Shown here in pieces: positions 1 through 64,000 of a stretch of DNA of 64,000 nt; position 1 is the stretch's first letter, and every line of letters starts with the position of its first letter. Source of the stretch: Pseudomonadota bacterium (lineage in GTDB: Bacteria > Bdellovibrionota > Bdellovibrionia > Bdellovibrionales > Bdellovibrionaceae); contig JBEGVH010000017.1 in NCBI GenBank assembly GCA_041178425.1, positions 1 to 64,000 of the forward strand. Reading direction: 5' to 3'. A model generated the notes under the pieces. That model saw nothing but the letters and a program-made list of their open reading frames with translations. It was not told the DNA's origin and did not search any database. Position numbers and translations under genes: made by a program.

Positions 1-3000
1 TGAACGGTGAGTTGGGAGGGAGCTTGTTTCAATAGGTCATTGTAAGCGATTTTTTTCATTTCTTCGAAGACGTCATTAAAAAGAGTCGTTTCGTTATTCA
101 CTGGATCCAAGAGGTACTCAATCGTTTTTAGGCGTCCTTCGAAGGTCATTGCCGAGATCTGTGATGCCAAAAGTGATCCTACGCGAACGAGCATGGGATT
201 AGCTCTTCGCCAGTTTTGCGATTTTTGATCTTCGATAAAACCATCCAGTTCACTTCCTCGCAATTGCAGGCTCCATCCGATGGATTCAATAAAATCATCC
301 TTGGCCATTGAGCCGTTTGGTGCATAGCGATTGAGGTCAGTCAAAAGTCTATCTAGTACATAACGATCAACCTTTTTGCCTTGTTCGATGACGTTTTCTT
401 TCAGATAATTAAGGCGTAAACCAATAAATAATTTGGCAAATTCAAGACGTAGGGAATCCGAAGAGAAACGTCCTTCTTCGAGATAATTCATTACCTGCAT
501 TTTTGTTTTTTCGTTCATAGATTGAATATTATAAAGGCTGCGAAAAAAACGATCTGTCTCTTTTGTTGGTCCTGATTCGGTCAGGGATAAAAAGAGCTGC
601 AACTTTTGCTTTTGGCTCAGAGGAAGGGCGCTAGAACGTTTAAGTATTGTGGCCTTGATTCTTTGGATTCTAGCTGAGTTAAACTGTACAGTTTCTGAAT
701 TCGCCAAGTGCTCTATCTCGGTGGTTTCACCTTCAGAGAGGCTCTTCTCATAAATCGACTTTCTATGTTCTATCGGCTTAAGAAGATCGGCTATTTTTTG
801 TAGATCGGCGAAAGTTTTAATCTCAAGGCTTTGAAGATCGGACTGAATGAATGGTTCCGAGGCATCGACTGCACGGTAATAGTACGAGTCTTGAATATCT
901 TGAGATACAGCCATTTCTTTAATTTTGGAAAAAAAGGAGAGGGTGTTCTCATTGAAGATGTTTTTGTAGACTTCAAAAATTTTTGCATTAATGGCAGAAT
1001 CGCTTACCGAGCGAAGGCTGAGGGCCTTGTCGAGTTCATCCTCGTAGCGATTGACGGCATGAAGTGTTTTTTTAAAGTTGAACCAGTCCGTTGACTCTTT
1101 GCTAGCAGAAAAAGGCTTTGATTCAAAAAAGAGGGCATTAAACCATTCCTGTTTTTTCTCAATCGGCTTTGTTGAAGCTATAATAAGATTGAGTTGTGAT
1201 TCCAAGAAAAAGTGCTTGTTCCAGTGAGTCACTTCGTCTTGAAAACTTTCACCAAGCGAATCACTTTTCGATTTTTTTGGGAAGAAAACCTTATGCGCTT
1301 TCATCATGGCCTGCAGATGATCAGAAATCGATTGGCTTTGCTTTGAGGCTTCGCTGAGTTGGAGCGGATATTCTCTAGAAAAGACCCTTTTTTGTTTTAT
1401 GGAGTAGCTAGCGAAAAGAGTTTGCGCCTTTGCCGCTTCCGATGGCGACAAAGAGTGAGCGAGTTTTTCTGAGTTTCTCGATGAGACTTGTCCGAGAATG
1501 TAGGGCTTAAGATTTTTGGTGTTCCAAGGCAGCCAAGTCTCGAGGCCTTTGGTGCTCGGTTGTTGATTGATAGTAGGAACAGCCAAAAGAAGTTCGCGAT
1601 AGCCAGGAGTTTCTGGGTAGTGTTTTTCGCCTTTCATGTATTTGAGAACGTCTGTTTGAATCTTGTTTTTTCCAATCGAGGGTTTTATTTCGAGAACTTC
1701 AAAAATAAAGTTCCAATCAATGACATTATCGCGAAACATGATTTCAAGAGCACCGTAGAACCCACGGAGGTTCCATACTCCCTCGGCTAGGGCGCGCACC
1801 TCTGCGATGAGAGGTTCAACCTCTGGGTGTCGGCCTGATTGAGCATAGATTTTGGCTCGACGGTATTGCTGCGCGATCGTTTGATGGTCTTTGTCCGAAG
1901 GGCTGTCGAGCACCGGAATGGGAAACCAATGGGCGTTCGCCTGAAGTCTTAAGAGTCCAAAATTTGCAGGTTCTTTATTTATTTCTGAACGCAGGGGATT
2001 GAGTAATTGTATAAGTTTACTTTGAAAGCGGAGGCCCAGGTCTGCTAGCCTTTCAAGGTCTTCTTTAGCGTGACCTTTGGGGGATCCACTCTCGCGCATT
2101 GAAGAAGGATCAAAATAATAAGTTTTAACTATGCCCTTTAGAGCTTCGCCAAATTGAGCAAAAAAAGTATCTGGATGTGAAAGGCTGGCTAAAGCAAAAA
2201 GCTCCTGACTAAATTCGATATCCCACTCAGCTTGAAATCGTTCCTCGTTGAGTTTGGTTTCGGCCATTTCTCTCAGAAAACTTTGAACAATAGGAAGTTT
2301 GTAAGCCTCTAACGTTTCGATAAAATAAAAATGGCTCGGCGATTTTGCGAAGGGCGATTGACCCGAACTAGTGGTGATTTCTCCGCGAATAGTTTTCGGG
2401 GTATAAATATTGAGCCGATTTTGCCAGTGTTCCGCTGACGTTGTTTCGAAGACTTGGCGGAGAAATTGATCGAAGAGCGCGAGTTCATGATCTGTCAGAT
2501 TGATTTTGTTTTGCTGTTTTTGCAGAAGCATTTCATCGAAAGATAAGATAAGGCGATTAAACTCGAGGTTTTTAAACGTATACCCTTTATCTTGATCCCG
2601 AATAAGGTTTGTTAAACGGTGAACGACCTCTTCCATACTTTTTGGGTTAACGTAGGGATATCGGCCGTTCTTTGAAATCAACTGATTGAGTTCTTTTTTG
2701 AATTCTTTCGGATTTGGTATGAGAGCCTCGAGATTTCTTGCGTCAGACAGCATTCCTTTGTCTAAACGATCCAAAGTCAGAAAGAGCTTTGCACTGGTCA
2801 GCCGAAAATCATGATGGGGATGGGTCGAAGCCGCGGCTCCGACAGAACTTGATCGTTGATTGGCGTCTTTACCAAATAGGTGCATGAGGCCCTTGTAGAG
2901 GCCATCGACCGGGTAATTGGCTTCGCGCAGAATGCGCATGGCATCGATGTCGGCTCTAATTTCGATCGCTTGAGAGGCTTCCGACCCGTAATGGTCTTGT

Positions 3001-3551
3001 ATCACAATGCCTCCGCCTTCGCCCCAAGCACTGGCGGCATCCATGGGGTGGCCTAGCTCGTGGGCAATGATTCCTGAGATTCGAGAAAAGCCTTCCTGTA
3101 ATTGAACGCCCTCAAGCATAGAGCGAAGGAGCTCTGTTGTAACAAAAAGGTGATTGGCAAAAAGTCGGATTCCTTTTTTGCTATCGGTCCATACAAACGC
3201 GTTTGCAATGGGTGAGTCGACGATATGAACATAGTTGATGGTAACGGATGAACCTTCAGTAAGGCGCCCCTGTGCGTAGCTTAACTCCGAGAAGAGGTTG
3301 GCAAGCAGGTTATGCAGAGCCGGTTGCTCCTCGGGTTTTAAAATAGGACCCCACTCAGAATGGATTTGGCTCAGGAGTTCTTCGTTTTGAGGAAGGTCGG
3401 TCATGCTCGATTCAAAACGACTAAGTCTATCAAAGTTACTTTTCTTAGGGCGTGTCTTGGAGCCCGCGAGGGCGGGCGCAGTCAGGAGATTCATCGAGCT
3501 GGTTAAAATGAGGCTCCACTTGATAGTGGTTTGCAAATATCCTGAATTCAT
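1..3551 (-). CDS. Very large secreted protein (>1180 aa, runs off the left edge) with an N-terminal M48-family zinc metallopeptidase domain
   Basis: Translated by hand from ATG 3551 (GGGAGAG RBS upstream): MNSGYLQTTIKWSLILTSSMNLLTAPALAG (signal-like)...VHIVDSPIANAFVW...IIAHELGHP (HExxH at 3048-3062)...EIRADIDA...ASTHP. The same frame is still open at position 1 (..MKKIAYNDLLKQAPSQLTV). The middle was not translated codon by codon; continuity is inferred from the ORF being absent from the track, as expected if no stop lies in the window. Confidence 0.85.
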   Translation of the reverse strand, partial: MNSGYLQTTIKWSLILTSSMNLLTAPALAGSKTRPKKSNFDRLSRFESSMTDLPQNEELLSQIHSEWGPILKPEEQPALHNLLANLFSELSYAQGRLTEGSSVTINYVHIVDSPIANAFVWTDSKKGIRLFANHLFVTTELLRSMLEGVQLQEGFSRISGIIAHELGHPMDAASAWGEGGGIVIQDHYGSEASQAIEIRADIDAMRILREANYPVDGLYKGLMHLFGKDANQRSSSVGAAASTHPHHDFRLTSAKLFLTLDRLDKGMLSDARNLEALIPNPKEFKKELNQLISKNGRYPYVNPKSMEEVVHRLTNLIRDQDKGYTFKNLEFNRLILSFDEMLLQKQQNKINLTDHELALFDQFLRQVFETTSAEHWQNRLNIYTPKTIRGEITTSSGQSPFAKSPSHFYFIETLEAYKLPIVQSFLREMAETKLNEERFQAEWDIEFSQELFALASLSHPDTFFAQFGEALKGIVKTYYFDPSSMRESGSPKGHAKEDLERLADLGLRFQSKLIQLLNPLRSEINKEPANFGLLRLQANAHWFPIPVLDSPSDKDHQTIAQQYRRAKIYAQSGRHPEVEPLIAEVRALAEGVWNLRGFYGALEIMFRDNVIDWNFIFEVLEIKPSIGKNKIQTDVLKYMKGEKHYPETPGYRELLLAVPTINQQPSTKGLETWLPWNTKNLKPYILGQVSSRNSEKLAHSLSPSEAAKAQTLFASYSIKQKRVFSREYPLQLSEASKQSQSISDHLQAMMKAHKVFFPKKSKSDSLGESFQDEVTHWNKHFFLESQLNLIIASTKPIEKKQEWFNALFFESKPFSASKESTDWFNFKKTLHAVNRYEDELDKALSLRSVSDSAINAKIFEVYKNIFNENTLSFFSKIKEMAVSQDIQDSYYYRAVDASEPFIQSDLQSLEIKTFADLQKIADLLKPIEHRKSIYEKSLSEGETTEIEHLANSETVQFNSARIQRIKATILKRSSALPLSQKQKLQLFLSLTESGPTKETDRFFRSLYNIQSMNEKTKMQVMNYLEEGRFSSDSLRLEFAKLFIGLRLNYLKENVIEQGKKVDRYVLDRLLTDLNRYAPNGSMAKDDFIESIGWSLQLRGSELDGFIEDQKSQNWRRANPMLVRVGSLLASQISAMTFEGRLKTIEYLLDPVNNETTLFNDVFEEMKKIAYNDLLKQAPSQLTV

Positions 3552-3620
3552 CGAACTCTCCCATTCTGGTCCTTCCAGCTATTACTGCGGACCAATCGCT
3601 TCTTTGGGACAAAGAGAGGT

Positions 3621-3637
3621 TGCAAGGGGAAGGCCAG
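3621..3637 (-). promoter_or_regulatory. Putative sigma-54 (-24/-12) promoter
   Basis: Minus strand reads CTGGCCTTCCCCTTGCA (TGGC-N7-TTGCA, exact GG-N10-GC spacing), about 70 nt upstream of the M48 gene start. Confidence 0.55.
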
Positions 3638-3898
3638 AATTTTTGAACATCCCCTAAAAGATTTTTCCATCTATAAACAGAGAGTGTTGACAAATAATCA
3701 AAGTTTAAGCGTGACGAGGACGGTCACAATTGAAGGTTAAAATGACATTTTTTTGTTCGAAAAAACGATATGGTTTTTATGCTCCATAAAACGGAGTTTT
3801 TCATTGGAGAAATAGCACTATTCTTATGGTGAATAATGGTATTCAAAAAATGAAATTTATCGATTCAAAGCGGATCGAGTCGAATTCTAGATTGGCGT

Positions 3899-4702
3899 TC
3901 ATTGCAACGTCAAACAAGCCTCAGGTGGCGCTTGCGTTTTTCGTTTGAAAACTTCAAATTCGTCGGCGTTGAGTTCAAACAAACTTTGTGGACATTCGTT
4001 ATCACGAATAAAATTTCTAATGGCTTCTGCTTCTACAACGGCAATCTTTAAACGCCAAATAGCCTTAATGCGCAACCAAATGGCTAGATAACCGCATTGA
4101 AAATTTGAATTAAGCGGAAGGTAGCGCTCGGGGCCCCGCTCTCCCTTGGAGAGGTTTTCAAACTTTGAGACAGCAATGAGGTGTGTTGGATCATCGATAA
4201 AATTCTCATAATGACAACGCTTGGCCTTTGACCATTCTGCGGCTCCGGCCAGGTAAGCATTTTTTAAAGGTACTACGTGGTCAACGTGGATATCTCTGGC
4301 CATAAAAAGGTATTCATCGGAGTAGGGATCATACCAACTGCTCGAGAGAACTTTACAGGCATTTGTGGGATCGTAGGTGATCGGTTGTATCGATTGTCGA
4401 AGCAGGACGAGATTGCGAGTGTCAAAACAGGTTTGGTGGCTAGGATCTTTGATCCAGCCCGAATAGTGTTTGGTACGCTTGTAGTCTTCGGGTGCTTGGT
4501 AAGAGGGATCTTGGTGGTAGGTCCAAGCTAAAAGAGAACGATGAAGACGGCCCTGCTGATCATCAACTTGAAAATAAGCCTCAAATGTATAGTTCTCGCG
4601 CAAAGTTGAGAGAACGTCTTTGGCCAAAGAACCATGGGCCAGCAAGCTTATAGCCAATAGGAAAAATAAATGGATCACTCTTGAACTCTGCATTGAGGGC
4701 AT
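3899..4702 (-). CDS. Secreted HNH endonuclease family protein (DUF1524-like)
   Basis: Signal peptide; WYDPY, DIHVDHVVPLKNAYLAGA, LIAVSKFENLSKG and C-x-Y-x3-W-x2-IK motifs. Confidence 0.8.
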   Translation of the reverse strand: MPSMQSSRVIHLFFLLAISLLAHGSLAKDVLSTLRENYTFEAYFQVDDQQGRLHRSLLAWTYHQDPSYQAPEDYKRTKHYSGWIKDPSHQTCFDTRNLVLLRQSIQPITYDPTNACKVLSSSWYDPYSDEYLFMARDIHVDHVVPLKNAYLAGAAEWSKAKRCHYENFIDDPTHLIAVSKFENLSKGERGPERYLPLNSNFQCGYLAIWLRIKAIWRLKIAVVEAEAIRNFIRDNECPQSLFELNADEFEVFKRKTQAPPEACLTLQ

Positions 4703-4849
4703 TCAATTATGCAGAATCTGAATTGTCCAGAACCCTGAGAGAAAGTACTGGCGCATTAATTAGGTCGTGCCATTAATATTTTCGACAAGGTGAGAGAAGA
4801 GGATGTTGTCTTTGACAAGACAAATTTTCTAGGTGTCGGAAAAATATCT

Positions 4850-5317
4850 TTAGCGAAAAAACATCTGTTTTTCGGCCTGTTGGTCATTGAGTGGCATTGG
4901 AATTGAGTCCTGACCAAATCGTCTTAGAATAGCGTTGAGCTCGTTTTTAGTTGGATTTTTTGTTGTTAAGACCGTTTCAAACAAATCGATAAGTCCTTGG
5001 GAAGAAACAGTTTGTGAAGGCTCTCGAACCCAATGTGCGCTCCAGTCGGTAAAAAGTCGTTCATCGACAGTGCCCTCACTTAGGATGCGTACATTAAAGT
5101 GCCGATAAGTTCCCCTAATATGCCGAAAAAGATCGTGCACAGTGGCTTCGGTGCCCTCCAAATACTGCATAAAAAAACCGTGCCGAAACAAAAGCTGACC
5201 GGTCACTCCCGCATGAACGGAGCGCAAAACAGCCTTCTCAAGACACGCTAAGTGAGTCTCTTCATCGAGAAGCGTTGTCGCCTGACTAACATAGAGGAGA
5301 AACGAGACCGGGTTCAT
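4850..5317 (-). CDS. BLUF-domain protein (atypical residues)
   Basis: LLYVS, GVTGQLL, FFMQYLEG, RH and RLFxDWS motifs of BLUF; the conserved Asn and Met are replaced. Confidence 0.8.
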   Translation of the reverse strand: MNPVSFLLYVSQATTLLDEETHLACLEKAVLRSVHAGVTGQLLFRHGFFMQYLEGTEATVHDLFRHIRGTYRHFNVRILSEGTVDERLFTDWSAHWVREPSQTVSSQGLIDLFETVLTTKNPTKNELNAILRRFGQDSIPMPLNDQQAEKQMFFR

Positions 5318-5433
5318 GGTTTTAATATTCAGGGACGGCGTTTGAATCTCAAAACCATTTTAAGAATTGTTAATAAAACCAGATTTTTTGAGACACTTTT
5401 GCCTCTGGGCTCAAAAGCCTGAGACAAAGAAAG

Positions 5434-6033
5434 TCAAAGTTTGGGTTTATAATTAAGGCCAACCAAAAAAATCTCAAAGCTTCGAGTGCGGGTCGACTCT
5501 GGCTTGAGGACGTCAAGTTTTCCAAATTTCTTTTTTAGGTCGTTTCTAAAAAGGTCAAAATCTTTGCTTTGAAAGATTTTGCAGACAAAATAGCCACCGG
5601 GCTTAAGAATCTGTTCTGCCGTTTGCAAGGCCATTTGGCAAAGTTCTAAAGATCGAGCCTGATCCACATCGCGAATTCCGGTTGTTTTTGGGGCCATATC
5701 AGAGACGACACCGTCAACAGGGCAGGGGTGTTGATGGTCTGCTAAGAAATCTTTAACATTGGTCACAAGAAGGTCAGCCTGATAAAAGTGGGCATTGGGA
5801 AGGCTCAAGTTCACCGCAGTGAGATCAAAACCCACGACCGTTCCCGAGGGGCCTAACTTTTGCGAGAGCCATTGTGACCAAGAACCAGGAGCACAGCCAA
5901 GATCAACGACAGTTTGCCCGTTCCGAATAAATTTACTCTTTTGGTCAAGTTCCTGAAGCTTGTAAACACTTCGGGCGGCAAAACCCTCTTCTTTGGCTTT
6001 GTGGTAAAATCGGTCTTTAACTTTATAACTCAT
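5434..6033 (-). CDS. rlmE: 23S rRNA Um2552 2'-O-methyltransferase RlmE/FtsJ
   Basis: ARSVYKLQELD, VVDLGCAPGSWSQ, VVSDMAP, FVCKIFQ and KPESTR motifs. Confidence 0.92.
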   Translation of the reverse strand: MSYKVKDRFYHKAKEEGFAARSVYKLQELDQKSKFIRNGQTVVDLGCAPGSWSQWLSQKLGPSGTVVGFDLTAVNLSLPNAHFYQADLLVTNVKDFLADHQHPCPVDGVVSDMAPKTTGIRDVDQARSLELCQMALQTAEQILKPGGYFVCKIFQSKDFDLFRNDLKKKFGKLDVLKPESTRTRSFEIFLVGLNYKPKL

Positions 6034-6042
6034 GCCCCTGAT

Positions 6043-7167
6043 CTAAAACAGGTAGCGGCGATAAGCAACACTGGAAACAAGGCCCAGACCACACATGGTT
6101 GTTAGCATACTGGTTCCCCCATAAGAGAGCAGCGGGAGGGGAATTCCTACAATTGGTAATAGCCCAATGACCATTCCCATATTTATAAACATATGCCAAA
6201 AAACGTAAGACAACACTCCGACGGTCATGAGAGCCGCAAACTTATCGTTGGCTTGGTTGGCTATCTTGATTCCTACTAAAAAGAGAACCATAAAGAAGGT
6301 AAGAGTACAAAGGCTTCCAAAAAGACCCCATTCTTCACTCAAAACACTGTAAATAAAGTCGGTGTGGCGCTCGGGGAGAAATTCAAGTTGGGCTTGGGTT
6401 CCCTTGCGGAAGCCTTTTCCCCAGAACTTTCCAGATCCCACGGCGATTTTTGATTGAATGCTGTTGTAGCCAGTGCCACGTGGATCGGCCGTGGGTGACA
6501 TAAAGGTGAGAACCCGGTTTTTTTGGTAATCTCGCAGGCCAAAGTTCCAGGCAAGAGGGGCGGCAATGGCGACGGCGACAAGAGCAGATACAATGATTCC
6601 CTTTCGTACTTTAACAAAGAGAATCATTGAACCACCAATGGCAATCAACATCATCGCGGTTCCTAGATCGGGTTGTTCAACAACGAGCCCAAAGGGAATC
6701 AATAATAAAATGAGGGGCCAAATCATATCGCGAAAGCCCATGCCTGGGCCCATAGAGTTCTTTTCACTCAAAATATGGGCGAACAAAACAATCATGGCCA
6801 TCTTCATTGTTTCAGAAGGCTGGTAACGGAAGAATCCTAGGTCGATCCATCGTTGAGCGCCATAGGCCACTTTTCCGAAGAACGTAACACCCAAGAGTGC
6901 GCCGAGGTTGAGAATATAAATAACGTAGGCCAAGCGGCCGATAAATTGGTAGTCGATGATGGTTAAGATAAAGAACAGACCCCAACCCACTATGAGCCAT
7001 ACGATCTGCTGGTAAAATAAACCACCCATTTCTTCGCTGCTAATTCCATGAGTCGCGCTGTAGAGATTTAAAAGTCCAAAAGCGTTAAGCCCAAGAATGA
7101 TGAGTATGAGGCCCCAATCTAGCTTTGAGAAAAAATTACGTTCTTCAACTCTTAGTCCAAATTCCAT
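6043..7167 (-). CDS. rodA: Rod shape-determining SEDS glycosyltransferase RodA
   Basis: GAQRWI, QPSETMK, QPDLGTA, QSKIAVGSG, FLPERHTDFI and PLLSYGG motifs; downstream of PBP2. Confidence 0.95.
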   Translation of the reverse strand: MEFGLRVEERNFFSKLDWGLILIILGLNAFGLLNLYSATHGISSEEMGGLFYQQIVWLIVGWGLFFILTIIDYQFIGRLAYVIYILNLGALLGVTFFGKVAYGAQRWIDLGFFRYQPSETMKMAMIVLFAHILSEKNSMGPGMGFRDMIWPLILLLIPFGLVVEQPDLGTAMMLIAIGGSMILFVKVRKGIIVSALVAVAIAAPLAWNFGLRDYQKNRVLTFMSPTADPRGTGYNSIQSKIAVGSGKFWGKGFRKGTQAQLEFLPERHTDFIYSVLSEEWGLFGSLCTLTFFMVLFLVGIKIANQANDKFAALMTVGVLSYVFWHMFINMGMVIGLLPIVGIPLPLLSYGGTSMLTTMCGLGLVSSVAYRRYLF

Positions 7168-7170
7168 TTT

Positions 7171-9165
7171 TTATTCTCCGTCGATCGCGCTCGGGTCGAC
7201 ACCGGGTTTAACCGGCATAATTTTAATCGTTTTCATATCTTTGTCGTTAGCGAAAAGTTCAGGATGGTTCTTTTTCATATAGGCCTGAACAATATCACGA
7301 ACGACGGGTGCCGCCCCAGTGCTTCCGTGGCAAGCGTGCTCAGCCAAAACAGCAACAGTGATTTCAGGATTTTCAGCCGGAGCAAAGGCCACAAACCAGC
7401 CATGGTGGCGATAGTTAAGTGGGCGAGAGGTACACTCTGTGTAGATATCATCGGCATTGAATGATCGAACCTGACTGGTTCCTGTTTTACCAGCCATTTC
7501 AACGTGAGGAACCTTCCAGTGTTTCGCAGTTCCCCGTTCTCCTTGAACCACCCGGCGCATAGCTTCTTTGACGGTCTGAAAAGTTTGAGGGCTAATTTTA
7601 ACACCGTTAGGTTGCAGTTTTTGAAGATCACGCACAAGTTCTGGATGGTGTTCTTCGATCACCTGTCCGCGGGGATCAATGAGTTTTTGAATGAGGAAGG
7701 GCTTCACGACTTTGCCTTCGGTGCCAATGGCATTATAAGCGATGGCCATTTGCAGGGGGGTGGCCGTAACATAACCCTGACCAATCGCTGTGCTGAGGTT
7801 TTCTCCCGGTTGCCATTCCTCGCCAACGTTTTTCATTTTCCAAGCGGCACTCGGCAGAAGACCGCCATTTTCTCGTTTTAACTCGATGTTCGTGCGGCTA
7901 CCGAGCCCAAACAGAGAAATGTACTTATACATTCGATCGATACCGAGAGAAATACCCATTTTGTAGAAGAAAACGTTGCTTGATCGTTCGATGGCTTCGA
8001 AAATCGAAATGTTTCCGAACCCGCCCTTTAAGTGATCGTGGTAGGGTCGGTTACCAAAGCGCAATGAACCAGGACAATTCACGATCGTTGATGCTGTTAT
8101 GATTTTTTCTTCTAGGGATGTGATAGCCATCAGGGGTTTAAAAGTCGAACCAGGAGCTGTGTGATCTTGAATGACCTTGTTTCTGAAGGGCTTGAAGGGG
8201 TCATTAATCATTTTTGCAAAAAGATCAGGGCTAATTCCCTTTGAAAATTCATTGGGGTCGAAGGAAGGCGTGCTAACCCAAGCAAGAACTTCGCCGTTGC
8301 TCTTTATAGCGGCGACGGCACCGATTCTTTGTAAATCGCTAAATGATTTAAAGGCTACTTCTTGAAGGTCTCTATCGATTGTGAGCTGGATGTTGTGGCC
8401 TGGAGTTGGCTCAATGTCTTTGATTTGTTGACCAAGAATTTTGTTGTCGGTCGCACCAAGTTCGCGACCATGGGCGTCTACCTGAATAAAAGAGTATCCA
8501 TCGCGGCCACGCAATTCGATATCACGGAGTTCTTCAACTCCGGATTTTCCTATCAGATCCCCTTGCTCAAAAACAATTTTATCTTTGAACTGCTGATTGA
8601 GGATGGGAAGTTGTTTTTTCGAAATCTCGGCCACATACCCAAAAAGCTGTGCTCCGTTGGGGCCAAGAGGATAACTACGAATAATATTTTCTCTCACCTC
8701 AACGCCAGGATAATCGATGCGAAGGGTTTGAACGCGGAACACTTCATCGAGGGTAAGATTCTCTTTCACCTTTACGATGGCGAAAGGCCCCATTTGTTTG
8801 CGCTTTTTTTGGATCTTTTGAAGGATCTTATCAGACTCCAGGCCAATTGCTTCAGACAAGACTTTTGTGGTGCGTTCAAGATCGTCTACGTATTGGGGAA
8901 GAATAACGGCATCGTAGGCCGCAAGGTTTTCAACCAGAATTCGTCCTTCACGATCGAAAATGAGCCCTCTCGGTGCGGTTAATTTGATTTCTTTAATTCT
9001 ATTTTTTTCTGAGAATTCTCGAAGCTCGGTTCCCTTTATAATTTGGAGGTACCAGAGCCTAGCCGTGAAGAGAATAAAAGTCATGGCTAGAAGAACGTAA
9101 ATGGGTCGGTAGCGCGGAACGTATTCCTTAGCCGCTTCCGGATTATTTACATATTGGGTGCTCAT
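7171..9165 (-). CDS. mrdA: Penicillin-binding protein 2
   Basis: N-terminal TM helix, APRGLIFDR, PGSTFKP (SxxK), SSNVFF (SxN) and AGKTGT (KTG). Confidence 0.95.
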   Translation of the reverse strand: MSTQYVNNPEAAKEYVPRYRPIYVLLAMTFILFTARLWYLQIIKGTELREFSEKNRIKEIKLTAPRGLIFDREGRILVENLAAYDAVILPQYVDDLERTTKVLSEAIGLESDKILQKIQKKRKQMGPFAIVKVKENLTLDEVFRVQTLRIDYPGVEVRENIIRSYPLGPNGAQLFGYVAEISKKQLPILNQQFKDKIVFEQGDLIGKSGVEELRDIELRGRDGYSFIQVDAHGRELGATDNKILGQQIKDIEPTPGHNIQLTIDRDLQEVAFKSFSDLQRIGAVAAIKSNGEVLAWVSTPSFDPNEFSKGISPDLFAKMINDPFKPFRNKVIQDHTAPGSTFKPLMAITSLEEKIITASTIVNCPGSLRFGNRPYHDHLKGGFGNISIFEAIERSSNVFFYKMGISLGIDRMYKYISLFGLGSRTNIELKRENGGLLPSAAWKMKNVGEEWQPGENLSTAIGQGYVTATPLQMAIAYNAIGTEGKVVKPFLIQKLIDPRGQVIEEHHPELVRDLQKLQPNGVKISPQTFQTVKEAMRRVVQGERGTAKHWKVPHVEMAGKTGTSQVRSFNADDIYTECTSRPLNYRHHGWFVAFAPAENPEITVAVLAEHACHGSTGAAPVVRDIVQAYMKKNHPELFANDKDMKTIKIMPVKPGVDPSAIDGE

Positions 9166-9701
9166 AATTCGAACTCTCCCGATTCAATAAGCGGAGTTTG
9201 AGAGGTTAAGCGTTCCCAGAACTTTAAAATAAAGTATACGGGCACAGCAAAAATAGGGGTGATGATGGCCTGAAAAATTCTTTCAGCGATCATTAAGTCT
9301 CTGATAGGGATTATTTCAAAAGCCCATGAGTTCACAAGATAGATCACTTGATAAAGAAACACACCCAAGAGGCTTGCGATGAGAAAGTACCTAGCTCCAG
9401 GCCAAAAAATACGTTCTTTGACGAAGTAGACGATACCAAACAGAATCACAATATTGAGCATCAGAAGGCCCATTGGGATCCAGCCAAAAAAGTAAACCTG
9501 TGCCGCGCAAACATAGGAAAGTAATATTCCTTCAATCGGGCGCCGATAAAGAGCAAGATAAAGTATAAACAAAATCCAAATGAGAGGACTAGGAAGGCTT
9601 CCAAAAAGTTGAGCCCAGAAACTGGTTTGAAACCCAGTGGCTAGGGCTACCAACATTAAGAACCCAAAGGAGTAAAGAACAAAAAAAGCAAATTTTCTCA
9701 T
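9162..9701 (-). CDS. mreD: Rod shape-determining protein MreD (divergent)
   Basis: 179-aa polytopic membrane protein with 4-nt overlaps to both mreC and mrdA. Confidence 0.7.
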   Translation of the reverse strand: MRKFAFFVLYSFGFLMLVALATGFQTSFWAQLFGSLPSPLIWILFILYLALYRRPIEGILLSYVCAAQVYFFGWIPMGLLMLNIVILFGIVYFVKERIFWPGARYFLIASLLGVFLYQVIYLVNSWAFEIIPIRDLMIAERIFQAIITPIFAVPVYFILKFWERLTSQTPLIESGEFEL

Positions 9702-10765
9702 CGAGTCACTCTCGTAGCAGGTGCGACAGGCTTACTGTTGGCCTCCGTAGTCTTAGCTTTTGCAGGAATCGGGTTGGCTGGAATAACTTTTGGAGTGGTT
9801 GCTTCCGAATCGGGAGTTCTTGAGGTTTCAGCCTCAGTATTGGTGTTCGAGTTTGTGTTGATGGCCGAAGCGGCGCTGGCTGCCGCCGGGACAACTTCAG
9901 CCGTTGGAATTTGGGCCTCTTGAGGAGGAAGTGTCTCTTCGAGGTCGACCTGGTTGGCATTTCTCACAATGAAAAGTTCTTCCACTTTGTTCGGATTAAC
10001 GACGGGCTTAAGTTCGACATCAAGCGTAACAGTGTAGGGTTTTTTATTTACCAATTCGACAGTGGCAATAGGAAGTCCTTTTGGAAATATTCTATCGAGG
10101 CCACTAGTGACGATAAGGTCGCCCGTTAGGACGTCTGCCGATTTGTTTACATACTTTAAGAGGCAAGCATCAGTGGATTTGCCTTCGACGAGTCCGCGTG
10201 CACGGCTTCGCTGCACGATGCCATCGACGACAGCATAACGATCCGTGATGAGCATGACCCTTGAAGTATTAGGGTCGACTCGAAAAACGTAGCCAACAGC
10301 GCCTTCAATAGTCATGACAGCCTGCATAGGTTTAACGCCATCTCTTCCGCCCCGGTCAATCATGATGGTGGCGTGGTCGGAGGAAAGATCCCTGCCAATG
10401 ACTTTTGCTCCCAGAAGATCCATTTTAGTCTTTTGTTTGAAGGCAAAAAGTTGGTTGAGACGTTGATTTTCTAACTTTAACTCTGTCATGGCTGCCAATT
10501 GTGCCTTCAATTCGGCGTTCTGGGTTTTTAAAGACAGATTATCTCTTTTGATATCAATTAGATTAAGATAAAGAGAGGCTGTGCCTCTAACCTCATCTGA
10601 AAACCAATTGTAAAAACCTTGCGATTTGCTAGCAACGAGGGCGAGTGGTTCACCATACCATTCAGAAGGGCGAGGCATCTGCTGAGTATTAATGGTAATC
10701 AGAGGCAAGCTGAGAATGGGTATGAGGAGTAGAATTTTTCTTATGTCCAGATTAATGAAATTCAA
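9698..10765 (-). CDS. mreC: Rod shape-determining protein MreC with an Ala/Pro/Thr-rich C-terminal tail
   Basis: Coiled coil (ENQRLNQL), AKVIGRD, IDRGGRDGV and GDLIVTSGLDRIFPKGLP. Confidence 0.92.
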   Translation of the reverse strand: MNFINLDIRKILLLIPILSLPLITINTQQMPRPSEWYGEPLALVASKSQGFYNWFSDEVRGTASLYLNLIDIKRDNLSLKTQNAELKAQLAAMTELKLENQRLNQLFAFKQKTKMDLLGAKVIGRDLSSDHATIMIDRGGRDGVKPMQAVMTIEGAVGYVFRVDPNTSRVMLITDRYAVVDGIVQRSRARGLVEGKSTDACLLKYVNKSADVLTGDLIVTSGLDRIFPKGLPIATVELVNKKPYTVTLDVELKPVVNPNKVEELFIVRNANQVDLEETLPPQEAQIPTAEVVPAAASAASAINTNSNTNTEAETSRTPDSEATTPKVIPANPIPAKAKTTEANSKPVAPATRVTR

Positions 10766-11015
10766 TTTATATCTCCGGGATTAAGGCTACTTAAAGTAAG
10801 ACTTGCACGCCTCGGAGAGGTTGGCAAGAAACTCTCGCACAGAATCTGAGGTTAACATTTGGCCACGTCACCCAAAGGGATTTGCCACTCCGAGGAATTT
10901 TAAAGTGGCCATCGATTTGTTCTTGAAAAAAAAAGATTTCCTCGGTCCAATGAACTGATTTTTAACCCCGAGGGGGCCATGGCCCCCAATGTAGAAGCAA
11001 CAAGAAGGAACAGAA

Positions 11016-12521
11016 ATGTCAATTCAGGATCAAGTTAAAAAGAGTTTAGATCAGCATTCCATCAATGCTCGTAGTGTAACTGCTTTTGTGCTGTTCGGCG
11101 CGATCATTCTGGTGTTTGCCCTTTTCGGTTTTCCGGGAAGTCGACCTAATCTGGGGCAGGGCATTGTGGCTGAAGTCAATGGAGAAATAATTTCTGGGGC
11201 TGACTTGAAAGAAGAAGTCACCCAACTTGAGCGATTCTATAATCAAATGTTCGGAGGTAACTTTGGAATGCAAGGCCAGCGGCAGCTCCTTGAAAATCAA
11301 GCGATTGAAAATCTAATCAATCGCGAGATTCTCGCTCAGGAAGCCACCAAGGCCGGGGTTCTTGTTTCGGATAAAGAGATCAGGGATTTTATCACTGATA
11401 TTCCGGCTTTTCAGGAGCAAAGTCGTTTCGACAAGGTTCGCTATTTTCAGTATCTCGAAGCAACCCGCATGACGGCTCAGGAGTTCGAAAGTAAAATCCG
11501 TAAAGAAGCTCAACGAATGCGTGTGAAACGAATTTTTGACGCAGTCGACTTTAACTTAGATCTGCTCGGAAAAAAAGAAGCGGAAATGGGTGCCCTTAAG
11601 TTTAATGTTCAATTTGCTAAAATGGATCGCGAAGAGTTAATGAAGACTGTTGTAATTTCCGAGGCGCAGGTTCAAGAGTACCTTAAAAACGCCGACAACA
11701 TGAAGAAAATCGAAGTCGAATATGAAACCCACAAAGGAGACACATACACCAATCCGGAACAAGTGAGAGCGCAACATATTCTGATCAAAGTAAAAGAGGG
11801 TGATGCTGAGGCCGACAAGGCAGCACTCACAAAAGTGATGGATTTAAAAACACGAGCTACGGCAGTTGATTTTTCAAAATTAGCTATGGGTAATAGTGAA
11901 GATGAAGGTTCAAAACTCAAAGGTGGAGATCTCGGCTACTTCGGTCGTGGACAGATGGTGCCAGCCTTTGAAAGTGCCGCCTTTGGCGCCAATGTCGGCG
12001 ATTTAGTGGGACCTGTAAAAACAAATTTTGGTTATCACCTGATAAAAATTCTCGATAAAAAAGCGGGAAAAACCCTCTCCATCGATGAAGTGAAAGCTGA
12101 TATTGCGCGCAAGTTGATTGCGGAGACTCAATTAGATGAGAAATTCCAAAAATTAGAGGAGTCTCTCGCCAAGAGCGATGCCGCTGCAATTGAAGCTCAG
12201 TTGAAAGCTTGGAATGTGAAGTGGGATGAAACTGGCGACTTTGATATTCAAACAAGTGCGATTCCAAAGTTGGCCGGGGGAGAAGCGATCAAAGACGCTG
12301 TTTGGAGTCTTGGGCAAAGCGGTCAATGGTTGAATCATTTGGTACGTGAGGGTTCCACCCGTTACGTTCTAAAAATGAAGGAAGTTAAAAATTCAGAAGC
12401 AAATAAAGCCGAAGCTGCCAAGATGGCACGAATGGGTGGCACTGGCTTGTTTGAAGGATGGCTCGAGGGGGTAAGAGAGACTAACCGAGTCAACCGCAAT
12501 GCTCCGGTCCTTCAAGAGTAG
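11016..12521 (+). CDS. ppiD: PpiD/SurA-like periplasmic folding chaperone with a parvulin PPIase domain
   Basis: N-terminal TM helix, VAEVNGEII SurA-N domain, VRAQHILIK, SEDEGSKLKGGDLGYF and GPVKTNFGYHLIK. Confidence 0.85.
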   Translation: MSIQDQVKKSLDQHSINARSVTAFVLFGAIILVFALFGFPGSRPNLGQGIVAEVNGEIISGADLKEEVTQLERFYNQMFGGNFGMQGQRQLLENQAIENLINREILAQEATKAGVLVSDKEIRDFITDIPAFQEQSRFDKVRYFQYLEATRMTAQEFESKIRKEAQRMRVKRIFDAVDFNLDLLGKKEAEMGALKFNVQFAKMDREELMKTVVISEAQVQEYLKNADNMKKIEVEYETHKGDTYTNPEQVRAQHILIKVKEGDAEADKAALTKVMDLKTRATAVDFSKLAMGNSEDEGSKLKGGDLGYFGRGQMVPAFESAAFGANVGDLVGPVKTNFGYHLIKILDKKAGKTLSIDEVKADIARKLIAETQLDEKFQKLEESLAKSDAAAIEAQLKAWNVKWDETGDFDIQTSAIPKLAGGEAIKDAVWSLGQSGQWLNHLVREGSTRYVLKMKEVKNSEANKAEAAKMARMGGTGLFEGWLEGVRETNRVNRNAPVLQE

Positions 12522-12546
12522 TCGTTTAGAATTCTTTGGCAAAGAC

Positions 12547-12580
12547 AAAGGACTCTCAATCGTGAGGGTCCTTTTTTTTT
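12547..12580 (+). terminator. Intrinsic terminator between convergent ppiD and response-regulator genes
   Basis: AAAGGACTCTCA-ATCG-TGAGGGTCCTTT stem-loop running into a T9 tract. Confidence 0.75.
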
Positions 12581-13313
12581 ATGAGGCCTTTGTGGCCTTT
12601 TGTTTTGCTTCAAAGCTAAATTGAATCAGTTTTCCCGTTGGAAGATTGTTGTTATCAGTAAGCAATTGAAGCTTAAATTTAAGATCCATAAGGCCGCTAT
12701 TCTTAGTGAGAAATTGACCCTGATACTCTTCAACGGATTGATTCGTGATTTGATTATAGTTTGGAATTAATTCGGAAATTGATTTTTTTAGAAGCTCGGA
12801 GTCTTTCCATCCAAGAACTTGTTGTACTGGGGGGTTAATGAACTCTATTTGCCCTTTTTCGTTAATGACAACGGCGCCCGTTTCTAAGTTGCTTAAAACC
12901 GATGACAGCAGGCGATTTTGAGCCTTAATCAGTTTGTCCATTCGTGCCTTTTGAAGTCCAAAATCGATAGTGATGAGAAGCTCTTTTTCATCACAGGGTT
13001 TAAGAATGTAACCGAAGGAGCCAATGCTGCGAGCGCGATCGAGTGTGGCTTTGTCAGAGTAGGCCGATATAAAAATAATTGGAATTTCATAAACGTGACT
13101 GATGATTTGAGCGGTCGTGATTCCGTCGACGGGGCCTTGAATAATCACATCCATTAAAATCAAATCTGGATTTAGCTCCTCGGTGTATTTGAGAGCGTCC
13201 TTACTGTTAGCTGCGGTATAAGGAACATCGTAGCCGGCCTCTATGAGGATGTTTTGCAAGTCCTTGGCAATAATGCTTTCGTCTTCAACGACCAGTATTT
13301 TAGTTTGTTCCAT
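12579..13313 (-). CDS. Response regulator: receiver plus PAS domain, no output domain
   Basis: KILVVEDE, PDLILMDV, PIIFISAYSD, GYILKP, then a PAS-like region (AVVINEKGQIEFINP). Start placed at MEQTK. Confidence 0.85.
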   Translation of the reverse strand: MEQTKILVVEDESIIAKDLQNILIEAGYDVPYTAANSKDALKYTEELNPDLILMDVIIQGPVDGITTAQIISHVYEIPIIFISAYSDKATLDRARSIGSFGYILKPCDEKELLITIDFGLQKARMDKLIKAQNRLLSSVLSNLETGAVVINEKGQIEFINPPVQQVLGWKDSELLKKSISELIPNYNQITNQSVEEYQGQFLTKNSGLMDLKFKLQLLTDNNNLPTGKLIQFSFEAKQKATKAS

Positions 13314-13439
13314 CTTTGTATTATAAAGAGAGCATTTTTTTGTCACAAGGCTAGAACGCTAGGATCCTTTTGGCGCCTAAGCAGACGGCTCTTGGACTTT
13401 CGACTTGTCTCTGAGGGGCGGATCTGAATATAAGGGGGA

Positions 13440-14438
13440 ATGCAGAAAAATGCCCACCTCAAAAACATCCTTGTTGGTCTTGCAAAGGCCGTTTTGGCCC
13501 TTGGTATCCTTTTTTGGCTATACCAGAAGGGTGTTTTGAATTTTGAAATATTAGGTCGTTTATTTGATCCTCCATTGATTCTCGGGTCTATGGGAGTTTT
13601 AACCCTGAGTTTCTTTTTTGCCACTTGGCGATGGCAGTTGCTGCTAAGAGTTCAGAAAATCCACCTTGGACGTGGCGAGTGCTTCAAGCTTAACCTCATC
13701 GGTTTATTCTTTAATTATGTGATGCCTGGGGGCGTTGGTGGCGATGTGGTGAAGGGGTACTACATCATTAAGGATCACCCACAAAATCGAATGGGGGCAG
13801 GCATGAGTGTGCTTCTGGATCGAGTGATGGGTCTTTATGCCATGCTTATTTTGGCGATTATTTCAATGTTAGTGAGCCAAGAGAAAGTCAGTGGGAGCGC
13901 TCAGCTGAGCTTGATTGCCCGCAGCTTAGAAATTATTTTTGTGCTCTTTACACTGGGTTTGATTCTTGCTTTTTCTGAGCGTTTTCGTTCTTTGGGTTGG
14001 CAAAACTGGTTCAAGGGTTTTGGCTTTGGTCGCAAACTGATTTCTGCCTATGAAGCTGTTTATTCCTATTCTCATAATTTGGGGGTCATTTTCGGTACGG
14101 TCATTCTGAGTCTTTTTGCTCAAGTTTTGGCGATTGTGCTTATTTGGTGGGTAGGATCCCGTTTGGGCTTTGGTGAAGTGCCGGCCGTCATTTACTTCTC
14201 GGTTGTGCCATTAGGGTTTATGGTCACAGCTGTTCCTATTTCTCCTGCGGGTGTTGGTGTTGGGCAAATGGCTTTTTTCTTTCTATTTAATCTCTTTCTC
14301 GGAACTGAGTCACAGGTTGGACCTACCGTCATTACAGCTTTTCAGCTTCTCAATTTTATTTTGGGTTTATCGGGTGTTTGGTTTTTTATTCAGCGAAAGA
14401 GCTCATTGAGAGAAGTTGAGGGCGTTGTTGGATCGTGA
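13440..14438 (+). CDS. Lysylphosphatidylglycerol synthase TM-domain (UPF0104) flippase-like membrane protein
   Basis: RWQLLL, GLFFNYVMPGGVGGDVVK, LDRVMG and VPISPAGVGV motifs. Confidence 0.85.
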   Translation: MQKNAHLKNILVGLAKAVLALGILFWLYQKGVLNFEILGRLFDPPLILGSMGVLTLSFFFATWRWQLLLRVQKIHLGRGECFKLNLIGLFFNYVMPGGVGGDVVKGYYIIKDHPQNRMGAGMSVLLDRVMGLYAMLILAIISMLVSQEKVSGSAQLSLIARSLEIIFVLFTLGLILAFSERFRSLGWQNWFKGFGFGRKLISAYEAVYSYSHNLGVIFGTVILSLFAQVLAIVLIWWVGSRLGFGEVPAVIYFSVVPLGFMVTAVPISPAGVGVGQMAFFFLFNLFLGTESQVGPTVITAFQLLNFILGLSGVWFFIQRKSSLREVEGVVGS

Positions 14439-15054
14439 TCGTATCATTGTTCTCAGAACAATCGCCTATCGGGATTCTGACTTGATTATTCATGGGCTCA
14501 ATCCTCAAGGGGCCAAGGTGAGTTACCTGGCTCCAGGTGCTAAAAGAAGTCGGCGTCGTTTTGGTGGCGGAGTTTTAGAGCCGACGAACTATATAGAAGT
14601 TGTTTATCAGCCAAATTCTAAGGTCAGTGGGAGCCTTCGGCGCCTTCAGGAGGCACAGGTGTTAAAGGACTTTCCAGGTCTTCGGCGCACGTACGAAGTC
14701 ATACAGACTAGTCTCTCGTTTTTATCCTTGATTGATCAGGTGGGCCAAGAAGGAGACATTCATGGTGAAGAGCTCTTTAATCTCCTGGGGCATGCATTAC
14801 AGTTTCTCTCTCAAAACGAAGTAAAATCACTGTCACTTTTTCGATTGCATTTTTTGCTTAAATTTCTCAATCAACAGGGAGTTCTCAACCTCGAAGATTG
14901 GATGCCCCCATTTTTGCAGGCTCCACTTAGGGATCACCAGCGACTGCAAAAACACTTTGATTCGTCGAGTGAGACTTGGATTCTTGATCAACTCATCAAT
15001 GTCGAAAATCTTGTTCAAGCTTATCGTACATCTGGAGATGGCCTTACTTCTTAG
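14416..15054 (+). CDS. recO: DNA repair protein RecO
   Basis: IVLRTIAYRDSDLII...GKV...APGAKRSRRRFGGGVLEP N-terminal OB fold. Confidence 0.85.
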   Translation: MRALLDRDRIIVLRTIAYRDSDLIIHGLNPQGAKVSYLAPGAKRSRRRFGGGVLEPTNYIEVVYQPNSKVSGSLRRLQEAQVLKDFPGLRRTYEVIQTSLSFLSLIDQVGQEGDIHGEELFNLLGHALQFLSQNEVKSLSLFRLHFLLKFLNQQGVLNLEDWMPPFLQAPLRDHQRLQKHFDSSSETWILDQLINVENLVQAYRTSGDGLTS

Positions 15055-15485
15055 ATGAGATAAATGCCATCATCTTTGATTTCAATGAGGCGTTTTTTGT
15101 AGAGTCCACCAATGGCCATTTTGAATTTTTTCTTGCTGACACCAAAAACTCTGTAAATCTCCTCAGGATCAGTGCCATTATGGATAGGCAAAAAGCCCTT
15201 AGCTTTTTCTAATTCTTTTAAAATCACCACTCCGATATCTTTGGCGTCGTGGTGTCCTGTTCGATAGAGCGTTACGTCGAGCTTTCCATCGGGACGGACA
15301 GTTTTAATGAAGCCAATGACTTCTTGGTCTTTTTCGAGTTCTTGAAAAACTTCGTTATAGTAGAGCACGCCCCAGTATTTTCCATCGATAATTGTTTTAT
15401 AACCCAAGTCGGTCATGGTCTTGATAATCAAATTAACTTGCTGTCCAACTTTATATTCGCCCTCTGGGGCTGAGTCTTTAATCAT
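15051..15485 (-). CDS. Short CvfB-like protein (one S1 domain plus winged helix)
   Basis: TDLGYK, GVLYYNEVF, GFIKTVRPDGKLDV and FGVSKKKFKMAIGGLYK match the C-terminal half of CvfB/YitL. Confidence 0.8.
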   Translation of the reverse strand: MIKDSAPEGEYKVGQQVNLIIKTMTDLGYKTIIDGKYWGVLYYNEVFQELEKDQEVIGFIKTVRPDGKLDVTLYRTGHHDAKDIGVVILKELEKAKGFLPIHNGTDPEEIYRVFGVSKKKFKMAIGGLYKKRLIEIKDDGIYLI

Positions 15486-15494
15486 TTTATCTTC

Positions 15495-16160
15495 CTATTT
15501 GGTATTCGTCATCTCGCCATCAACCAAGGTAATCTGGCGGGCTGCCAATTGAGCAAAGCTCGGATCGTGGGTGACAAACACGATCGTGGTGCCATCGTTT
15601 TTATTGATTGATTGGAAAATGTCCATCACGATTTTACCATTTTGACTATCAAGATTGCCCGTCGGTTCGTCAGCAAACAAATATCGGGGTTTCATGATGA
15701 GAGAACGAGCAATCGCAACTCTCTGTTGCTCACCCCCAGAAAGATGGCGAGGAAGGCGATGAAGTTGCTGAGTGATGCCGAAAGCCTCCAACAGGTTGAT
15801 GGCTTTTTTTTCGAATTCCTTTTCACGTTTGAATTTTCGTGCAGGCATTAATACATTTTCAAGGGCTGTTAATTCTGGAAGCAAATAATGAAATTGAAAA
15901 ACAAACCCCATGTTTTCGTTTCGGAATCTATGAAGTTCTTCTTTTGATAGTTTTTGTATATCTCGATCATCAATCAGAATTTCACCTTCCGAAGCCCGAT
16001 CAAGTGAGCTGATGACATAAAGGAGCGTGCTCTTGCCTGAGCCCGAACGCCCGGTGAGGGCAACAAATTCACCATCTTTGATTTTTAGATTAATTCCCTT
16101 CAAAATGTGATTGGGAGGGTTTCCGAGCGTTTGATGAACGTTGTTTAGAACTATCGACAT
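15495..16160 (-). CDS. ABC transporter ATP-binding protein (LolD/MacB type)
   Basis: [36 protein letters not shown] and VTHD. Confidence 0.92.
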
Positions 16161-17410
16161 CAGGAAGCCTCGCTACGAATGATTTCTATGGGTTCCAGTT
16201 TACCGGCTGCACGGGCAGGCAGAAGGCTAGCAACAATGGCCGCAGCAAATCCCAACACAAAAGCCTTCACATAGATGATAGGGTCAAAGGAAACGAGCAT
16301 TTTTCCGTTTCCAAGCATTCTTTGGCTGGAAACTTGAATTTGTGACATCATTTGGCAAAAGATAAAACCAAATCCCAGGCCCACCGTGCTTCCGGTTGAA
16401 CCCAAAATCAATCCTTGAATGAGAAAGAGGTTAATGATGTCTTTGGGCTCATAGCCCATCGAGCGTAGAATTGCGATTTCGCGACGTTTTTGATTCACCG
16501 CCATTGTCAGTATATTATAAATTCCAAACCCAGCAACAATGAGGATTGAAATGGTCATGGCATTTCTAACAATATCTTGAGTTTTGAAAACCGAAAGAGT
16601 GCCTTCGTTGATTTGATCCCAACTTTTTATTTTATCATGACTAAAAGCACTCCAGGTCTCGGCTTTTTTTTGTGCCTTGGTAACGTCCTTTATTCGCACA
16701 GCGATATCAGAAATTTGACTAGGCGATTTATTAACTGTTTGGACATCGGTGAGGTGAGCAAAGAGCGTGGTTTCGTCGAGGGTTTTGACTCCCAGTGAAA
16801 ACGAGCCCACAATGCGAAAGGGAACAGCCTCACCCCGCGCAGAGGCCAGGGTGATGGTATCGCCGACGCGAGCTCCAAGAAGATTTAAAACCCCTTCACC
16901 CACGATGATCTTATTGCCGGCGGTGGCAATATCGTTAAATCGCCCCTCACGCATGTATTTTTGAATATTGGTAACTAAAACCTGTTTAGCCGGCTCCGAG
17001 CCAATGAGTCGCCCTGTTAGTGATGCGCCACCCTTACGAACCAAAACCTGAGCCACAAGCTGGGGGGAGTAGGCGAGAACATCGGAATCTTTCTTTAGGC
17101 GATCGAGCCAAACTTGGGGTTGTTGAACCTTGGCACTTTCTCTTAGTCCGCCGGGTGGGCTCAACCAAAAAACATGAGCAATAGAAGGGAAAATATTTTT
17201 TTCGACCTTCTCTTTGGTAATAAAATCTTCTCGCGCAGAGATGCGAATATGAGCATCGTTATTGACCAGTTGCTCGAGAATGAAGGTCTGGAATCCCAGC
17301 ATCATTCCTGAGATAGTAATATAGGCCGCGGTCCCGAGGGTGATTCCCATGAGTGTGAGCATGGTTTGCTTGATCTTGCTCGTCAGGTGTCGCCAGGCCA
17401 GAAAAAACAT
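16160..17410 (-). CDS. ABC transporter permease (LolC/E, MacB/FtsX family)
   Basis: TM1, large periplasmic domain and three C-terminal TMs; KRREIAILRSMG and PARAAGKLEPIEIIR. Confidence 0.9.
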   Translation of the reverse strand: MFFLAWRHLTSKIKQTMLTLMGITLGTAAYITISGMMLGFQTFILEQLVNNDAHIRISAREDFITKEKVEKNIFPSIAHVFWLSPPGGLRESAKVQQPQVWLDRLKKDSDVLAYSPQLVAQVLVRKGGASLTGRLIGSEPAKQVLVTNIQKYMREGRFNDIATAGNKIIVGEGVLNLLGARVGDTITLASARGEAVPFRIVGSFSLGVKTLDETTLFAHLTDVQTVNKSPSQISDIAVRIKDVTKAQKKAETWSAFSHDKIKSWDQINEGTLSVFKTQDIVRNAMTISILIVAGFGIYNILTMAVNQKRREIAILRSMGYEPKDIINLFLIQGLILGSTGSTVGLGFGFIFCQMMSQIQVSSQRMLGNGKMLVSFDPIIYVKAFVLGFAAAIVASLLPARAAGKLEPIEIIRSEAS

Positions 17411-17412
17411 TT

Positions 17413-18186
17413 TTATTCACCAATCAATTCTATGACGTCATTCTCGGAGAGGGTGGGGGAGAGAATCTCTCCAAAATCGGCATCAACGATTCCCATTTTT
17501 ACAGGAGTGACCTCAAAAGAGCCCTCTTTTTTTAGCTGAATAGTTCCTTGGTTAATGGCTTTTATAGGAACCAAAATAGCTTTTTCTTTTTCGCCGACGA
17601 CGATAGCGACATCGGCAGTCATGCCCGGGAGAATCTCTGTGGGCATTTCAGGGGCCTCAATGTGCGCGATCAGCTGACCCTGTCGAGGGAAAATGGCGCG
17701 AACAGAGCCCTCGATAGATTGGCTCTCGAGGCTTTCAAAGCTCAAGAGAGCTTTTTGTTTGGGGCGCACGCGAAGGGCGCCCTCTTGGTCAAGCGAAACA
17801 CTAATGTAACGGCTCTTGAGGTCCATCATAGTAAGGATCGGAGCTTGAGGAAATACCGTTTCGCCGGCGTAAAAATTGATTTGGGTTACGGAACCTTCAA
17901 AGGGTGCAAATTGAGATTGAAGACCTTCTTCATCAAACTGGATGAGGCGTTGACCTTTTTGCACCATCTCACCCTCTTTTACGAAAAGCTTTTTTACCAT
18001 CGTGGTCACACCTAACTTCAGGGTGTAAACATTGTCGGATTGTACGGTGCCCAATCCATAGATAGATTCAACGATTGGCCCCACTTTAGGGTGAATTTCT
18101 TGAACGCTTTTCTTTTTTCGAGTCAGAAAAAAAGTGGCACCAGCAAGAGCGAAAATTAAAGGAATAACAACGATGAGCTTTTTCAT
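17413..18186 (-). CDS. Periplasmic adaptor (MacA/HlyD-like membrane fusion protein, short hairpin)
   Basis: N-terminal TM, lipoyl-like VKEGEMVQKGQ and APFEGSV, PGMTADV; first gene of the ABC operon. Confidence 0.8.
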   Translation of the reverse strand: MKKLIVVIPLIFALAGATFFLTRKKKSVQEIHPKVGPIVESIYGLGTVQSDNVYTLKLGVTTMVKKLFVKEGEMVQKGQRLIQFDEEGLQSQFAPFEGSVTQINFYAGETVFPQAPILTMMDLKSRYISVSLDQEGALRVRPKQKALLSFESLESQSIEGSVRAIFPRQGQLIAHIEAPEMPTEILPGMTADVAIVVGEKEKAILVPIKAINQGTIQLKKEGSFEVTPVKMGIVDADFGEILSPTLSENDVIELIGE

Positions 18187-18305
18187 GGTCTCAGTTTACC
18201 ATATAAACTAATTTGAGTTAATTAAATGTACGGCGGGTCGTGCTAAGTTATAAACATGGCGGTAACCAGTTGCCCACAATCGTAAGTCTAACATAACATC
18301 GACTA

Positions 18306-19007
18306 ATGAATAATAAAACTTTTGGATCCTTAGATTTTTTGAGGGGAATAAAAATTCCGTTGGTGATTATGACGATGGTACTTGGTGGGTGTACAACCTC
18401 GGCAAAGGCGGTGAAATCGAAAATAAGTTTGTCGGAAGACTTTCTTGAAATAAAACCCGAACATGGAGTTTTGATTGATTTGCGCTATGGCACCACCAAT
18501 AATTTTGTGGGAGAAAATATGTATGGCGACTTTCAGCAGGCTTATCTCCATCGACTGGCAGCAGAAAAGCTGTTTTTAGCCATCAAATTTCTCAAAGAAG
18601 AGCACCCTCATTACAAGCTGATTATTTTTGATGCCCTGAGGCCTCGCTCTGTACAGTATCTCCTCTGGAACAAGGTCAAGGGAACCGCCGAAGAAATTTA
18701 TGTTGCCAATCCTAAGTCGGGGTCTGTGCATAATTACGGTTTTGCTGTCGACCTCTCTGTAGTGAACGAAAAGAACACTGAACTGGATATGGGGACTCCT
18801 TATGATAATTTCACGGAACTTGCGCACCCTGAATTTGAGGAGAAGTTTTTGAAAGAAGGAAAACTGACACAGACGCAGATCAATAATCGCTTAATTCTGA
18901 GAAAAGTAATGGTTCGAGCGGGCTTTGCACCTCTCACTCATGAATGGTGGCATTTTGATGCCTTGCCAAAGTCAGAACTAAAACAAAGGTACAAAATTGT
19001 AGAGTAG
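18306..19007 (+). CDS. ddpX: D-Ala-D-Ala dipeptidase (M15D, VanX/DdpX family), probable lipoprotein
   Basis: LRYGTTNNFVG, DALRP, SVHNYGFAVDL, DMGTPYD and EWWHF; lipobox-like LGGC. Confidence 0.85.
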   Translation: MNNKTFGSLDFLRGIKIPLVIMTMVLGGCTTSAKAVKSKISLSEDFLEIKPEHGVLIDLRYGTTNNFVGENMYGDFQQAYLHRLAAEKLFLAIKFLKEEHPHYKLIIFDALRPRSVQYLLWNKVKGTAEEIYVANPKSGSVHNYGFAVDLSVVNEKNTELDMGTPYDNFTELAHPEFEEKFLKEGKLTQTQINNRLILRKVMVRAGFAPLTHEWWHFDALPKSELKQRYKIVE

Positions 19008-19009
19008 AC

Positions 19010-20236
19010 CTAGAGATTTTTCTCAAGATAACTAATAGTCTCTTCGTAGCTTACTGGTTTGCCGAAAAAATATCCTTGTAGGTAGTCGCATCCAAGTTCG
19101 CGCAAAATGAGAGCCTGTTTCTCAGTTTCAACGCCCTCAGCAACCACTTCGATGTTGAGGCCTTTGGCTATATTGATAATCGCCTGCACGATAATTCGTG
19201 TTTTGTTGTCTTGCTCTAGTTTTCTCACAAACGACTGGTCGATCTTTAAGCTATCCACATTGAAGTCACTAAGGTAGCTAAGCATTGAGTATCCCGTTCC
19301 AAAATCATCAAGAGAAATTGGAAAACCCATGCTGCGACACTTTTCGATCCAATAAAAAAAGATGTTTCCCTCGAGAAGGATCTTTTCTGTAATTTCTAGT
19401 TTTACGTGTTTTTCCTGCACTCCATGTTTGGCAGGAATGGATTCGAGCATTTGGAAGAAGTTAATATCAGAAAATTGTTTTCCTGAAATATTAACAGCTA
19501 AAAAAAGATTTGGGTCTGTCTCATTCGTTTTTTGGGCTACATAATCTTGGAGCTTTCGTAGGCTCTCACAGGCTTTGTCAAAGACCCATTTGCCGATCGG
19601 GACAATCAAAGATGTTTCTTCAGCCACTCCCATAAAAAGATCGGGACGTACCATTCCGCGGCTATCACTTTGCCAGCGAATGAGGGCCTCGAAACCAACT
19701 GGTTTAAAAGTGTTAGCATTCACGATCGGCTGAAAAAAGAGGAGGAAAGCCTGGTCCATGAGGGCTTCGAAAAGTTCGGCCTCAAATTTAATTTTTTCGA
19801 TGACTTTATTATGAGTTTCCTGGGCGGCCGCCCGACGACGTTCGTCTCCCACATTCGGGCTATTAATTCCCAGATTTCCGCGCATTCTTTTGAGAAGAAT
19901 AGATACAAGGAGGCGAACGATGGGATCAGCAATGTCCATTCGTTGCTCAAATTGCTGACGCGAAACAGTTGAAACTTGCACATCCTCTAGGGCCCGAGCA
20001 GAAGCAGAGCGATCAGAATTATCGAGTATGGCCATTTCACCAAAAATCTCTCCCGGTCCCAGAGTTGAAACTGGAACTTCGGTGCCAAAACTTTCAGTAA
20101 AGATCTGAACTCTTCCTGAATCAATGATGTAAGCGCAGTCGCCTTCATCGTGCATTCGAAAAATTAGATCGCCTTTTTTAAATTTTTTTAGTGTTGCCTG
20201 TGACATCGCCTTAAAGTTTCTCGCAGACGGAGTCAA
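19010..20236 (-). CDS. cNMP-binding plus EAL c-di-GMP phosphodiesterase
   Basis: GEIFGEMA...RSASA cNMP domain; FQPIV, EALIRW, VNIS, LEITE, LDDFGTGYS, KIDQSF, AEGVET and LQGYFF. Start may be ATG 20206. Confidence 0.92.
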   Translation of the reverse strand: MTPSARNFKAMSQATLKKFKKGDLIFRMHDEGDCAYIIDSGRVQIFTESFGTEVPVSTLGPGEIFGEMAILDNSDRSASARALEDVQVSTVSRQQFEQRMDIADPIVRLLVSILLKRMRGNLGINSPNVGDERRRAAAQETHNKVIEKIKFEAELFEALMDQAFLLFFQPIVNANTFKPVGFEALIRWQSDSRGMVRPDLFMGVAEETSLIVPIGKWVFDKACESLRKLQDYVAQKTNETDPNLFLAVNISGKQFSDINFFQMLESIPAKHGVQEKHVKLEITEKILLEGNIFFYWIEKCRSMGFPISLDDFGTGYSMLSYLSDFNVDSLKIDQSFVRKLEQDNKTRIIVQAIINIAKGLNIEVVAEGVETEKQALILRELGCDYLQGYFFGKPVSYEETISYLEKNL

Positions 20237-20281
20237 TTCTCAAGGTCGAGATGATGAAAATAGGCTTAAAACTAGATTTGT

Positions 20282-21856
20282 TTAGTTTTTTGACACTGAT
20301 TGAGAGGCTAGTCCATCAATAATTGAGTCGGCAATTCTTACGCCATCGCAAGCAGCAGAAGTGATTCCTCCTGCGTAACCAGCGCCTTCACCTGCAGGAT
20401 ACAGTCCTTGGTGCGAGAGACTTTGTAGTGTGACGGCATCTCTGACCACCCTCACTGGGCAGGATGTTCTTGATTCAATGGCAAAAAGCTGTGCCTGCGG
20501 AGAGATAAATCCGCGCATGTTCTTATTAAATTCGAGAAGGCCTTCAATCATCCGCGTTCGAATTGACTCCGGAAGGAGCTGATCCAGTCGAGTTGAAAGG
20601 GCCCCTGATGGTGAAGACGTAGGCAAGAGGTCTTGCGTTGTTTTGCCGTCAATAAAATCTTGCAGATTTTGAGCGGGTAGTTGTTTTGTACCGCCACCGC
20701 TAACAACTAGACTTTTGGCTTTTCGTTCTAAAGCTCGGCGAAACTCAAGGCCACCAAATAGATTTTGTTTAAAAAGACGATCATGATCGATCGACACCAC
20801 GATGGCGGAATTCGCCCATGCTGAATTTCTTTTGTAATTGCTCATGCCATTGCAAACAAGACCGTCTTCATCGGTACCCGCCGAGAGAACGTAGCCCCCT
20901 GGGCACATGCAAAAGCTATAAACACCCACATCAGTTTTTTTATCGTGGTGGGCCAGTTTGTAGTTGGCGGCACCAAGTTTGGGATGTTGGGAGTAGTCAC
21001 GATATTGAATTTTGTTAATTGCCGCTTGCGGGTGTTCGATTCGAAGGCCAAGGGCATAAGATTTACCTTCGAGAGTTACGCCGATGTCATTAAGGTGATA
21101 AAGCATATCTTCGGCGCTGTGGCCAGTGGCTACAACGACCATTGGGGAGTCAAAGTCTTCTCCGTATTCTGTGCGAACTCCTGTGACCTGTTTGTTCTGA
21201 GTTTTGATTTCTGTGACTTGAGTATCGAAATGAATCTCACACCCAGCGTCGATCAGAAATTGGCGCAATTTGGGAATAACACGTCGAAGACGATCACTTC
21301 CCACATGCGGGTTTGCTAGAAATTCAATTTCACCGGGAGCTCCAAAATCAACCAAGCGTCGCAAAACGTAGGGGATATGCGGTGATTTGATGCGAGTGAT
21401 GAGTTTGCCATCAGAGTAAAGGCCCGCGCCGCCCTCGCCAAAACACACATTATTGCGACGATCGAGTTTTCCATAACGCCAGAACTGGTTAATGCCCTTC
21501 ATTCGCATTTCTGCTTTTGAGCCTCTCTCAAACAGGCGGCACGCAACACCCCTCTCGACTAAACGAAGTGCACAAAAAAGACCCGCGGGACCACTGCCAA
21601 TGATAATGGGTTTTACTCCGACGGGGCTGATCTTGTCGGGTTGCCAATCGGGCCTGAGAAGTGTTTCACCGGCCTCTGCCACTTCCACTGAGTACACCAA
21701 TAGAGGCTCTGATTGGCGGCGACGAGCATCGACACTCTGCCTCAAAATACGGTAGGAGCTGTAGTCCGGAACCAACTCCTTGAGTTTTTCATCGAGGTCC
21801 GAATCGAGTGTGATCATAAGATCGTGAAAGATTTTTGACATACCCAAATGTAGCAC
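20282..21856 (-). CDS. FAD-dependent oxidoreductase (COG2509-like)
   Basis: IIGSGPAG, FGEGGAGLYSDGKL, FCMCPGG and GEGAGYAGGITSAA. Confidence 0.85.
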   Translation of the reverse strand: MLHLGMSKIFHDLMITLDSDLDEKLKELVPDYSSYRILRQSVDARRRQSEPLLVYSVEVAEAGETLLRPDWQPDKISPVGVKPIIIGSGPAGLFCALRLVERGVACRLFERGSKAEMRMKGINQFWRYGKLDRRNNVCFGEGGAGLYSDGKLITRIKSPHIPYVLRRLVDFGAPGEIEFLANPHVGSDRLRRVIPKLRQFLIDAGCEIHFDTQVTEIKTQNKQVTGVRTEYGEDFDSPMVVVATGHSAEDMLYHLNDIGVTLEGKSYALGLRIEHPQAAINKIQYRDYSQHPKLGAANYKLAHHDKKTDVGVYSFCMCPGGYVLSAGTDEDGLVCNGMSNYKRNSAWANSAIVVSIDHDRLFKQNLFGGLEFRRALERKAKSLVVSGGGTKQLPAQNLQDFIDGKTTQDLLPTSSPSGALSTRLDQLLPESIRTRMIEGLLEFNKNMRGFISPQAQLFAIESRTSCPVRVVRDAVTLQSLSHQGLYPAGEGAGYAGGITSAACDGVRIADSIIDGLASQSVSKN

Positions 21857-21922
21857 AAAAGTTCTTCGACAAGAACTTGAACTTGCACTATTTAAACGGA
21901 AGGGCGGAAAAGGAGGCTGACA

Positions 21923-22744
21923 GTGGCCATTTTATACTGGATTCCGAAAAATCTTCTTAGTTATTGGGTTGGAAAATTAATGTATTTGCGATTCCCTCAA
22001 CCTCTTCAGTCGTGGCTGATTAAAGGTTTTGCAGGTCTCTATAAAATCAATCTTGAAGAGGCAGAGCAAGTAGTTGCTAATTATCCGAGCCTGGGCGATT
22101 TTTTTGTTCGGCACTTGAAGCCGGGTGCTCGTCCAATTGGGGGCTCAGCTTATGTACATCCCGCCGATAGTAAAATGACGGCAAGAGGGGTTGTGATCGG
22201 AAATAAAGCCATTCAAGCCAAAGGCAGCAGTTACTCCCTTGGAGACTTTTTGCAAGATAAGTTGGTTGATCGCTGGCAGCAGGGCTACTTTATTACCTAC
22301 TACCTCTGTCCGACGGATTATCACCGAGTTCATTCGCCGGTTGATGGGCTGATCAAGGAGGTTCGCTATGTTCCTGGTAACCTATGGCCAGTCAATGATT
22401 GGAGTGTCAAAAATATTCAGAATCTTTTCGTGCAGAATGAGCGAGTGATTGTTGAGATAGAAACCGTTAGAGGGCCGATCGCAGTTGTTTTCGTTGGGGC
22501 TACAAATGTGGGATCGATTCGGCTAAATTTTGAACCCAATCTCCGCACGAACCACCAGCACAAGCGTCAAGAGCAAAAAATATCCTATATTGATCCGGTG
22601 GCTGTCAAAAAGGGGGAGGAACTTGGTATGTTCTGCCTGGGCAGTACGGTGATTGTAGTCAGCACGTCGGCTTGGAAGGAATTGCAATCGGTTGTGCAAA
22701 CCAACGAGGTTCTTCCCGTTCAGGTCGGTAAATCGCCAGAGTAA
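21923..22744 (+). CDS. psd: Phosphatidylserine decarboxylase proenzyme
   Basis: FFVRHLK, PADS, YLCPTDYHRVHSP, NERV, VGATNVGSI and the LGST autocleavage motif. Confidence 0.92.
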   Translation: MAILYWIPKNLLSYWVGKLMYLRFPQPLQSWLIKGFAGLYKINLEEAEQVVANYPSLGDFFVRHLKPGARPIGGSAYVHPADSKMTARGVVIGNKAIQAKGSSYSLGDFLQDKLVDRWQQGYFITYYLCPTDYHRVHSPVDGLIKEVRYVPGNLWPVNDWSVKNIQNLFVQNERVIVEIETVRGPIAVVFVGATNVGSIRLNFEPNLRTNHQHKRQEQKISYIDPVAVKKGEELGMFCLGSTVIVVSTSAWKELQSVVQTNEVLPVQVGKSPE

Positions 22745-23103
22745 GAGCACTCCGTGGTTGGCGTTTCGGCAATCGTTACTTTTTGAAGCTCCGGAAGGAG
22801 CGCCTTTAGCCTTTCAAAAAGAAAAACACAGAGGGCTTCTGAAGTCGGGTTTTCTAAGCCAGGAACCTCATTGAGGTAGTTATGATCAAGCAGTTTGAGT
22901 GTTGGTTTTACGATTTGATCTAAATCGTGATAATCATACATCCAGCCTAGGGTTTCGTTCCAGGGTCCAAAGAGAGTGAGGGTAATAACAAAACTGTGCC
23001 CGTGGACGTGTGAGCATGGATGACTGGGGGGTAATTTTGTTAACTTACGGGCCGATTCGATACGATATTGCACTTTCATTTCAAAATTTTTGGACATCAG
23101 CAT
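22720..23103 (-). CDS. queD: 6-carboxytetrahydropterin synthase (PTPS-I/QueD type)
   Basis: CSHVHGH (C-x3-HGH), LDHNYLNEVPGLENPTSE and V-x-I-x-ET. Confidence 0.85.
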   Translation of the reverse strand: MLMSKNFEMKVQYRIESARKLTKLPPSHPCSHVHGHSFVITLTLFGPWNETLGWMYDYHDLDQIVKPTLKLLDHNYLNEVPGLENPTSEALCVFLFERLKALLPELQKVTIAETPTTECSYSGDLPT

Positions 23104-23161
23104 TCCCTCGGTCTAGAGTAAGAGTTCTCGTAAAACACCTGATTTAAAACAAAAAAGGTCG

Positions 23162-23662
23162 ATGATGCAAGGATCCAAGTTTAAATATTTAAATCTTTCA
23201 AAAGAAAATATGAAGTTTTCTTCCGCTCATTTTCTCATTTTTGATGACCACAAGGCAGAGCGTCTTCATGGTCACAATTATCGTGTGGTGGTAGATTTTA
23301 AAATAGAGTGGGATGAGGATTCTGAATATGGGTACGCTGTTGATTTTTCCATTCTTAAAAACATAATCAAAGCTCAATTAGACCAATGGGATGAGCATGT
23401 ATTGCTGCCAGCCAAACACAAAGATATCAAGGTGGCAGTGAGAGGCGATTCGTTGGAGCTCAATTTTCGAGACCGTTTTTATGTCTTTCCAAAAAATGAA
23501 GTGATGTTATTGCCGATAGTGAATACTTCTGTCGAATTACTATCCGAATTGCTCTGCAAGGAGCTCTGGGCCTCCCTTCAGAGCCTTGGTATAGCGGGAA
23601 TGCAAGTTCAAGTGGAAGAAACTTTGGGGCAATCGGGACGCAGTGCTATCGGTGCATGGTAG
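23162..23662 (+). CDS. PTPS-family paralog with the E-x2-HGH motif (PTPS-III type, possible FolB bypass)
   Basis: FSSAHF, AERLHGHNY, VDFSILK, DEHVLLP, NTSVE and VEET. Confidence 0.8.
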   Translation: MMQGSKFKYLNLSKENMKFSSAHFLIFDDHKAERLHGHNYRVVVDFKIEWDEDSEYGYAVDFSILKNIIKAQLDQWDEHVLLPAKHKDIKVAVRGDSLELNFRDRFYVFPKNEVMLLPIVNTSVELLSELLCKELWASLQSLGIAGMQVQVEETLGQSGRSAIGAW

Positions 23663-23672
23663 AGGTAATTGT

Positions 23673-23858
23673 ATGTTAATGGGTTTTATTATCGGTGGGT
23701 TCATTTTTTTTATTACCGCGCTTTATTTTATCATACTTGCCATTTGGCCGGAATGGGTGGGGGTTTCAGGGAGAGATCACCAGCAAACCCTCGCTGATCA
23801 GAAGGAGCAGGAATTGAGTGCGTCTTCATCGCAAGACGAAAAATCACATAAAAACTAA
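23673..23858 (+). CDS. Small single-TM hypothetical protein (61 aa)
   Basis: GAGG RBS, hydrophobic N-terminus, WPEWVGVSG motif. Confidence 0.55.
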   Translation: MLMGFIIGGFIFFITALYFIILAIWPEWVGVSGRDHQQTLADQKEQELSASSSQDEKSHKN

Positions 23859-25180
23859 AGGTCGTTATCTTTTTGTGATGAGCCAGAGGGCTCGAAGAGT
23901 GATAGTTTTTGAAGAGAATAGAATGCAAAGATGAGAAGTGTGATATTTCTTAATGTGACAATAGTTACAAAAAAAGGACTGCCTTCAACAAATTTCCAAT
24001 AGCCAATATCAAAACCCACATAGGTGAGCACGTAGGTTGCCAGCGCTAAAAAAGCAAGCTTGGCGTCGAATTCAAGGGCCAGAAGCACCGAAATTGGAAT
24101 CATTATCCAAATAAAAAACTGTGGAGAGAGCACTCTCTGAGTCGCTAGAAAGAGCAGAAACACAACTAACCAAATAAGAGCTGAAAAATAAGAAGCCTCT
24201 CTCGCAGTCCAGGGTACACGAAAAATTTTCTGGCCCTTTTTCAAAAATAAATACAAGCCAAAGGCTGCTAGAACTAAAATGCCCGAGATTTTAGAGAGTG
24301 AGAGGTACCATTCGGGAACCTGAGTTTCGTCTATGTGTTGGGCTCCGTAATTGTTAACAACCAAGCTCGCTTGTGGTTTAATAAGGTGCTTGATAGCGAT
24401 AGGCGTAGCCCAGGTCGACTCTACTTGAATGCCTCTTTGAAAATGCATTTTTAGATCGGCCAGAACTCCCTTCGCATGAATGACTTGGTAGAGTAAAAGA
24501 ATTGTAAAAAAAGGAAGTAACAAAAGGCAAAGCTCTCTGAGGCCATTTTTTATTAGCACCAATCCATCTTTTAGTGCTTTCGGAGGAGCCGATTTTTTCA
24601 TGAAATCGCAAATCAAATTGAGGACGATTGCATAGAGAAAAGGTACAAACTTAATAAGCATGCCGAGCGTGCTAATGATTATGATAGTGGCCTGGGTTCT
24701 TCTTGGTGAGTTAAAGGCCAAAAATAAACCCAAAAGACTAGCTACAATAAAAAGATCGAGTCGATCATAAATTAGGTGTCCTTGTAGAAAACCAAACAAT
24801 GTATAAAAAACGACAAAGTGTACTATTTTTTCATCTTCGAGCTCGAGATTCCTTTTTAGGTAATAGAAGCATGCAGCAAAAAGAGTGAGATCGACAATGA
24901 ACATTTGAGCCCGAAAATTTCTCCAGTAGTCCCAAAAATCCAAATTTGAAAACCAACCCGGGAGATAAACAAAAAATAGTGAGAGAGGAGGGTAGCCAAA
25001 TGCAAAATTTTCGTAGGCTTTGGCGTGGGTCAATAAGCCCTGTTTTGCGATGTCCTGGTAAAATGAGACATCAGAAACATAGGCATCATAAAATAGAAGG
25101 ATAGTCAGTCGGCATAGAACGAAAAAAAGCACTAATGATAGCTGAGTTTGATTTAAACCCAATGTCTTTTTCTCGGTCAT
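23855..25180 (-). CDS. GT-C fold membrane glycosyltransferase (GT87/DUF2029-like)
   Basis: Polytopic; GYPPLSL, YDRLDL, LIKFVP, RGIQVES and VLSPQFFIW motifs. Confidence 0.7.
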   Translation of the reverse strand: MTEKKTLGLNQTQLSLVLFFVLCRLTILLFYDAYVSDVSFYQDIAKQGLLTHAKAYENFAFGYPPLSLFFVYLPGWFSNLDFWDYWRNFRAQMFIVDLTLFAACFYYLKRNLELEDEKIVHFVVFYTLFGFLQGHLIYDRLDLFIVASLLGLFLAFNSPRRTQATIIIISTLGMLIKFVPFLYAIVLNLICDFMKKSAPPKALKDGLVLIKNGLRELCLLLLPFFTILLLYQVIHAKGVLADLKMHFQRGIQVESTWATPIAIKHLIKPQASLVVNNYGAQHIDETQVPEWYLSLSKISGILVLAAFGLYLFLKKGQKIFRVPWTAREASYFSALIWLVVFLLFLATQRVLSPQFFIWIMIPISVLLALEFDAKLAFLALATYVLTYVGFDIGYWKFVEGSPFFVTIVTLRNITLLIFAFYSLQKLSLFEPSGSSQKDNDL

Positions 25181-25229
25181 GGAAAGCTACCCTTGTAATG
25201 TTTAGAATTCGTGCTTTTCTTAATTCAAT

Positions 25230-26576
25230 TTAGATGTCTTCAGAATCTTGGTCCTCAGCATCGGTATAATCTGTTAACAGAAACTGAAACAAAGAACCTT
25301 TGTAGTAGTGATAGAGAATAATCCCTTGTTTGAGATCGAAAAGATTGCCCCAGTGGCGGTTCTGAGCTTCGGCCAGATCTTTAACGCCATTGATAAAATC
25401 GAGATAAGTTGCTTTGCTCTGACGATATTCACCTTCGATAAAGAGAAAGTTATTTTGTTCCAAAATCAGTAATTCCTCGCTCGTTTTAAAGTTTTCTCTG
25501 AGCTGTCGAAACTGAGTTTGAAGCTTTAGAATGTCCTGGGTGAGTTCAATTTTTTTCTGAGACAAATCGGCTTTTTGAATTTCATTGGTTATTATAGCCT
25601 GACTTTTTTTAGATCGTTGTTCGCCGCCATCCCAAAATGTCCAGTTTAACACAAGAAGGGCACTCCATGATTGCGTTTGTTGGGAATCAAAACTCAGTCC
25701 CGTGTTCCAATAACTTGAGCTGTTCAAAGCGGTGTTAAAGTCTAAGTTGATGGAGGGGTCAATTTGTTGGACCGCGATGTCCTGAGTGATTTCATTGGCG
25801 TCTTTGGTGAGATTAATAACTTGTCCCTCGTAGGTTTTATCGATGCTCGCGGGATTTTTGAAAAGGTCCAAGAGCGATGGGGAGCTATCTTCTGGGCGAA
25901 ACTGTACCTTTGCCATTTCTTCAGGAAGGCCAGAAATAGCCAATAGATTGAGTCGGGACCTTTCAACAAGAGTGATTTGCCTTTGTAAATCGAGCTCGGC
26001 TCTTTGGGCCTGGCTCTTAAATCTCAAAAAATCGCGACGTGATCGAAGTCCGTGAAGATATTCATCAGAAATAAGGTCAAACTGCTTTTTTATGAGCTTC
26101 TGCTGATTTTTCTGAATCTCAAGGCTTTTCACGAGTTGGGAGTATCGATAATATTCTTGAGTGACCTTCAAGCACAATTCATCACGCTGCTGAAAATAGT
26201 GGATCTCCGCTTTTCTTTTCAGCGTCTTGGCCAAAGCAATTTTTTTTGCATCGATTCCTTCTCGCCATAAATTTTGACTCAAGATTAAGGAGCTAGCACT
26301 GGTTTCGGGTATTAGATAAGGCTTTGGATTCTGATTACGTTGGCCATGAGTTGATTCGAGTCTCAGTCGAGGCCAGTACAGTGATTTGTTTTTAACCTCT
26401 TCGAGTTCTGCAAACTGTTTTTCGTGTTTCGCTTTAGAAATGAGAGGGGAGTGCTCAATCGCCTCTTTTAATAAGTCGTGTAAATTGAGAGCTTTTACTT
26501 CTGGTTGTGGTTCGGCTAAAACCGAACCAGAGACCAGGCAGACAAAAATAATAATTACCTTTTTACGACAAATCAT
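25230..26576 (-). CDS. TolC-family outer membrane efflux protein
   Basis: Signal peptide, EAIEHSPLI, YWPRLRL, WTFWDGG and duplicated helical repeats. Confidence 0.8.
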   Translation of the reverse strand: MICRKKVIIIFVCLVSGSVLAEPQPEVKALNLHDLLKEAIEHSPLISKAKHEKQFAELEEVKNKSLYWPRLRLESTHGQRNQNPKPYLIPETSASSLILSQNLWREGIDAKKIALAKTLKRKAEIHYFQQRDELCLKVTQEYYRYSQLVKSLEIQKNQQKLIKKQFDLISDEYLHGLRSRRDFLRFKSQAQRAELDLQRQITLVERSRLNLLAISGLPEEMAKVQFRPEDSSPSLLDLFKNPASIDKTYEGQVINLTKDANEITQDIAVQQIDPSINLDFNTALNSSSYWNTGLSFDSQQTQSWSALLVLNWTFWDGGEQRSKKSQAIITNEIQKADLSQKKIELTQDILKLQTQFRQLRENFKTSEELLILEQNNFLFIEGEYRQSKATYLDFINGVKDLAEAQNRHWGNLFDLKQGIILYHYYKGSLFQFLLTDYTDAEDQDSEDI

Positions 26577-26595
26577 GTGAGCCGCGTGCTCTTCT

Positions 26596-27780
26596 TTAAA
26601 GAGCTACGGCCCTGAGTTCGTTCATTTTCGTTTGAATATCATCGGGAATGTAGAGGCCACCGGTGCCACTAAAGCCAGAGATCGTGCTTTCCTGATAACG
26701 AGCAAAACATTTTTTTGCGATCTCGGAGTGTGGTTGGGTGCGAATGCAAAGTTCGTAATAATCCTCGTTCATTGACCAAGCTCCAATTTCGCCAATATTT
26801 TCGTAGATCATGCCCAACTGAAACAAGGCCTCGGATTTTTCAGAAGGAGCTTGGGATTTCGCTAAAAACTTATGGAGTAGACTTCCTGCGCGAAGGTAGT
26901 CGACGGTGCCTCCCTCGCTGCGTGATATCTTTTGAGCTGCTTCGGCTCGATCCACCAATTGCTGAGCTGTTTTTAAATTAACAGGGGCTTTGGTATTGAT
27001 CATCCAAGCTTTAACAGATTGTTGCCAAAACGGAAGCTGTCTTTTGATGAAATAGGGAAGGTTTTGGTTTTGGCTAACGATTGAAATAAATTTTTCAGCT
27101 TGAGCGGGATCATTGCGGAATCTGACCGTAATAATGAGTCCCATTTGAACGAGTTTTTGCCATGCAACGATAGATAAACCATCGCCTTTAGCGGTGGCTG
27201 CTTCGATTTCATTCATAGCTTCGTCGAAGTAACGACTAGCTATTAAGAACTGAACTCTCTCTACAATGGCTACTTTTTGAAGTGTGTTGAGAAATTGGGG
27301 TTGAGCAAGAGCCGGACCCACTTCTAAACGGGTGTGGCACTGAACACATTGAGCGAGAGCGTTTTTAAATACACTTCGAGAGAATTCAAGGTGCCCTGAC
27401 TGAAAAGAATCTAGGGACAATTTAAGGTTTTCTTCAAAACGACGACCGATTAATTTAAGAGATGGGTCTTTGTCGGGATTGGGTGTGGATTCATTGATAT
27501 TATGAGCGAGATTTTTTAATTCCGTCATCTTTTGTTCGAGGAGGGGTTTATTTGCTGATTGATGAAAACTTTTAGGATCCGTCACGATCGGCATCAGAAC
27601 AGAGAGATTTTCAGTGAGTTGCTGCATTTGTGAAGGCCATGATTGCTGACTAGATGCTGTTGCTATGGAAGGGGTTTTTGTTTCTGACTCTTGATTTTTT
27701 TTGATGGTTGACTGACAAGAAATCGCTTGTAAAGCAACAATCGGGGCAACGATGAAAGATGCCATTTTAATAAGGTTCAT
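26596..27780 (-). CDS. Lipoprotein with a single c-type heme motif and a TPR-like helical C-terminal region
   Basis: Lipobox-like QAISC; CVQCH at the end of a helical-bundle region; EALFQLGMIYE TPR-like segment. Confidence 0.65.
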   Translation of the reverse strand: MNLIKMASFIVAPIVALQAISCQSTIKKNQESETKTPSIATASSQQSWPSQMQQLTENLSVLMPIVTDPKSFHQSANKPLLEQKMTELKNLAHNINESTPNPDKDPSLKLIGRRFEENLKLSLDSFQSGHLEFSRSVFKNALAQCVQCHTRLEVGPALAQPQFLNTLQKVAIVERVQFLIASRYFDEAMNEIEAATAKGDGLSIVAWQKLVQMGLIITVRFRNDPAQAEKFISIVSQNQNLPYFIKRQLPFWQQSVKAWMINTKAPVNLKTAQQLVDRAEAAQKISRSEGGTVDYLRAGSLLHKFLAKSQAPSEKSEALFQLGMIYENIGEIGAWSMNEDYYELCIRTQPHSEIAKKCFARYQESTISGFSGTGGLYIPDDIQTKMNELRAVAL

Positions 27781-27871
27781 TGAGTTCCTCCCTGAGATGT
27801 AAATAGTTTAGGATTGGACTAACAATAACTCAAGTTAAAGTTTAAATAGAAACTGTTGTTAAGGCTCTGAT

Positions 27872-29728
27872 TTATTTTGCGAGACTCTCGGGAAATAATC
27901 CATGATGGAGTGCGGTATTTTTAAGAAGCTGAAAGTTTGGTGAGGATTCAATTGGGTTTCCCTCGGAGTTTCGTGCAAAAACCTCTGCGACAGCAGAGGG
28001 AATATCGGGAGCATCTGTTTCCAAAGGAGTCAGGAATAATTTTTGGGCAAGAGTTTCCCCTTGTTCTGATCCGTGTGTTGCAATGAGTGCAAGTCGAGTG
28101 TTCCAAGCCCATCCGCTCCAGGCTTGCGCGCGTTGGTAGGCGGCGTAACGATCATCTTCATCAGGATTAGTTTTGGGGATAAATTGAACGGTTAGTTCGG
28201 CAGTTCGCATCGATCCACTTGTTTTTTTGAAGATTTTTTGGCCAATCAGAGGTTGTTTAGTCATAAAAGTAGCTAAGACGTCTCCCATTCCCTCCGAGAG
28301 AGATATGTCGTTGATACCTCCAAAGACGTCGTCGGCAAAGTGGGCGTACTCGTGATAGAGAGCGGTGTCGAAGGCACTATTTCGGCAGTCGGAGGTTTCA
28401 TCATAAAAAGTAACAACACCATTGCGATAATGGGCATTGCACATTTGGATATTAGAGTTTACTCGTGCGTTTAACACACTGTTAAGAGGTTTTTGATCGA
28501 GCCCGACCTGGTTGATTAAAAAATCATGGGCTCTGGTCAAATAAACAAAAGCATTGACCATAGCTCCCTGTCGCTTTGACTTTTGGGGATTATAGATAAT
28601 GTCTGAATTGTTCGCCTTAGAAACCTCAATTTCGGGAGGCTCTTCTCCAGCATCTAGAACGTCAACAAATGGATTCCTGAGTAAAAATGAAAGCGTTTTA
28701 GCAGGGTGAAGAGTGCTAAGAAGGCCATTTTGGTCGGCTATTAAGATTTGATCAATAGGAGTTTTCGACGTTGCCAGGCTCAGAGGAAAGGGTTGCCATT
28801 CATCCGTATTGCCTAACTCTGGCGTTGCCATGCCGATCAGATTTAGAGTCTTGTATTCTGAACCTTCAATCTGACGTGGCCGTAAATAGGGACTCTTTCT
28901 CGACGCCGCAACCTCAGTGTTTCGAGTTTCCCATTGGCCCGTTCTAACATCAACAAAGTATGTTTTGGGTGAATCTTTAAGTTGAACTTTCCAAGAGGGT
29001 TTCCATTTTTTATCAGTATAATTCCAAACACCCTCAATGTTCCAAATGGGTGCTGCCGTTTTTTCATGTGATTGAAGGCTCAGGATGGCCTCTTTTTTGG
29101 AAGTTCTAATGGAAAACTCCTCTGGAAACGGAGTGTGAAGATTATGTTGAACGAGTGAAAGTTTGTAGTTTTCGGAATCCTTCGAAAAGGCCATGACTCG
29201 CAAGTGGGCAGATGGAACGATAAAACCTTGAACTTTAATTTTAAAATTCAAGAATATTTCTTTGTGACCGTGGCGAGTCTTTCTAGCTGAAATTCGCGGA
29301 TAGAAATGATGCAACGACAGGTGCTTAGGCCAAGCAATCTCGCTTTTTACTTTTTGCAGTATTAGTGAACTTAAATCGGTGGCTTTGCGGGAATGGACCC
29401 ACCAGGTATCGGGAAATATCACTGATACTGGCGAAGAACTCTTTTGGATAGGTCTAAACACGTGAGGGTTCAAATTTGGCTTCAATGGGCGCTGCTGGTT
29501 GTGACCATCCTCTTTTGCGGGGCGAATGGAAGAGTTTTGAAAACCGTTTAAAGCCTTTTGATGATCATTCTTTGAGAACAATGTTTTTGTGGATTGATCC
29601 AATTTCAGTACGATAGTTTCGGAGAAAGAGTTCAGGAGGTTTAAAGAAAACCCCAGTGTCAAAAGCAACAGGAAAAAAAAGAAAACCAAGAATGAACCTG
29701 CTTTGGAAGGGTGACGATCATTTTTCAT
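27872..29728 (-). CDS. Thermolysin/fungalysin-like (M4/M36) zinc metallopeptidase with long propeptide
   Basis: N-terminal hydrophobic segment, PepSY-like YFVDVRTG, CNAHY, YHEYAH (HExxH) and SLSEGMGD (third ligand). Confidence 0.75.
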   Translation of the reverse strand: MKNDRHPSKAGSFLVFFFFLLLLTLGFSLNLLNSFSETIVLKLDQSTKTLFSKNDHQKALNGFQNSSIRPAKEDGHNQQRPLKPNLNPHVFRPIQKSSSPVSVIFPDTWWVHSRKATDLSSLILQKVKSEIAWPKHLSLHHFYPRISARKTRHGHKEIFLNFKIKVQGFIVPSAHLRVMAFSKDSENYKLSLVQHNLHTPFPEEFSIRTSKKEAILSLQSHEKTAAPIWNIEGVWNYTDKKWKPSWKVQLKDSPKTYFVDVRTGQWETRNTEVAASRKSPYLRPRQIEGSEYKTLNLIGMATPELGNTDEWQPFPLSLATSKTPIDQILIADQNGLLSTLHPAKTLSFLLRNPFVDVLDAGEEPPEIEVSKANNSDIIYNPQKSKRQGAMVNAFVYLTRAHDFLINQVGLDQKPLNSVLNARVNSNIQMCNAHYRNGVVTFYDETSDCRNSAFDTALYHEYAHFADDVFGGINDISLSEGMGDVLATFMTKQPLIGQKIFKKTSGSMRTAELTVQFIPKTNPDEDDRYAAYQRAQAWSGWAWNTRLALIATHGSEQGETLAQKLFLTPLETDAPDIPSAVAEVFARNSEGNPIESSPNFQLLKNTALHHGLFPESLAK

Positions 29729-29877
29729 TCGATATCCTAAGTGACTGTCTCAAAAAAGCTCCAAGTTCTTGGGATCTTTAAATTAACAGAGGTCGACAGC
29801 AGGGAGATAATAATGTTCCCTTCATCAGAAGACTTTACTTAGGTGGGGGCAAAGAATGTCACAGCCGACGTAGAGGA

Positions 29878-30807
29878 TTATTCCATTTTCGTTCGGTGCT
29901 CTGTTACCAAGGTGCTGAGAAGCCCATCCTTTAGGCCTACATAGGGTATCACCAGTTTCTGTACCCCTGTTTGGAGCATGACAAGTTTAGTGATGAGCAT
30001 GGCAGGTACGATAACATCGGCTCGGTCGGGTCGCAGCTTTAATTTAGACGTTCGTTGTTTGGTGGGAACGGCACGAACTCGATCAATCAATCGATTAAGT
30101 TCATCGATGGTTAAATAGGTTCCTGGGTGTTTTCGTAAAAGTTGGAGTTTAAGTTTGCCCATTGCCTCTAAGTTCCCTCCGGTGCCGATGGCATACAAAA
30201 GAGGTGTTTCGGGAGATCGATTGGCGGCAATAAAGTTCTGGATTTCGGCTACCGATTCAACGAGGAGAAAGGGAATGTCAGCTTCTTTGAGTTTACGTTT
30301 CTTAATCTGTTCTAGCAGGCGAACCGTTCCGAGAGGAAAGCTTTTGGTTGCTACGGGTCGACCTTTCAGGGCAAATGTGAGTTCAACCGATCCTCCGCCA
30401 ATATCTAAGAGGAGAACATGGTAGGGAACTAAATTAATTTCATTTTGTACCGCAGAAAATATAAGTTGGGCCTCTTGAAGTCCATCGATGAGATCGATAT
30501 GGAGGCCTGATTTTTTGGAAATATGTGCTATCACTTCGTCCCGGTTGGTGGCCTCTCGGAGTGCACTCGTTGCTACGACCTTATAGTGGTGAATCTTGTA
30601 TTTTGTCAGAATCCTCTGGAAGGCTTTGAACGTTTCGGTGGCTTTAGCAAGAGTCTTTTTACTGATTTTACCTTTATCAAAAACATCGGCTCCCAGGCGA
30701 ACGGCTGCTCGGTACTTTTTGAGGACCTGGTAATGGTGATTTTCAATGTTCTTGGCGATCACAAGTCGTATGGCATTTGAACCGATATCAATGGCTGCTA
30801 AATTCAT
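29878..30807 (-). CDS. ppx: Exopolyphosphatase Ppx/GppA (short form)
   Basis: AAIDIGSNAIRL, VATSALREA, DIGGGSVE, RADVIVP and GLKDG. Confidence 0.92.
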   Translation of the reverse strand: MNLAAIDIGSNAIRLVIAKNIENHHYQVLKKYRAAVRLGADVFDKGKISKKTLAKATETFKAFQRILTKYKIHHYKVVATSALREATNRDEVIAHISKKSGLHIDLIDGLQEAQLIFSAVQNEINLVPYHVLLLDIGGGSVELTFALKGRPVATKSFPLGTVRLLEQIKKRKLKEADIPFLLVESVAEIQNFIAANRSPETPLLYAIGTGGNLEAMGKLKLQLLRKHPGTYLTIDELNRLIDRVRAVPTKQRTSKLKLRPDRADVIVPAMLITKLVMLQTGVQKLVIPYVGLKDGLLSTLVTEHRTKME

Positions 30808-30954
30808 ATAAATCCTATCTTATTCTCCATAGTTAGAGATTTGCAAATGGAAAGCCGAGTCGTCACGCTTTATTTGGTTGCCATCCATTGCAGGCCACAC
30901 CTACTGTGATCGGCATTGGAATTTTGTATTGAAATGGGGCGATGGGGACGACTA

Positions 30955-30972
30955 TCTTAACCAATTCTTAAC
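30955..30972 (+). promoter_or_regulatory. Putative Pho box (tandem TCTTAAC, 11-bp period)
   Basis: TCTTAAC-CAAT-TCTTAAC about 60 nt upstream of pstS, in the divergent ppx/pstS spacer; phoBR lies in the same operon. Confidence 0.55.
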
Positions 30973-31030
30973 GGGACAATGGAAAGACTTATTTTTAATA
31001 ATCCGTCCAAACGACGAGGAGGACTCAATC

Positions 31031-32032
31031 ATGAAGGCTTCAATCATTTTATTTACGGCGTTATTAGGTGCTGGCCCTTTGCTTCAGGCCGGCGAAGCGA
31101 TGATCAAAATCGATGGATCGAGTACTGTGTTTCCCATCACCGAAGCCATGGCAGAAGAATTTCAGGCGCAAGAACGCGGGGCGGTTAAAGTCACTGTCGG
31201 TATTTCTGGAACGGGTGGGGGTTTTAAAAAGTTTTGCCGCGGAGAAATTGATGTTCAGGATGCTAGTCGTCCAATCACAGACAAAGAAATGTCTGATTGT
31301 GCGAAAAATAAGGTCAAATACGTCGAGCTACCGGTGGCTTTCGATGCCATGGCTATCGTGGTGAACCCTAAAAATAACTGGCTCAACGACATCACGGTTG
31401 CCCAGCTCAAAACGATGTGGGCTCCTGAGGCTCAGGGAAAAATAGTCACTTGGAATCAAGTGGATGCTCGTTGGCCTTCGGTTCCTCTGAAGCTTTATGG
31501 TGCAGGAAGTGATTCTGGAACTTTTGACTACTTCACAGAAGCTATTGTCGGCAAAGCGAAATCGAGTCGCGGGGATTATACGGCGAGTGAAGACGACAAT
31601 ACCCTGGTTCAGGGTGTTGTGAATGATAAAAATGGATTAGCTTATTTGCCTTTGTCTTATTATGAAGAAAACAAATCTAAGCTGAAGTTGGTTGGCGTGA
31701 TCGGTGGCGACAAGTCACCCAAAAAAGGTTTGGCGGTAAAGCCAACAAAAGAGACCGTCGAGAATGGTACTTATTTTCCGTTGTCGCGACCTCTCTTTAT
31801 TTATGTGAGTGAATCGGCTCTAAAAAGAGCCGAAGTACGTAAATTCGCTGAATTTTATTTAAAGAATGCGTCATCATTTGTTCCTGAGGTGAAATATGTT
31901 GCCTTGCCCGCAAAGTCCTACGAACTTGCAAAGCAACGGTTAGCAAAAAATCAACTCGGTACTGTGTTCAGTGGGCACTCCGAAGTGGGAATGAAAATTG
32001 AAGACCTCCTAAAGAAAGAAACTAAGCTTTAA
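31031..32032 (+). CDS. pstS: Phosphate ABC transporter substrate-binding protein PstS
   Basis: GGAGGA RBS before MKASIIL signal peptide; IDGSSTVFP, SGTGGGFKKF, DSGTFDYF and YFPLSRPLFIY. Confidence 0.95.
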   Translation: MKASIILFTALLGAGPLLQAGEAMIKIDGSSTVFPITEAMAEEFQAQERGAVKVTVGISGTGGGFKKFCRGEIDVQDASRPITDKEMSDCAKNKVKYVELPVAFDAMAIVVNPKNNWLNDITVAQLKTMWAPEAQGKIVTWNQVDARWPSVPLKLYGAGSDSGTFDYFTEAIVGKAKSSRGDYTASEDDNTLVQGVVNDKNGLAYLPLSYYEENKSKLKLVGVIGGDKSPKKGLAVKPTKETVENGTYFPLSRPLFIYVSESALKRAEVRKFAEFYLKNASSFVPEVKYVALPAKSYELAKQRLAKNQLGTVFSGHSEVGMKIEDLLKKETKL

Positions 32033-32085
32033 AGCACTGTTGGTAGTGTCGGCTTGAAGTTTCAAAAATTGTTTTCGGGGGTTGA

Positions 32086-33024
32086 TTGGAAAGGGCACTT
32101 CGTTTGGCTGTGACATCCAGAAAAAAGGACGCGGCGCTTCGGCGGCGTTTCCACCAAAAAGCCTCTGAATTTGTGATTGAGTCGCTTCTTTTTCTTTCGG
32201 CTCTAGTCAGTATTTTTCTTACGATTGCTATTGCAGGGATTCTTATAAAAGAATCTCTGCCTTTTTTTGAGCACGTTTCTATCAAGGAGTTTCTGACAGG
32301 TACAGAATGGACTCCGATGTTTGATGATGCTAGGTTTGGCATTTTGCCACTCGTTAGTGGTACTCTTCTCACTTCTGTGATTGCTCTCGCTGTCGCTATA
32401 CCTCTTGGAACGATTGCTGCGATTTATCTCTCTGAGTTTGTTACTCCTAAGACGCGAGAGATTTTTAAGCCGTGTTTGGAGTTGTTGAGTGCAGTTCCTA
32501 CGGTAGTGTACGGATACTTTGCTCTCTTGTTTGTAACTCCGATTCTAAGAAATATTTTTCCAGATATTGGTTTCAATGTTTTGAGTGCTGGGCTCGTTAT
32601 TGGTGTTATGATCATACCCTATGTGAGTTCTCTCTCTGAAGATGCGATGCGTGCTGTTCCTAACTATTTGCGCGAAGGGTCTTATGCCATGGGTGCAACG
32701 CGCATTGAAACGGCTTTTAAGGTTGTTTTTCCGGCGGCCTTGTCGGGAATTACCTCCGCTTATATTTTGGGAATTTCTCGCGCCATCGGAGAGACCATGG
32801 TGGTGGCCATTGCTGCGGGCATGCAGCCGAACCTCACGTTAAACCCGTTGGAACCATCAGAGACAATCACTGCTTTTATTGTTCAGGTGAGCATGGGTGA
32901 TCTGCCTCACGGGTCAATTGGCTATCAGAGTATCTACGTGGCTGGTTTAACGTTATTGTTAATTACTTTTATTTTTAATGTGATCGGGTTTGTTTTGCGT
33001 CGTATGTTTAGAGAGGCCTATTGA
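32086..33024 (+). CDS. pstC: Phosphate ABC transporter permease PstC
   Basis: FGILPL, ELLSAVPTVVYG, SEDAMRAVP and RAIGETM. Confidence 0.95.
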   Translation: MERALRLAVTSRKKDAALRRRFHQKASEFVIESLLFLSALVSIFLTIAIAGILIKESLPFFEHVSIKEFLTGTEWTPMFDDARFGILPLVSGTLLTSVIALAVAIPLGTIAAIYLSEFVTPKTREIFKPCLELLSAVPTVVYGYFALLFVTPILRNIFPDIGFNVLSAGLVIGVMIIPYVSSLSEDAMRAVPNYLREGSYAMGATRIETAFKVVFPAALSGITSAYILGISRAIGETMVVAIAAGMQPNLTLNPLEPSETITAFIVQVSMGDLPHGSIGYQSIYVAGLTLLLITFIFNVIGFVLRRMFREAY

Positions 33025-33947
33025 TGGAAACTCAATCCAGTCAGGAGCTTCAGCAGCTCATACAGCGAAAAAAAATTATCAATAGCCTTGCGGCCCTGTT
33101 TGGTTTTTTGACTCTGGTGTTTGCTCTGATTGTGGTTCTTGTGTTGTTTTATGATTTGGCAAAAACAGGAGTTCCTCGATTAAGCACCGAATTTTTTATG
33201 AATTTTCCTTCGCGCTTTGCTGGGCGAGCAGGGATTCTTTCTGCGTGGGTGGGTACTTTGGCTGTCATGATGGTCACTGCCCTCTGTGCAATTCCACTGG
33301 GGGTTGCCTCTGGCATTTACCTTGAGGAATATGCTCCTAAAAATTGGCTTACCACTTTTATTGAGTTAAATATTGTCAATCTGGCCGCTGTTCCCTCAAT
33401 AACCTTTGGGCTCATGGCCCTCGGAATTTTTGTTTATCAGTTTGGATTTGGAAACAGTATTTTAACGGCGGGGTTGACCCTCGGTCTTCTGGTGTTACCT
33501 ATTGTTATCGTGGCTACGAGAGAGTCTTTGCGAGCGATTCCACAGACGATTCGCGAAGCCTCGATGTCGCTCGGGGCCAGTCGTTGGCAAACCGTGCGAG
33601 ATCATTTGATTCCTTATAGCTCTGGTGGTGTTCTGACGGGTGTAATTATTGCTTTATCTCGGGCTATCGGAGAAACAGCGCCGCTCATTACTATTGGAGC
33701 GCTAACATTTATTGCTTTCTTGCCTCACCCTCCGGTGCTGCTGGAGCCGCCGTTTATTAGTTTTGAGTGGCTCAAAGATTCATTCACCGTTCTTCCGATT
33801 CAACTATTTAATTGGGTGAGCCGACCTCAAGAGGAATTTCATGTGAACGCTGCCGCTACGGGAGTGGTTCTTTTAAGTTTAACCTTGATGATGAATGCCG
33901 TGGCAATCTACTTAAGGTATCGCTTTAGAAAAGGAATTAAATGGTAA
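33024..33947 (+). CDS. pstA: Phosphate ABC transporter permease PstA
   Basis: [16 protein letters not shown] and [15 protein letters not shown] coupling to pstC. Confidence 0.95.
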
Positions 33948-34717
33948 CCGAAACGCCATCAATCAAGGCTGACATAAAAGAACTCAAGTTTTTCTATGGT
34001 GCCAAACAAATTTTAAATTCAGTTTCAATGCCGATTTACAAGGATCGGTTGACGGCACTTATTGGTCCATCCGGATGTGGCAAAACAACTTTACTGAGGT
34101 GTTTTAATCGGATGCACGATCTTTATGCGGATACTTCTTATAAGGGACTGATTCAGCTTCAGCCTGGAGAAATAAATATTCTTGATCCCAAAGTTGACCC
34201 CATTGAAATTCGCATGCGTATTTCGATGGTGTTTCAAAAGCCAAATCCTTTTCCCAAGTCCATTTTTGAAAATACGGTTTATGGCTTGAAGGTCAGAGGG
34301 GTCAAAAAACGTTCTGTATTGATGGATCGTGCGGAACAGGCTCTGAAAGATGCGGCGCTATGGGATGAAGTTAAAGATCGTTTAGATTCATCGGCACAAG
34401 GTCTTTCGGGTGGTCAGCAGCAGAGGCTTTGTATTGCTCGGGCTCTTGCTATTGAACCTGAGATTTTACTGCTAGATGAGCCGACCTCAGCCCTCGATCC
34501 AATCTCCACTGGAGCCATCGAAGAGTTGGTGATGCAATTGAAAAACAAAGTCACTATCATTATGGTGACCCATAATATGCACCAGGCAGCGCGAGTTTCC
34601 GATTATACGGCCTTCATGTATATGGGTGATTTAGTTGAGTTTGGAGAAACAACTCAATTGTTCACTTGCCCAAGAGACACTCGAACCGAAAATTATATTA
34701 CCGGTCGATTCGGTTAG
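33941..34717 (+). CDS. pstB: Phosphate ABC transporter ATPase PstB
   Basis: [28 protein letters not shown] and [10 protein letters not shown]. Confidence 0.97.
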
Positions 34718-34781
34718 GGGTTGTCAAAGCCGGGGGCTCTGTTAGACTTTGAGTTTAATCAGCAGCGGTGGGAGGATGTCG

Positions 34782-35447
34782 ATGGAAAGGCATTTTGAGA
34801 CAAAGATTGAGGAACTCAAAAGAATTTTAGTGTTAATGGGAGCCTATGTTGAAAAAGCTCTCGAAGAAGCGGCAGAGTCACTGTTAAAAGAAGACCGAAA
34901 TCGTTTTCAAATAGTTCATGAAATCGAAGATAAAATCAATAGCGAGCAGCTTCATATTGATAATTTCTGTATGGAATTATTGGCCAAACAGGGGCCTGTG
35001 GCTAAAGATCTCCGCTTCATTGTCGCGGTCATCAAGATCAATACCGACCTTGAACGCATGGGTGATCAGTGTGTGAATATTGCTTATAATGGCTTGGATT
35101 ACCTACAGCATGGCTACAAAATTGATTGTCCCGAAATCAACGAAATGGTGGCCGATGTAAAAGCAATGGTTAAACAATCATTGGATGCCTTTGTTAAAAA
35201 CGACGAAAAACTCGCTCAAAAAGTGATGCTGATGGATGACTCCGTTGATAAAAATAAAAATGCTGTGTTTCGTCGACTCGAGGAGTGGATGATGAAAAAT
35301 CCGCAGCACATTCGTCCGGCTCTCAATCTTATTTTAATCGCTCGCAATTTAGAGCGATTGGGTGATCATGCCACTAATATCGCCGAAGATGTTATTTTTG
35401 CCTCCTCCGGACGAGATATACGACATGGTCGGGAATCGCGAACGTAA
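34782..35447 (+). CDS. phoU: Phosphate signalling complex protein PhoU
   Basis: GGAGG RBS; PVAKDLR, DLERMGD and NLERLGDHATNIAEDV. Confidence 0.95.
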   Translation: MERHFETKIEELKRILVLMGAYVEKALEEAAESLLKEDRNRFQIVHEIEDKINSEQLHIDNFCMELLAKQGPVAKDLRFIVAVIKINTDLERMGDQCVNIAYNGLDYLQHGYKIDCPEINEMVADVKAMVKQSLDAFVKNDEKLAQKVMLMDDSVDKNKNAVFRRLEEWMMKNPQHIRPALNLILIARNLERLGDHATNIAEDVIFASSGRDIRHGRESRT

Positions 35448-35468
35448 AAGCGAAGAAAGTGAAGTGTT

Positions 35469-36176
35469 ATGACGAATAAGAGCGTTGTTATTATCGAAGA
35501 TGAATCAGAAATCCGAGATCTTGTTCAAATACTTCTTACTCGTCAGGGCTTTCGAGTCGTTGCTCTTGGAAGCGTTGAGGAATTTCGTCAGTGGCATGTC
35601 AATAATCCTAGTTTACCCATTGATCTTATTGTTCTCGATTGGATGTTGCCTGGAGAGAGTGGTTTTGATTTTTTAAAAGATGCTCGTCAACATCCTGATC
35701 TCAAGCTGATTCCCGTGATTATGGTGACGGCTAAAGCGGAGCCAGAAGAGGTGGTCTCGGGGCTCGAAAACGGAGCCGATGACTATTTAGTTAAGCCCTT
35801 TGATGGGTCGGTATTGGTGGCCAGAGTCAAAGCCCTTTTGCGAAGAGCAGGCAAGCCCGACCTCGTAGAAGTCATCGAGTTCGAAAAACTAAAAATCAAT
35901 TTGCAAAGTTTTGAAGCTTTACTTGATGGCGAAAAGCTTCCATTAACGGCCACTGAGTTTAAATTGTTATCAACAATGGCTCAAAGAGTTGGGAAAGTTT
36001 TTACTCGTGAACAATTAGTTCAGGCTGTACAGGGAGAAGGGGTTAATGTCATTGGTCGCACCGTTGACACCCATGTTTTTTCTCTTCGAAAAAAACTCGG
36101 ACCACTTGGCGATTGCATCGAAACTTGTCGTGGAATTGGTTATCGCTTTCGTGAGTTAGAAGGTACTACGATATGA
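35469..36176 (+). CDS. phoB: OmpR/PhoB-family response regulator
   Basis: LDWMLPGESG, GADDYLVKPF and RTVDTHV...LRKKL winged helix; in the pst operon. Confidence 0.85.
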   Translation: MTNKSVVIIEDESEIRDLVQILLTRQGFRVVALGSVEEFRQWHVNNPSLPIDLIVLDWMLPGESGFDFLKDARQHPDLKLIPVIMVTAKAEPEEVVSGLENGADDYLVKPFDGSVLVARVKALLRRAGKPDLVEVIEFEKLKINLQSFEALLDGEKLPLTATEFKLLSTMAQRVGKVFTREQLVQAVQGEGVNVIGRTVDTHVFSLRKKLGPLGDCIETCRGIGYRFRELEGTTI

Positions 36177-37624
36177 AAGCCTATTTTCCTCAACGAATTT
36201 TTTGGCGCAGTTTTTGGAGTCATGTGAGCGCCTATCTTTTTGTGGTTTTGTTTGGTTTAGGGGTTGGGTTTTGGTTTTTGATTCCTGAGTTGGGGCAAGT
36301 TTCGCTGACCGAGTTTAGAAAGCTCCTTTGGCCTTGGCTTTTGAAGGTATTGCCCCTTCTGAGTATTTACATGGTGTTGGTTTCTCTGTGGTTCTCTTAT
36401 CATACCGTCAAGCCTCTGGCTCAAATCATTAAGACGGTGAGGGGAATGGTGAATCGTCGAGGATTGGCGGAGGCCGATCTTGATGATGAAGATAATTTTG
36501 AAGAAGAAGAAGGGGAGTATTACGAGCTTGATGTGGCGTTGAATCGCGTGCGCCGTAAACTCAAAAAAAAGTACGATCAATTGGATCAGCTTCGTGAAGA
36601 GAGCGAAACGCTCATGATGTCGATGGCGGATGCGGTTGTGAGTGTAGACGGACAACAGCGTTTGGTGTTTTTTAACTCGCACTTTGCTGCCCATTTTTTA
36701 ACACAGGCTCAGGCCCAAAGAACCACGCATTTGTCTGATGTACTTCGAGATCCTGAGCTTTTGAGTCTCGTTAATAATGCTATTAGCAGAGGACAAATGG
36801 GTGAGCGCTCGATCAGTTTAACGTCCGTGCTTGAGGGGCGTGAAAGAGATTATGGAATAGCGATTTCACCTCTGAGGAGGCCCGATGAAGGCCCGATTTA
36901 CGGAGCTTTAATTGTTTTTCACGATATCACCCATTTGAAATCAGCGGAAAGAATGCGAATCGAATTTTTGAGTAATGTTAGTCATGAGCTACGAACTCCA
37001 CTCACTACAATTAAAGGTTACGTTGATTTACTCAATGATGACCTAACTGCTGGAAAACTCGAAGGTGCGCAGCAATTTGCTCCAATTCTATCACGCAATA
37101 TTAATCGCTTGGTTGATTTGGTAAACGATTTATTGCTCATTTCAAAGCTCGAGTCTAACCCAGAGTTGCAGATCGAAGTGAACGATACTCATCGTATTTC
37201 TGACAATATGAAAGAAGAGTTTTCGCAGGCTCTTCAAAAAAAACAACAAACGATTATTGCTACAGTATCGGCACCAGTGATAAAGGCGGATCCTATAAAA
37301 TTGCAGCAAATTCTTCGGAACCTAATTTCAAATGCTATTCGATATGGCCCCGAGAAAGGTCAGATTGAGATGAAATGGTTGCCAGTTTCAAACGGCATCG
37401 AATTGCGCGTAAAGGACTACGGTCAGGGCATTTCAGAACAACACCAAGCACGTTTGTTCGAGCGATTTTATCGGGTCGATAAAGGGCGTTCGCGCGAGCT
37501 AGGTGGTACGGGATTGGGTCTTGCGATTGTGAAGCATTTGATGTTAGCTCATCGGGGCACAATCAGTGTGCGGAGTAAATTGGGTGAGGGTAGTGAGTTT
37601 ATTTGTTTTTTTCCGCAGAGCTAG
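36173..37624 (+). CDS. phoR: Sensor histidine kinase PhoR (TM-HAMP-PAS-HisKA-HATPase)
   Basis: NVSHELRTPLT, NLISNAIRY, FERFYRVDKGRSRELGGTGLGLAIVKH. Confidence 0.9.
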   Translation: MKAYFPQRIFWRSFWSHVSAYLFVVLFGLGVGFWFLIPELGQVSLTEFRKLLWPWLLKVLPLLSIYMVLVSLWFSYHTVKPLAQIIKTVRGMVNRRGLAEADLDDEDNFEEEEGEYYELDVALNRVRRKLKKKYDQLDQLREESETLMMSMADAVVSVDGQQRLVFFNSHFAAHFLTQAQAQRTTHLSDVLRDPELLSLVNNAISRGQMGERSISLTSVLEGRERDYGIAISPLRRPDEGPIYGALIVFHDITHLKSAERMRIEFLSNVSHELRTPLTTIKGYVDLLNDDLTAGKLEGAQQFAPILSRNINRLVDLVNDLLLISKLESNPELQIEVNDTHRISDNMKEEFSQALQKKQQTIIATVSAPVIKADPIKLQQILRNLISNAIRYGPEKGQIEMKWLPVSNGIELRVKDYGQGISEQHQARLFERFYRVDKGRSRELGGTGLGLAIVKHLMLAHRGTISVRSKLGEGSEFICFFPQS

Positions 37625-37655
37625 TGAGATCCTTCTGAAAACTAAAAGGTAATTT

Positions 37656-38675
37656 ATGGTGCTGATACAAAATGATGTTGATTTATCGTCTCTCAATACT
37701 CTGCGCGTACCAGCGAAGGCGACCTATTTTAGTGCCTTTAAAACAGTTTCCGAATTAACTCAAATTTTAAACGAACATCGAATGCTGACATCCAAAATTT
37801 TGTGCCTTGGAAGCGGAAGTAATATTCTTTTTACTCAAGATTTTGATGGTCTGATTTTAAAAAATGAAATTCTTGGAATTCATGAAGTTGAAGAGACCGA
37901 AGAGTCAATTTTGTTGCGAGTCGGCGCTGGGGTGATTTGGCACGAATTCGTTGAATTTTGTTTATTGAAAGGATGGGCGGGGATCGAAAATCTTTCTCTG
38001 ATTCCTGGTACTGTCGGAGCGGCGCCTATTCAAAATATTGGTGCCTATGGCGTCGAAGTCAAAGATACCATTGAATGGGTAGAAATTATCGATATCGCCA
38101 CTGGTGAGCTCTCTGAAATTCAGGCGTCTGATTGCCATTTTGGTTATCGCGATAGTATTTTTAAAGGTGAGGCCAAAGGTAAATTTATTGTTACCGGAGT
38201 TTGTTTTCGATTGAAGAAAAAGACGAAGGTAAACATCTCCTATGGTGCCATTGAGGGAGAGTTAAAGAAACGAAATATCGAGGATCCTTCGATTCAAGAT
38301 GTTGCTCAGGTCGTTATGGCGATTCGTCGTTCAAAGCTGCCTGATCCAAAGCTTATAGGAAATGCGGGGAGTTTTTTTAAAAACCCTGTTGTGTCTCAAG
38401 ATCAGTTCGATGAATTAAAGAACAAACACCCAAACATTGTTTCTTATCCAGATAAAACGGGAAACGTGAAGTTAGCGGCAGGGTGGTTAATTGAACAAGT
38501 TGGCCTAAAAGGTTTTCGCGAGGGCAACTGTGGTGTTCATAAGGATCAAGCTCTTGTTCTGGTAAACTACGGTGGCGCTAAGGGTTGGGAAATATTGGCC
38601 TTGGCCAATAAAGTGAAGCAAGTCGTTTACGCCCAATTTAGTGTGGCCCTTGAAACGGAAGTTAACATTTTTTGA
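37656..38675 (+). CDS. murB: UDP-N-acetylmuramate dehydrogenase MurB
   Basis: GSGSNILF, ENLSLIPGTVGAAPIQNIGAYG, FGYRDS, GNAGSFFKNP and LETEV. Confidence 0.96.
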   Translation: MVLIQNDVDLSSLNTLRVPAKATYFSAFKTVSELTQILNEHRMLTSKILCLGSGSNILFTQDFDGLILKNEILGIHEVEETEESILLRVGAGVIWHEFVEFCLLKGWAGIENLSLIPGTVGAAPIQNIGAYGVEVKDTIEWVEIIDIATGELSEIQASDCHFGYRDSIFKGEAKGKFIVTGVCFRLKKKTKVNISYGAIEGELKKRNIEDPSIQDVAQVVMAIRRSKLPDPKLIGNAGSFFKNPVVSQDQFDELKNKHPNIVSYPDKTGNVKLAAGWLIEQVGLKGFREGNCGVHKDQALVLVNYGGAKGWEILALANKVKQVVYAQFSVALETEVNIF

Positions 38676-38686
38676 GTTTCTTATTC

Positions 38687-38702
38687 AGGCATGGTGATTG
38701 CT
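38687..38702 (+). promoter_or_regulatory. Putative sigma-54 promoter
   Basis: AGGCATGGTGATTGCT (GG-N10-GC with TTGC), about 40 nt upstream of ATG 38743. Confidence 0.5.
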
Positions 38703-38742
38703 CTACTGATTGATCTTGAATGGCATTTTTTGAGAGGTCAGT

Positions 38743-39699
38743 ATGAGAACAGTTCTAATGAGTTCGATGGTCTTAGCTGGTTGTTTAGTATTTGGTGGAG
38801 TGGCTCAAGCGCGGCTCTATCGGTGTAATTTTGACAGTCATCAATCACAGATGACCATCTCCACGAAAACCCGTAAAATCAAAGTACTTGATTCTTCTGG
38901 AGACGTTGAGTTTTCTATTCGAAAAATTAAACAAGTGACCTTACTCGGCGAAACAAGGCAGATTTTTATTCTCGATAATGGCACCGACGTTCAAGTTGCC
39001 CTTTCTACTCCCTATAAAGATATTGCTACTGGCTTTTATTATCCGTTTAAAGTCTCCAGAAATGGGGTCTTGGGTGGCTGTGAGTCAGAGGATCTTGACC
39101 TCGACTCGTCGATCAGTAGAAGGAAGAGCCTTGTCAATGCCTTGGGATCGTCGATTGTTAACTCTTGGTCTGGCGATCTAGCTGCTTTTCGAGGGTATCG
39201 GGTGACAAATTCTGTTACTCTGGCTGCGGGTTCGACATGGATCGATCTTCAGGCGAAAGCCCGTGATCTGCGCTCTTGTTCCCTGAATCGAGGCGCGTAC
39301 TTTGTGCCCAGTGTAAGCCGGAAGGGCCAAAGTTTTGTGCATCTAGATTATCCCTCGTTGATGGTCGCCAACAAAGGTTCTGGTTTGAGAGAAGATGATT
39401 TTACTTTTAAAAAGGGTGAAGAAATCATTAATTTATCAGCCGATTCCGAAGGTCTCTGCTTAGTTGAAAAAGAGGGTGTGCCTTACGATGTGAATTGCCA
39501 GATTCTAAATAAAAGGCTCTTTACAAATGTTTCGGCCAAAGTGAATCTGTCGTCGGATTTTTCTTTTAACAACGGAGTTGCTCCAAAAGGCGATTACGTC
39601 TATGCTCTCTGTTCAGAGGGCCACTCGACTTGGATTCCCTCCCAACTGATGAAGGAAGACAAGCAGCACTTTGACCCTGTCTCGGTGGGGCCGAATTAA
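38743..39699 (+). CDS. Secreted cysteine-containing hypothetical protein
   Basis: GAGG RBS, signal peptide ending AQA, 318-aa ORF; no family recognised. Confidence 0.7.
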   Translation: MRTVLMSSMVLAGCLVFGGVAQARLYRCNFDSHQSQMTISTKTRKIKVLDSSGDVEFSIRKIKQVTLLGETRQIFILDNGTDVQVALSTPYKDIATGFYYPFKVSRNGVLGGCESEDLDLDSSISRRKSLVNALGSSIVNSWSGDLAAFRGYRVTNSVTLAAGSTWIDLQAKARDLRSCSLNRGAYFVPSVSRKGQSFVHLDYPSLMVANKGSGLREDDFTFKKGEEIINLSADSEGLCLVEKEGVPYDVNCQILNKRLFTNVSAKVNLSSDFSFNNGVAPKGDYVYALCSEGHSTWIPSQLMKEDKQHFDPVSVGPN

Positions 39700-39703
39700 C
39701 ACT

Positions 39704-40489
39704 CTAAAATTTTAGGTTCTGTGTGCAAAAAATAATTGAAGGGTAGCTCGCAAGCCAAGTGAAGACAAAGCGATTAAGGCCGAAGGTCGCAAAGTTCATA
39801 AGATGAAAGAAAAAGCCCGTGAGAAGTAGCGGGCCTGTTAATGCTGGATGAATCCATACGAGCGGAAATAAGCATTCCCATAGAATCACCCCCCAAGCAC
39901 TGAGTGCGCTAATGAGCGGGTGACGGAACATTCGTTGTAAATTTATTGGAACGGAATAATTGGAGTGGCTCACGAAGACCTCGAGGGCAAGACCATTGCG
40001 CCAGGATTTATTTCTTAACTTAACAACGCCTGCCACAAAGTAGGAGAGGGTTGTTTGAACGGCAATGTAGTAGAGGCCTACTTTTATTCGGAAGGGATCG
40101 TTGGGTTGGGACGTTGCGATGACTAGTCCCATGAGTTGTACCATGGTCATGTAGTCGCTGCCCCCGTTAAAGACACCCTTGAATCGCCATCCGACGAGGA
40201 GACTGGTAAAAACCAGGACAAGGGCGATGGGCCATCGAGGAACCAGTAAAAAAAATGCGATTGAGCTTAGCTGAAAGTAAATAAGTTTTTTGAAATGCTT
40301 CGAGTAAAACCAGTCGAGACTATTCTGTATTTTCTCAGGCCATCCCTTGAAGTCACCCTTAATATGAGACCAGCTCCATACGGAGTTTTCCCCGATCTTT
40401 TTCGAGATACTGAGCATTTCGAGGCTTTGAATGAGGAGAGAAAGACCCAGGAGAAAAATGGTAATGACAAGTGATCTGTCTGCCGTCAA
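39704..40489 (-). CDS. HTTM-domain (SdpB / vitamin K-dependent carboxylase-like) membrane protein
   Basis: FNGGSD, Q-x3-SYFVAGVVKL-x3-SW-x-NG, W-x4-WECLFP and FH-x2-NF-x2-FGLNRF. Confidence 0.75.
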   Translation of the reverse strand: MTADRSLVITIFLLGLSLLIQSLEMLSISKKIGENSVWSWSHIKGDFKGWPEKIQNSLDWFYSKHFKKLIYFQLSSIAFFLLVPRWPIALVLVFTSLLVGWRFKGVFNGGSDYMTMVQLMGLVIATSQPNDPFRIKVGLYYIAVQTTLSYFVAGVVKLRNKSWRNGLALEVFVSHSNYSVPINLQRMFRHPLISALSAWGVILWECLFPLVWIHPALTGPLLLTGFFFHLMNFATFGLNRFVFTWLASYPSIIFCTQNLKF

Positions 40490-41008
40490 TTAAACCTCCA
40501 TCGTCGGAGAAATGATGGAGTCTTGCCACAAGGGCTTTGTCTGCCGATGTTGATTCGAAAAGACAAACACCCCAATCCGAAATTGATAAGCTCTATAGCC
40601 AATGGGGTGATGTTTCAAAATTTGAGTTCTAACATAAGCAGAAACAATTTTGTAGGAGGAGAGGCTTTCGATCTCTCGGCTTTCAGCTGAAACAGAGTCT
40701 GCGATATCGTTGAGGAGTTGTTCTATTTGAATTTGCACAGCGATCGCTAGATTTTCATCAGGATTATGGAAGAGGTGTTTTAATTTTCTAGGCGGTCTCG
40801 AAATCGTTATTGGGATCCACTCAGAGAAAGTGGCTCCTTCTTCACTGAGGCGGTAGTGAATTTTAGGAATGGGTTGAATCGTATCAAAAAAACGCCAAGA
40901 GGGAAACAAAACCCTCAATAAGTTTAGATGAGGGTTTGATAGAAGGGGGGATCCTACCCAAGCAGTGATAAACAAAATGACTGTTGCGGCGATGACGATG
41001 AAACCCAT
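40490..41008 (-). CDS. SdpA/DUF5819-like partner of the HTTM protein
   Basis: N-terminal TM followed by LFPSWRFFD; abuts the HTTM gene. Confidence 0.5.
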   Translation of the reverse strand: MGFIVIAATVILFITAWVGSPLLSNPHLNLLRVLFPSWRFFDTIQPIPKIHYRLSEEGATFSEWIPITISRPPRKLKHLFHNPDENLAIAVQIQIEQLLNDIADSVSAESREIESLSSYKIVSAYVRTQILKHHPIGYRAYQFRIGVFVFSNQHRQTKPLWQDSIISPTMEV

Positions 41009-41099
41009 GGCTCAAGGTTACCGAACTTTATAGAAAACAACACTTATTTTTTTATTCTAGAATTGCCAAAGCTGTTATTGGTTCTTATTCTTTGGTTCT

Positions 41100-41384
41100 A
41101 TGAGATTTTGGACGTTAGTTTTACTCGGTGCCTTGTTAGAAGTTGTGGGTGATGTGTTTTTAAAAAAACAGCAGCTTGGACTCGGACTCGGAATCTATTT
41201 TTTAGGAAGTTGCTTTTGGGCTATGACCCTGAAAGAGTCCGACTTATCAAAATCGATCATTGTCTTCACCGTGGTTAACCTCCTTTTGGTTGTTGCAGTG
41301 GGGGTTATTAAATTCAACGAGGTCTTAACGGTCAAACAAATGATCGGTGTTGGGTTTGCGTTGGTCTCGCTAATCCTTATTTAG
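41100..41384 (+). CDS. SMR/DMT-family small membrane transporter
   Basis: 94 aa, four TM helices, membrane-embedded Glu14, FNEVLT..QMIG. Confidence 0.7.
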   Translation: MRFWTLVLLGALLEVVGDVFLKKQQLGLGLGIYFLGSCFWAMTLKESDLSKSIIVFTVVNLLLVVAVGVIKFNEVLTVKQMIGVGFALVSLILI

Positions 41385-41568
41385 CTTAGCAACCCCTGTC
41401 TTATCTTCAAATTTGTGCTTTGAATAGTTGCTTGATCAATCTGGAATTTCAGAATGGCGCAAGGCCTCCTCGTTCTTTCTATTGACAACTTAAACAGGGG
41501 CCAGACAAATTTAAAGGTGAGTATCAAGAGTTGAGGGACTCTTGTTGCGTTCCATTTGGAGGGGTTCT

Positions 41569-42936
41569 ATGTTTTTTTCTAAGAGGTTGTTAAACTTTCT
41601 AGCTAGTTTAATACTCCTAAGTGGTTGGCTTGCATCGAGCGATGTAAACGCTTCTAATGAGCAACATCCTCCGTTGGTTCGTTCTGATGTTTGGTTAGAG
41701 CGAGAACTTCCCCTCAGTCTGCATAGAATTTTTAAAAATGTCTCACCGTCGGACGCGCGGCCGGGGGCCGTGGTGGCGGCTCAAACAAGGTATAATCCTA
41801 ATTATTATTACCACTGGGTGAGAGATGCCGCTTTAACGATGGAGGCATTGATCTCTCACTATAATCTGAATAGCGCTCAACATCGTCAGGCCGCCAAAGA
41901 ACAGGCCGTGATTCGGCAGAAGCTCATAGAGTACTTTGAGTTTTCGCATCACATTCAAAATGTACAGTCTCTCGAAGGTCTTGGTGAGCCTAAGTTTCAC
42001 GTTGATGGCTCTGCCTATAATGAACCCTGGGGGCGCCCTCAAAATGATGGGCCGGCACTCCGGGCTCTTTCACTGATTCACTTTGCAAAAATATTGATCA
42101 ATGAGGGGCATATCGATTTGGTTCGAGCTCGATTTTATAACCCCAAACTCGCTAATGGAAGTGTTATCAAGCGAGATCTCGAGTTTGTTTCTCACCAATG
42201 GCGCCATTCGAGTTTTGACCTTTGGGAAGAAGTTCGTGGAGATCACTTTTATACTCGCATGGTGCAACGAAGAGCATTGCTGGAAGGAGCCGAGCTAGCA
42301 TCCACCCTCGGCGATGCGGGTGCGGCTCAGTGGTATGCAAAACAAGGAAGAGAAATCGAGAGAGATCTCCATCATTTTTGGAGTCAACAGCACGGTCACT
42401 ATTTAACCACACGCCATCGTACGGGTGGCCTTGATTACAAACACAGTCAATTGGATGTGGCTTTTGTACTTGGTTTATTGCACGGATCCCTAGACGATGG
42501 ATTTTTGGGCTTTTCAGATCCCAAGGTTCTAGAGACGTTTCATCAAATTGCCCAAAGCTTTGCGCGGATTTATCCCATCAATCATAATTCAACGAATATG
42601 GGTTTGGCGATCGGTCGCTATCCAGAAGACATGTATGGTGGTTCACATTTTAACCACGGAAATCCCTGGGTCCTGTGCACTCTCGCCTTTGCGGAGGCTT
42701 ATTATCGCGCTGCATTTGAGGCCGAACTACGTAACGATATAAATAGGGCTCATGAATGGCGACAAAAGGGTGATTCTTATATTCGTCGCGTGCAATTTCA
42801 CACAGGTTCCGATGGCTCATTAAATGAGCAGTTTGATCGCCATAATGGTTATATGACGTCTGTCGAAGATCTGACGTGGAATTATGCAGCTATTTTGACA
42901 ACCCATCTCGCACGAACCAATCTTCGTAACAAGTAA
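41569..42936 (+). CDS. Secreted glucoamylase, GH15 (fungal-type signature)
   Basis: NPNYYYHWVRDAAL, LGEPKF, WGRPQNDGPALRA, FDLWEEV, IGRYPED, GNPW, EQFDR and DLTWNYA. Start placed after the GGAGG RBS. Confidence 0.9.
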   Translation: MFFSKRLLNFLASLILLSGWLASSDVNASNEQHPPLVRSDVWLERELPLSLHRIFKNVSPSDARPGAVVAAQTRYNPNYYYHWVRDAALTMEALISHYNLNSAQHRQAAKEQAVIRQKLIEYFEFSHHIQNVQSLEGLGEPKFHVDGSAYNEPWGRPQNDGPALRALSLIHFAKILINEGHIDLVRARFYNPKLANGSVIKRDLEFVSHQWRHSSFDLWEEVRGDHFYTRMVQRRALLEGAELASTLGDAGAAQWYAKQGREIERDLHHFWSQQHGHYLTTRHRTGGLDYKHSQLDVAFVLGLLHGSLDDGFLGFSDPKVLETFHQIAQSFARIYPINHNSTNMGLAIGRYPEDMYGGSHFNHGNPWVLCTLAFAEAYYRAAFEAELRNDINRAHEWRQKGDSYIRRVQFHTGSDGSLNEQFDRHNGYMTSVEDLTWNYAAILTTHLARTNLRNK

Positions 42937-43055
42937 ATGGTTTGATCCCATAGGAATTAAAGACCCATGGGGCGATTGTCCTATTGAATTTATAATGCCT
43001 TTGATCCATTGTCGGTCTCCTAGATTTGCTGATCGTTTTTTGGGGGGATCGAAAA

Positions 43056-44324
43056 ATGTCAGGCATCATGCCTTTCTTAGTGATTATGTTTGTGACCGTC
43101 ACGGCCACTCTCACTGTGAGAGCTGAAGAGTCGATAGTTCTTTGTCCGTCGCTCCAAACATTGAGTTCTCTGCTCGAATGTATGGAGAAAAATCATCCTG
43201 AGTATACTCACTCCCTTCTCATGGAGGAAGAAGCTCAATTGGGATTGCAGCAAGCAAAACAGTTTAAGAACCCCGAATTTTCTTTGCGGTCTGTGGGTGG
43301 CGACAATTTTGGTATGGGAATTGGCGGGTCCGAATTAGCCGTTACCTATCCGTTTCCTATTAGTGCTCGACGATCCACATTCGTTGATGCCGCCAAAGCC
43401 AGTGGCGAACAACTGAAGGCTCAGGCGTTGTTGCTGCGCCATGAATCGAAAACGGCCTTTATTAAAGATGCCTTTCGAATGCGCCAAATCGACGACGAGC
43501 AAAAATGGTACAAATTTATTTTTGATCAACTACAGGCTCAGCGAAGCACCTACTTAAAGCGAGTGGTGAGAGAGCCCGAGCAAGATGTTTTTTTAAGCTT
43601 GGTGCAATTGCTCATCGCCGATAATCTCACTAAACAAAGCTCTCTTGATATTGAATCGCGAGAACTGAAGAGCCGACTCCAACGGGCTCTGGGTCACAAA
43701 AACTCTCTGGCTTCGGTGAAGTGGCCCTTGCTTAAAAAAGAATGGCCAGACTTGGGAACCAAAGAAGCCTTATCAATTGATAAGCGTCCGGAACTTGTCG
43801 AAATAAGAGCAAGACAAGATCAGGCGCTAGCTGAATGGAACTTTGCCAAAGCATCAACTTGGCCTGAGTTCAATTTTGGCCCTGTTATTCAGCGAGCCAA
43901 CGAAGGCCCTTCGGTTTATTATTCTTATGGTTTGCAAGTCACTTTTGAACTGCCGGTTCTTTCTTGGAACCAAGGTGCTAGAGCTCTTAAGTCCAATCAA
44001 TATGTGCATGCAACCCATGAAGTTGAGCTCATGAAGCAAAAGCAAGAATACGTTCTTGAAACCTATATTCAACAATACAAAAAAACAATCGAAGCACAGT
44101 CATACTTGCCATCAAGCCAAGAGGTGACTCGCAAGGCACAGCAAACCCAAAACTACTTTCAACGCGGAATGATTAGCGGACCCACCATCATCGAATCCTA
44201 TCGGCAAACAATGGATTCGGTGATTAATCGCCATCATTTAGAAATCCTTACTCTTGATGCTTTTCTTTGGCTGAAAATCACTCAAGGAAAAGATCCAGCG
44301 CAGGAGTTGGAGGCCCTATTATGA
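43056..44324 (+). CDS. CzcC/TolC-like outer membrane efflux protein
   Basis: Signal peptide, NPEF, RPEL and ELPVLSWNQG motifs; overlaps the RND gene start. Confidence 0.75.
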   Translation: MSGIMPFLVIMFVTVTATLTVRAEESIVLCPSLQTLSSLLECMEKNHPEYTHSLLMEEEAQLGLQQAKQFKNPEFSLRSVGGDNFGMGIGGSELAVTYPFPISARRSTFVDAAKASGEQLKAQALLLRHESKTAFIKDAFRMRQIDDEQKWYKFIFDQLQAQRSTYLKRVVREPEQDVFLSLVQLLIADNLTKQSSLDIESRELKSRLQRALGHKNSLASVKWPLLKKEWPDLGTKEALSIDKRPELVEIRARQDQALAEWNFAKASTWPEFNFGPVIQRANEGPSVYYSYGLQVTFELPVLSWNQGARALKSNQYVHATHEVELMKQKQEYVLETYIQQYKKTIEAQSYLPSSQEVTRKAQQTQNYFQRGMISGPTIIESYRQTMDSVINRHHLEILTLDAFLWLKITQGKDPAQELEALL

Positions 44325-47300
44325 TTAATAAAATTATTCATTGGTCGGTTTATCGTAGCGGGGTAACTCTGGCCTTGGCTTTTGTTTTGTGTTTGGTGGG
44401 GTGGTGGAGTTTTGAACATCTCACGATTGATGCGGTTCCGGATATTACAAACAAACAGGTACAAGTAAATACCACGGTGCTTGGATTTTCTCCAGAGGAG
44501 ATTGAACGCACGGTGACCGTTCCGATTGAGAATAGCATGCGAGGAATCGCAGGAGTCAGTGAAGTTCGCTCGATCACTCGATTTGGGCTTTCGCAAGTTT
44601 CAGTTATTTTTAATGATCAGGTGGATATTTACCGAGCTCGACAAATGGTTTCAGAACGTCTGCAATCTGTCTTAAGAGAGCTCCCAGAAGACACATCACC
44701 CACTTTAGGACCCATCACCACTGGTCTGGGTGAAGTGTTTACTTACAGTCTTGATTACGAACAAAAAGCAAAGACTTCCGAAGACCGTGTGCTCCAGTTG
44801 ATGGAACTTAAAACGTTGCAACAGTGGGTGGTGAGACCACGTTTAATTACTGTCGAGGGCGTGGCCGAAGTCAATACAGCGGGTGGTTTTGAAAAGCAAT
44901 ATCACGTGTTGCCAGATTCTAGCAAAATGGCATGGTATAAGGTTCATTTTGGCGATATTTTAGACGCGCTCTCGAGGGTGAATCAAAATGTCGGCGGTGG
45001 CTATCTAGAAAGCGATGGGAAGCAATCTCTTGTTCAGGGTGTTGGGCTATTAACAAGCATTAGTGATCTCAAATCCGTGCCCGTGAAAACTCTTGAAAAT
45101 TTTCAGAGGGTAAACATCGGTGATTTAGGTGATGTTAAGCTTGGCACCGACCTGCGCAGGGGAGCGGCTACGTTGAACGGTGAAGAAACTGTTTTGGGAA
45201 CCGTCTTGATGTTGGTGGGTGAAAACAGCCGTGTCGTGACCGAGAGAGTGCGGGATAAAATCGAGGAGATTGAAAAGTCCCTTCCAAACGGGGTTCACAT
45301 TAAAACCCTTTATGATCGTTCGGTCCTCGTCGACGCGACCTTGGGAACGGTTGAACATAACTTAATGACGGGTGCCTTGTTAGTGGTCGTTGTGTTAATG
45401 CTGCTTCTTGGGCATTGGCGAGCGGCCTTGATTACTGCACTTGCGATTCCACTGGCTTTGCTTTGGACATTCATGCTCATGAAGCCTCTGGGAATTTCTG
45501 GTAACTTAATGAGTCTTGGCGCCCTCGATTTTGGAATTATCGTTGATGGCACCGTCATAGTCCTCGATAATTGTATTCGAAGACTTCGGCAGTATAGCCA
45601 AGAGATGGGGCGAGAAATCACCCGAGACGAAATCCGTGAACAAGTCTATCAAGCAACCGTAGAAATTCGAACAGCCGCCGGGTTTGGTGAGTTGATTGTG
45701 ATTATGGTTTTCTTACCACTTTTTGGATTGACGGGCATTGAGGGAAAAATGTTTACCCCGATGGCTGCCACTTTCACCTTGGCTATTCTTGGGGCCCTTT
45801 TGCTTTCGTTCACTGTGGCTCCGGCGCTTGCAAGTATCATGTTAAAATCACCAAAAGTCGGGCAAGCCGATGATCCCAAGGTGATGCAGTTTTTCGAGAG
45901 AGTTTATCTTCGACCCCTCACCTGGGCCATCAACCATCAAAAAATTATTTTGATGGGCGCTGGGGCTACGGTAGTTTTAGGAATTATTTTATTTTTATCA
46001 CGGGGATCTGATTTTTTGCCTCAATTAAACGAAGGCTCTCTCGCTGTACAGATGATTCGACCAGTCGATATATCGTTGTCGGAGTCTGTTGAACTACAAA
46101 AAAAGAGCGAACAATTAATGCTTGGTTTTCCCGAAGTCACGCATGTGTTTGCCAACATTGGAACCGGGGAAGTGGCCACCGATCCGATGGGTGTAAATAC
46201 AGGTGATACTTATGTGATGCTCAAGCCCCGAGAAGAATGGCCTAAAATTGATGGGCATCGTCGCACTCCGGAGGAGTTAACGGAGGCCATTTTAGGCGCT
46301 CTAAAAACCAAATTGCCCGATCAGGAGTACATTGCTTCTCAGCCGATTCAAATGCGTTTTAATGAATTACTCGAGGGGAGTCGTGCCGACGTAGCACTAA
46401 AGGTGTTTGGTTACGATTTGCAAGTACTCGTTGATATTGCTCTTCGGGCGCAGAAACTCCTCGAGCCGCTTCAAGGAGCTTCTGATGTTGAAGTTGATAT
46501 CACTGGAACTTCTCCATTGCTCAAGGTCGAACCAAAAACAGCGGCCTTTGCGTCGTTGGGAGCGAATTTATTTGATGTTTTAGAAACAGTGCAAGTTGGA
46601 ATCGGTGGAATGGACGCGGGGTGGTTTTATGAGGGATCTCGGCGGCATCCGATTGTGGTGAGAGCGCCTGACCGTTTTAGGAATGATCCTTCAGAGCTTA
46701 AAAAACTGCCAGTGGGTTTGGGAGCTCATACCACCACAGCATTAGAGACTGTGGCCGAATTAATTTCATCGCAAGCCTATGGAGCCATTAATAGGGAAGA
46801 TTCTCAGCGCAAAACCACGGTGATGATGAATATTCGCGGGCGAGACACCGAAAGTTTAGTCAATGAGGCAAAAGAAAAGGTCGCGTCCATTCAATTGCCT
46901 CAAGATTATTATTTTGAATGGGGTGGCAACTTCAAAAATCTTCAGAGCGCCAAGAAGCGACTGATGATTTTAACACCCCTGGCTTTATTGCTAGTGCTCG
47001 GCATGATCTATGCTGCCTTCGAAAACGGCGTGCAAACTCTGATAGTTTTTTCGGGTGTTCCCTTGGCTTTGGCAGGGGGTATTTTAGGATTAATTTTTAA
47101 TCAACTACCATTCAGTATTTCTGCGGGCATTGGTTTTATTGCTCTCTGCGGTATTGCCGTACTCAACGGGGTAGTGCTAATGAACTATTTCAATTTCCTA
47201 CATTCCCAAGGGGCGCGAGGAGTGGCCTTGGTGATGGAGGGATGTCAAACTCGGTTGCGACCGGTTTTGATGACGGCACTTGTGGCGGCTTTTGGGTTTG

Positions 47301-47470
47301 TTCCAATGATGTTGTCACGAGGTGTTGGTGCAGAAGTGCAAAGGCCTCTCGCCAGTGTGGTGATTGGTGGAATCGTGTCTTCAACATTTTTGACCTTGAT
47401 TGTTTTGCCGGTGTTGTACTTAGTTTTTGAAAAACACATGCAAACCTACAAGGCCCCTTCAATGCATTAG
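44321..47470 (+). CDS. czcA: CusA/CzcA-family heavy-metal RND permease
   Basis: IDAVPDITNKQVQVNT, MSLGALDFGIIVDG, EGKMFTPMA, RLRPVLMTA and EVQRPLA. Confidence 0.9.
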   Translation: MINKIIHWSVYRSGVTLALAFVLCLVGWWSFEHLTIDAVPDITNKQVQVNTTVLGFSPEEIERTVTVPIENSMRGIAGVSEVRSITRFGLSQVSVIFNDQVDIYRARQMVSERLQSVLRELPEDTSPTLGPITTGLGEVFTYSLDYEQKAKTSEDRVLQLMELKTLQQWVVRPRLITVEGVAEVNTAGGFEKQYHVLPDSSKMAWYKVHFGDILDALSRVNQNVGGGYLESDGKQSLVQGVGLLTSISDLKSVPVKTLENFQRVNIGDLGDVKLGTDLRRGAATLNGEETVLGTVLMLVGENSRVVTERVRDKIEEIEKSLPNGVHIKTLYDRSVLVDATLGTVEHNLMTGALLVVVVLMLLLGHWRAALITALAIPLALLWTFMLMKPLGISGNLMSLGALDFGIIVDGTVIVLDNCIRRLRQYSQEMGREITRDEIREQVYQATVEIRTAAGFGELIVIMVFLPLFGLTGIEGKMFTPMAATFTLAILGALLLSFTVAPALASIMLKSPKVGQADDPKVMQFFERVYLRPLTWAINHQKIILMGAGATVVLGIILFLSRGSDFLPQLNEGSLAVQMIRPVDISLSESVELQKKSEQLMLGFPEVTHVFANIGTGEVATDPMGVNTGDTYVMLKPREEWPKIDGHRRTPEELTEAILGALKTKLPDQEYIASQPIQMRFNELLEGSRADVALKVFGYDLQVLVDIALRAQKLLEPLQGASDVEVDITGTSPLLKVEPKTAAFASLGANLFDVLETVQVGIGGMDAGWFYEGSRRHPIVVRAPDRFRNDPSELKKLPVGLGAHTTTALETVAELISSQAYGAINREDSQRKTTVMMNIRGRDTESLVNEAKEKVASIQLPQDYYFEWGGNFKNLQSAKKRLMILTPLALLLVLGMIYAAFENGVQTLIVFSGVPLALAGGILGLIFNQLPFSISAGIGFIALCGIAVLNGVVLMNYFNFLHSQGARGVALVMEGCQTRLRPVLMTALVAAFGFVPMMLSRGVGAEVQRPLASVVIGGIVSSTFLTLIVLPVLYLVFEKHMQTYKAPSMH

Positions 47471-47479
47471 GAGGACTCA

Positions 47480-48187
47480 GTGAAGTTCAGTACCTTGAAA
47501 ATAGTATGCTCAATATTAATATTGGCGGCGATGGCTCTGATTGGTTGCGATAATAAACGCAGTTCTACGGGAGCCAGAGAAAAAGCAAAGGCTGAGTACG
47601 AAATTGGGCAGGAGCTTGAACGTCAACGCCAGCGCCAAAAAGCAGAAGCCATGGAGGCCGATCTTGTTCGTCGAAAAAGGCTTTACGAGAGAATGAACGC
47701 TGAGTTTGAAGGCGAAGTGAATGTACGTCTATTCGACGATGACGATCGATTGTACCCAGTGACGTTGCAATTAATTGTTAATCCGCAAATTCCGCCGGAG
47801 TCCTCAGGTCGTCTTCGTGAACTCACTGAGATTGAAGCTGATTTAGCGAGTCTGAAGCATTTCGTTCATGGAGTGCTCGAAATCAAAGCCTCTCGTTATC
47901 CTTATGTTGAGGGTTGTGATTTTGAAACCCAACAGGTTTATAAGACCGGGTATCTTTATCTTAAGTCAGAGTCGTGCAACTTTTTTGTGAGTTTGTATTT
48001 AAATGAAGGTAAAATTCACACCAATCAGCAAGAAATCATCAATGAATCCTCACATCTGGCGGAGAAAGCCATGAGCGGCACCATTGATCAAATTCCTTAT
48101 CTCCTCGGGCGCGGCTACTTTTCGCAAACGGGAGAGTCTTTCACTATTCAATTGAAACGTAAAAATTTGGTTGGGTTCAAACGATGA
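47480..48187 (+). CDS. Hypothetical lipoprotein with an N-terminal coiled coil
   Basis: AGGAGG RBS, lipobox LIGC, charged helical segment. Confidence 0.7.
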   Translation: MKFSTLKIVCSILILAAMALIGCDNKRSSTGAREKAKAEYEIGQELERQRQRQKAEAMEADLVRRKRLYERMNAEFEGEVNVRLFDDDDRLYPVTLQLIVNPQIPPESSGRLRELTEIEADLASLKHFVHGVLEIKASRYPYVEGCDFETQQVYKTGYLYLKSESCNFFVSLYLNEGKIHTNQQEIINESSHLAEKAMSGTIDQIPYLLGRGYFSQTGESFTIQLKRKNLVGFKR

Positions 48188-49395
48188 GAAACCTTCTTGT
48201 TAGCTTAGCTTTTTTGATGTCAATGGGTGCTTCGGCTGCCGTCATCGACCTAAATACGGTTACTGAACGGGCGAAGAAAAAAAATTATACTGTTTTACAG
48301 AATGCCGAGATGCTTTATCAGTCCAAAATGACTATGGTAAAGTCTCGAACCGACTTGTTGCCCAGTCTCAATCTTTGGGACATTTTAAATAGTGTAACGG
48401 GTTTCGAAGTTAATTTGATTGAAGACCTTTGCCCCTTTTTGATTCCTTCCAATTGGTTTCGAAAGGCGGAGAATGAATTACTCTATCAAGCAGATAAGCT
48501 TGGGTATCGTGCCTTAGTGGCCAATGAAGTAATGAATGCGCGTGCGATCTATTGGCGTATTTTGCATGATCAGGATTTGGTGCAAATACTCGATGAACAC
48601 ATTAAAGAACTCGATAGTATTCTCGAAGCCATTCGTATTCGAGAAGAAATAGGTGTGGTTCCGGTGGGCACCACCAGAGAACTAAAAATACGTCAGTTAG
48701 GTCTTAAAGACGACTGGAATCAATTGCGACTTTTGTATCAACGAGAATTACTTTCTCTCACAATGGCTCTCGGTTATCCGGCGGAGCAACATCACATCAT
48801 TCGCAAAGATGAACTAAAAATGATTGATCGAGTTGGAAGGGTTGGCTTTGAGAACGAACTCAAATACGTTCTGGCTCTGTCTCCGGAACTTCAGCAATTT
48901 GACTATTTTGTAAGGGTTATTCCTAATCTCCGCGGCGAAGTGTATTTTGCCATTATGGGTGCAGGGAAGGCGAGTCGAGGTCTTCCAGGAGGAGTCTTTG
49001 ACAGTCTTCCTACCTTAAATGGACTAGGGTTTTCACAGGCGCCAGTGTTAAAGATTATCGCCTCACAAGAACGACTTTTGAAGCTTCAAAGGGATGGAGT
49101 GAGAGAAACCCTAAAACGCCAGTGGCAGGGCTTTATCAATGAATTCACGATTGGTCTTGAACGGCGAGCCAACCTAGCCGATAGAATTCGTCTCACTAAT
49201 CAGGCTAAAGATTACATTGAGGAAAAAATTAAACGTGGTGAAAGTCTGAATCTGTTTGAACTTCTCGATATCTCTCGAAGTTTAATGGAAACCCAAATTG
49301 CCTACGTGGCTCTTCAATATCATTTACGAGCTCAATTAGATATTCGAGATCGCCTGCAATTTCAGGGTGGCTATCGCGGAATCGAAAGACTGTAA
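48184..49395 (+). CDS. Divergent TolC-like outer membrane protein
   Basis: Signal peptide, DLLPSLNL, ALSPELQQ and long amphipathic helices; ATGA coupling to the lipoprotein gene. Confidence 0.6.
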   Translation: MRNLLVSLAFLMSMGASAAVIDLNTVTERAKKKNYTVLQNAEMLYQSKMTMVKSRTDLLPSLNLWDILNSVTGFEVNLIEDLCPFLIPSNWFRKAENELLYQADKLGYRALVANEVMNARAIYWRILHDQDLVQILDEHIKELDSILEAIRIREEIGVVPVGTTRELKIRQLGLKDDWNQLRLLYQRELLSLTMALGYPAEQHHIIRKDELKMIDRVGRVGFENELKYVLALSPELQQFDYFVRVIPNLRGEVYFAIMGAGKASRGLPGGVFDSLPTLNGLGFSQAPVLKIIASQERLLKLQRDGVRETLKRQWQGFINEFTIGLERRANLADRIRLTNQAKDYIEEKIKRGESLNLFELLDISRSLMETQIAYVALQYHLRAQLDIRDRLQFQGGYRGIERL

Positions 49396-49607
49396 CACTT
49401 GGGCCCTCTCAGCCCCATTCTTTGCCAGCGGCTATCGTTCATTGGGCCAGGGAGACTTAGACTTTTTGGTAGCTAGTAAAAAATTGCTCAAGTGCAGGGC
49501 AAATATCGCCGAAAGGAAAATGTTGGTATATTTTTTAGCACCATGAAGGTGCTGGGTTTGTCGTGCCATTTTCAGTATTTGGGCAGAGACCAACACACGG
49601 AGGTTCC

Positions 49608-52600
49608 ATGGCTAATAAATTCAAATTTATCAGTCTCAGTGTTATAGCTCTTTCCAGTTTTTTTCTTCTCACACGTTGTGGTGATGGCAATGGGCAAAAT
49701 CAATTAGAACAAAACTTAAACTTTGCTGAGGGAGAATCGTTTTCGCCATTAGAAACAGTGAGACATGCCAAAAGCGGAGTTGTGAGAGTGTCCTCTGTAA
49801 ACACATCATATTTAACCGAGTCTCTTCCTCGAACCCAACCCTTTGCCTTGGCGGAGGCGCCAGAGTCTCCGCTCTTCAGGGCGGAGCAGCAGTTTCATGC
49901 GGCAGAGCCGATTGGTCGAACAACCCCACAATATTACAAAGCCCTTCGACCGACGATTCCTTCCTTGCGAACCTCTCATGATGGGCGCATTGGTTTTGGC
50001 TGGGGCACGGGGCTACTCTATTTGTTGTCGCCAGAAAAAATAAAGTCGCAGTTCGTTCTTAGTAAGCCAAGTTTAGACATTCTAATCGACCCTAAGGGAA
50101 GTCCGACTCGAGCCACTGAAGAAAATTTTCTTCTCAAAAAGGGAGAACCATGGAGCTTTGCGGGTGTTACGATTTGTAATCACGTGCCCCGAGAGCAACA
50201 GCCACGGAAGTGTGGCTCCAATGATTGCTATGATCTCACTTATATGGGTTTTTACCTGAAGAAAAGTGCGGGGAGTGGGGTCAAAGATTTGGCCTATTTT
50301 CGATCGAGAAAAGTCGTGATTGAAGTGGCGAAACCAAAGACTGCTGCTGCTTCTATTAAGAGTATTCAAGCCGCACCTGGTTCTGTTTTGCGTGAAAAAG
50401 CAGAGCCATTTCAAGTAGACACGGCTATGACGAGCAAAGATTTTCAATCTTTCGAACCAGTGGCTACTTCTGATGGGCGGCTCTATGTTTCGAGAGTGAG
50501 TGGTCTGGCTATGAAGAACAGCGGAGGCAATCCAAATAAGACAGTCGATATTTATTATTTGGTGGCACCGTTATCAGCAGAGCCGTGTGATGCCTCCAGT
50601 TTTTCTTCGATGAAGCGAATGCCCAGGGCACATTACGATCCAGAAATGCGAAACCCTGCGACGATGGAGGGACGGCCACGTTATGGTATTGCTGAGTATC
50701 CAATGTTGGATTCTTTTGGACAATCTATTTCTGAAGACGCCCACTTTCCAACCTATCCTTGGATTGATCGTGCCGGGAATAATTTGTTTTTCTCAACAGG
50801 GGGGAGCACTCTTTATACTTTCCCATGGCAGTTTCAAAATATCGAGACGGCCGAACCTGGTCGATTTGTTGGTGATTGGGTGATGTTGCCGGAGTCGGAA
50901 CGATACCCTTCTCGCTGTTTGCAAGGGTTTCCCGATTGTAAACAAAATAAGTATAACCCGGAGGATCGTGGCGGTGTGCGAGGAATTGCTGTTTTAGGCT
51001 CGTGGACACGCGGAAAAACGGTGGTGTTTGATGGCCGTGTGAATCATACTGATTATGGCCTTAAGCGGGGGCCTCGCTACCATCGAGAAGTTCAGCTTTA
51101 TCAGCCGGAATCAGATTTTGACGGTTATATGCGTATTGGATCTGGCCGTGAAAACGGGCAAAATGGCAACGGTATTACTAACGACCTCGATAGTTTAAGA
51201 GAAAATTCAGAAATTCGAGGTATGGGCGGCCCCACTGGCACCGTAGATTCCCTTGAAAATATATTTAACACCTATCGGTTTTTGCGTCCGTCGCTCCCGC
51301 GAGACACAGTTTGGACAATCAACAATGCGATTGATAGTGATGAAGTGGTTTTCGATGACAGCTTAGATAACAAAGCCTTGATTGTTTCTTCGATGGTGGC
51401 AGGGGCCGAGTTTATGGCTCTGCCTTGGTGGCACGACGAATGGAAATATGCCGATGGTTTTACTCGACGTGGGGACGGAGCTAAGGATCAGCAAGAACAA
51501 CCCGTTTTAATTCAGAATGCAGCAACGTCGCCGAATCTACCTCTTCCGGCCTACGGATATCTCAATAAAGGGCGCATCGAGCCGATCGCCCTCGGTGGAA
51601 TCCAGGGACGCGGCCTATGGCTCGATGGTACCAATGCACTCAGTTACACCTTTCCTCGACCTCACCTGGGGACGGAGCTCTTTTTCTCTCTTTTCTTCGA
51701 CAATCGAAGCCCCGATGAGACACCTCGCCAACTCGTTGAATTTCCAGATGGAACTCAAATTTTTGTGAATTCGCAATCTCTTCGTTTTCAAAAGGCCGGC
51801 GAGAACCACAGCGTTTCTTTCGAGTCAGGAAAAAAATCGTGGAATCATTTGGCCGTCGGAGTGAGCACTGATAACCGAGTGGTCACGATTTATTTAAACG
51901 GAATGAAATACCAAACATTTGGAACGTCCACACCGTTCTTCCGAATTTCGGATTCGCTCGTCTTGCGCGTTGGAAAGTCTGAAGAAAAAACGACTCTTGG
52001 TTTTCGAGGTTGGATCGATGAGGTGAAACTTTTTGCCTACCTGCCATCAGTGGAAGTGATTTGTAATCATGCTTTTGGTTCGCTTTATTGGGTAAAGAAC
52101 GGGGCCAATTCACCCTGGGCCGCGAAGGCCGATCACTATCCGGCCGCATCTCACTTAGAAATCTATCGCCAGTTGCCCGAAAAGTTCGCCAGTGAAAAAG
52201 GAATTTTTGATAACTCACGATTTGTTTGTGGGGCCAATTATTCCAACTCCACCGAAATCTATAAGTCACTCGCCAGAGAAGAAGAAGGGCTCGTTTCTCT
52301 GAGAGAGGTAATTCTCTTCGCTGTTCCCGCTGCCGCCGGAAGTACTGAAGACGGTCGCATCAGCTGGAATGGTCATCGAACTGATTTTCGAGGCAATGGA
52401 TTCTGTTTATCTTGCCACGCGACCTCAGAGCGAAGGGGTTTGGGAATTGCGGCCCTTGACCCTGGGACTAACTGTTCCATGGTGGATCCGCGCCGCCAGC
52501 CATTTCAGCCCCCTGTTCGACTCATGGGGCAGGTGACGAATGAACTCCTAAGTGCCATTAGTTCTACGCCCGAAAAATTATTGAAGCTTTACGAGAACAA

Positions 52601-53381
52601 GACTCAGGCCTTACTGGTGGATCCAATGCTGCTACCAAAAAATCCGGGAGATGGGGTTTGTGGTGAGGTGAAAGCGGCAGATATTGTTGTGACTGATATA
52701 AAATGGTCGCCGGTTTCCCCTGCGAATGGTGAATTAGTGACGATTACGGTGACCGTTAAAAATATGGGCGATATAAAAGTACAAGCTGGCACGTGGATGG
52801 GAGCGACATTGAGTTTCAATGATAACCCTTCTTCGTGGGCTGGCGCCAAATTGAAGAAGGATCTTCTTCCACAGGGTACATTTTCATTTGCAACACCGAG
52901 TGCGCAAAGATGGCAAGCTCAATTAGGAACCTGGAAGATCATGGCTCACGCTGATGATCAAGGTGTGATTCTTGAAAAAAATGAATCCAACAATAGTATG
53001 ACGCAGGTACTGACGGTGGGAAAATTGGTTCAAAAAATTATGACTCCACCCAAATTGGCGGTTCTGAGTCCTGCTCATGGCGCTGGTAATGTTGAGAATC
53101 AGCCTGTTATTAAGTGGAAAACATCAGGCGATGTCGATGCTCTGACTGTTGAAATTTCCACCTCGCCAGAGTTTACAAGCTTTTGGACTTTGACAAGGCC
53201 TCCGTTGAGCACTCAAGCGGTTTTTAACGGGCCCGCCTCGGGTTGGATGACTGAGGCGGTCACCGGGGCGCCAGAATCACTAACAGGGAATCAAACCTAC
53301 TATTTGCGTATTGGAGGCGTTTATGATTCTGGAAAGCAAATCAACTATAGTCCGACGGTAAAATTCAGGGTCAAAAAGTAG
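49608..53381 (+). CDS. Large lipoprotein (1257 aa) with LamG/ConA-like domain, CxxCH motif, CARDB domain and C-terminal Ig/Fn3-like domain
   Basis: GGAGG RBS, lipobox-like LTRC; WNHLAV...IYLNG...FRGWIDEVKLF (LamG); CLSCH at 52404-52418; DIVVTDI...VTVKNMG...EKNESNN (CARDB). Confidence 0.75.
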   Translation: MANKFKFISLSVIALSSFFLLTRCGDGNGQNQLEQNLNFAEGESFSPLETVRHAKSGVVRVSSVNTSYLTESLPRTQPFALAEAPESPLFRAEQQFHAAEPIGRTTPQYYKALRPTIPSLRTSHDGRIGFGWGTGLLYLLSPEKIKSQFVLSKPSLDILIDPKGSPTRATEENFLLKKGEPWSFAGVTICNHVPREQQPRKCGSNDCYDLTYMGFYLKKSAGSGVKDLAYFRSRKVVIEVAKPKTAAASIKSIQAAPGSVLREKAEPFQVDTAMTSKDFQSFEPVATSDGRLYVSRVSGLAMKNSGGNPNKTVDIYYLVAPLSAEPCDASSFSSMKRMPRAHYDPEMRNPATMEGRPRYGIAEYPMLDSFGQSISEDAHFPTYPWIDRAGNNLFFSTGGSTLYTFPWQFQNIETAEPGRFVGDWVMLPESERYPSRCLQGFPDCKQNKYNPEDRGGVRGIAVLGSWTRGKTVVFDGRVNHTDYGLKRGPRYHREVQLYQPESDFDGYMRIGSGRENGQNGNGITNDLDSLRENSEIRGMGGPTGTVDSLENIFNTYRFLRPSLPRDTVWTINNAIDSDEVVFDDSLDNKALIVSSMVAGAEFMALPWWHDEWKYADGFTRRGDGAKDQQEQPVLIQNAATSPNLPLPAYGYLNKGRIEPIALGGIQGRGLWLDGTNALSYTFPRPHLGTELFFSLFFDNRSPDETPRQLVEFPDGTQIFVNSQSLRFQKAGENHSVSFESGKKSWNHLAVGVSTDNRVVTIYLNGMKYQTFGTSTPFFRISDSLVLRVGKSEEKTTLGFRGWIDEVKLFAYLPSVEVICNHAFGSLYWVKNGANSPWAAKADHYPAASHLEIYRQLPEKFASEKGIFDNSRFVCGANYSNSTEIYKSLAREEEGLVSLREVILFAVPAAAGSTEDGRISWNGHRTDFRGNGFCLSCHATSERRGLGIAALDPGTNCSMVDPRRQPFQPPVRLMGQVTNELLSAISSTPEKLLKLYENKTQALLVDPMLLPKNPGDGVCGEVKAADIVVTDIKWSPVSPANGELVTITVTVKNMGDIKVQAGTWMGATLSFNDNPSSWAGAKLKKDLLPQGTFSFATPSAQRWQAQLGTWKIMAHADDQGVILEKNESNNSMTQVLTVGKLVQKIMTPPKLAVLSPAHGAGNVENQPVIKWKTSGDVDALTVEISTSPEFTSFWTLTRPPLSTQAVFNGPASGWMTEAVTGAPESLTGNQTYYLRIGGVYDSGKQINYSPTVKFRVKK

Positions 53382-53501
53382 CCTTAAATTGGCCCCTGTA
53401 AAAAACCTGGTCAGTTGTAGGGCCCTATAAACGAACGCACTGATTTCGATAGTCCTCCGAGATGGCGTGAACCTTGCTCCCTCTCTACTCGGAGGTTTCA
53501 C

Positions 53502-53972
53502 ATGAAAAAACAATTCCTATTTTTTTTAGCATCTCTGAGCTTCTTTATGACGGCACACGCCCAATCTCAAAGTAGTCAATTACCCTATGGCGAGTTGGTG
53601 GGGGATGCTTTGCCTGTGATTGGACCCATCGAATTTAAAGTTGAGCGAGGAATCCCAAAAACTGTGGTGAACTCGATAAAAGAGACGTTGGTTGAGGTCA
53701 ATAGCAGGGTGGGCCGAGAGCTATTTGTGGTTAAAGGCGTTGTTGCTCGTGAAGAAGCTCCAAGCCCTGATGAACTCAGCACGATTACCCTAGGATCAGT
53801 GCAAGCGGGTGGCGTTGCGGTTATTTCAACCATCCCATACTACGGAGCTGGGGAAATCGCTGAAGTAGATCTAGTTATCAATGCTGATGTGAAAGACCTT
53901 GCGGCCAACCCTGAGGTCTTGAAAAAAACACTGAGAGGGCAGTTGATGCAGCTTCTCGAGGGAATGGAATAA
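53502..53972 (+). CDS. Secreted hypothetical protein, possible catalytically dead matrixin-like domain
   Basis: GGAGG RBS, signal peptide ending AHA; GEIAEVDLVINA motif but no HExxH. Confidence 0.6.
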   Translation: MKKQFLFFLASLSFFMTAHAQSQSSQLPYGELVGDALPVIGPIEFKVERGIPKTVVNSIKETLVEVNSRVGRELFVVKGVVAREEAPSPDELSTITLGSVQAGGVAVISTIPYYGAGEIAEVDLVINADVKDLAANPEVLKKTLRGQLMQLLEGME

Positions 53973-54080
53973 TCCTGGGACTCCATTTTTTCTTCAATAA
54001 TTTTTGTTTCTTGATTTGCTAAACTGGCGTAAGGGTGTTACGCCAGTGCTATTGAAGAAACATAATTAATGGAGGAATCT

Positions 54081-54599
54081 ATGCAAAAAAAAGTAAAAAA
54101 CATTTTCGCTGATTGGTCTAAAGCTTTAAAAATTCAACAATTGAAAGCTGACCTCAATGCTTTGGCTGATGATATGGCCAAGGTAAAAAAGTCAATTGTT
54201 CCACAAGCTAAGCAAACAGTAAAAAAAGCAGAAAAAGAATACCAAAAGATTTTGGCTCAATTAACTGTGGCTCAAAAACAATGGAATCTCGAAGTAAAAA
54301 AAGCAGGAGCCTTCCTTAAAAAGACAACAAAAGACGTTGAAAAGACTGTGAAGAGCTATCAAAAAATCGCTGCTCAGCAAAAAGCAGAGATCAAAAAGTC
54401 TGTGAAAGTAACTCCTAAAGCAAAAACTGTTAAACCAACAGTGAAGGTAACAGTTAAGCCAGCGGCAAAAAAAGCTACCGTTGCGACAAAAGCAAAAAAA
54501 GTTGCTAAACCAAAGGCTGCAGCAAAAGTAAAAGTAGCTCCTAAAGCTAAGGGTGCGACTAAGGCTGAACCACAACAGCCGATGATTCCAGGGCTTTAA
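54081..54599 (+). CDS. Lys/Ala-rich basic protein (coiled-coil N-terminus, histone-H1-like tail)
   Basis: GGAGG RBS; KPAAKKA, KAKKVAKPKAAAK low-complexity tail. Confidence 0.7.
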   Translation: MQKKVKNIFADWSKALKIQQLKADLNALADDMAKVKKSIVPQAKQTVKKAEKEYQKILAQLTVAQKQWNLEVKKAGAFLKKTTKDVEKTVKSYQKIAAQQKAEIKKSVKVTPKAKTVKPTVKVTVKPAAKKATVATKAKKVAKPKAAAKVKVAPKAKGATKAEPQQPMIPGL

Positions 54600-54612
54600 T
54601 ATTCAAGTTGCC

Positions 54613-54654
54613 TCTCCCTCCATTCTAATAAATCGGAGGGAGAAGTCTTTTTTT
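54613..54654 (+). terminator. Intrinsic terminator after the basic protein gene
   Basis: TCTCCCTCC...GGAGGGAGA stem followed by a T7 tract; lies between convergent genes. Confidence 0.6.
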
Positions 54655-54674
54655 CATCGAAGATATTATTTTGA

Positions 54675-56288
54675 CTAAGCTTCTCTTTCTCTTTGTTCAT
54701 GCTCTGATTCAGCGATTTCTGTGAGAGTGCCCTCTGAAAGTAAAAGAGTGCTGGCCACGGATACCGCATTTTCGAGTGCAGTACGAACAACCTTTGTGGG
54801 ATCAATGATCCCCGCAGCAACCAAATCGATAAATTTCCCGCTGGCTCCATCAAAGCCAAAGTTTCCTTTGTTTTTTTTCATTTCCGCAACAACCACGCCA
54901 TCGTCGGCATTTGAATTTTTGGCAATTTGACGAGCGGGAACCTCAAGAGCCCGACGAAGAAGTCCTATGCCAGTTTTGACGTCGCCTGTAGCTAAGGCTT
55001 CTTCGTGCTCGAGTTCTTGGCTCAGGCGAACAAAGACCAGTCCCCCTCCGGCAACAATTCCCTCTTGAGCGGCGGCCCTTGTTGCACTTATGGAGTCATC
55101 GAGGGCTTCCTTTTTAATTTTTATTTCAGTTTCAGTGGGGGCACCAACGTGAATAACGGCCACACCACCGGCCAATTTTGCGATTCGTTCTCGTAGCTTT
55201 TCTCTTTCATAGGTGCTTGACGTCTGTTCAAGTTCTGTCCGAAGCAATTTGATTCGTTCTTGCAGAGCCATTTTCATGCCTGCCCCTCCGATGATCGTGG
55301 TAAAGTCTTTGGTAGACCTTACTTTTTTAGCTCGGCCAAAATGTTCGAGCGTGAGTGAATCGAGCTTTTCACCTAATTCTTCGGAGATAAATTTTCCGCC
55401 GCACAAAATGGCCATATCTTGCATCTGAGCTTTTCGGTGATCTCCAAAACCAGGGGCCTTAACGGCAAGAGAGAGAAGAACTCCGCGAACCTTATTGACC
55501 ACGAGAGTGGCGAGGGCTTCGCCATCAACATCTTCAGCAATGATGAGAATGCTTCTATTGGCTTTAGTTATTTGCTCGAGGATTGGAACAATATCGTTAA
55601 CATGGCTAATTTTCTTTTCGTAGAGGAGGATGTAGGGGTCGTCGAGGGTAGCTTCCATTTTTTCGGGGTCGGTGATAAAATAAGAAGATAGGTAGCCACG
55701 ATCAAATTTTAGGCCTTCGACGACGTCTACGGTTGTTTCTGTGCCTTGGCTCTCTTCAACAGTCACAGCCCCCTCGTTTCCAACGCGATGGATGGCATCA
55801 GCAACGAGTTTACCAAGGACGGAATCGTTGTGAGCAGAAATAGTAGCAACTTGTGCCATTTCTAAGGGGCCTTTGATAGGTCTGGATAATTCATGGAGTT
55901 TTACGAGGGCTGCGGCAAGACCCTGATTCAAGCCCTTTTTAAGATCAATCGCACTGGCGCCAGCGGCTACATTTCGCAGGCCTTCTGAGAAAATTGAATG
56001 AGCTATAAGAGTCGCGGTGGTTGTTCCATCACCAACGGCATCGCCAGTTTTTTGCGCCACTTCGCGCATCATTTGGGCTCCTAGATTCTCTACGGGGTCT
56101 GCGAGTTCAATTTCTCTGGCGATGGTAACTCCATCATTGCATATGATAGGAACTCCCCATTTTTTACCAATAAGAATGCTTTTCGATTTTGGTCCTAAGG
56201 TTATTTTCATAGCGTCCACGAGAGTGGTGGCTCCCTTAAGAACTTTCGAGAGGGATTCTTCTTTAAATAATATTTGTTTTTTAGTCAT
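54675..56288 (-). CDS. groEL: Chaperonin GroEL paralog (no adjacent groES, no GGM tail)
   Basis: TLGPK, NDGVTIA, GDGTTTAT, FDRGYLS, KAPGFGD and GIIDPTKVVR. Start placed at MTKKQ after AAAGGTGA. Confidence 0.93.
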   Translation of the reverse strand: MTKKQILFKEESLSKVLKGATTLVDAMKITLGPKSKSILIGKKWGVPIICNDGVTIAREIELADPVENLGAQMMREVAQKTGDAVGDGTTTATLIAHSIFSEGLRNVAAGASAIDLKKGLNQGLAAALVKLHELSRPIKGPLEMAQVATISAHNDSVLGKLVADAIHRVGNEGAVTVEESQGTETTVDVVEGLKFDRGYLSSYFITDPEKMEATLDDPYILLYEKKISHVNDIVPILEQITKANRSILIIAEDVDGEALATLVVNKVRGVLLSLAVKAPGFGDHRKAQMQDMAILCGGKFISEELGEKLDSLTLEHFGRAKKVRSTKDFTTIIGGAGMKMALQERIKLLRTELEQTSSTYEREKLRERIAKLAGGVAVIHVGAPTETEIKIKKEALDDSISATRAAAQEGIVAGGGLVFVRLSQELEHEEALATGDVKTGIGLLRRALEVPARQIAKNSNADDGVVVAEMKKNKGNFGFDGASGKFIDLVAAGIIDPTKVVRTALENAVSVASTLLLSEGTLTEIAESEHEQREREA

Positions 56289-56310
56289 GACTTCACCTTT
56301 TTTTCTATGG

Positions 56311-56373
56311 CAGGTCGGTAGAATCCAAACAGAAGTCTGTCTTGCTGAATTAACGGAAGATTCTACCGACCTG
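56311..56373. repeat. Perfect 15-bp inverted repeat in the groEL leader
   Basis: CAGGTCGGTAGAATC (56311-56325) and GATTCTACCGACCTG (56359-56373). Confidence 0.85.
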
Positions 56374-56566
56374 TTTGAGTAAGAGTTCAATCAATTAGCT
56401 GGAGAGTCTACTTTTTGTTTCTTAATTGTTTCGTGTGTTTTGTCTGCAATATTTAAGAGAGTTCCGAAAGTGAGGTGAGAAATGATGGCCCAATAAAAAT
56501 TGTGTAGTTTTTATTTTTCGCTAAGTGTTCTTATTGTTTCTCTAATCAAAAGAAAGGATGTGACTT

Positions 56567-57439
56567 ATGGAGATGCTATCGGGACAAATGACAAGCGATC
56601 AAAAAGTTTTTTTTCGAAACCTGCTGGAGAAGAAAAGAAAAAACCTTCTAGCCACCGAAGAAACTCTGAGACGGCAAGATATTCAGCCAATGAGTTTTGA
56701 AGGGGCAGGAGATATCACCCGAATCAAAACGCATCCTGCCGATCTGGCAACTGACAATCAGGATCTAGCCCTTCAAGGGGCGCTCTCTGATCGCAACCTT
56801 CATTCGCTTCAGGAGATCGAAGAAGCCTTAGACCGAATGGATCGGGGTGGCTACGGCGAGTGCCTGAGTTGCAAAGAAGCGATATCGCCGAAGCGATTAG
56901 AAGTTCTCCCGGAGGCGCGTTTTTGTGTTGAATGTGAACAGGATTTAGAGGAGATGAAGCACAATATCGGACTTGATCGAAGTGCTAAGACGTCGGTGCA
57001 AACGTTAGAAACAGCAAAAGCGATTGAGTCTCTCGGTCAACTTTTAGTTTCGGATATTATGCGCGATTCACCAATCTCACTTAAACCCAACGAGGGAATT
57101 CACCAGGCGATGACGCTCATGTCTGATTACGGAATCAGGCACTTGCCAGTTGTTGATTCAGAGGGTGATTTACAAGGGGTTGTTTCTGATCGCGACATCC
57201 TTAACGCCGTGGTGCGCCTTCGCCCTTGGAAATTGGTCGAGCGGATGGAAAATCCCTGGCAAGAAGTTCGTGTGAGTGCGGTGATGACAAAAGTTCCCGA
57301 AAGCATAAACCCTGACACAAGTCTGACCGAAGCTGGTCGGATGATGCTTGAAAATAAATTCAGTGCGCTGCCGGTCGTGGATGGAAATCGATTAGTGGGA
57401 ATTATTACCGAAAGCGATTTTGTACGGTTGATTTCGTGA
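56567..57439 (+). CDS. TraR/DksA C4 zinc-finger protein fused to a CBS-domain pair
   Basis: HPADLATD, EIEEALDRM, YGECLSC...RLEVLPEARFCVEC; then IRHLPVVD...GVVSDRD and SALPVVD...GIITESD. Confidence 0.85.
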   Translation: MEMLSGQMTSDQKVFFRNLLEKKRKNLLATEETLRRQDIQPMSFEGAGDITRIKTHPADLATDNQDLALQGALSDRNLHSLQEIEEALDRMDRGGYGECLSCKEAISPKRLEVLPEARFCVECEQDLEEMKHNIGLDRSAKTSVQTLETAKAIESLGQLLVSDIMRDSPISLKPNEGIHQAMTLMSDYGIRHLPVVDSEGDLQGVVSDRDILNAVVRLRPWKLVERMENPWQEVRVSAVMTKVPESINPDTSLTEAGRMMLENKFSALPVVDGNRLVGIITESDFVRLIS

Positions 57440-57454
57440 TGGTGCTGAAAAATT

Positions 57455-57530
<76 letters not shown>

Positions 57531-57660
57531 ATTGGCTATTTTTCGAACAAGTTCAAAAAATAAAAGAAGCCTATTGCTAAATCAAGTTTTATTTTATTGA
57601 AAAGTTTATTGATTTAGGGGTTTAATCGTTTGAAAGAATTGATTTAATAAGGGGAGCTTT

Positions 57661-58146
57661 ATGAAACGCCTAGTATTTTTGATGGCAGCCGTAATGTTGA
57701 TGGCCTTTGGCGCAGAGGCAAAAGAAATGAATCATCGCTTGGGAGTTGGCCCCAAATGGCCTTTTTCAATTGATCTCCCAGGAATAGGTATTCATTACTT
57801 TCCGAATAGTGATTATTGCGTAACGGGTGCCCTAGGTATCGAGACCGAAAAAGGGTCTTCAGCGTTTGGCCTGCAAGGTGGGATTCGACGTATATTTTTC
57901 GAAGAAAGAAACCTCAACTTTTTTGTGGGAGGAGCCTTTGGAATACTTTCTAATGAGGTTGCTGGATCAAACAGTTCTGGTTTTGAAATGATGGCCCTTT
58001 CGGGTGGAGAGTTCTTCTTTGAAGGGCTTGATAATTTAGGTTTCAACTTTCAAATGGGCGTTGGGGTGCAAAGTTTAAAAAGTGCAACTCGCTTTTTTAC
58101 CGTGGCGCACACTCCTGTACAGGGTGGCGTGATCTTTTACTTCTAA
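57661..58146 (+). CDS. Small outer membrane beta-barrel protein
   Basis: Signal peptide ending AEA, alternating amphipathic strands, C-terminal GVIFYF. Confidence 0.75.
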   Translation: MKRLVFLMAAVMLMAFGAEAKEMNHRLGVGPKWPFSIDLPGIGIHYFPNSDYCVTGALGIETEKGSSAFGLQGGIRRIFFEERNLNFFVGGAFGILSNEVAGSNSSGFEMMALSGGEFFFEGLDNLGFNFQMGVGVQSLKSATRFFTVAHTPVQGGVIFYF

Positions 58147-58162
58147 GGTTGATGGAGAATTT

Positions 58163-58543
58163 ATGAAAAAAATTATTAATACAGAGGCGGCCCCAGCTCC
58201 AGTAGGGCCTTATTCTCAGGCCGTACATGCGGGACCATTTTTGTTTTGTTCAGGTCAGATCGCTATTGATCCTCGCACTAACCAAGTGCTGCTTGGAACG
58301 GTCCAAGAACAAGCTGAGTTGGTAATGAAAAATATCGAGGGTGTTCTCAAGGCTGCTGGTGCTTCTTGGCAGAATATTGTGAAAACAACTATTTTTCTTA
58401 CTGATATGCAGGATTTTCCCAAAGTAAACGAAATTTATGGGCGGTATTTTCCCGAGAATCCACCGGCTCGTTCTACGATCGCTGTTGCAGGATTACCTAA
58501 AGGTGTAAATGTCGAAGTTGAAGTCACGGTTTATATCCCTTAA
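58163..58543 (+). CDS. ridA: RidA/YjgF reactive intermediate deaminase
   Basis: APAPVGPYSQAV, SGQIAIDP, VKTTIFL, PARS and LPKGVNVEVE. Confidence 0.93.
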   Translation: MKKIINTEAAPAPVGPYSQAVHAGPFLFCSGQIAIDPRTNQVLLGTVQEQAELVMKNIEGVLKAAGASWQNIVKTTIFLTDMQDFPKVNEIYGRYFPENPPARSTIAVAGLPKGVNVEVEVTVYIP

Positions 58544-59090
58544 AGTTGGCGCTTTCATCGCCTTTGTTTTATTGGGGGCCACCCTTTATCTTTATGTTCA
58601 TGAGATTAAGGGAATCATGGGTACTCCCAGAGAAGCGTGGGAAGAAGACCTCACGGCTGATTGTGCGATCGTGCTAACAGGGGGGCCTGGCCGAGTTAAG
58701 GAAGGCCTCGACATGCTGGTACGAAAACAAGTGCAGCGTTTGATTGTTTCGGGGGTAAATCCATCGGTTGGATTGAGAGACCTTTACCCCCAATTGGCCA
58801 TGTATCCAGACATCAATGACGAGCAAATTGTTTTAGAGCGCCATTCAGCCACAACTTTTGGAAATGCTCAGCAGTCGCTACCGATCGTCGAAGCCTTGCA
58901 GTGTCGTGATGTTTTGTTGGTGACTTCGTATCTTCATATGCGGCGATCCTATCGCACCTTTTTAGCCACTTTTCCTGAGGATGTACGAATAGTTCCCTAT
59001 GCTGTTTCGGGTAACGACTTTCCTCCGCATGTTTCAGATCTTATCGTAGAAGCCACGAAAGGCGCTTTCTATTCTCTTTGGGCCTATTAG
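58509..59090 (+). CDS. YdcF/DUF218 family protein
   Basis: N-terminal TM, AIVLTGG..RV, LIVSGV, SATTFGNA and LVTSYLHMRRS. Confidence 0.85.
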   Translation: MSKLKSRFISLKVGAFIAFVLLGATLYLYVHEIKGIMGTPREAWEEDLTADCAIVLTGGPGRVKEGLDMLVRKQVQRLIVSGVNPSVGLRDLYPQLAMYPDINDEQIVLERHSATTFGNAQQSLPIVEALQCRDVLLVTSYLHMRRSYRTFLATFPEDVRIVPYAVSGNDFPPHVSDLIVEATKGAFYSLWAY

Positions 59091-59512
59091 ATTTTACATG
59101 GGCGCTCGTTCATCAATACTATTTTGGAGTCTTCATTGGGGGAGACTGGATTCGGTGTTCGTAATTGAATGGGGCTTGGTGCGAGGTCTGTTAGACTGTC
59201 CTGCTTTGTTGAGACCTTTGTGGGAGTGGCTTCGATCGAGCCTCGATAAAACCGGAGGGGTTTGTTTAAACTTGCTTTTACAACGACGGCTTGATCAATT
59301 TTATTGTTGCTTAGGTCTTGTAATGATTCCGAGAGTTCTAGAGTCGTTTCCGACATAGACTTTTCGTATAGCTTTAAGACTATTTTAGATTCTTCTTTTC
59401 GAATGTAACCCCAAAATTCAAAATCACCGCAGCCAGAAAGTGCAATGGCAGGCTCGCCCAAGAAAACGAGGAGATTGATTGATATACAAATTAAAACACA
59501 AAGTCTTTGCAT
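59087..59512 (-). CDS. Small secreted hypothetical protein (terminal Cys pair)
   Basis: Signal peptide, CGDF near the mature N-terminus and PCKI at the C-terminus; overlaps the upstream peptidase gene. Confidence 0.6.
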   Translation of the reverse strand: MQRLCVLICISINLLVFLGEPAIALSGCGDFEFWGYIRKEESKIVLKLYEKSMSETTLELSESLQDLSNNKIDQAVVVKASLNKPLRFYRGSIEATPTKVSTKQDSLTDLAPSPIQLRTPNPVSPNEDSKIVLMNERPCKI

Positions 59513-60780
59513 GGATTGGCACCTTTCGCCTCTTTGGAGTATTGTTTGTAGAGGAGTGAGTACAATTTCTTCTCCTCAATGGCGACTTTTTCGGCTTCGA
59601 CCTCGAGTGAGGGGAGCTTGGTGAGATTAGCAGTGGCCGTTTTCCATTTTTTGAATTCAGCAGACTTCACAAAGTGATCCAAGGCTTTGTGTTTTAATTG
59701 ATCTCGCTCATTCAGTTTCTTTGAGGAGCCTTTGAGGTCTTGGTACGAGGCTTCGAGGGCATCAAAGGTACCACACAGTTGCCAGTCATTGTTGTAGTCG
59801 ATGCATTTTCGAGGGCCCAAAGAACTGGCCGCATCAATCTTTGATTGTACAGATTTTCTTTTGTTGTTGTAGGTTTCAATGGCTTTTTTCAATCCAGACA
59901 ATTCGTTCGAATTGACGGAGGCGTGAGTTAATCGTTGTAATTCGTCTTGAAGCTTTTTGAAGTCGGAGCATTGGGCACCAAAAGTTTTTTTTGTATCGGT
60001 GTTTGGGGATTTAAGAGTGTCGAGATCCATCATCGCATGGCTGAGAGATTTGGTGGTTTCGTAGGCCTTGCGTCCGGCGGGCGAAGAAATTTGGGGGGCA
60101 GCAAGAACATCTGGAGAAAGATTGCGCATGTTTAAAAAGACGTCTTCGATGCTAGCGCCAGGTTTGATTTTTTCGGCGAAATCAGACCCTGTTGTATTAT
60201 AACCAACGCCCTCACCAGTGCCTGTCACTACACAAGTTTTATTGGTTGCTAGCGCTAAAGTGTATCCAGAGTGGCAAGAAGCATCAAAGATGGCGAGTTT
60301 TACGCCTTTGCTCTCAGCAAGGTCTCTTAGCTTTTTCATCTCATCAACGTTGAACTCGCCATTGGTGGTAACAACAGTATGAGTAAGGTTTTTTCCTGTA
60401 GGACTCAATCCGTGGGTGACTATATTTAAAAACAGTTGATCACCTTTTTTGATAGAACCGCTACGAATGGCCATTTGGAGGTCTGCTATGGTGGAGTTCA
60501 TTCCGGCGGTGGTGGCAGATTTATTTGATCCCTTGGCATATTTAGCGATCATTTTCTCTGTATCAGAGTGTCCGCCATCGAAAACAGAGATCTTGCGCCA
60601 TTGACTGAAGGCCGATGAAGTCATGAGCGTTTTGTAGGTGGAATCAAAAATAGTTTTTGATCCGCTATCACCACCGCCACCCATCACTACCATGTGGTTT
60701 TCGGCAAAAGCAATGGAGCAAAGAGAATTCAAAAAAAAGGGGACCATTACCAATCTGAGCCGACGTGAGAATGCTAACAT
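59491..60780 (-). CDS. Secreted caspase/legumain-fold (clan CD, C13/C14-like) cysteine peptidase
   Basis: Signal peptide; GDQLFLNIVTHG (His) and LAIFDASCHSG (Cys) dyad motifs; helical C-terminal region. Confidence 0.7.
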   Translation of the reverse strand: MLAFSRRLRLVMVPFFLNSLCSIAFAENHMVVMGGGGDSGSKTIFDSTYKTLMTSSAFSQWRKISVFDGGHSDTEKMIAKYAKGSNKSATTAGMNSTIADLQMAIRSGSIKKGDQLFLNIVTHGLSPTGKNLTHTVVTTNGEFNVDEMKKLRDLAESKGVKLAIFDASCHSGYTLALATNKTCVVTGTGEGVGYNTTGSDFAEKIKPGASIEDVFLNMRNLSPDVLAAPQISSPAGRKAYETTKSLSHAMMDLDTLKSPNTDTKKTFGAQCSDFKKLQDELQRLTHASVNSNELSGLKKAIETYNNKRKSVQSKIDAASSLGPRKCIDYNNDWQLCGTFDALEASYQDLKGSSKKLNERDQLKHKALDHFVKSAEFKKWKTATANLTKLPSLEVEAEKVAIEEKKLYSLLYKQYSKEAKGANPCKDFVF

Positions 60781-60881
60781 GCCTTCGATTTTCTATGAGT
60801 TTTTATTAGGAGAGCAGTCCTGAACGAAGGAGACTAGTCTTTGGTAGATGGTGTTTTCGCCCTTAAACAAATCTTATTGCC

Positions 60882-61958
60882 TCACGCAATGGGGTGAGCG
60901 GGGATTGGGGGAGTGAGGCTTTGATCGAAGGGCCGATAGTCCGAGCCGAAGGTGAGCTTCAACGCATGGTCTGAGAGGGCCTTGATAAGGTGGATGTTTT
61001 GGTTGGCGTCGGCCATGAGTTGCACAAACTGAAGGTCTGACCACTGGGGGGCGAGCGAGGGCACTTCCATGGGATCGAGTGCACCAAGAAGCCATTGTTT
61101 CAAGTAAGACCATGAGTGTGGGCAGTGGTAATAATCCAAATGAAAAGTGGGTGAGGCCCTCACGGAGGGAAGCTCGGAAAGTAGCGGCTCCTCGATGAGA
61201 AACGCTAATCGTTGATAGACTTCATCCATCGCCTTTTCACAAGCCTCTTTGAGGTGGGCACGGGCACCCCACCCCAGTAGTAGGGGTAAATCCGCCGCCC
61301 GCGGAAACCCAAAAATTCCCACCACAGCGAGGCCCTGTTTGAGATCGTTGTCGTCGCCAAAATGGTAAGCGGCAAGGTCGAATTTCTCTGCGAGTACTCC
61401 TGGCCAATGAATGATCGACGCAGGCAATCGCCGGGGAGCTTGTCGCCCGTACCAGAAGCGCAAGAATCGATCGCGTTCGAGCAATTCAAATCCAGCACTA
61501 TTAATGGCATTCGTTAAAGAGCAATGCAAGGCTACACCATTCGATTTAGAGTAAACCCAATTTGTTTCTATTGTGTTGGGCCCGGGGAAAACCTTCTCGC
61601 ACGCAACGGAGGAAACCTTTTTCCCTCCACGGTTGAGCAGAGGAAACTCAGCATGAGGCTCTGTGACACATCTTTGAAGGCGCTCCCATAGATGCGCTCG
61701 CTCCAATAATTCAAAGAATGCTCGTTCGGTTATTTTTAATCGAGCCTCTTTTGCAGCCGAAATTCCCGCAGAAGATTGGGGGTTCTCTAACCATGCGGCG
61801 GAGCCCGCGAGATGAGTGCGGTCTTCCTCCTCGAAACTGAGGCCTCTTCGGTGCAGTCTCCATTCACCGAAGGGCAGGCTGTCTTCGAGCACAGAGATTC
61901 GGCCCCATTCCGGGGGCAAGGGGTATGTCCTGAGTAGGGCCGCGAGGGCTTTGTTCAT
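60882..61958 (-). CDS. YcaO-family ATP-dependent amide-activating enzyme (stand-alone)
   Basis: RAFFELLER, SKSNGVALH...AINSAGFELLERD, GWGA...ACEKAMDEVYQ and Pro-rich C-terminus PPIPAHPIA. Confidence 0.8.
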   Translation of the reverse strand: MNKALAALLRTYPLPPEWGRISVLEDSLPFGEWRLHRRGLSFEEEDRTHLAGSAAWLENPQSSAGISAAKEARLKITERAFFELLERAHLWERLQRCVTEPHAEFPLLNRGGKKVSSVACEKVFPGPNTIETNWVYSKSNGVALHCSLTNAINSAGFELLERDRFLRFWYGRQAPRRLPASIIHWPGVLAEKFDLAAYHFGDDNDLKQGLAVVGIFGFPRAADLPLLLGWGARAHLKEACEKAMDEVYQRLAFLIEEPLLSELPSVRASPTFHLDYYHCPHSWSYLKQWLLGALDPMEVPSLAPQWSDLQFVQLMADANQNIHLIKALSDHALKLTFGSDYRPFDQSLTPPIPAHPIA

Positions 61959-62608
61959 GCGCCCTCCGCGAGTTCATTCAGATGGTCATTGATCATTATG
62001 GCGGCTTTTTGAAGCGCATTCATAAATAGTAACTGTTTATCTTCGGTGTCGACCAGATCAACGATCACACCCAGATCATGAACCACGTGGTCTTTATCGA
62101 GCTCTTCGTGGAGAGCAATCACCGAGAGCGAGCTCCGGGGGTAACCCGCTTTTTCGAGGCTCTCTAAAAAGGGGGGAGCTGCGAGAACGGTAAAATACTC
62201 AACAAACGTAATGTAGGCCAGGTAAGACAAGGGGTGATTGGTGCTGAGGTCTCCCACCCAGGTCATGAGGAGTTGATTTGCTTGGGTGATGTCAGAGTCG
62301 AGTGCGATATCTTGAGCCGCTCCCAAAGCATCAAGATCATTCATGGCCCAAGCGTCATGGCCAATTTCTTCGTTGAATTTATCGGTCATAAAGGCGCTTA
62401 GCTCTGCCAGGCCTCGCACTTGTGCCACGTCGCGCGCCTTAGTTAAGTGAATAGGTGTATGGCGAACGGCATAGAGACAATTTTTAACATAGCGAACAAC
62501 GAGGTCTTTGGTGAGATGGCCATTTTGAGCAGTCAATACGAGTTTATTGTTCGTAAGTATATTTTTAGTGGCAGTTTCGATTTCGGTTTTTATTTTTTGA
62601 TCAAACAT
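61955..62608 (-). CDS. Heme-oxygenase-like diiron oxidase (HDO; iron-containing redox enzyme, CADD/PqqC/TenA fold)
   Basis: All-helical; EEIGHDAWAMNDL, Y-x3-VEY and LHEELDKDH metal-ligand pattern; ATGA overlap with YcaO. Confidence 0.75.
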   Translation of the reverse strand: MFDQKIKTEIETATKNILTNNKLVLTAQNGHLTKDLVVRYVKNCLYAVRHTPIHLTKARDVAQVRGLAELSAFMTDKFNEEIGHDAWAMNDLDALGAAQDIALDSDITQANQLLMTWVGDLSTNHPLSYLAYITFVEYFTVLAAPPFLESLEKAGYPRSSLSVIALHEELDKDHVVHDLGVIVDLVDTEDKQLLFMNALQKAAIMINDHLNELAEGA

Positions 62609-62638
62609 TTGAACCTCCTGGTAGTGTGTTTGAAAGGC

Positions 62639-62665
62639 GGGGAGCCACCACCTGTGTAGCTCCCC
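62639..62665 (-). other. Intercistronic GC-rich stem-loop upstream of the HDO gene
   Basis: mRNA GGGGAGCUAC-ACAGGUG-GUGGCUCCCC, a 10-bp stem with one G-U pair. Confidence 0.6.
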
Positions 62666-62701
62666 ATTTTAATTAAAAGCTTAATTGAGCGAATTTCTTT
62701 T

Positions 62702-63406
62702 TCATGGCTTTCCTCCTTGTTTTTTGGTGATTGGAATCAATTCCCCCATTGGTGAATCCATTTGGGGGCGAGGCCCCGCACAGAATTGATCCAAAAAAAT
62801 TATTTCAGCGTTTGAGTTTAAAATCTTGGTAAAACGAATGAGTGCGCCCCATCGTTCCGAGAGGTTGAGTCCTGTTATATTGAACTGCAGTTTATTAAAA
62901 ACATGAACATTTACTAAATTGGCGGGAGACACGTCGGTCTCAACTCGGTCGATATGATGAGTGGCTAACACTGAAAGAAGATATTTTACAAATCCTTGAA
63001 TGCGACCTGCACTCGAAAAATCGCGTAGAATCATTCCATAGCGAAGGTAATAGGAGTGCCCATCCATAAGAGTGCCAATCACCAGCCCAATGGGCTGGCC
63101 CTGATGTGTTAACAGAAAGTGATCGGCTATTTTTTGGTAGTAACGGAGTTTGGCATCTGATGTACCTTCGGTGAAAAAACGGTTACCCCAGTATTCTAGC
63201 TGAAAAGTGCTTTTGTGGTGTTCGAGGATAAACTGCTGGGCTGTAGAGGCATCGATGATTTCGATCTGGTCAAAGGTTGTGAGTGAATAAGGAAAAACTT
63301 TGCTCCAATCGAGATCAAAAATAAACTCCGAAAGTGGGCGCTCGGAGTTTTGGTGGTTGGTCTCCTTAGTGGCCTCTGGCGCATTGTTCAAGGCTTCTGC
63401 CTTCAT
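62702..63406 (-). CDS. GNAT-fold acyltransferase-like protein
   Basis: FLLTHQGQPIG, YYLRYGMILRDFSSAG (motif A-like) and VETDVSPANLVNVHVFNKLQFNITG (motif B-like); CAGGAGG RBS. Confidence 0.6.
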   Translation of the reverse strand: MKAEALNNAPEATKETNHQNSERPLSEFIFDLDWSKVFPYSLTTFDQIEIIDASTAQQFILEHHKSTFQLEYWGNRFFTEGTSDAKLRYYQKIADHFLLTHQGQPIGLVIGTLMDGHSYYLRYGMILRDFSSAGRIQGFVKYLLSVLATHHIDRVETDVSPANLVNVHVFNKLQFNITGLNLSERWGALIRFTKILNSNAEIIFLDQFCAGPRPQMDSPMGELIPITKKQGGKP

Positions 63407-63803
63407 AAAAACCTCCTGTTGTTTTCAGGTTGAAGGCGGTGAAATCTGGTTGCGAGTTAATTTTTTTTAAACGCTTATTTTGTGTGCTTATAAAACTTTG
63501 GGCGAAAAATCAAAATTTGCAGAAAGGGTTGGATTCATTGGGGGAGTGAGCCCTTTGAGTAACAAAGGAATCTTTGAGCCTTGGCAGTGAGACGTGGGCG
63601 GAATCACTTTGAATCAATTGTGGTGATGGAAAGTTTTGAAATGCTGACTGAGAGTTCGACGATATTTAAGAGAACAGGCCTTACGTGGGTAGTTTCTGAT
63701 TGGTTTAATTAGCCACTGACCATTCTGAATTTCGGTGCTCTAATGAAAGGAGTCCATCGCCGGGGCATTGATTGCTATTTGTAGGTAAGGGGAGAAAGAA
63801 TAA

Positions 63804-64000
63804 GTGAAAAAACAAAACAGCATGATTCACTTTGTTGATAAAACGAACTATTTGGTGAACGGCTTATCGATGGTCACGTCGATTATTTTAATCCTTAAAC
63901 CCTCCCCGCTTGAGTTTTTAGTTTTTTCGTTTGTGGTCGATCCGATTGGCATGATGTTAGCCAATTTTATTTCGCCCCGATGGTATTTTCGTCGGTACCC
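63804..64000 (+). CDS. N-terminus of a membrane protein (runs off the right edge), divergent from the GNAT-HDO-YcaO operon
   Basis: AAGGGGAG RBS-like sequence, then GTG; reads VKKQNSMIHFVDKTNYLVNGLSMVTSIILILKPSPLEFLVFSFVVDPIGMMLANFISPRWYFRRY and stays open to the edge. Confidence 0.55.
   Translation, partial: MKKQNSMIHFVDKTNYLVNGLSMVTSIILILKPSPLEFLVFSFVVDPIGMMLANFISPRWYFRRY

Follow-up and report, generated by a model that had tools for sequence, protein, structure and literature searches.

A short conserved peptide encoded with a stand-alone YcaO, a dimetal oxidase and a sensor kinase: a candidate modified-peptide signal of Bdellovibrionota and Myxococcota

What does a minimal, stand-alone YcaO act on when it is encoded beside a heme-oxygenase-like dimetal oxidase (HDO) and a GNAT-fold protein? 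The question arises near one end of the window, the whole 64,000-nucleotide stretch of DNA that was analysed, where the three genes lie co-oriented on the minus strand (Table 1). An initial annotation described this arrangement correctly, down to the ATGA overlap of HDO and YcaO and the CAGGAGG sequences 5' of GNAT and of HDO, and the enzyme genes, folds and motifs that it named all held up. Its statement that no obvious precursor peptide is present did not: a 10-codon ORF, MKKKFAQLSF, sits between GNAT and HDO with a ribosome-binding site of its own and is ATGA-coupled to the GNAT stop. We argue that, in Bdellovibrionota and Myxococcota, the cassette makes a modified peptide that serves as a signal and comes with a two-component receptor of its own, a reading to which we assign a probability of roughly 0.6. 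Two ORFs further downstream (59491-60780 and 59087-59512) were considered as cassette members and set aside, homologues not having been found in other cassette loci. A sigma-70 promoter scan of the locus returned zero sites, and no clear genomic island was seen in the GC profile.

Table 1. Positions of the cassette genes and neighboring features in the window
Feature	Position	Strand	Description
GNAT gene	62702-63406	minus	234 aa; GNAT-fold protein, candidate acyltransferase
Precursor RBS AAGGAGG	62712-62718	minus	inside GNAT 3' end
Precursor peptide gene (MKKKFAQLSF-stop)	62673-62705	minus	start codon overlaps GNAT stop (ATGA)
Hairpin, 10 pairs	62639-62665	minus	directly 3' of precursor stop; -20 kcal/mol
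HDO gene	61955-62608	minus	217 aa; heme-oxygenase-like dimetal oxidase
YcaO gene	60882-61958	minus	358 aa; minimal stand-alone, Pro-rich C-terminus ending HPIA
Imperfect palindrome, 18 bp	63455-63472		about 50 bp upstream of GNAT start; candidate operator
Membrane sensor histidine kinase start	63804-64000	plus	divergent from cassette; 546 aa; runs on past the window to C17:65444

A small-ORF search around homologous clusters recovered a peptide of 9-10 residues, MKK[KR]-[FY]A-x-x-[C/S/T]-hydrophobic-stop, where it was expected in 46 of the 48 genome loci that could be evaluated (44 by a strict motif and 2 by a relaxed one); of the remaining two, one (L073) carries the peptide on the opposite strand after YcaO and one has no peptide. 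The motif was fixed before 26 held-out metagenome loci were fetched and matched in 22 of these, 21 in place and one (L105) directly after its GNAT, the other four comprising a 13-residue variant without the C/S/T end and three loci without a peptide. As C/S/T at position -2 belongs to the strict motif, its occurrence in 100% of strict matches holds by construction. Chance matches are few: across the window's 3.06-Mb genome the motif fits five of 63,349 small ORF starts, the true peptide among the five. In total 73 peptides were read, 70 with an RBS-like word upstream. All three stop codons and all four Ala codons are used across the peptide loci, and position -2 is coded by TGY, AGY/TCN or ACN; this variation indicates that selection acts on the protein sequence of the peptide. 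A prediction concerning lone-YcaO genomes also passed, since the cognate GNAT lies elsewhere in all five, followed each time by the peptide. The peptide was absent from 14 examined loci of more distant GNATs (E 1e-11 to 1e-29), and a poorly designed DNA pattern for the 9-residue peptide gave nine matches in 301 genomes, three at known loci, with its control equally frequent. Because the conserved peptide recurs at the same place across genome and held-out loci, the cassette is very likely a RiPP system, an unusual one that the initial annotation had raised as its minor alternative, and we are similarly confident that the short ORF encodes the substrate of the cassette enzymes.

The YcaO belongs to PF02624 (E 2.5e-15), and its profile search matches TruD, MusD and LynD. 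An AF2 model (pLDDT 94.5) and Foldseek confirm the fold on which the initial annotation depended, retrieving LynD (E 1.6e-9) and the M. kandleri YcaO (E 1.7e-9) at TM about 0.53-0.56, with YcaO structures exclusively at E < 1e-5 among the matches listed. The annotated ATP-binding Glu/Arg motifs are borne out by conservation in 49-52 of 52 aligned homologues (E83, E86, R87, S139-N140-G141, E158, E161, R162, E246 and Q249); TruD and MusD share SNG..A..E..ERD and G.G...E..Q in the alignment, and the Pro-rich C-terminus ends in HPxx (H355 in 52/52, P356 in 50/52). The family runs to 475 representatives at 50% identity (E up to 1e-30). Against the SagD-type model TIGR03604, the window protein scores 45.2 bits, the cut-off being 219.25. 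The partners reported missing are indeed missing: TfuA (PF07812) is absent from the window's genome, which is 100% complete; its two ThiF-family genes both lie on other contigs; and neither an E1/ThiF or RRE partner nor a flavin dehydrogenase such as SagB recurs as a family in the cassette loci. A thioamide role for YcaO was rejected, the genome being without TfuA.

The HDO (PF14518, E 5.2e-7) is a predicted diiron enzyme, its AF2 model (pLDDT 97) displaying the seven-helix heme-oxygenase-like fold, and Foldseek placing it close to 3dde (TM 0.86), CADD (0.78) and UndA (0.79), which settles a further fold on which the initial annotation relied. Three His and three carboxylate ligands define the class in the available text of a review (PMC13108848); the set is complete here (E81, H84, E137, H167, D171 and H174), aligns with 3dde and 3oql, and is kept in 98-100% of 59 homologues. 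The GNAT is a candidate acyltransferase by fold (Atlas features 0.98; TM 0.75-0.83 to GNAT clusters), its PF00583 match (E 0.026, score 15.2) lying below the cut-off of 20.7. The family profile matches GNATs among PDB sequences (best E 8e-11); the family consensus at the acyl-CoA pyrophosphate loop is LPxxQG, and the window protein reads LRDFSSAG. A complex prediction for YcaO and GNAT scored 0.00 and is used neither for nor against the proposal.

GNAT and HDO both adjoin YcaO in 33 of 53 full-context loci, so that the trio does appear, as first suggested, to be a conserved and apparently undescribed biosynthetic unit; HDO or a B12 radical SAM enzyme adjoins YcaO in 46 of the 53. The trio is not obligatory, because the cognate GNAT is absent from five whole genomes with complete-looking cassettes and the radical SAM enzyme takes the place of HDO at other loci. 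Radical SAM and GNAT-less loci are scattered across a quick YcaO tree, which is poorly resolved (10 of 49 branches starred) and does not prove the order of events. The cognate GNAT is rare in Myxococcota, occurring in 2 of 251 genomes, centre included; one new Myxococcota locus repeats the L071 peptide and was left out of the counts. Every further gene family is limited to four loci at most, and hence there is no conserved exporter or immunity gene. The cassette itself holds no protease, RRE/E1 partner or exporter, and the window's genome has no TldD.

The divergent kinase at 63804 and the palindrome at 63455-63472 were both overlooked in the first reading. A sensor kinase adjoins 46 of 47 full-context peptide loci as against one of six without the peptide, a signalling link that the initial interpretation lacked. 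The N-terminal 310 aa of the window kinase match kinases beside YcaO at other loci (E 3e-68 to 2e-6), homologues with HATPase_c, four to six hydrophobic segments and a MASE10/HAMP-like appearance; the regulator is not beside the kinase at the window locus, where the contig ends 75 bp after the kinase. Three sensor types occur, unrelated to each other: a membrane kinase with an OmpR regulator, a cytoplasmic Ser/Thr kinase-AAA-GAF-kinase hybrid, and a 7TMR-DISM kinase. The hybrids have no membrane helix, and sensing in Myxococcota would therefore have to be cytoplasmic. Full-length sensor matches were found in 25 of 301 phylum genomes, 22 with the cassette YcaO class, one beside a distant YcaO and two without, although the sensor profile was built from cassette loci and its positive matches are partly circular.

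The palindrome, a candidate operator of the cognate response regulator, emerged from Gibbs sampling over 24 upstream regions, in which two runs found the motif (16.3 and 17.0 bits) and one missed it (12.3), shuffles giving 11.6 and 11.7. Among membrane-kinase loci it lies 5' of the cassette in 19 of 24 and 5' of the kinase in 5 of 23, and it also precedes radical SAM and regulator genes. Of the 24 hybrid-kinase loci, which are without an OmpR-type regulator, only 2 have a site above 11 bits. The window copy is the top site in its 13.5-kb locus (leave-one-out score 13.2, reached by 0 of 100 shuffles), though weak alone, being one of 56 genome sites above 12 bits. Across 301 genomes the exact pattern occurs 0-8 times per genome, not above its reversed control, which argues against a general promoter element and gives no sign of a large regulon; direct repeats upstream of the cassette reached nothing above 3 of 24 loci. 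It is probable that kinase and regulator control the cassette, and we lean toward the cassette product being the ligand of the kinase.

Beyond the gene anatomy, conservation, folds, catalytic residues, linkage and palindrome observed above, we infer each reaction, the product and its sensing as follows. The basic N-terminal MKKKFA of the 9-10 residue precursor would act as a recognition handle, with the last four residues as a variable core. YcaO and ATP would cyclise the penultimate Ser, Cys or Thr onto the preceding carbonyl, and an azoline (oxazoline or thiazoline) at position -2 is likely. The diiron HDO may bind the free C-terminal carboxylate and oxidise the last residue, most plausibly by oxidative decarboxylation to an enamide or by side-chain desaturation. 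Methylation is the usual reaction of B12 radical SAM enzymes, and the one in HDO's place would modify an aromatic last residue. GNAT, where present, may acylate an amine, either the new N-terminus after trimming or a Lys. The product would be small, largely uncharged and able to pass through membranes with no exporter dedicated to it. The neighboring kinase would sense this product, and the OmpR-type regulator would bind the palindrome, closing a feedback loop on the cassette. In the accessible part of a related report, HDO substrates, the MboA peptide among them, bind iron through the C-terminal carboxylate (PMC13185094).

Several other accounts of the locus were weighed. It is unlikely, in our estimation, that the RiPP is output only, with a kinase that responds to something else, such as prey or stress, and turns on production of a small toxin, an aid to predation or a metal ligand. 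Such a scheme would fit a palindrome that speaks for regulation and not for ligand binding, two genomes (G173 and G278) that keep kinase, regulator and palindrome with no cassette nearby, and peptide-core similarity that, with YcaO relatedness partialled out, does not track similarity of the sensors (partial Mantel r -0.07, p 0.82, 26 loci; low power). It sits poorly with the lack of a conserved exporter or immunity gene, with a cassette that remains next to its sensor through three receptor replacements, and with the fact that kinases, regulators and tailoring enzymes make up most of the further genes seen behind a palindrome. Granted the RiPP reading, it is likewise rather improbable that the azoline made by YcaO is converted by HDO into an azole, with the C-terminal residue left intact. 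That HDO stands in for the dehydrogenase was the earlier suggestion, and it survives, though not as our first choice: flavin dehydrogenases do not recur as a family, translation of HDO and YcaO is coupled, and heme-oxygenase-like VarO lowers the mass of a YcaO RiPP by 2 Da, although the available text gives its target as Arg side-chain desaturation, not the ring (PMC6511847). Among the kinds of HDO reaction that the review sets out, in the portion at hand, azoline oxidation does not figure (PMC13108848). The last residue, moreover, differs with the tailoring enzyme: all 11 radical SAM loci have F, W or Y there, compared with 20 of the 56 loci that carry HDO only (Fisher p 6.6e-5, related loci not being independent), a bias by which HDO and radical SAM both point at that residue.

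The short ORF might instead be a regulatory leader peptide, an attenuator for HDO-YcaO, with the enzymes using another substrate, which we regard as very improbable. The ORF does lie just upstream of HDO or YcaO, and a hairpin follows it in most loci: the 70 nt after the peptide stop fold with z < -2 in 45 of 72 (median -2.6), while the 120-nt region at the window locus, taken whole, is unremarkable (z -0.94). An attenuator would leave unexplained why position -2 is restricted, through unrelated codons, to three YcaO-cyclisable residues, why the last residue depends on the tailoring enzyme, why the L073 ORF comes after YcaO and is read from the other strand, and why the peptide is unchanged where it lies apart from YcaO, in L077/L080 and five split genomes. 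An Rfam search of the locus also gave zero matches. For the peptide precursor that we favor, the hairpin probably stabilises the mRNA or lowers read-through. Scarcely credible now is the main route of the initial annotation, in which an N-acyl amino acid formed by GNAT is oxidised by HDO and cyclised by YcaO without a ribosomal peptide; it is unsupported, given that the loci encode a conserved ribosomal precursor whose penultimate residue can be cyclised, and five cassettes dispense with a cognate GNAT in the whole genome searched.

Bdellovibrionota and Myxococcota hunt in populations, and to our knowledge their cell-to-cell signals are poorly known. For Bdellovibrionota and for uncultured Myxococcota, the signal reading, if true, puts forward concrete candidates for signal, receptor and operator. 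A wider proposal, which we hold only tentatively, is a new quorum-sensing RiPP class of predatory diderm bacteria, in which a partner-free YcaO, an HDO acting as C-terminal decarboxylase and a GNAT would turn the 9-10 residue precursor into a heterocyclic mini-peptide that carries no charge, spreads by diffusion as acyl-homoserine lactones do, exists in dozens of sequence dialects and is wired independently to three kinds of receptor kinase. The precursor is short enough for synthesis and the three-enzyme set small enough for rebuilding in E. coli, making the proposal directly testable. It would also mean a YcaO acting on a 10-mer without a docking partner, and a second heme-oxygenase-like oxidase on a ribosomal peptide after VarO; a 2026 HDO review, in the portion available, cites only the VarO paper on ribosomal peptide modification (PMC13108848). 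The 475 YcaO representatives and 73 peptides form a natural library that would escape ordinary gene callers. Such a system was not found in the literature, subscription journals and the supplements of YcaO/HDO mining studies lying outside the search.

Comparison with known systems draws on the available parts of the reports cited. The thiovarsolins (VarA/VarY/VarT/VarO) likewise pair a YcaO with a heme-oxygenase-like oxidase on one ribosomal peptide and give short N-acetylated products, but need TfuA, make thioamides from a repeating precursor, have no cluster GNAT and come from Actinobacteria (PMC6511847); the cassette has no TfuA, carries C/S/T at -2 of a 9-10 residue precursor and is linked to a sensor. 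Bottromycin shares a YcaO without C protein, with stand-alone YcaOs and beta-carbon methylation of Phe, Pro and Val, beside which may be set the aromatic last residue of our radical SAM variant; it differs in its two YcaOs and macroamidine (PMC4603692), whereas the cassette has one minimal YcaO, no protease and a 9-10 residue precursor. Streptamidine resembles the cassette in a short, overlooked precursor and the stand-alone YcaO AmiD with its Pro-rich C-terminus, and demonstrates that a stand-alone YcaO can give an amidine in place of an oxazoline, but it needs an E1-like partner, a hydrolase and transporters (PMC8442711), none of them conserved in cassette loci.

GNATs are known to acylate RiPPs at the N-terminus or on side chains (PMC9811515). 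Linear azol(in)e peptides of the microcin B17 and goadsporin type also have a YcaO acting on Cys, Ser or Thr, whereas the cassette offers one ring site and lacks an E1/RRE partner or flavin dehydrogenase; by canonical LAP/TOMM criteria it has the cyclisable precursor residue, without the E1/RRE partner and below the SagD-type model cut-off. Within Bdellovibrionota, an SBP-short YcaO-histidine kinase unit similarly places a minimal YcaO ending in HPxx beside a sensor kinase, but in four loci of this kind no 9-10 residue precursor, HDO or cognate sensor was seen; the unit has, in their stead, a small exported protein and a gene for SBP_bac_5. Systems of the agr type co-encode pre-peptide, modifying enzyme, kinase and regulator, along with the AgrB-like protease. 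The cassette shares with ComQXPA the grouping of pre-peptide, modifying enzyme, membrane kinase and response regulator, and the variable core (PMC4008528), but its enzymes and sensor are unrelated, it belongs to diderm predatory phyla, it has no AgrB-like protease or exporter, and its receptor type is swapped between lineages with ligand-receptor covariation not detected. Set against the criteria for peptide quorum sensing, the cassette has neither a processing/export gene nor peptide-receptor covariation (26 loci, low power), whereas it does have co-encoding (46/47) and a palindrome before the synthase genes (19/24), whose binder we take to be the cognate regulator.

The cassette carries a probable precursor peptide gene. 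The initial annotation had described GNAT, HDO and YcaO with no obvious precursor, but a tiny ORF follows the GNAT stop codon, both in the window and nearly everywhere among homologous loci. Its relatives of 9-10 residues read MKK[KR]-[FY]A-x-x-[C/S/T]-hydrophobic-stop. The peptide motif used for counting, fixed before 56 metagenome loci were fetched as a held-out set, fits five of the genome's 63,349 small ORF starts. Our census began from 122 loci (the window, L030-L148, L185 and L186; L149 was excluded as a sister type), of which 55 genome and 47 metagenome loci were retained once 20 duplicates had been removed. Of the 48 genome loci whose sequence extends far enough for a call, 44 have the strict peptide in place, two a close variant with C or T still at -2 (counted from the C-terminus), and one (L073) the strict peptide on the other strand, after YcaO; only L074 has none. 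The strict peptide is likewise in place at 21 of 26 held-out loci, alongside L105, where it directly follows GNAT and was scored "elsewhere" by our script, L100, whose 13-residue variant lacks the C/S/T end, and three loci with no peptide (L109, L117, L127).

Over 70 non-relaxed peptides, the stop codons are mixed (TGA 32, TAA 30, TAG 8), -2 is Cys (31), Ser (20) or Thr (19), and Ala occupies -5 in 67, with all four codons used; RBS-like words precede 70 of 73 peptides. Together, these features argue that selection acts on a peptide. We predicted that genomes with a lone YcaO would encode the remaining cassette elsewhere: all five tested have a cognate GNAT, each followed by a peptide, and HDO was also seen in two. 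An identical peptide occurs at L185 (6242-6274) in G057, a genome of another family with a very divergent YcaO, for which a shared dialect or convergence is possible. Some copies are decaying: at L097, L105 and L139 only a truncated piece of HDO separates the peptide from YcaO, L092 has frameshifted genes, and the peptide-less L127 has interrupted ones.

Features of the cassette and its putative regulatory partners (window positions unless a contig is named; C17, contig of the window; G000, its genome)
Feature	Position	Strand	Basis
GNAT	62702-63406	-	ORF reading
Precursor ORF, MKKKFAQLSF	62673-62705	-	DNA after GNAT stop, compared with homologous loci
AAGGAGG of precursor	62712-62718	-	DNA reading
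Hairpin, 10 pairs	3' of precursor stop	-	DNA reading
HDO	61955-62608	-	ORF reading
YcaO	60882-61958	-	ORF reading
Palindrome, 18 bp, imperfect	63455-63472		Gibbs search
Divergent kinase, membrane type	63804 to C17:65444	+	match to kinases of other loci
OmpR-type regulator, N-/C-terminal fragments	G000 C42:2-250 and C30:1-453	- and +	palindrome upstream on C42

The three enzyme genes were correctly placed by the initial annotation, and the RBSs and HDO-YcaO overlap it gave are present in the DNA. The YcaO and HDO folds, for which it had sought a structural check, are both borne out by structures predicted from family alignments: the YcaO model (pLDDT 94.5) most closely matches LynD and the M. 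kandleri YcaO, while the HDO model (pLDDT 97) adopts an HO-like fold nearest to 3dde (TM 0.86), then CADD and UndA. Six HDO metal ligands are kept in 98-100% of 59 homologues. A Pfam search of the window proteins placed YcaO and Haem_oxygenas_2 above cut-off and GNAT below threshold; the GNAT fold is supported by Atlas and a profile search of PDB sequences. YcaO and the PF14518 protein each occur once in the genome, and the closest YcaO relative in the tree carries the label Bdellovibrionota. The claimed absence of TfuA held across the whole genome, where no TldD was found either. On the same strand, 101 bp after YcaO, lies a 429-aa protein with a signal-peptide-like start (59491-60780, minus), with no Pfam match above cut-off and no homologue in the other loci; its THG and DASCHSG motifs presumably recall caspase/legumain-type peptidases. 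A 290-aa ORF at 56567-57439 (plus) appears by eye to combine CBS repeats with a DksA/TraR-type zinc finger (CxxC-CxxC).

Gene content varies around this cassette. Among 53 full-context loci, with at least 2.5 kb either side of YcaO, the peptide is present at 47, GNAT at 42, HDO at 38 and a B12 radical SAM enzyme at 10. The co-occurrence of GNAT and HDO with YcaO anticipated from the window thus stands for 33 of 53 loci, but GNAT is optional and HDO can be replaced, HDO or radical SAM being present at 46. No cognate GNAT was found in five genomes with GNAT-less cassettes, and acylation is therefore optional. The last residue is Phe, Trp or Tyr at 11/11 radical SAM loci versus 20/56 HDO-only loci. 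These counts include kin and so are not independent, though the radical SAM loci are spread across the YcaO tree, itself poorly resolved. What stays constant is the peptide and YcaO, together with one enzyme predicted to modify the last residue.

YcaO would form an azoline at -2, as indicated by YcaO chemistry on Cys, Ser and Thr, the lack of TfuA, and a Pro-rich C-terminus, which PMC8442711 describes as typical of azoline formers; an amidine via an azoline intermediate, as in streptamidine (PMC8442711), would be a possible alternative. Three points aim HDO at the last residue, which it probably decarboxylates or desaturates: position -2 is always one residue from the C-terminus, the last residue depends on the tailoring enzyme, and a carboxylate-binding mode is described for MboA, AetD, UndA, HrmI and PolF (PMC13185094). 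Oxidation by HDO of the ring formed by YcaO seems less likely. GNATs are described as acylating RiPP N-termini and side chains (PMC9811515). With both ends capped and one ring closed, the product would be small and uncharged. This would account for the lack of a conserved exporter among the loci, and for how hybrid kinases, cytoplasmic and without membrane helices, can serve. Leader removal may fall to general peptidases or to YcaO itself, the latter reportedly suggested by the titles of PDB 7u58 and one cited study.

The precursor is among the shortest kinds, and the family is tied to dedicated sensors. A sensor kinase adjoins 46 of 47 full-context loci with a peptide versus one of six without, the role being filled by three unrelated receptor types: a membrane kinase with an OmpR regulator, a cytoplasmic Ser/Thr kinase-AAA-GAF-kinase hybrid, and a 7TMR-DISM kinase. 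When 301 genomes of the phylum are searched with the sensor-domain profile of the window kinase, 25 contain a full-length match. This YcaO class is present in 22 of them, with the peptide in 21 and G203 cut by a contig end; in G145 the match adjoins a distant YcaO together with GNAT and SBP genes, and in G173 and G278 no cassette is nearby. Because the profile was built from these loci, the informative part is that the other 276 genomes have no full-length match. The cassette-less sensors and regulators of G278 (L187) and G173 (L188), which have FabH-like, AMP-binding and MFS genes nearby, could be eavesdropping receptors.

A Gibbs search of 24 membrane-kinase loci recovered an 18-bp palindrome upstream of the cassette. 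In a left-out test it ranks first in its own locus in 12/24 and exceeds 95 of 100 shuffles in 19/24; it also precedes the kinase at 5/23 loci and stands ahead of genes for radical SAM enzymes, regulators and other kinases. The palindrome goes with the kinase-regulator pair, its putative binder, since both cassette-less sensor loci have a strong copy ahead of an HTH_3 gene, and it exceeds 11 bits in only 2/24 hybrid-kinase loci. The window copy is weak, one of 56 genomic sites above 12 bits, and in this genome the kinase has no regulator next to it; fragments at the ends of contigs C42 and C30 (68 and 148 bits) may be halves of the cognate regulator, split by assembly. The top genomic palindrome (17.4 bits, C20:53935) is 90 bp upstream of the gene for a Trans_reg_C-domain protein of 227 aa, a possible downstream regulator. 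At L035 (10139-11065) and L039 (4935-5996), a 2OG-Fe(II) oxygenase and O-methyltransferase behind the same palindrome may be optional tailoring enzymes.

By its layout, the family resembles peptide quorum sensing, in which it would function as a signal. That the RiPP is instead a regulated output, and not the ligand of the kinase, we consider rather unlikely. Such an output is consistent with the sensor being kept without the cassette in two genomes and with peptide cores that do not follow the sensor (partial r -0.07, p 0.82) beyond YcaO relatedness, which itself correlates with sensor distance (Spearman 0.79), and indeed with all DNA evidence but two points: the cassette is paired time and again with different receptors, and export and immunity genes are absent. 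As signal or output, the genes point to a RiPP family that is real, conserved and, apparently, not yet described. Neither cassette nor peptide was described in the titles and abstract starts returned by full-text searches, which subscription journals mostly lie outside; mining supplements could list such clusters.

In sister units (L149; L180, G223; L181, G128; L182, G262; L183, G145), three consecutive genes encode an SBP_bac_5-like protein, a short, distant YcaO with an HPxx end, and a histidine kinase. Some have a small exported protein upstream, the four loci examined have neither peptide nor HDO, and at L183 SBP and GNAT face YcaO next to a membrane sensor and regulator. Among known systems, thiovarsolin likewise pairs an HO-like oxidase with YcaO, but needs, as described in PMC6511847, the TfuA that is absent here. 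Bottromycin combines stand-alone YcaOs with methylation (PMC4603692), and ComQXPA is organised along the same lines from different components (PMC4008528).
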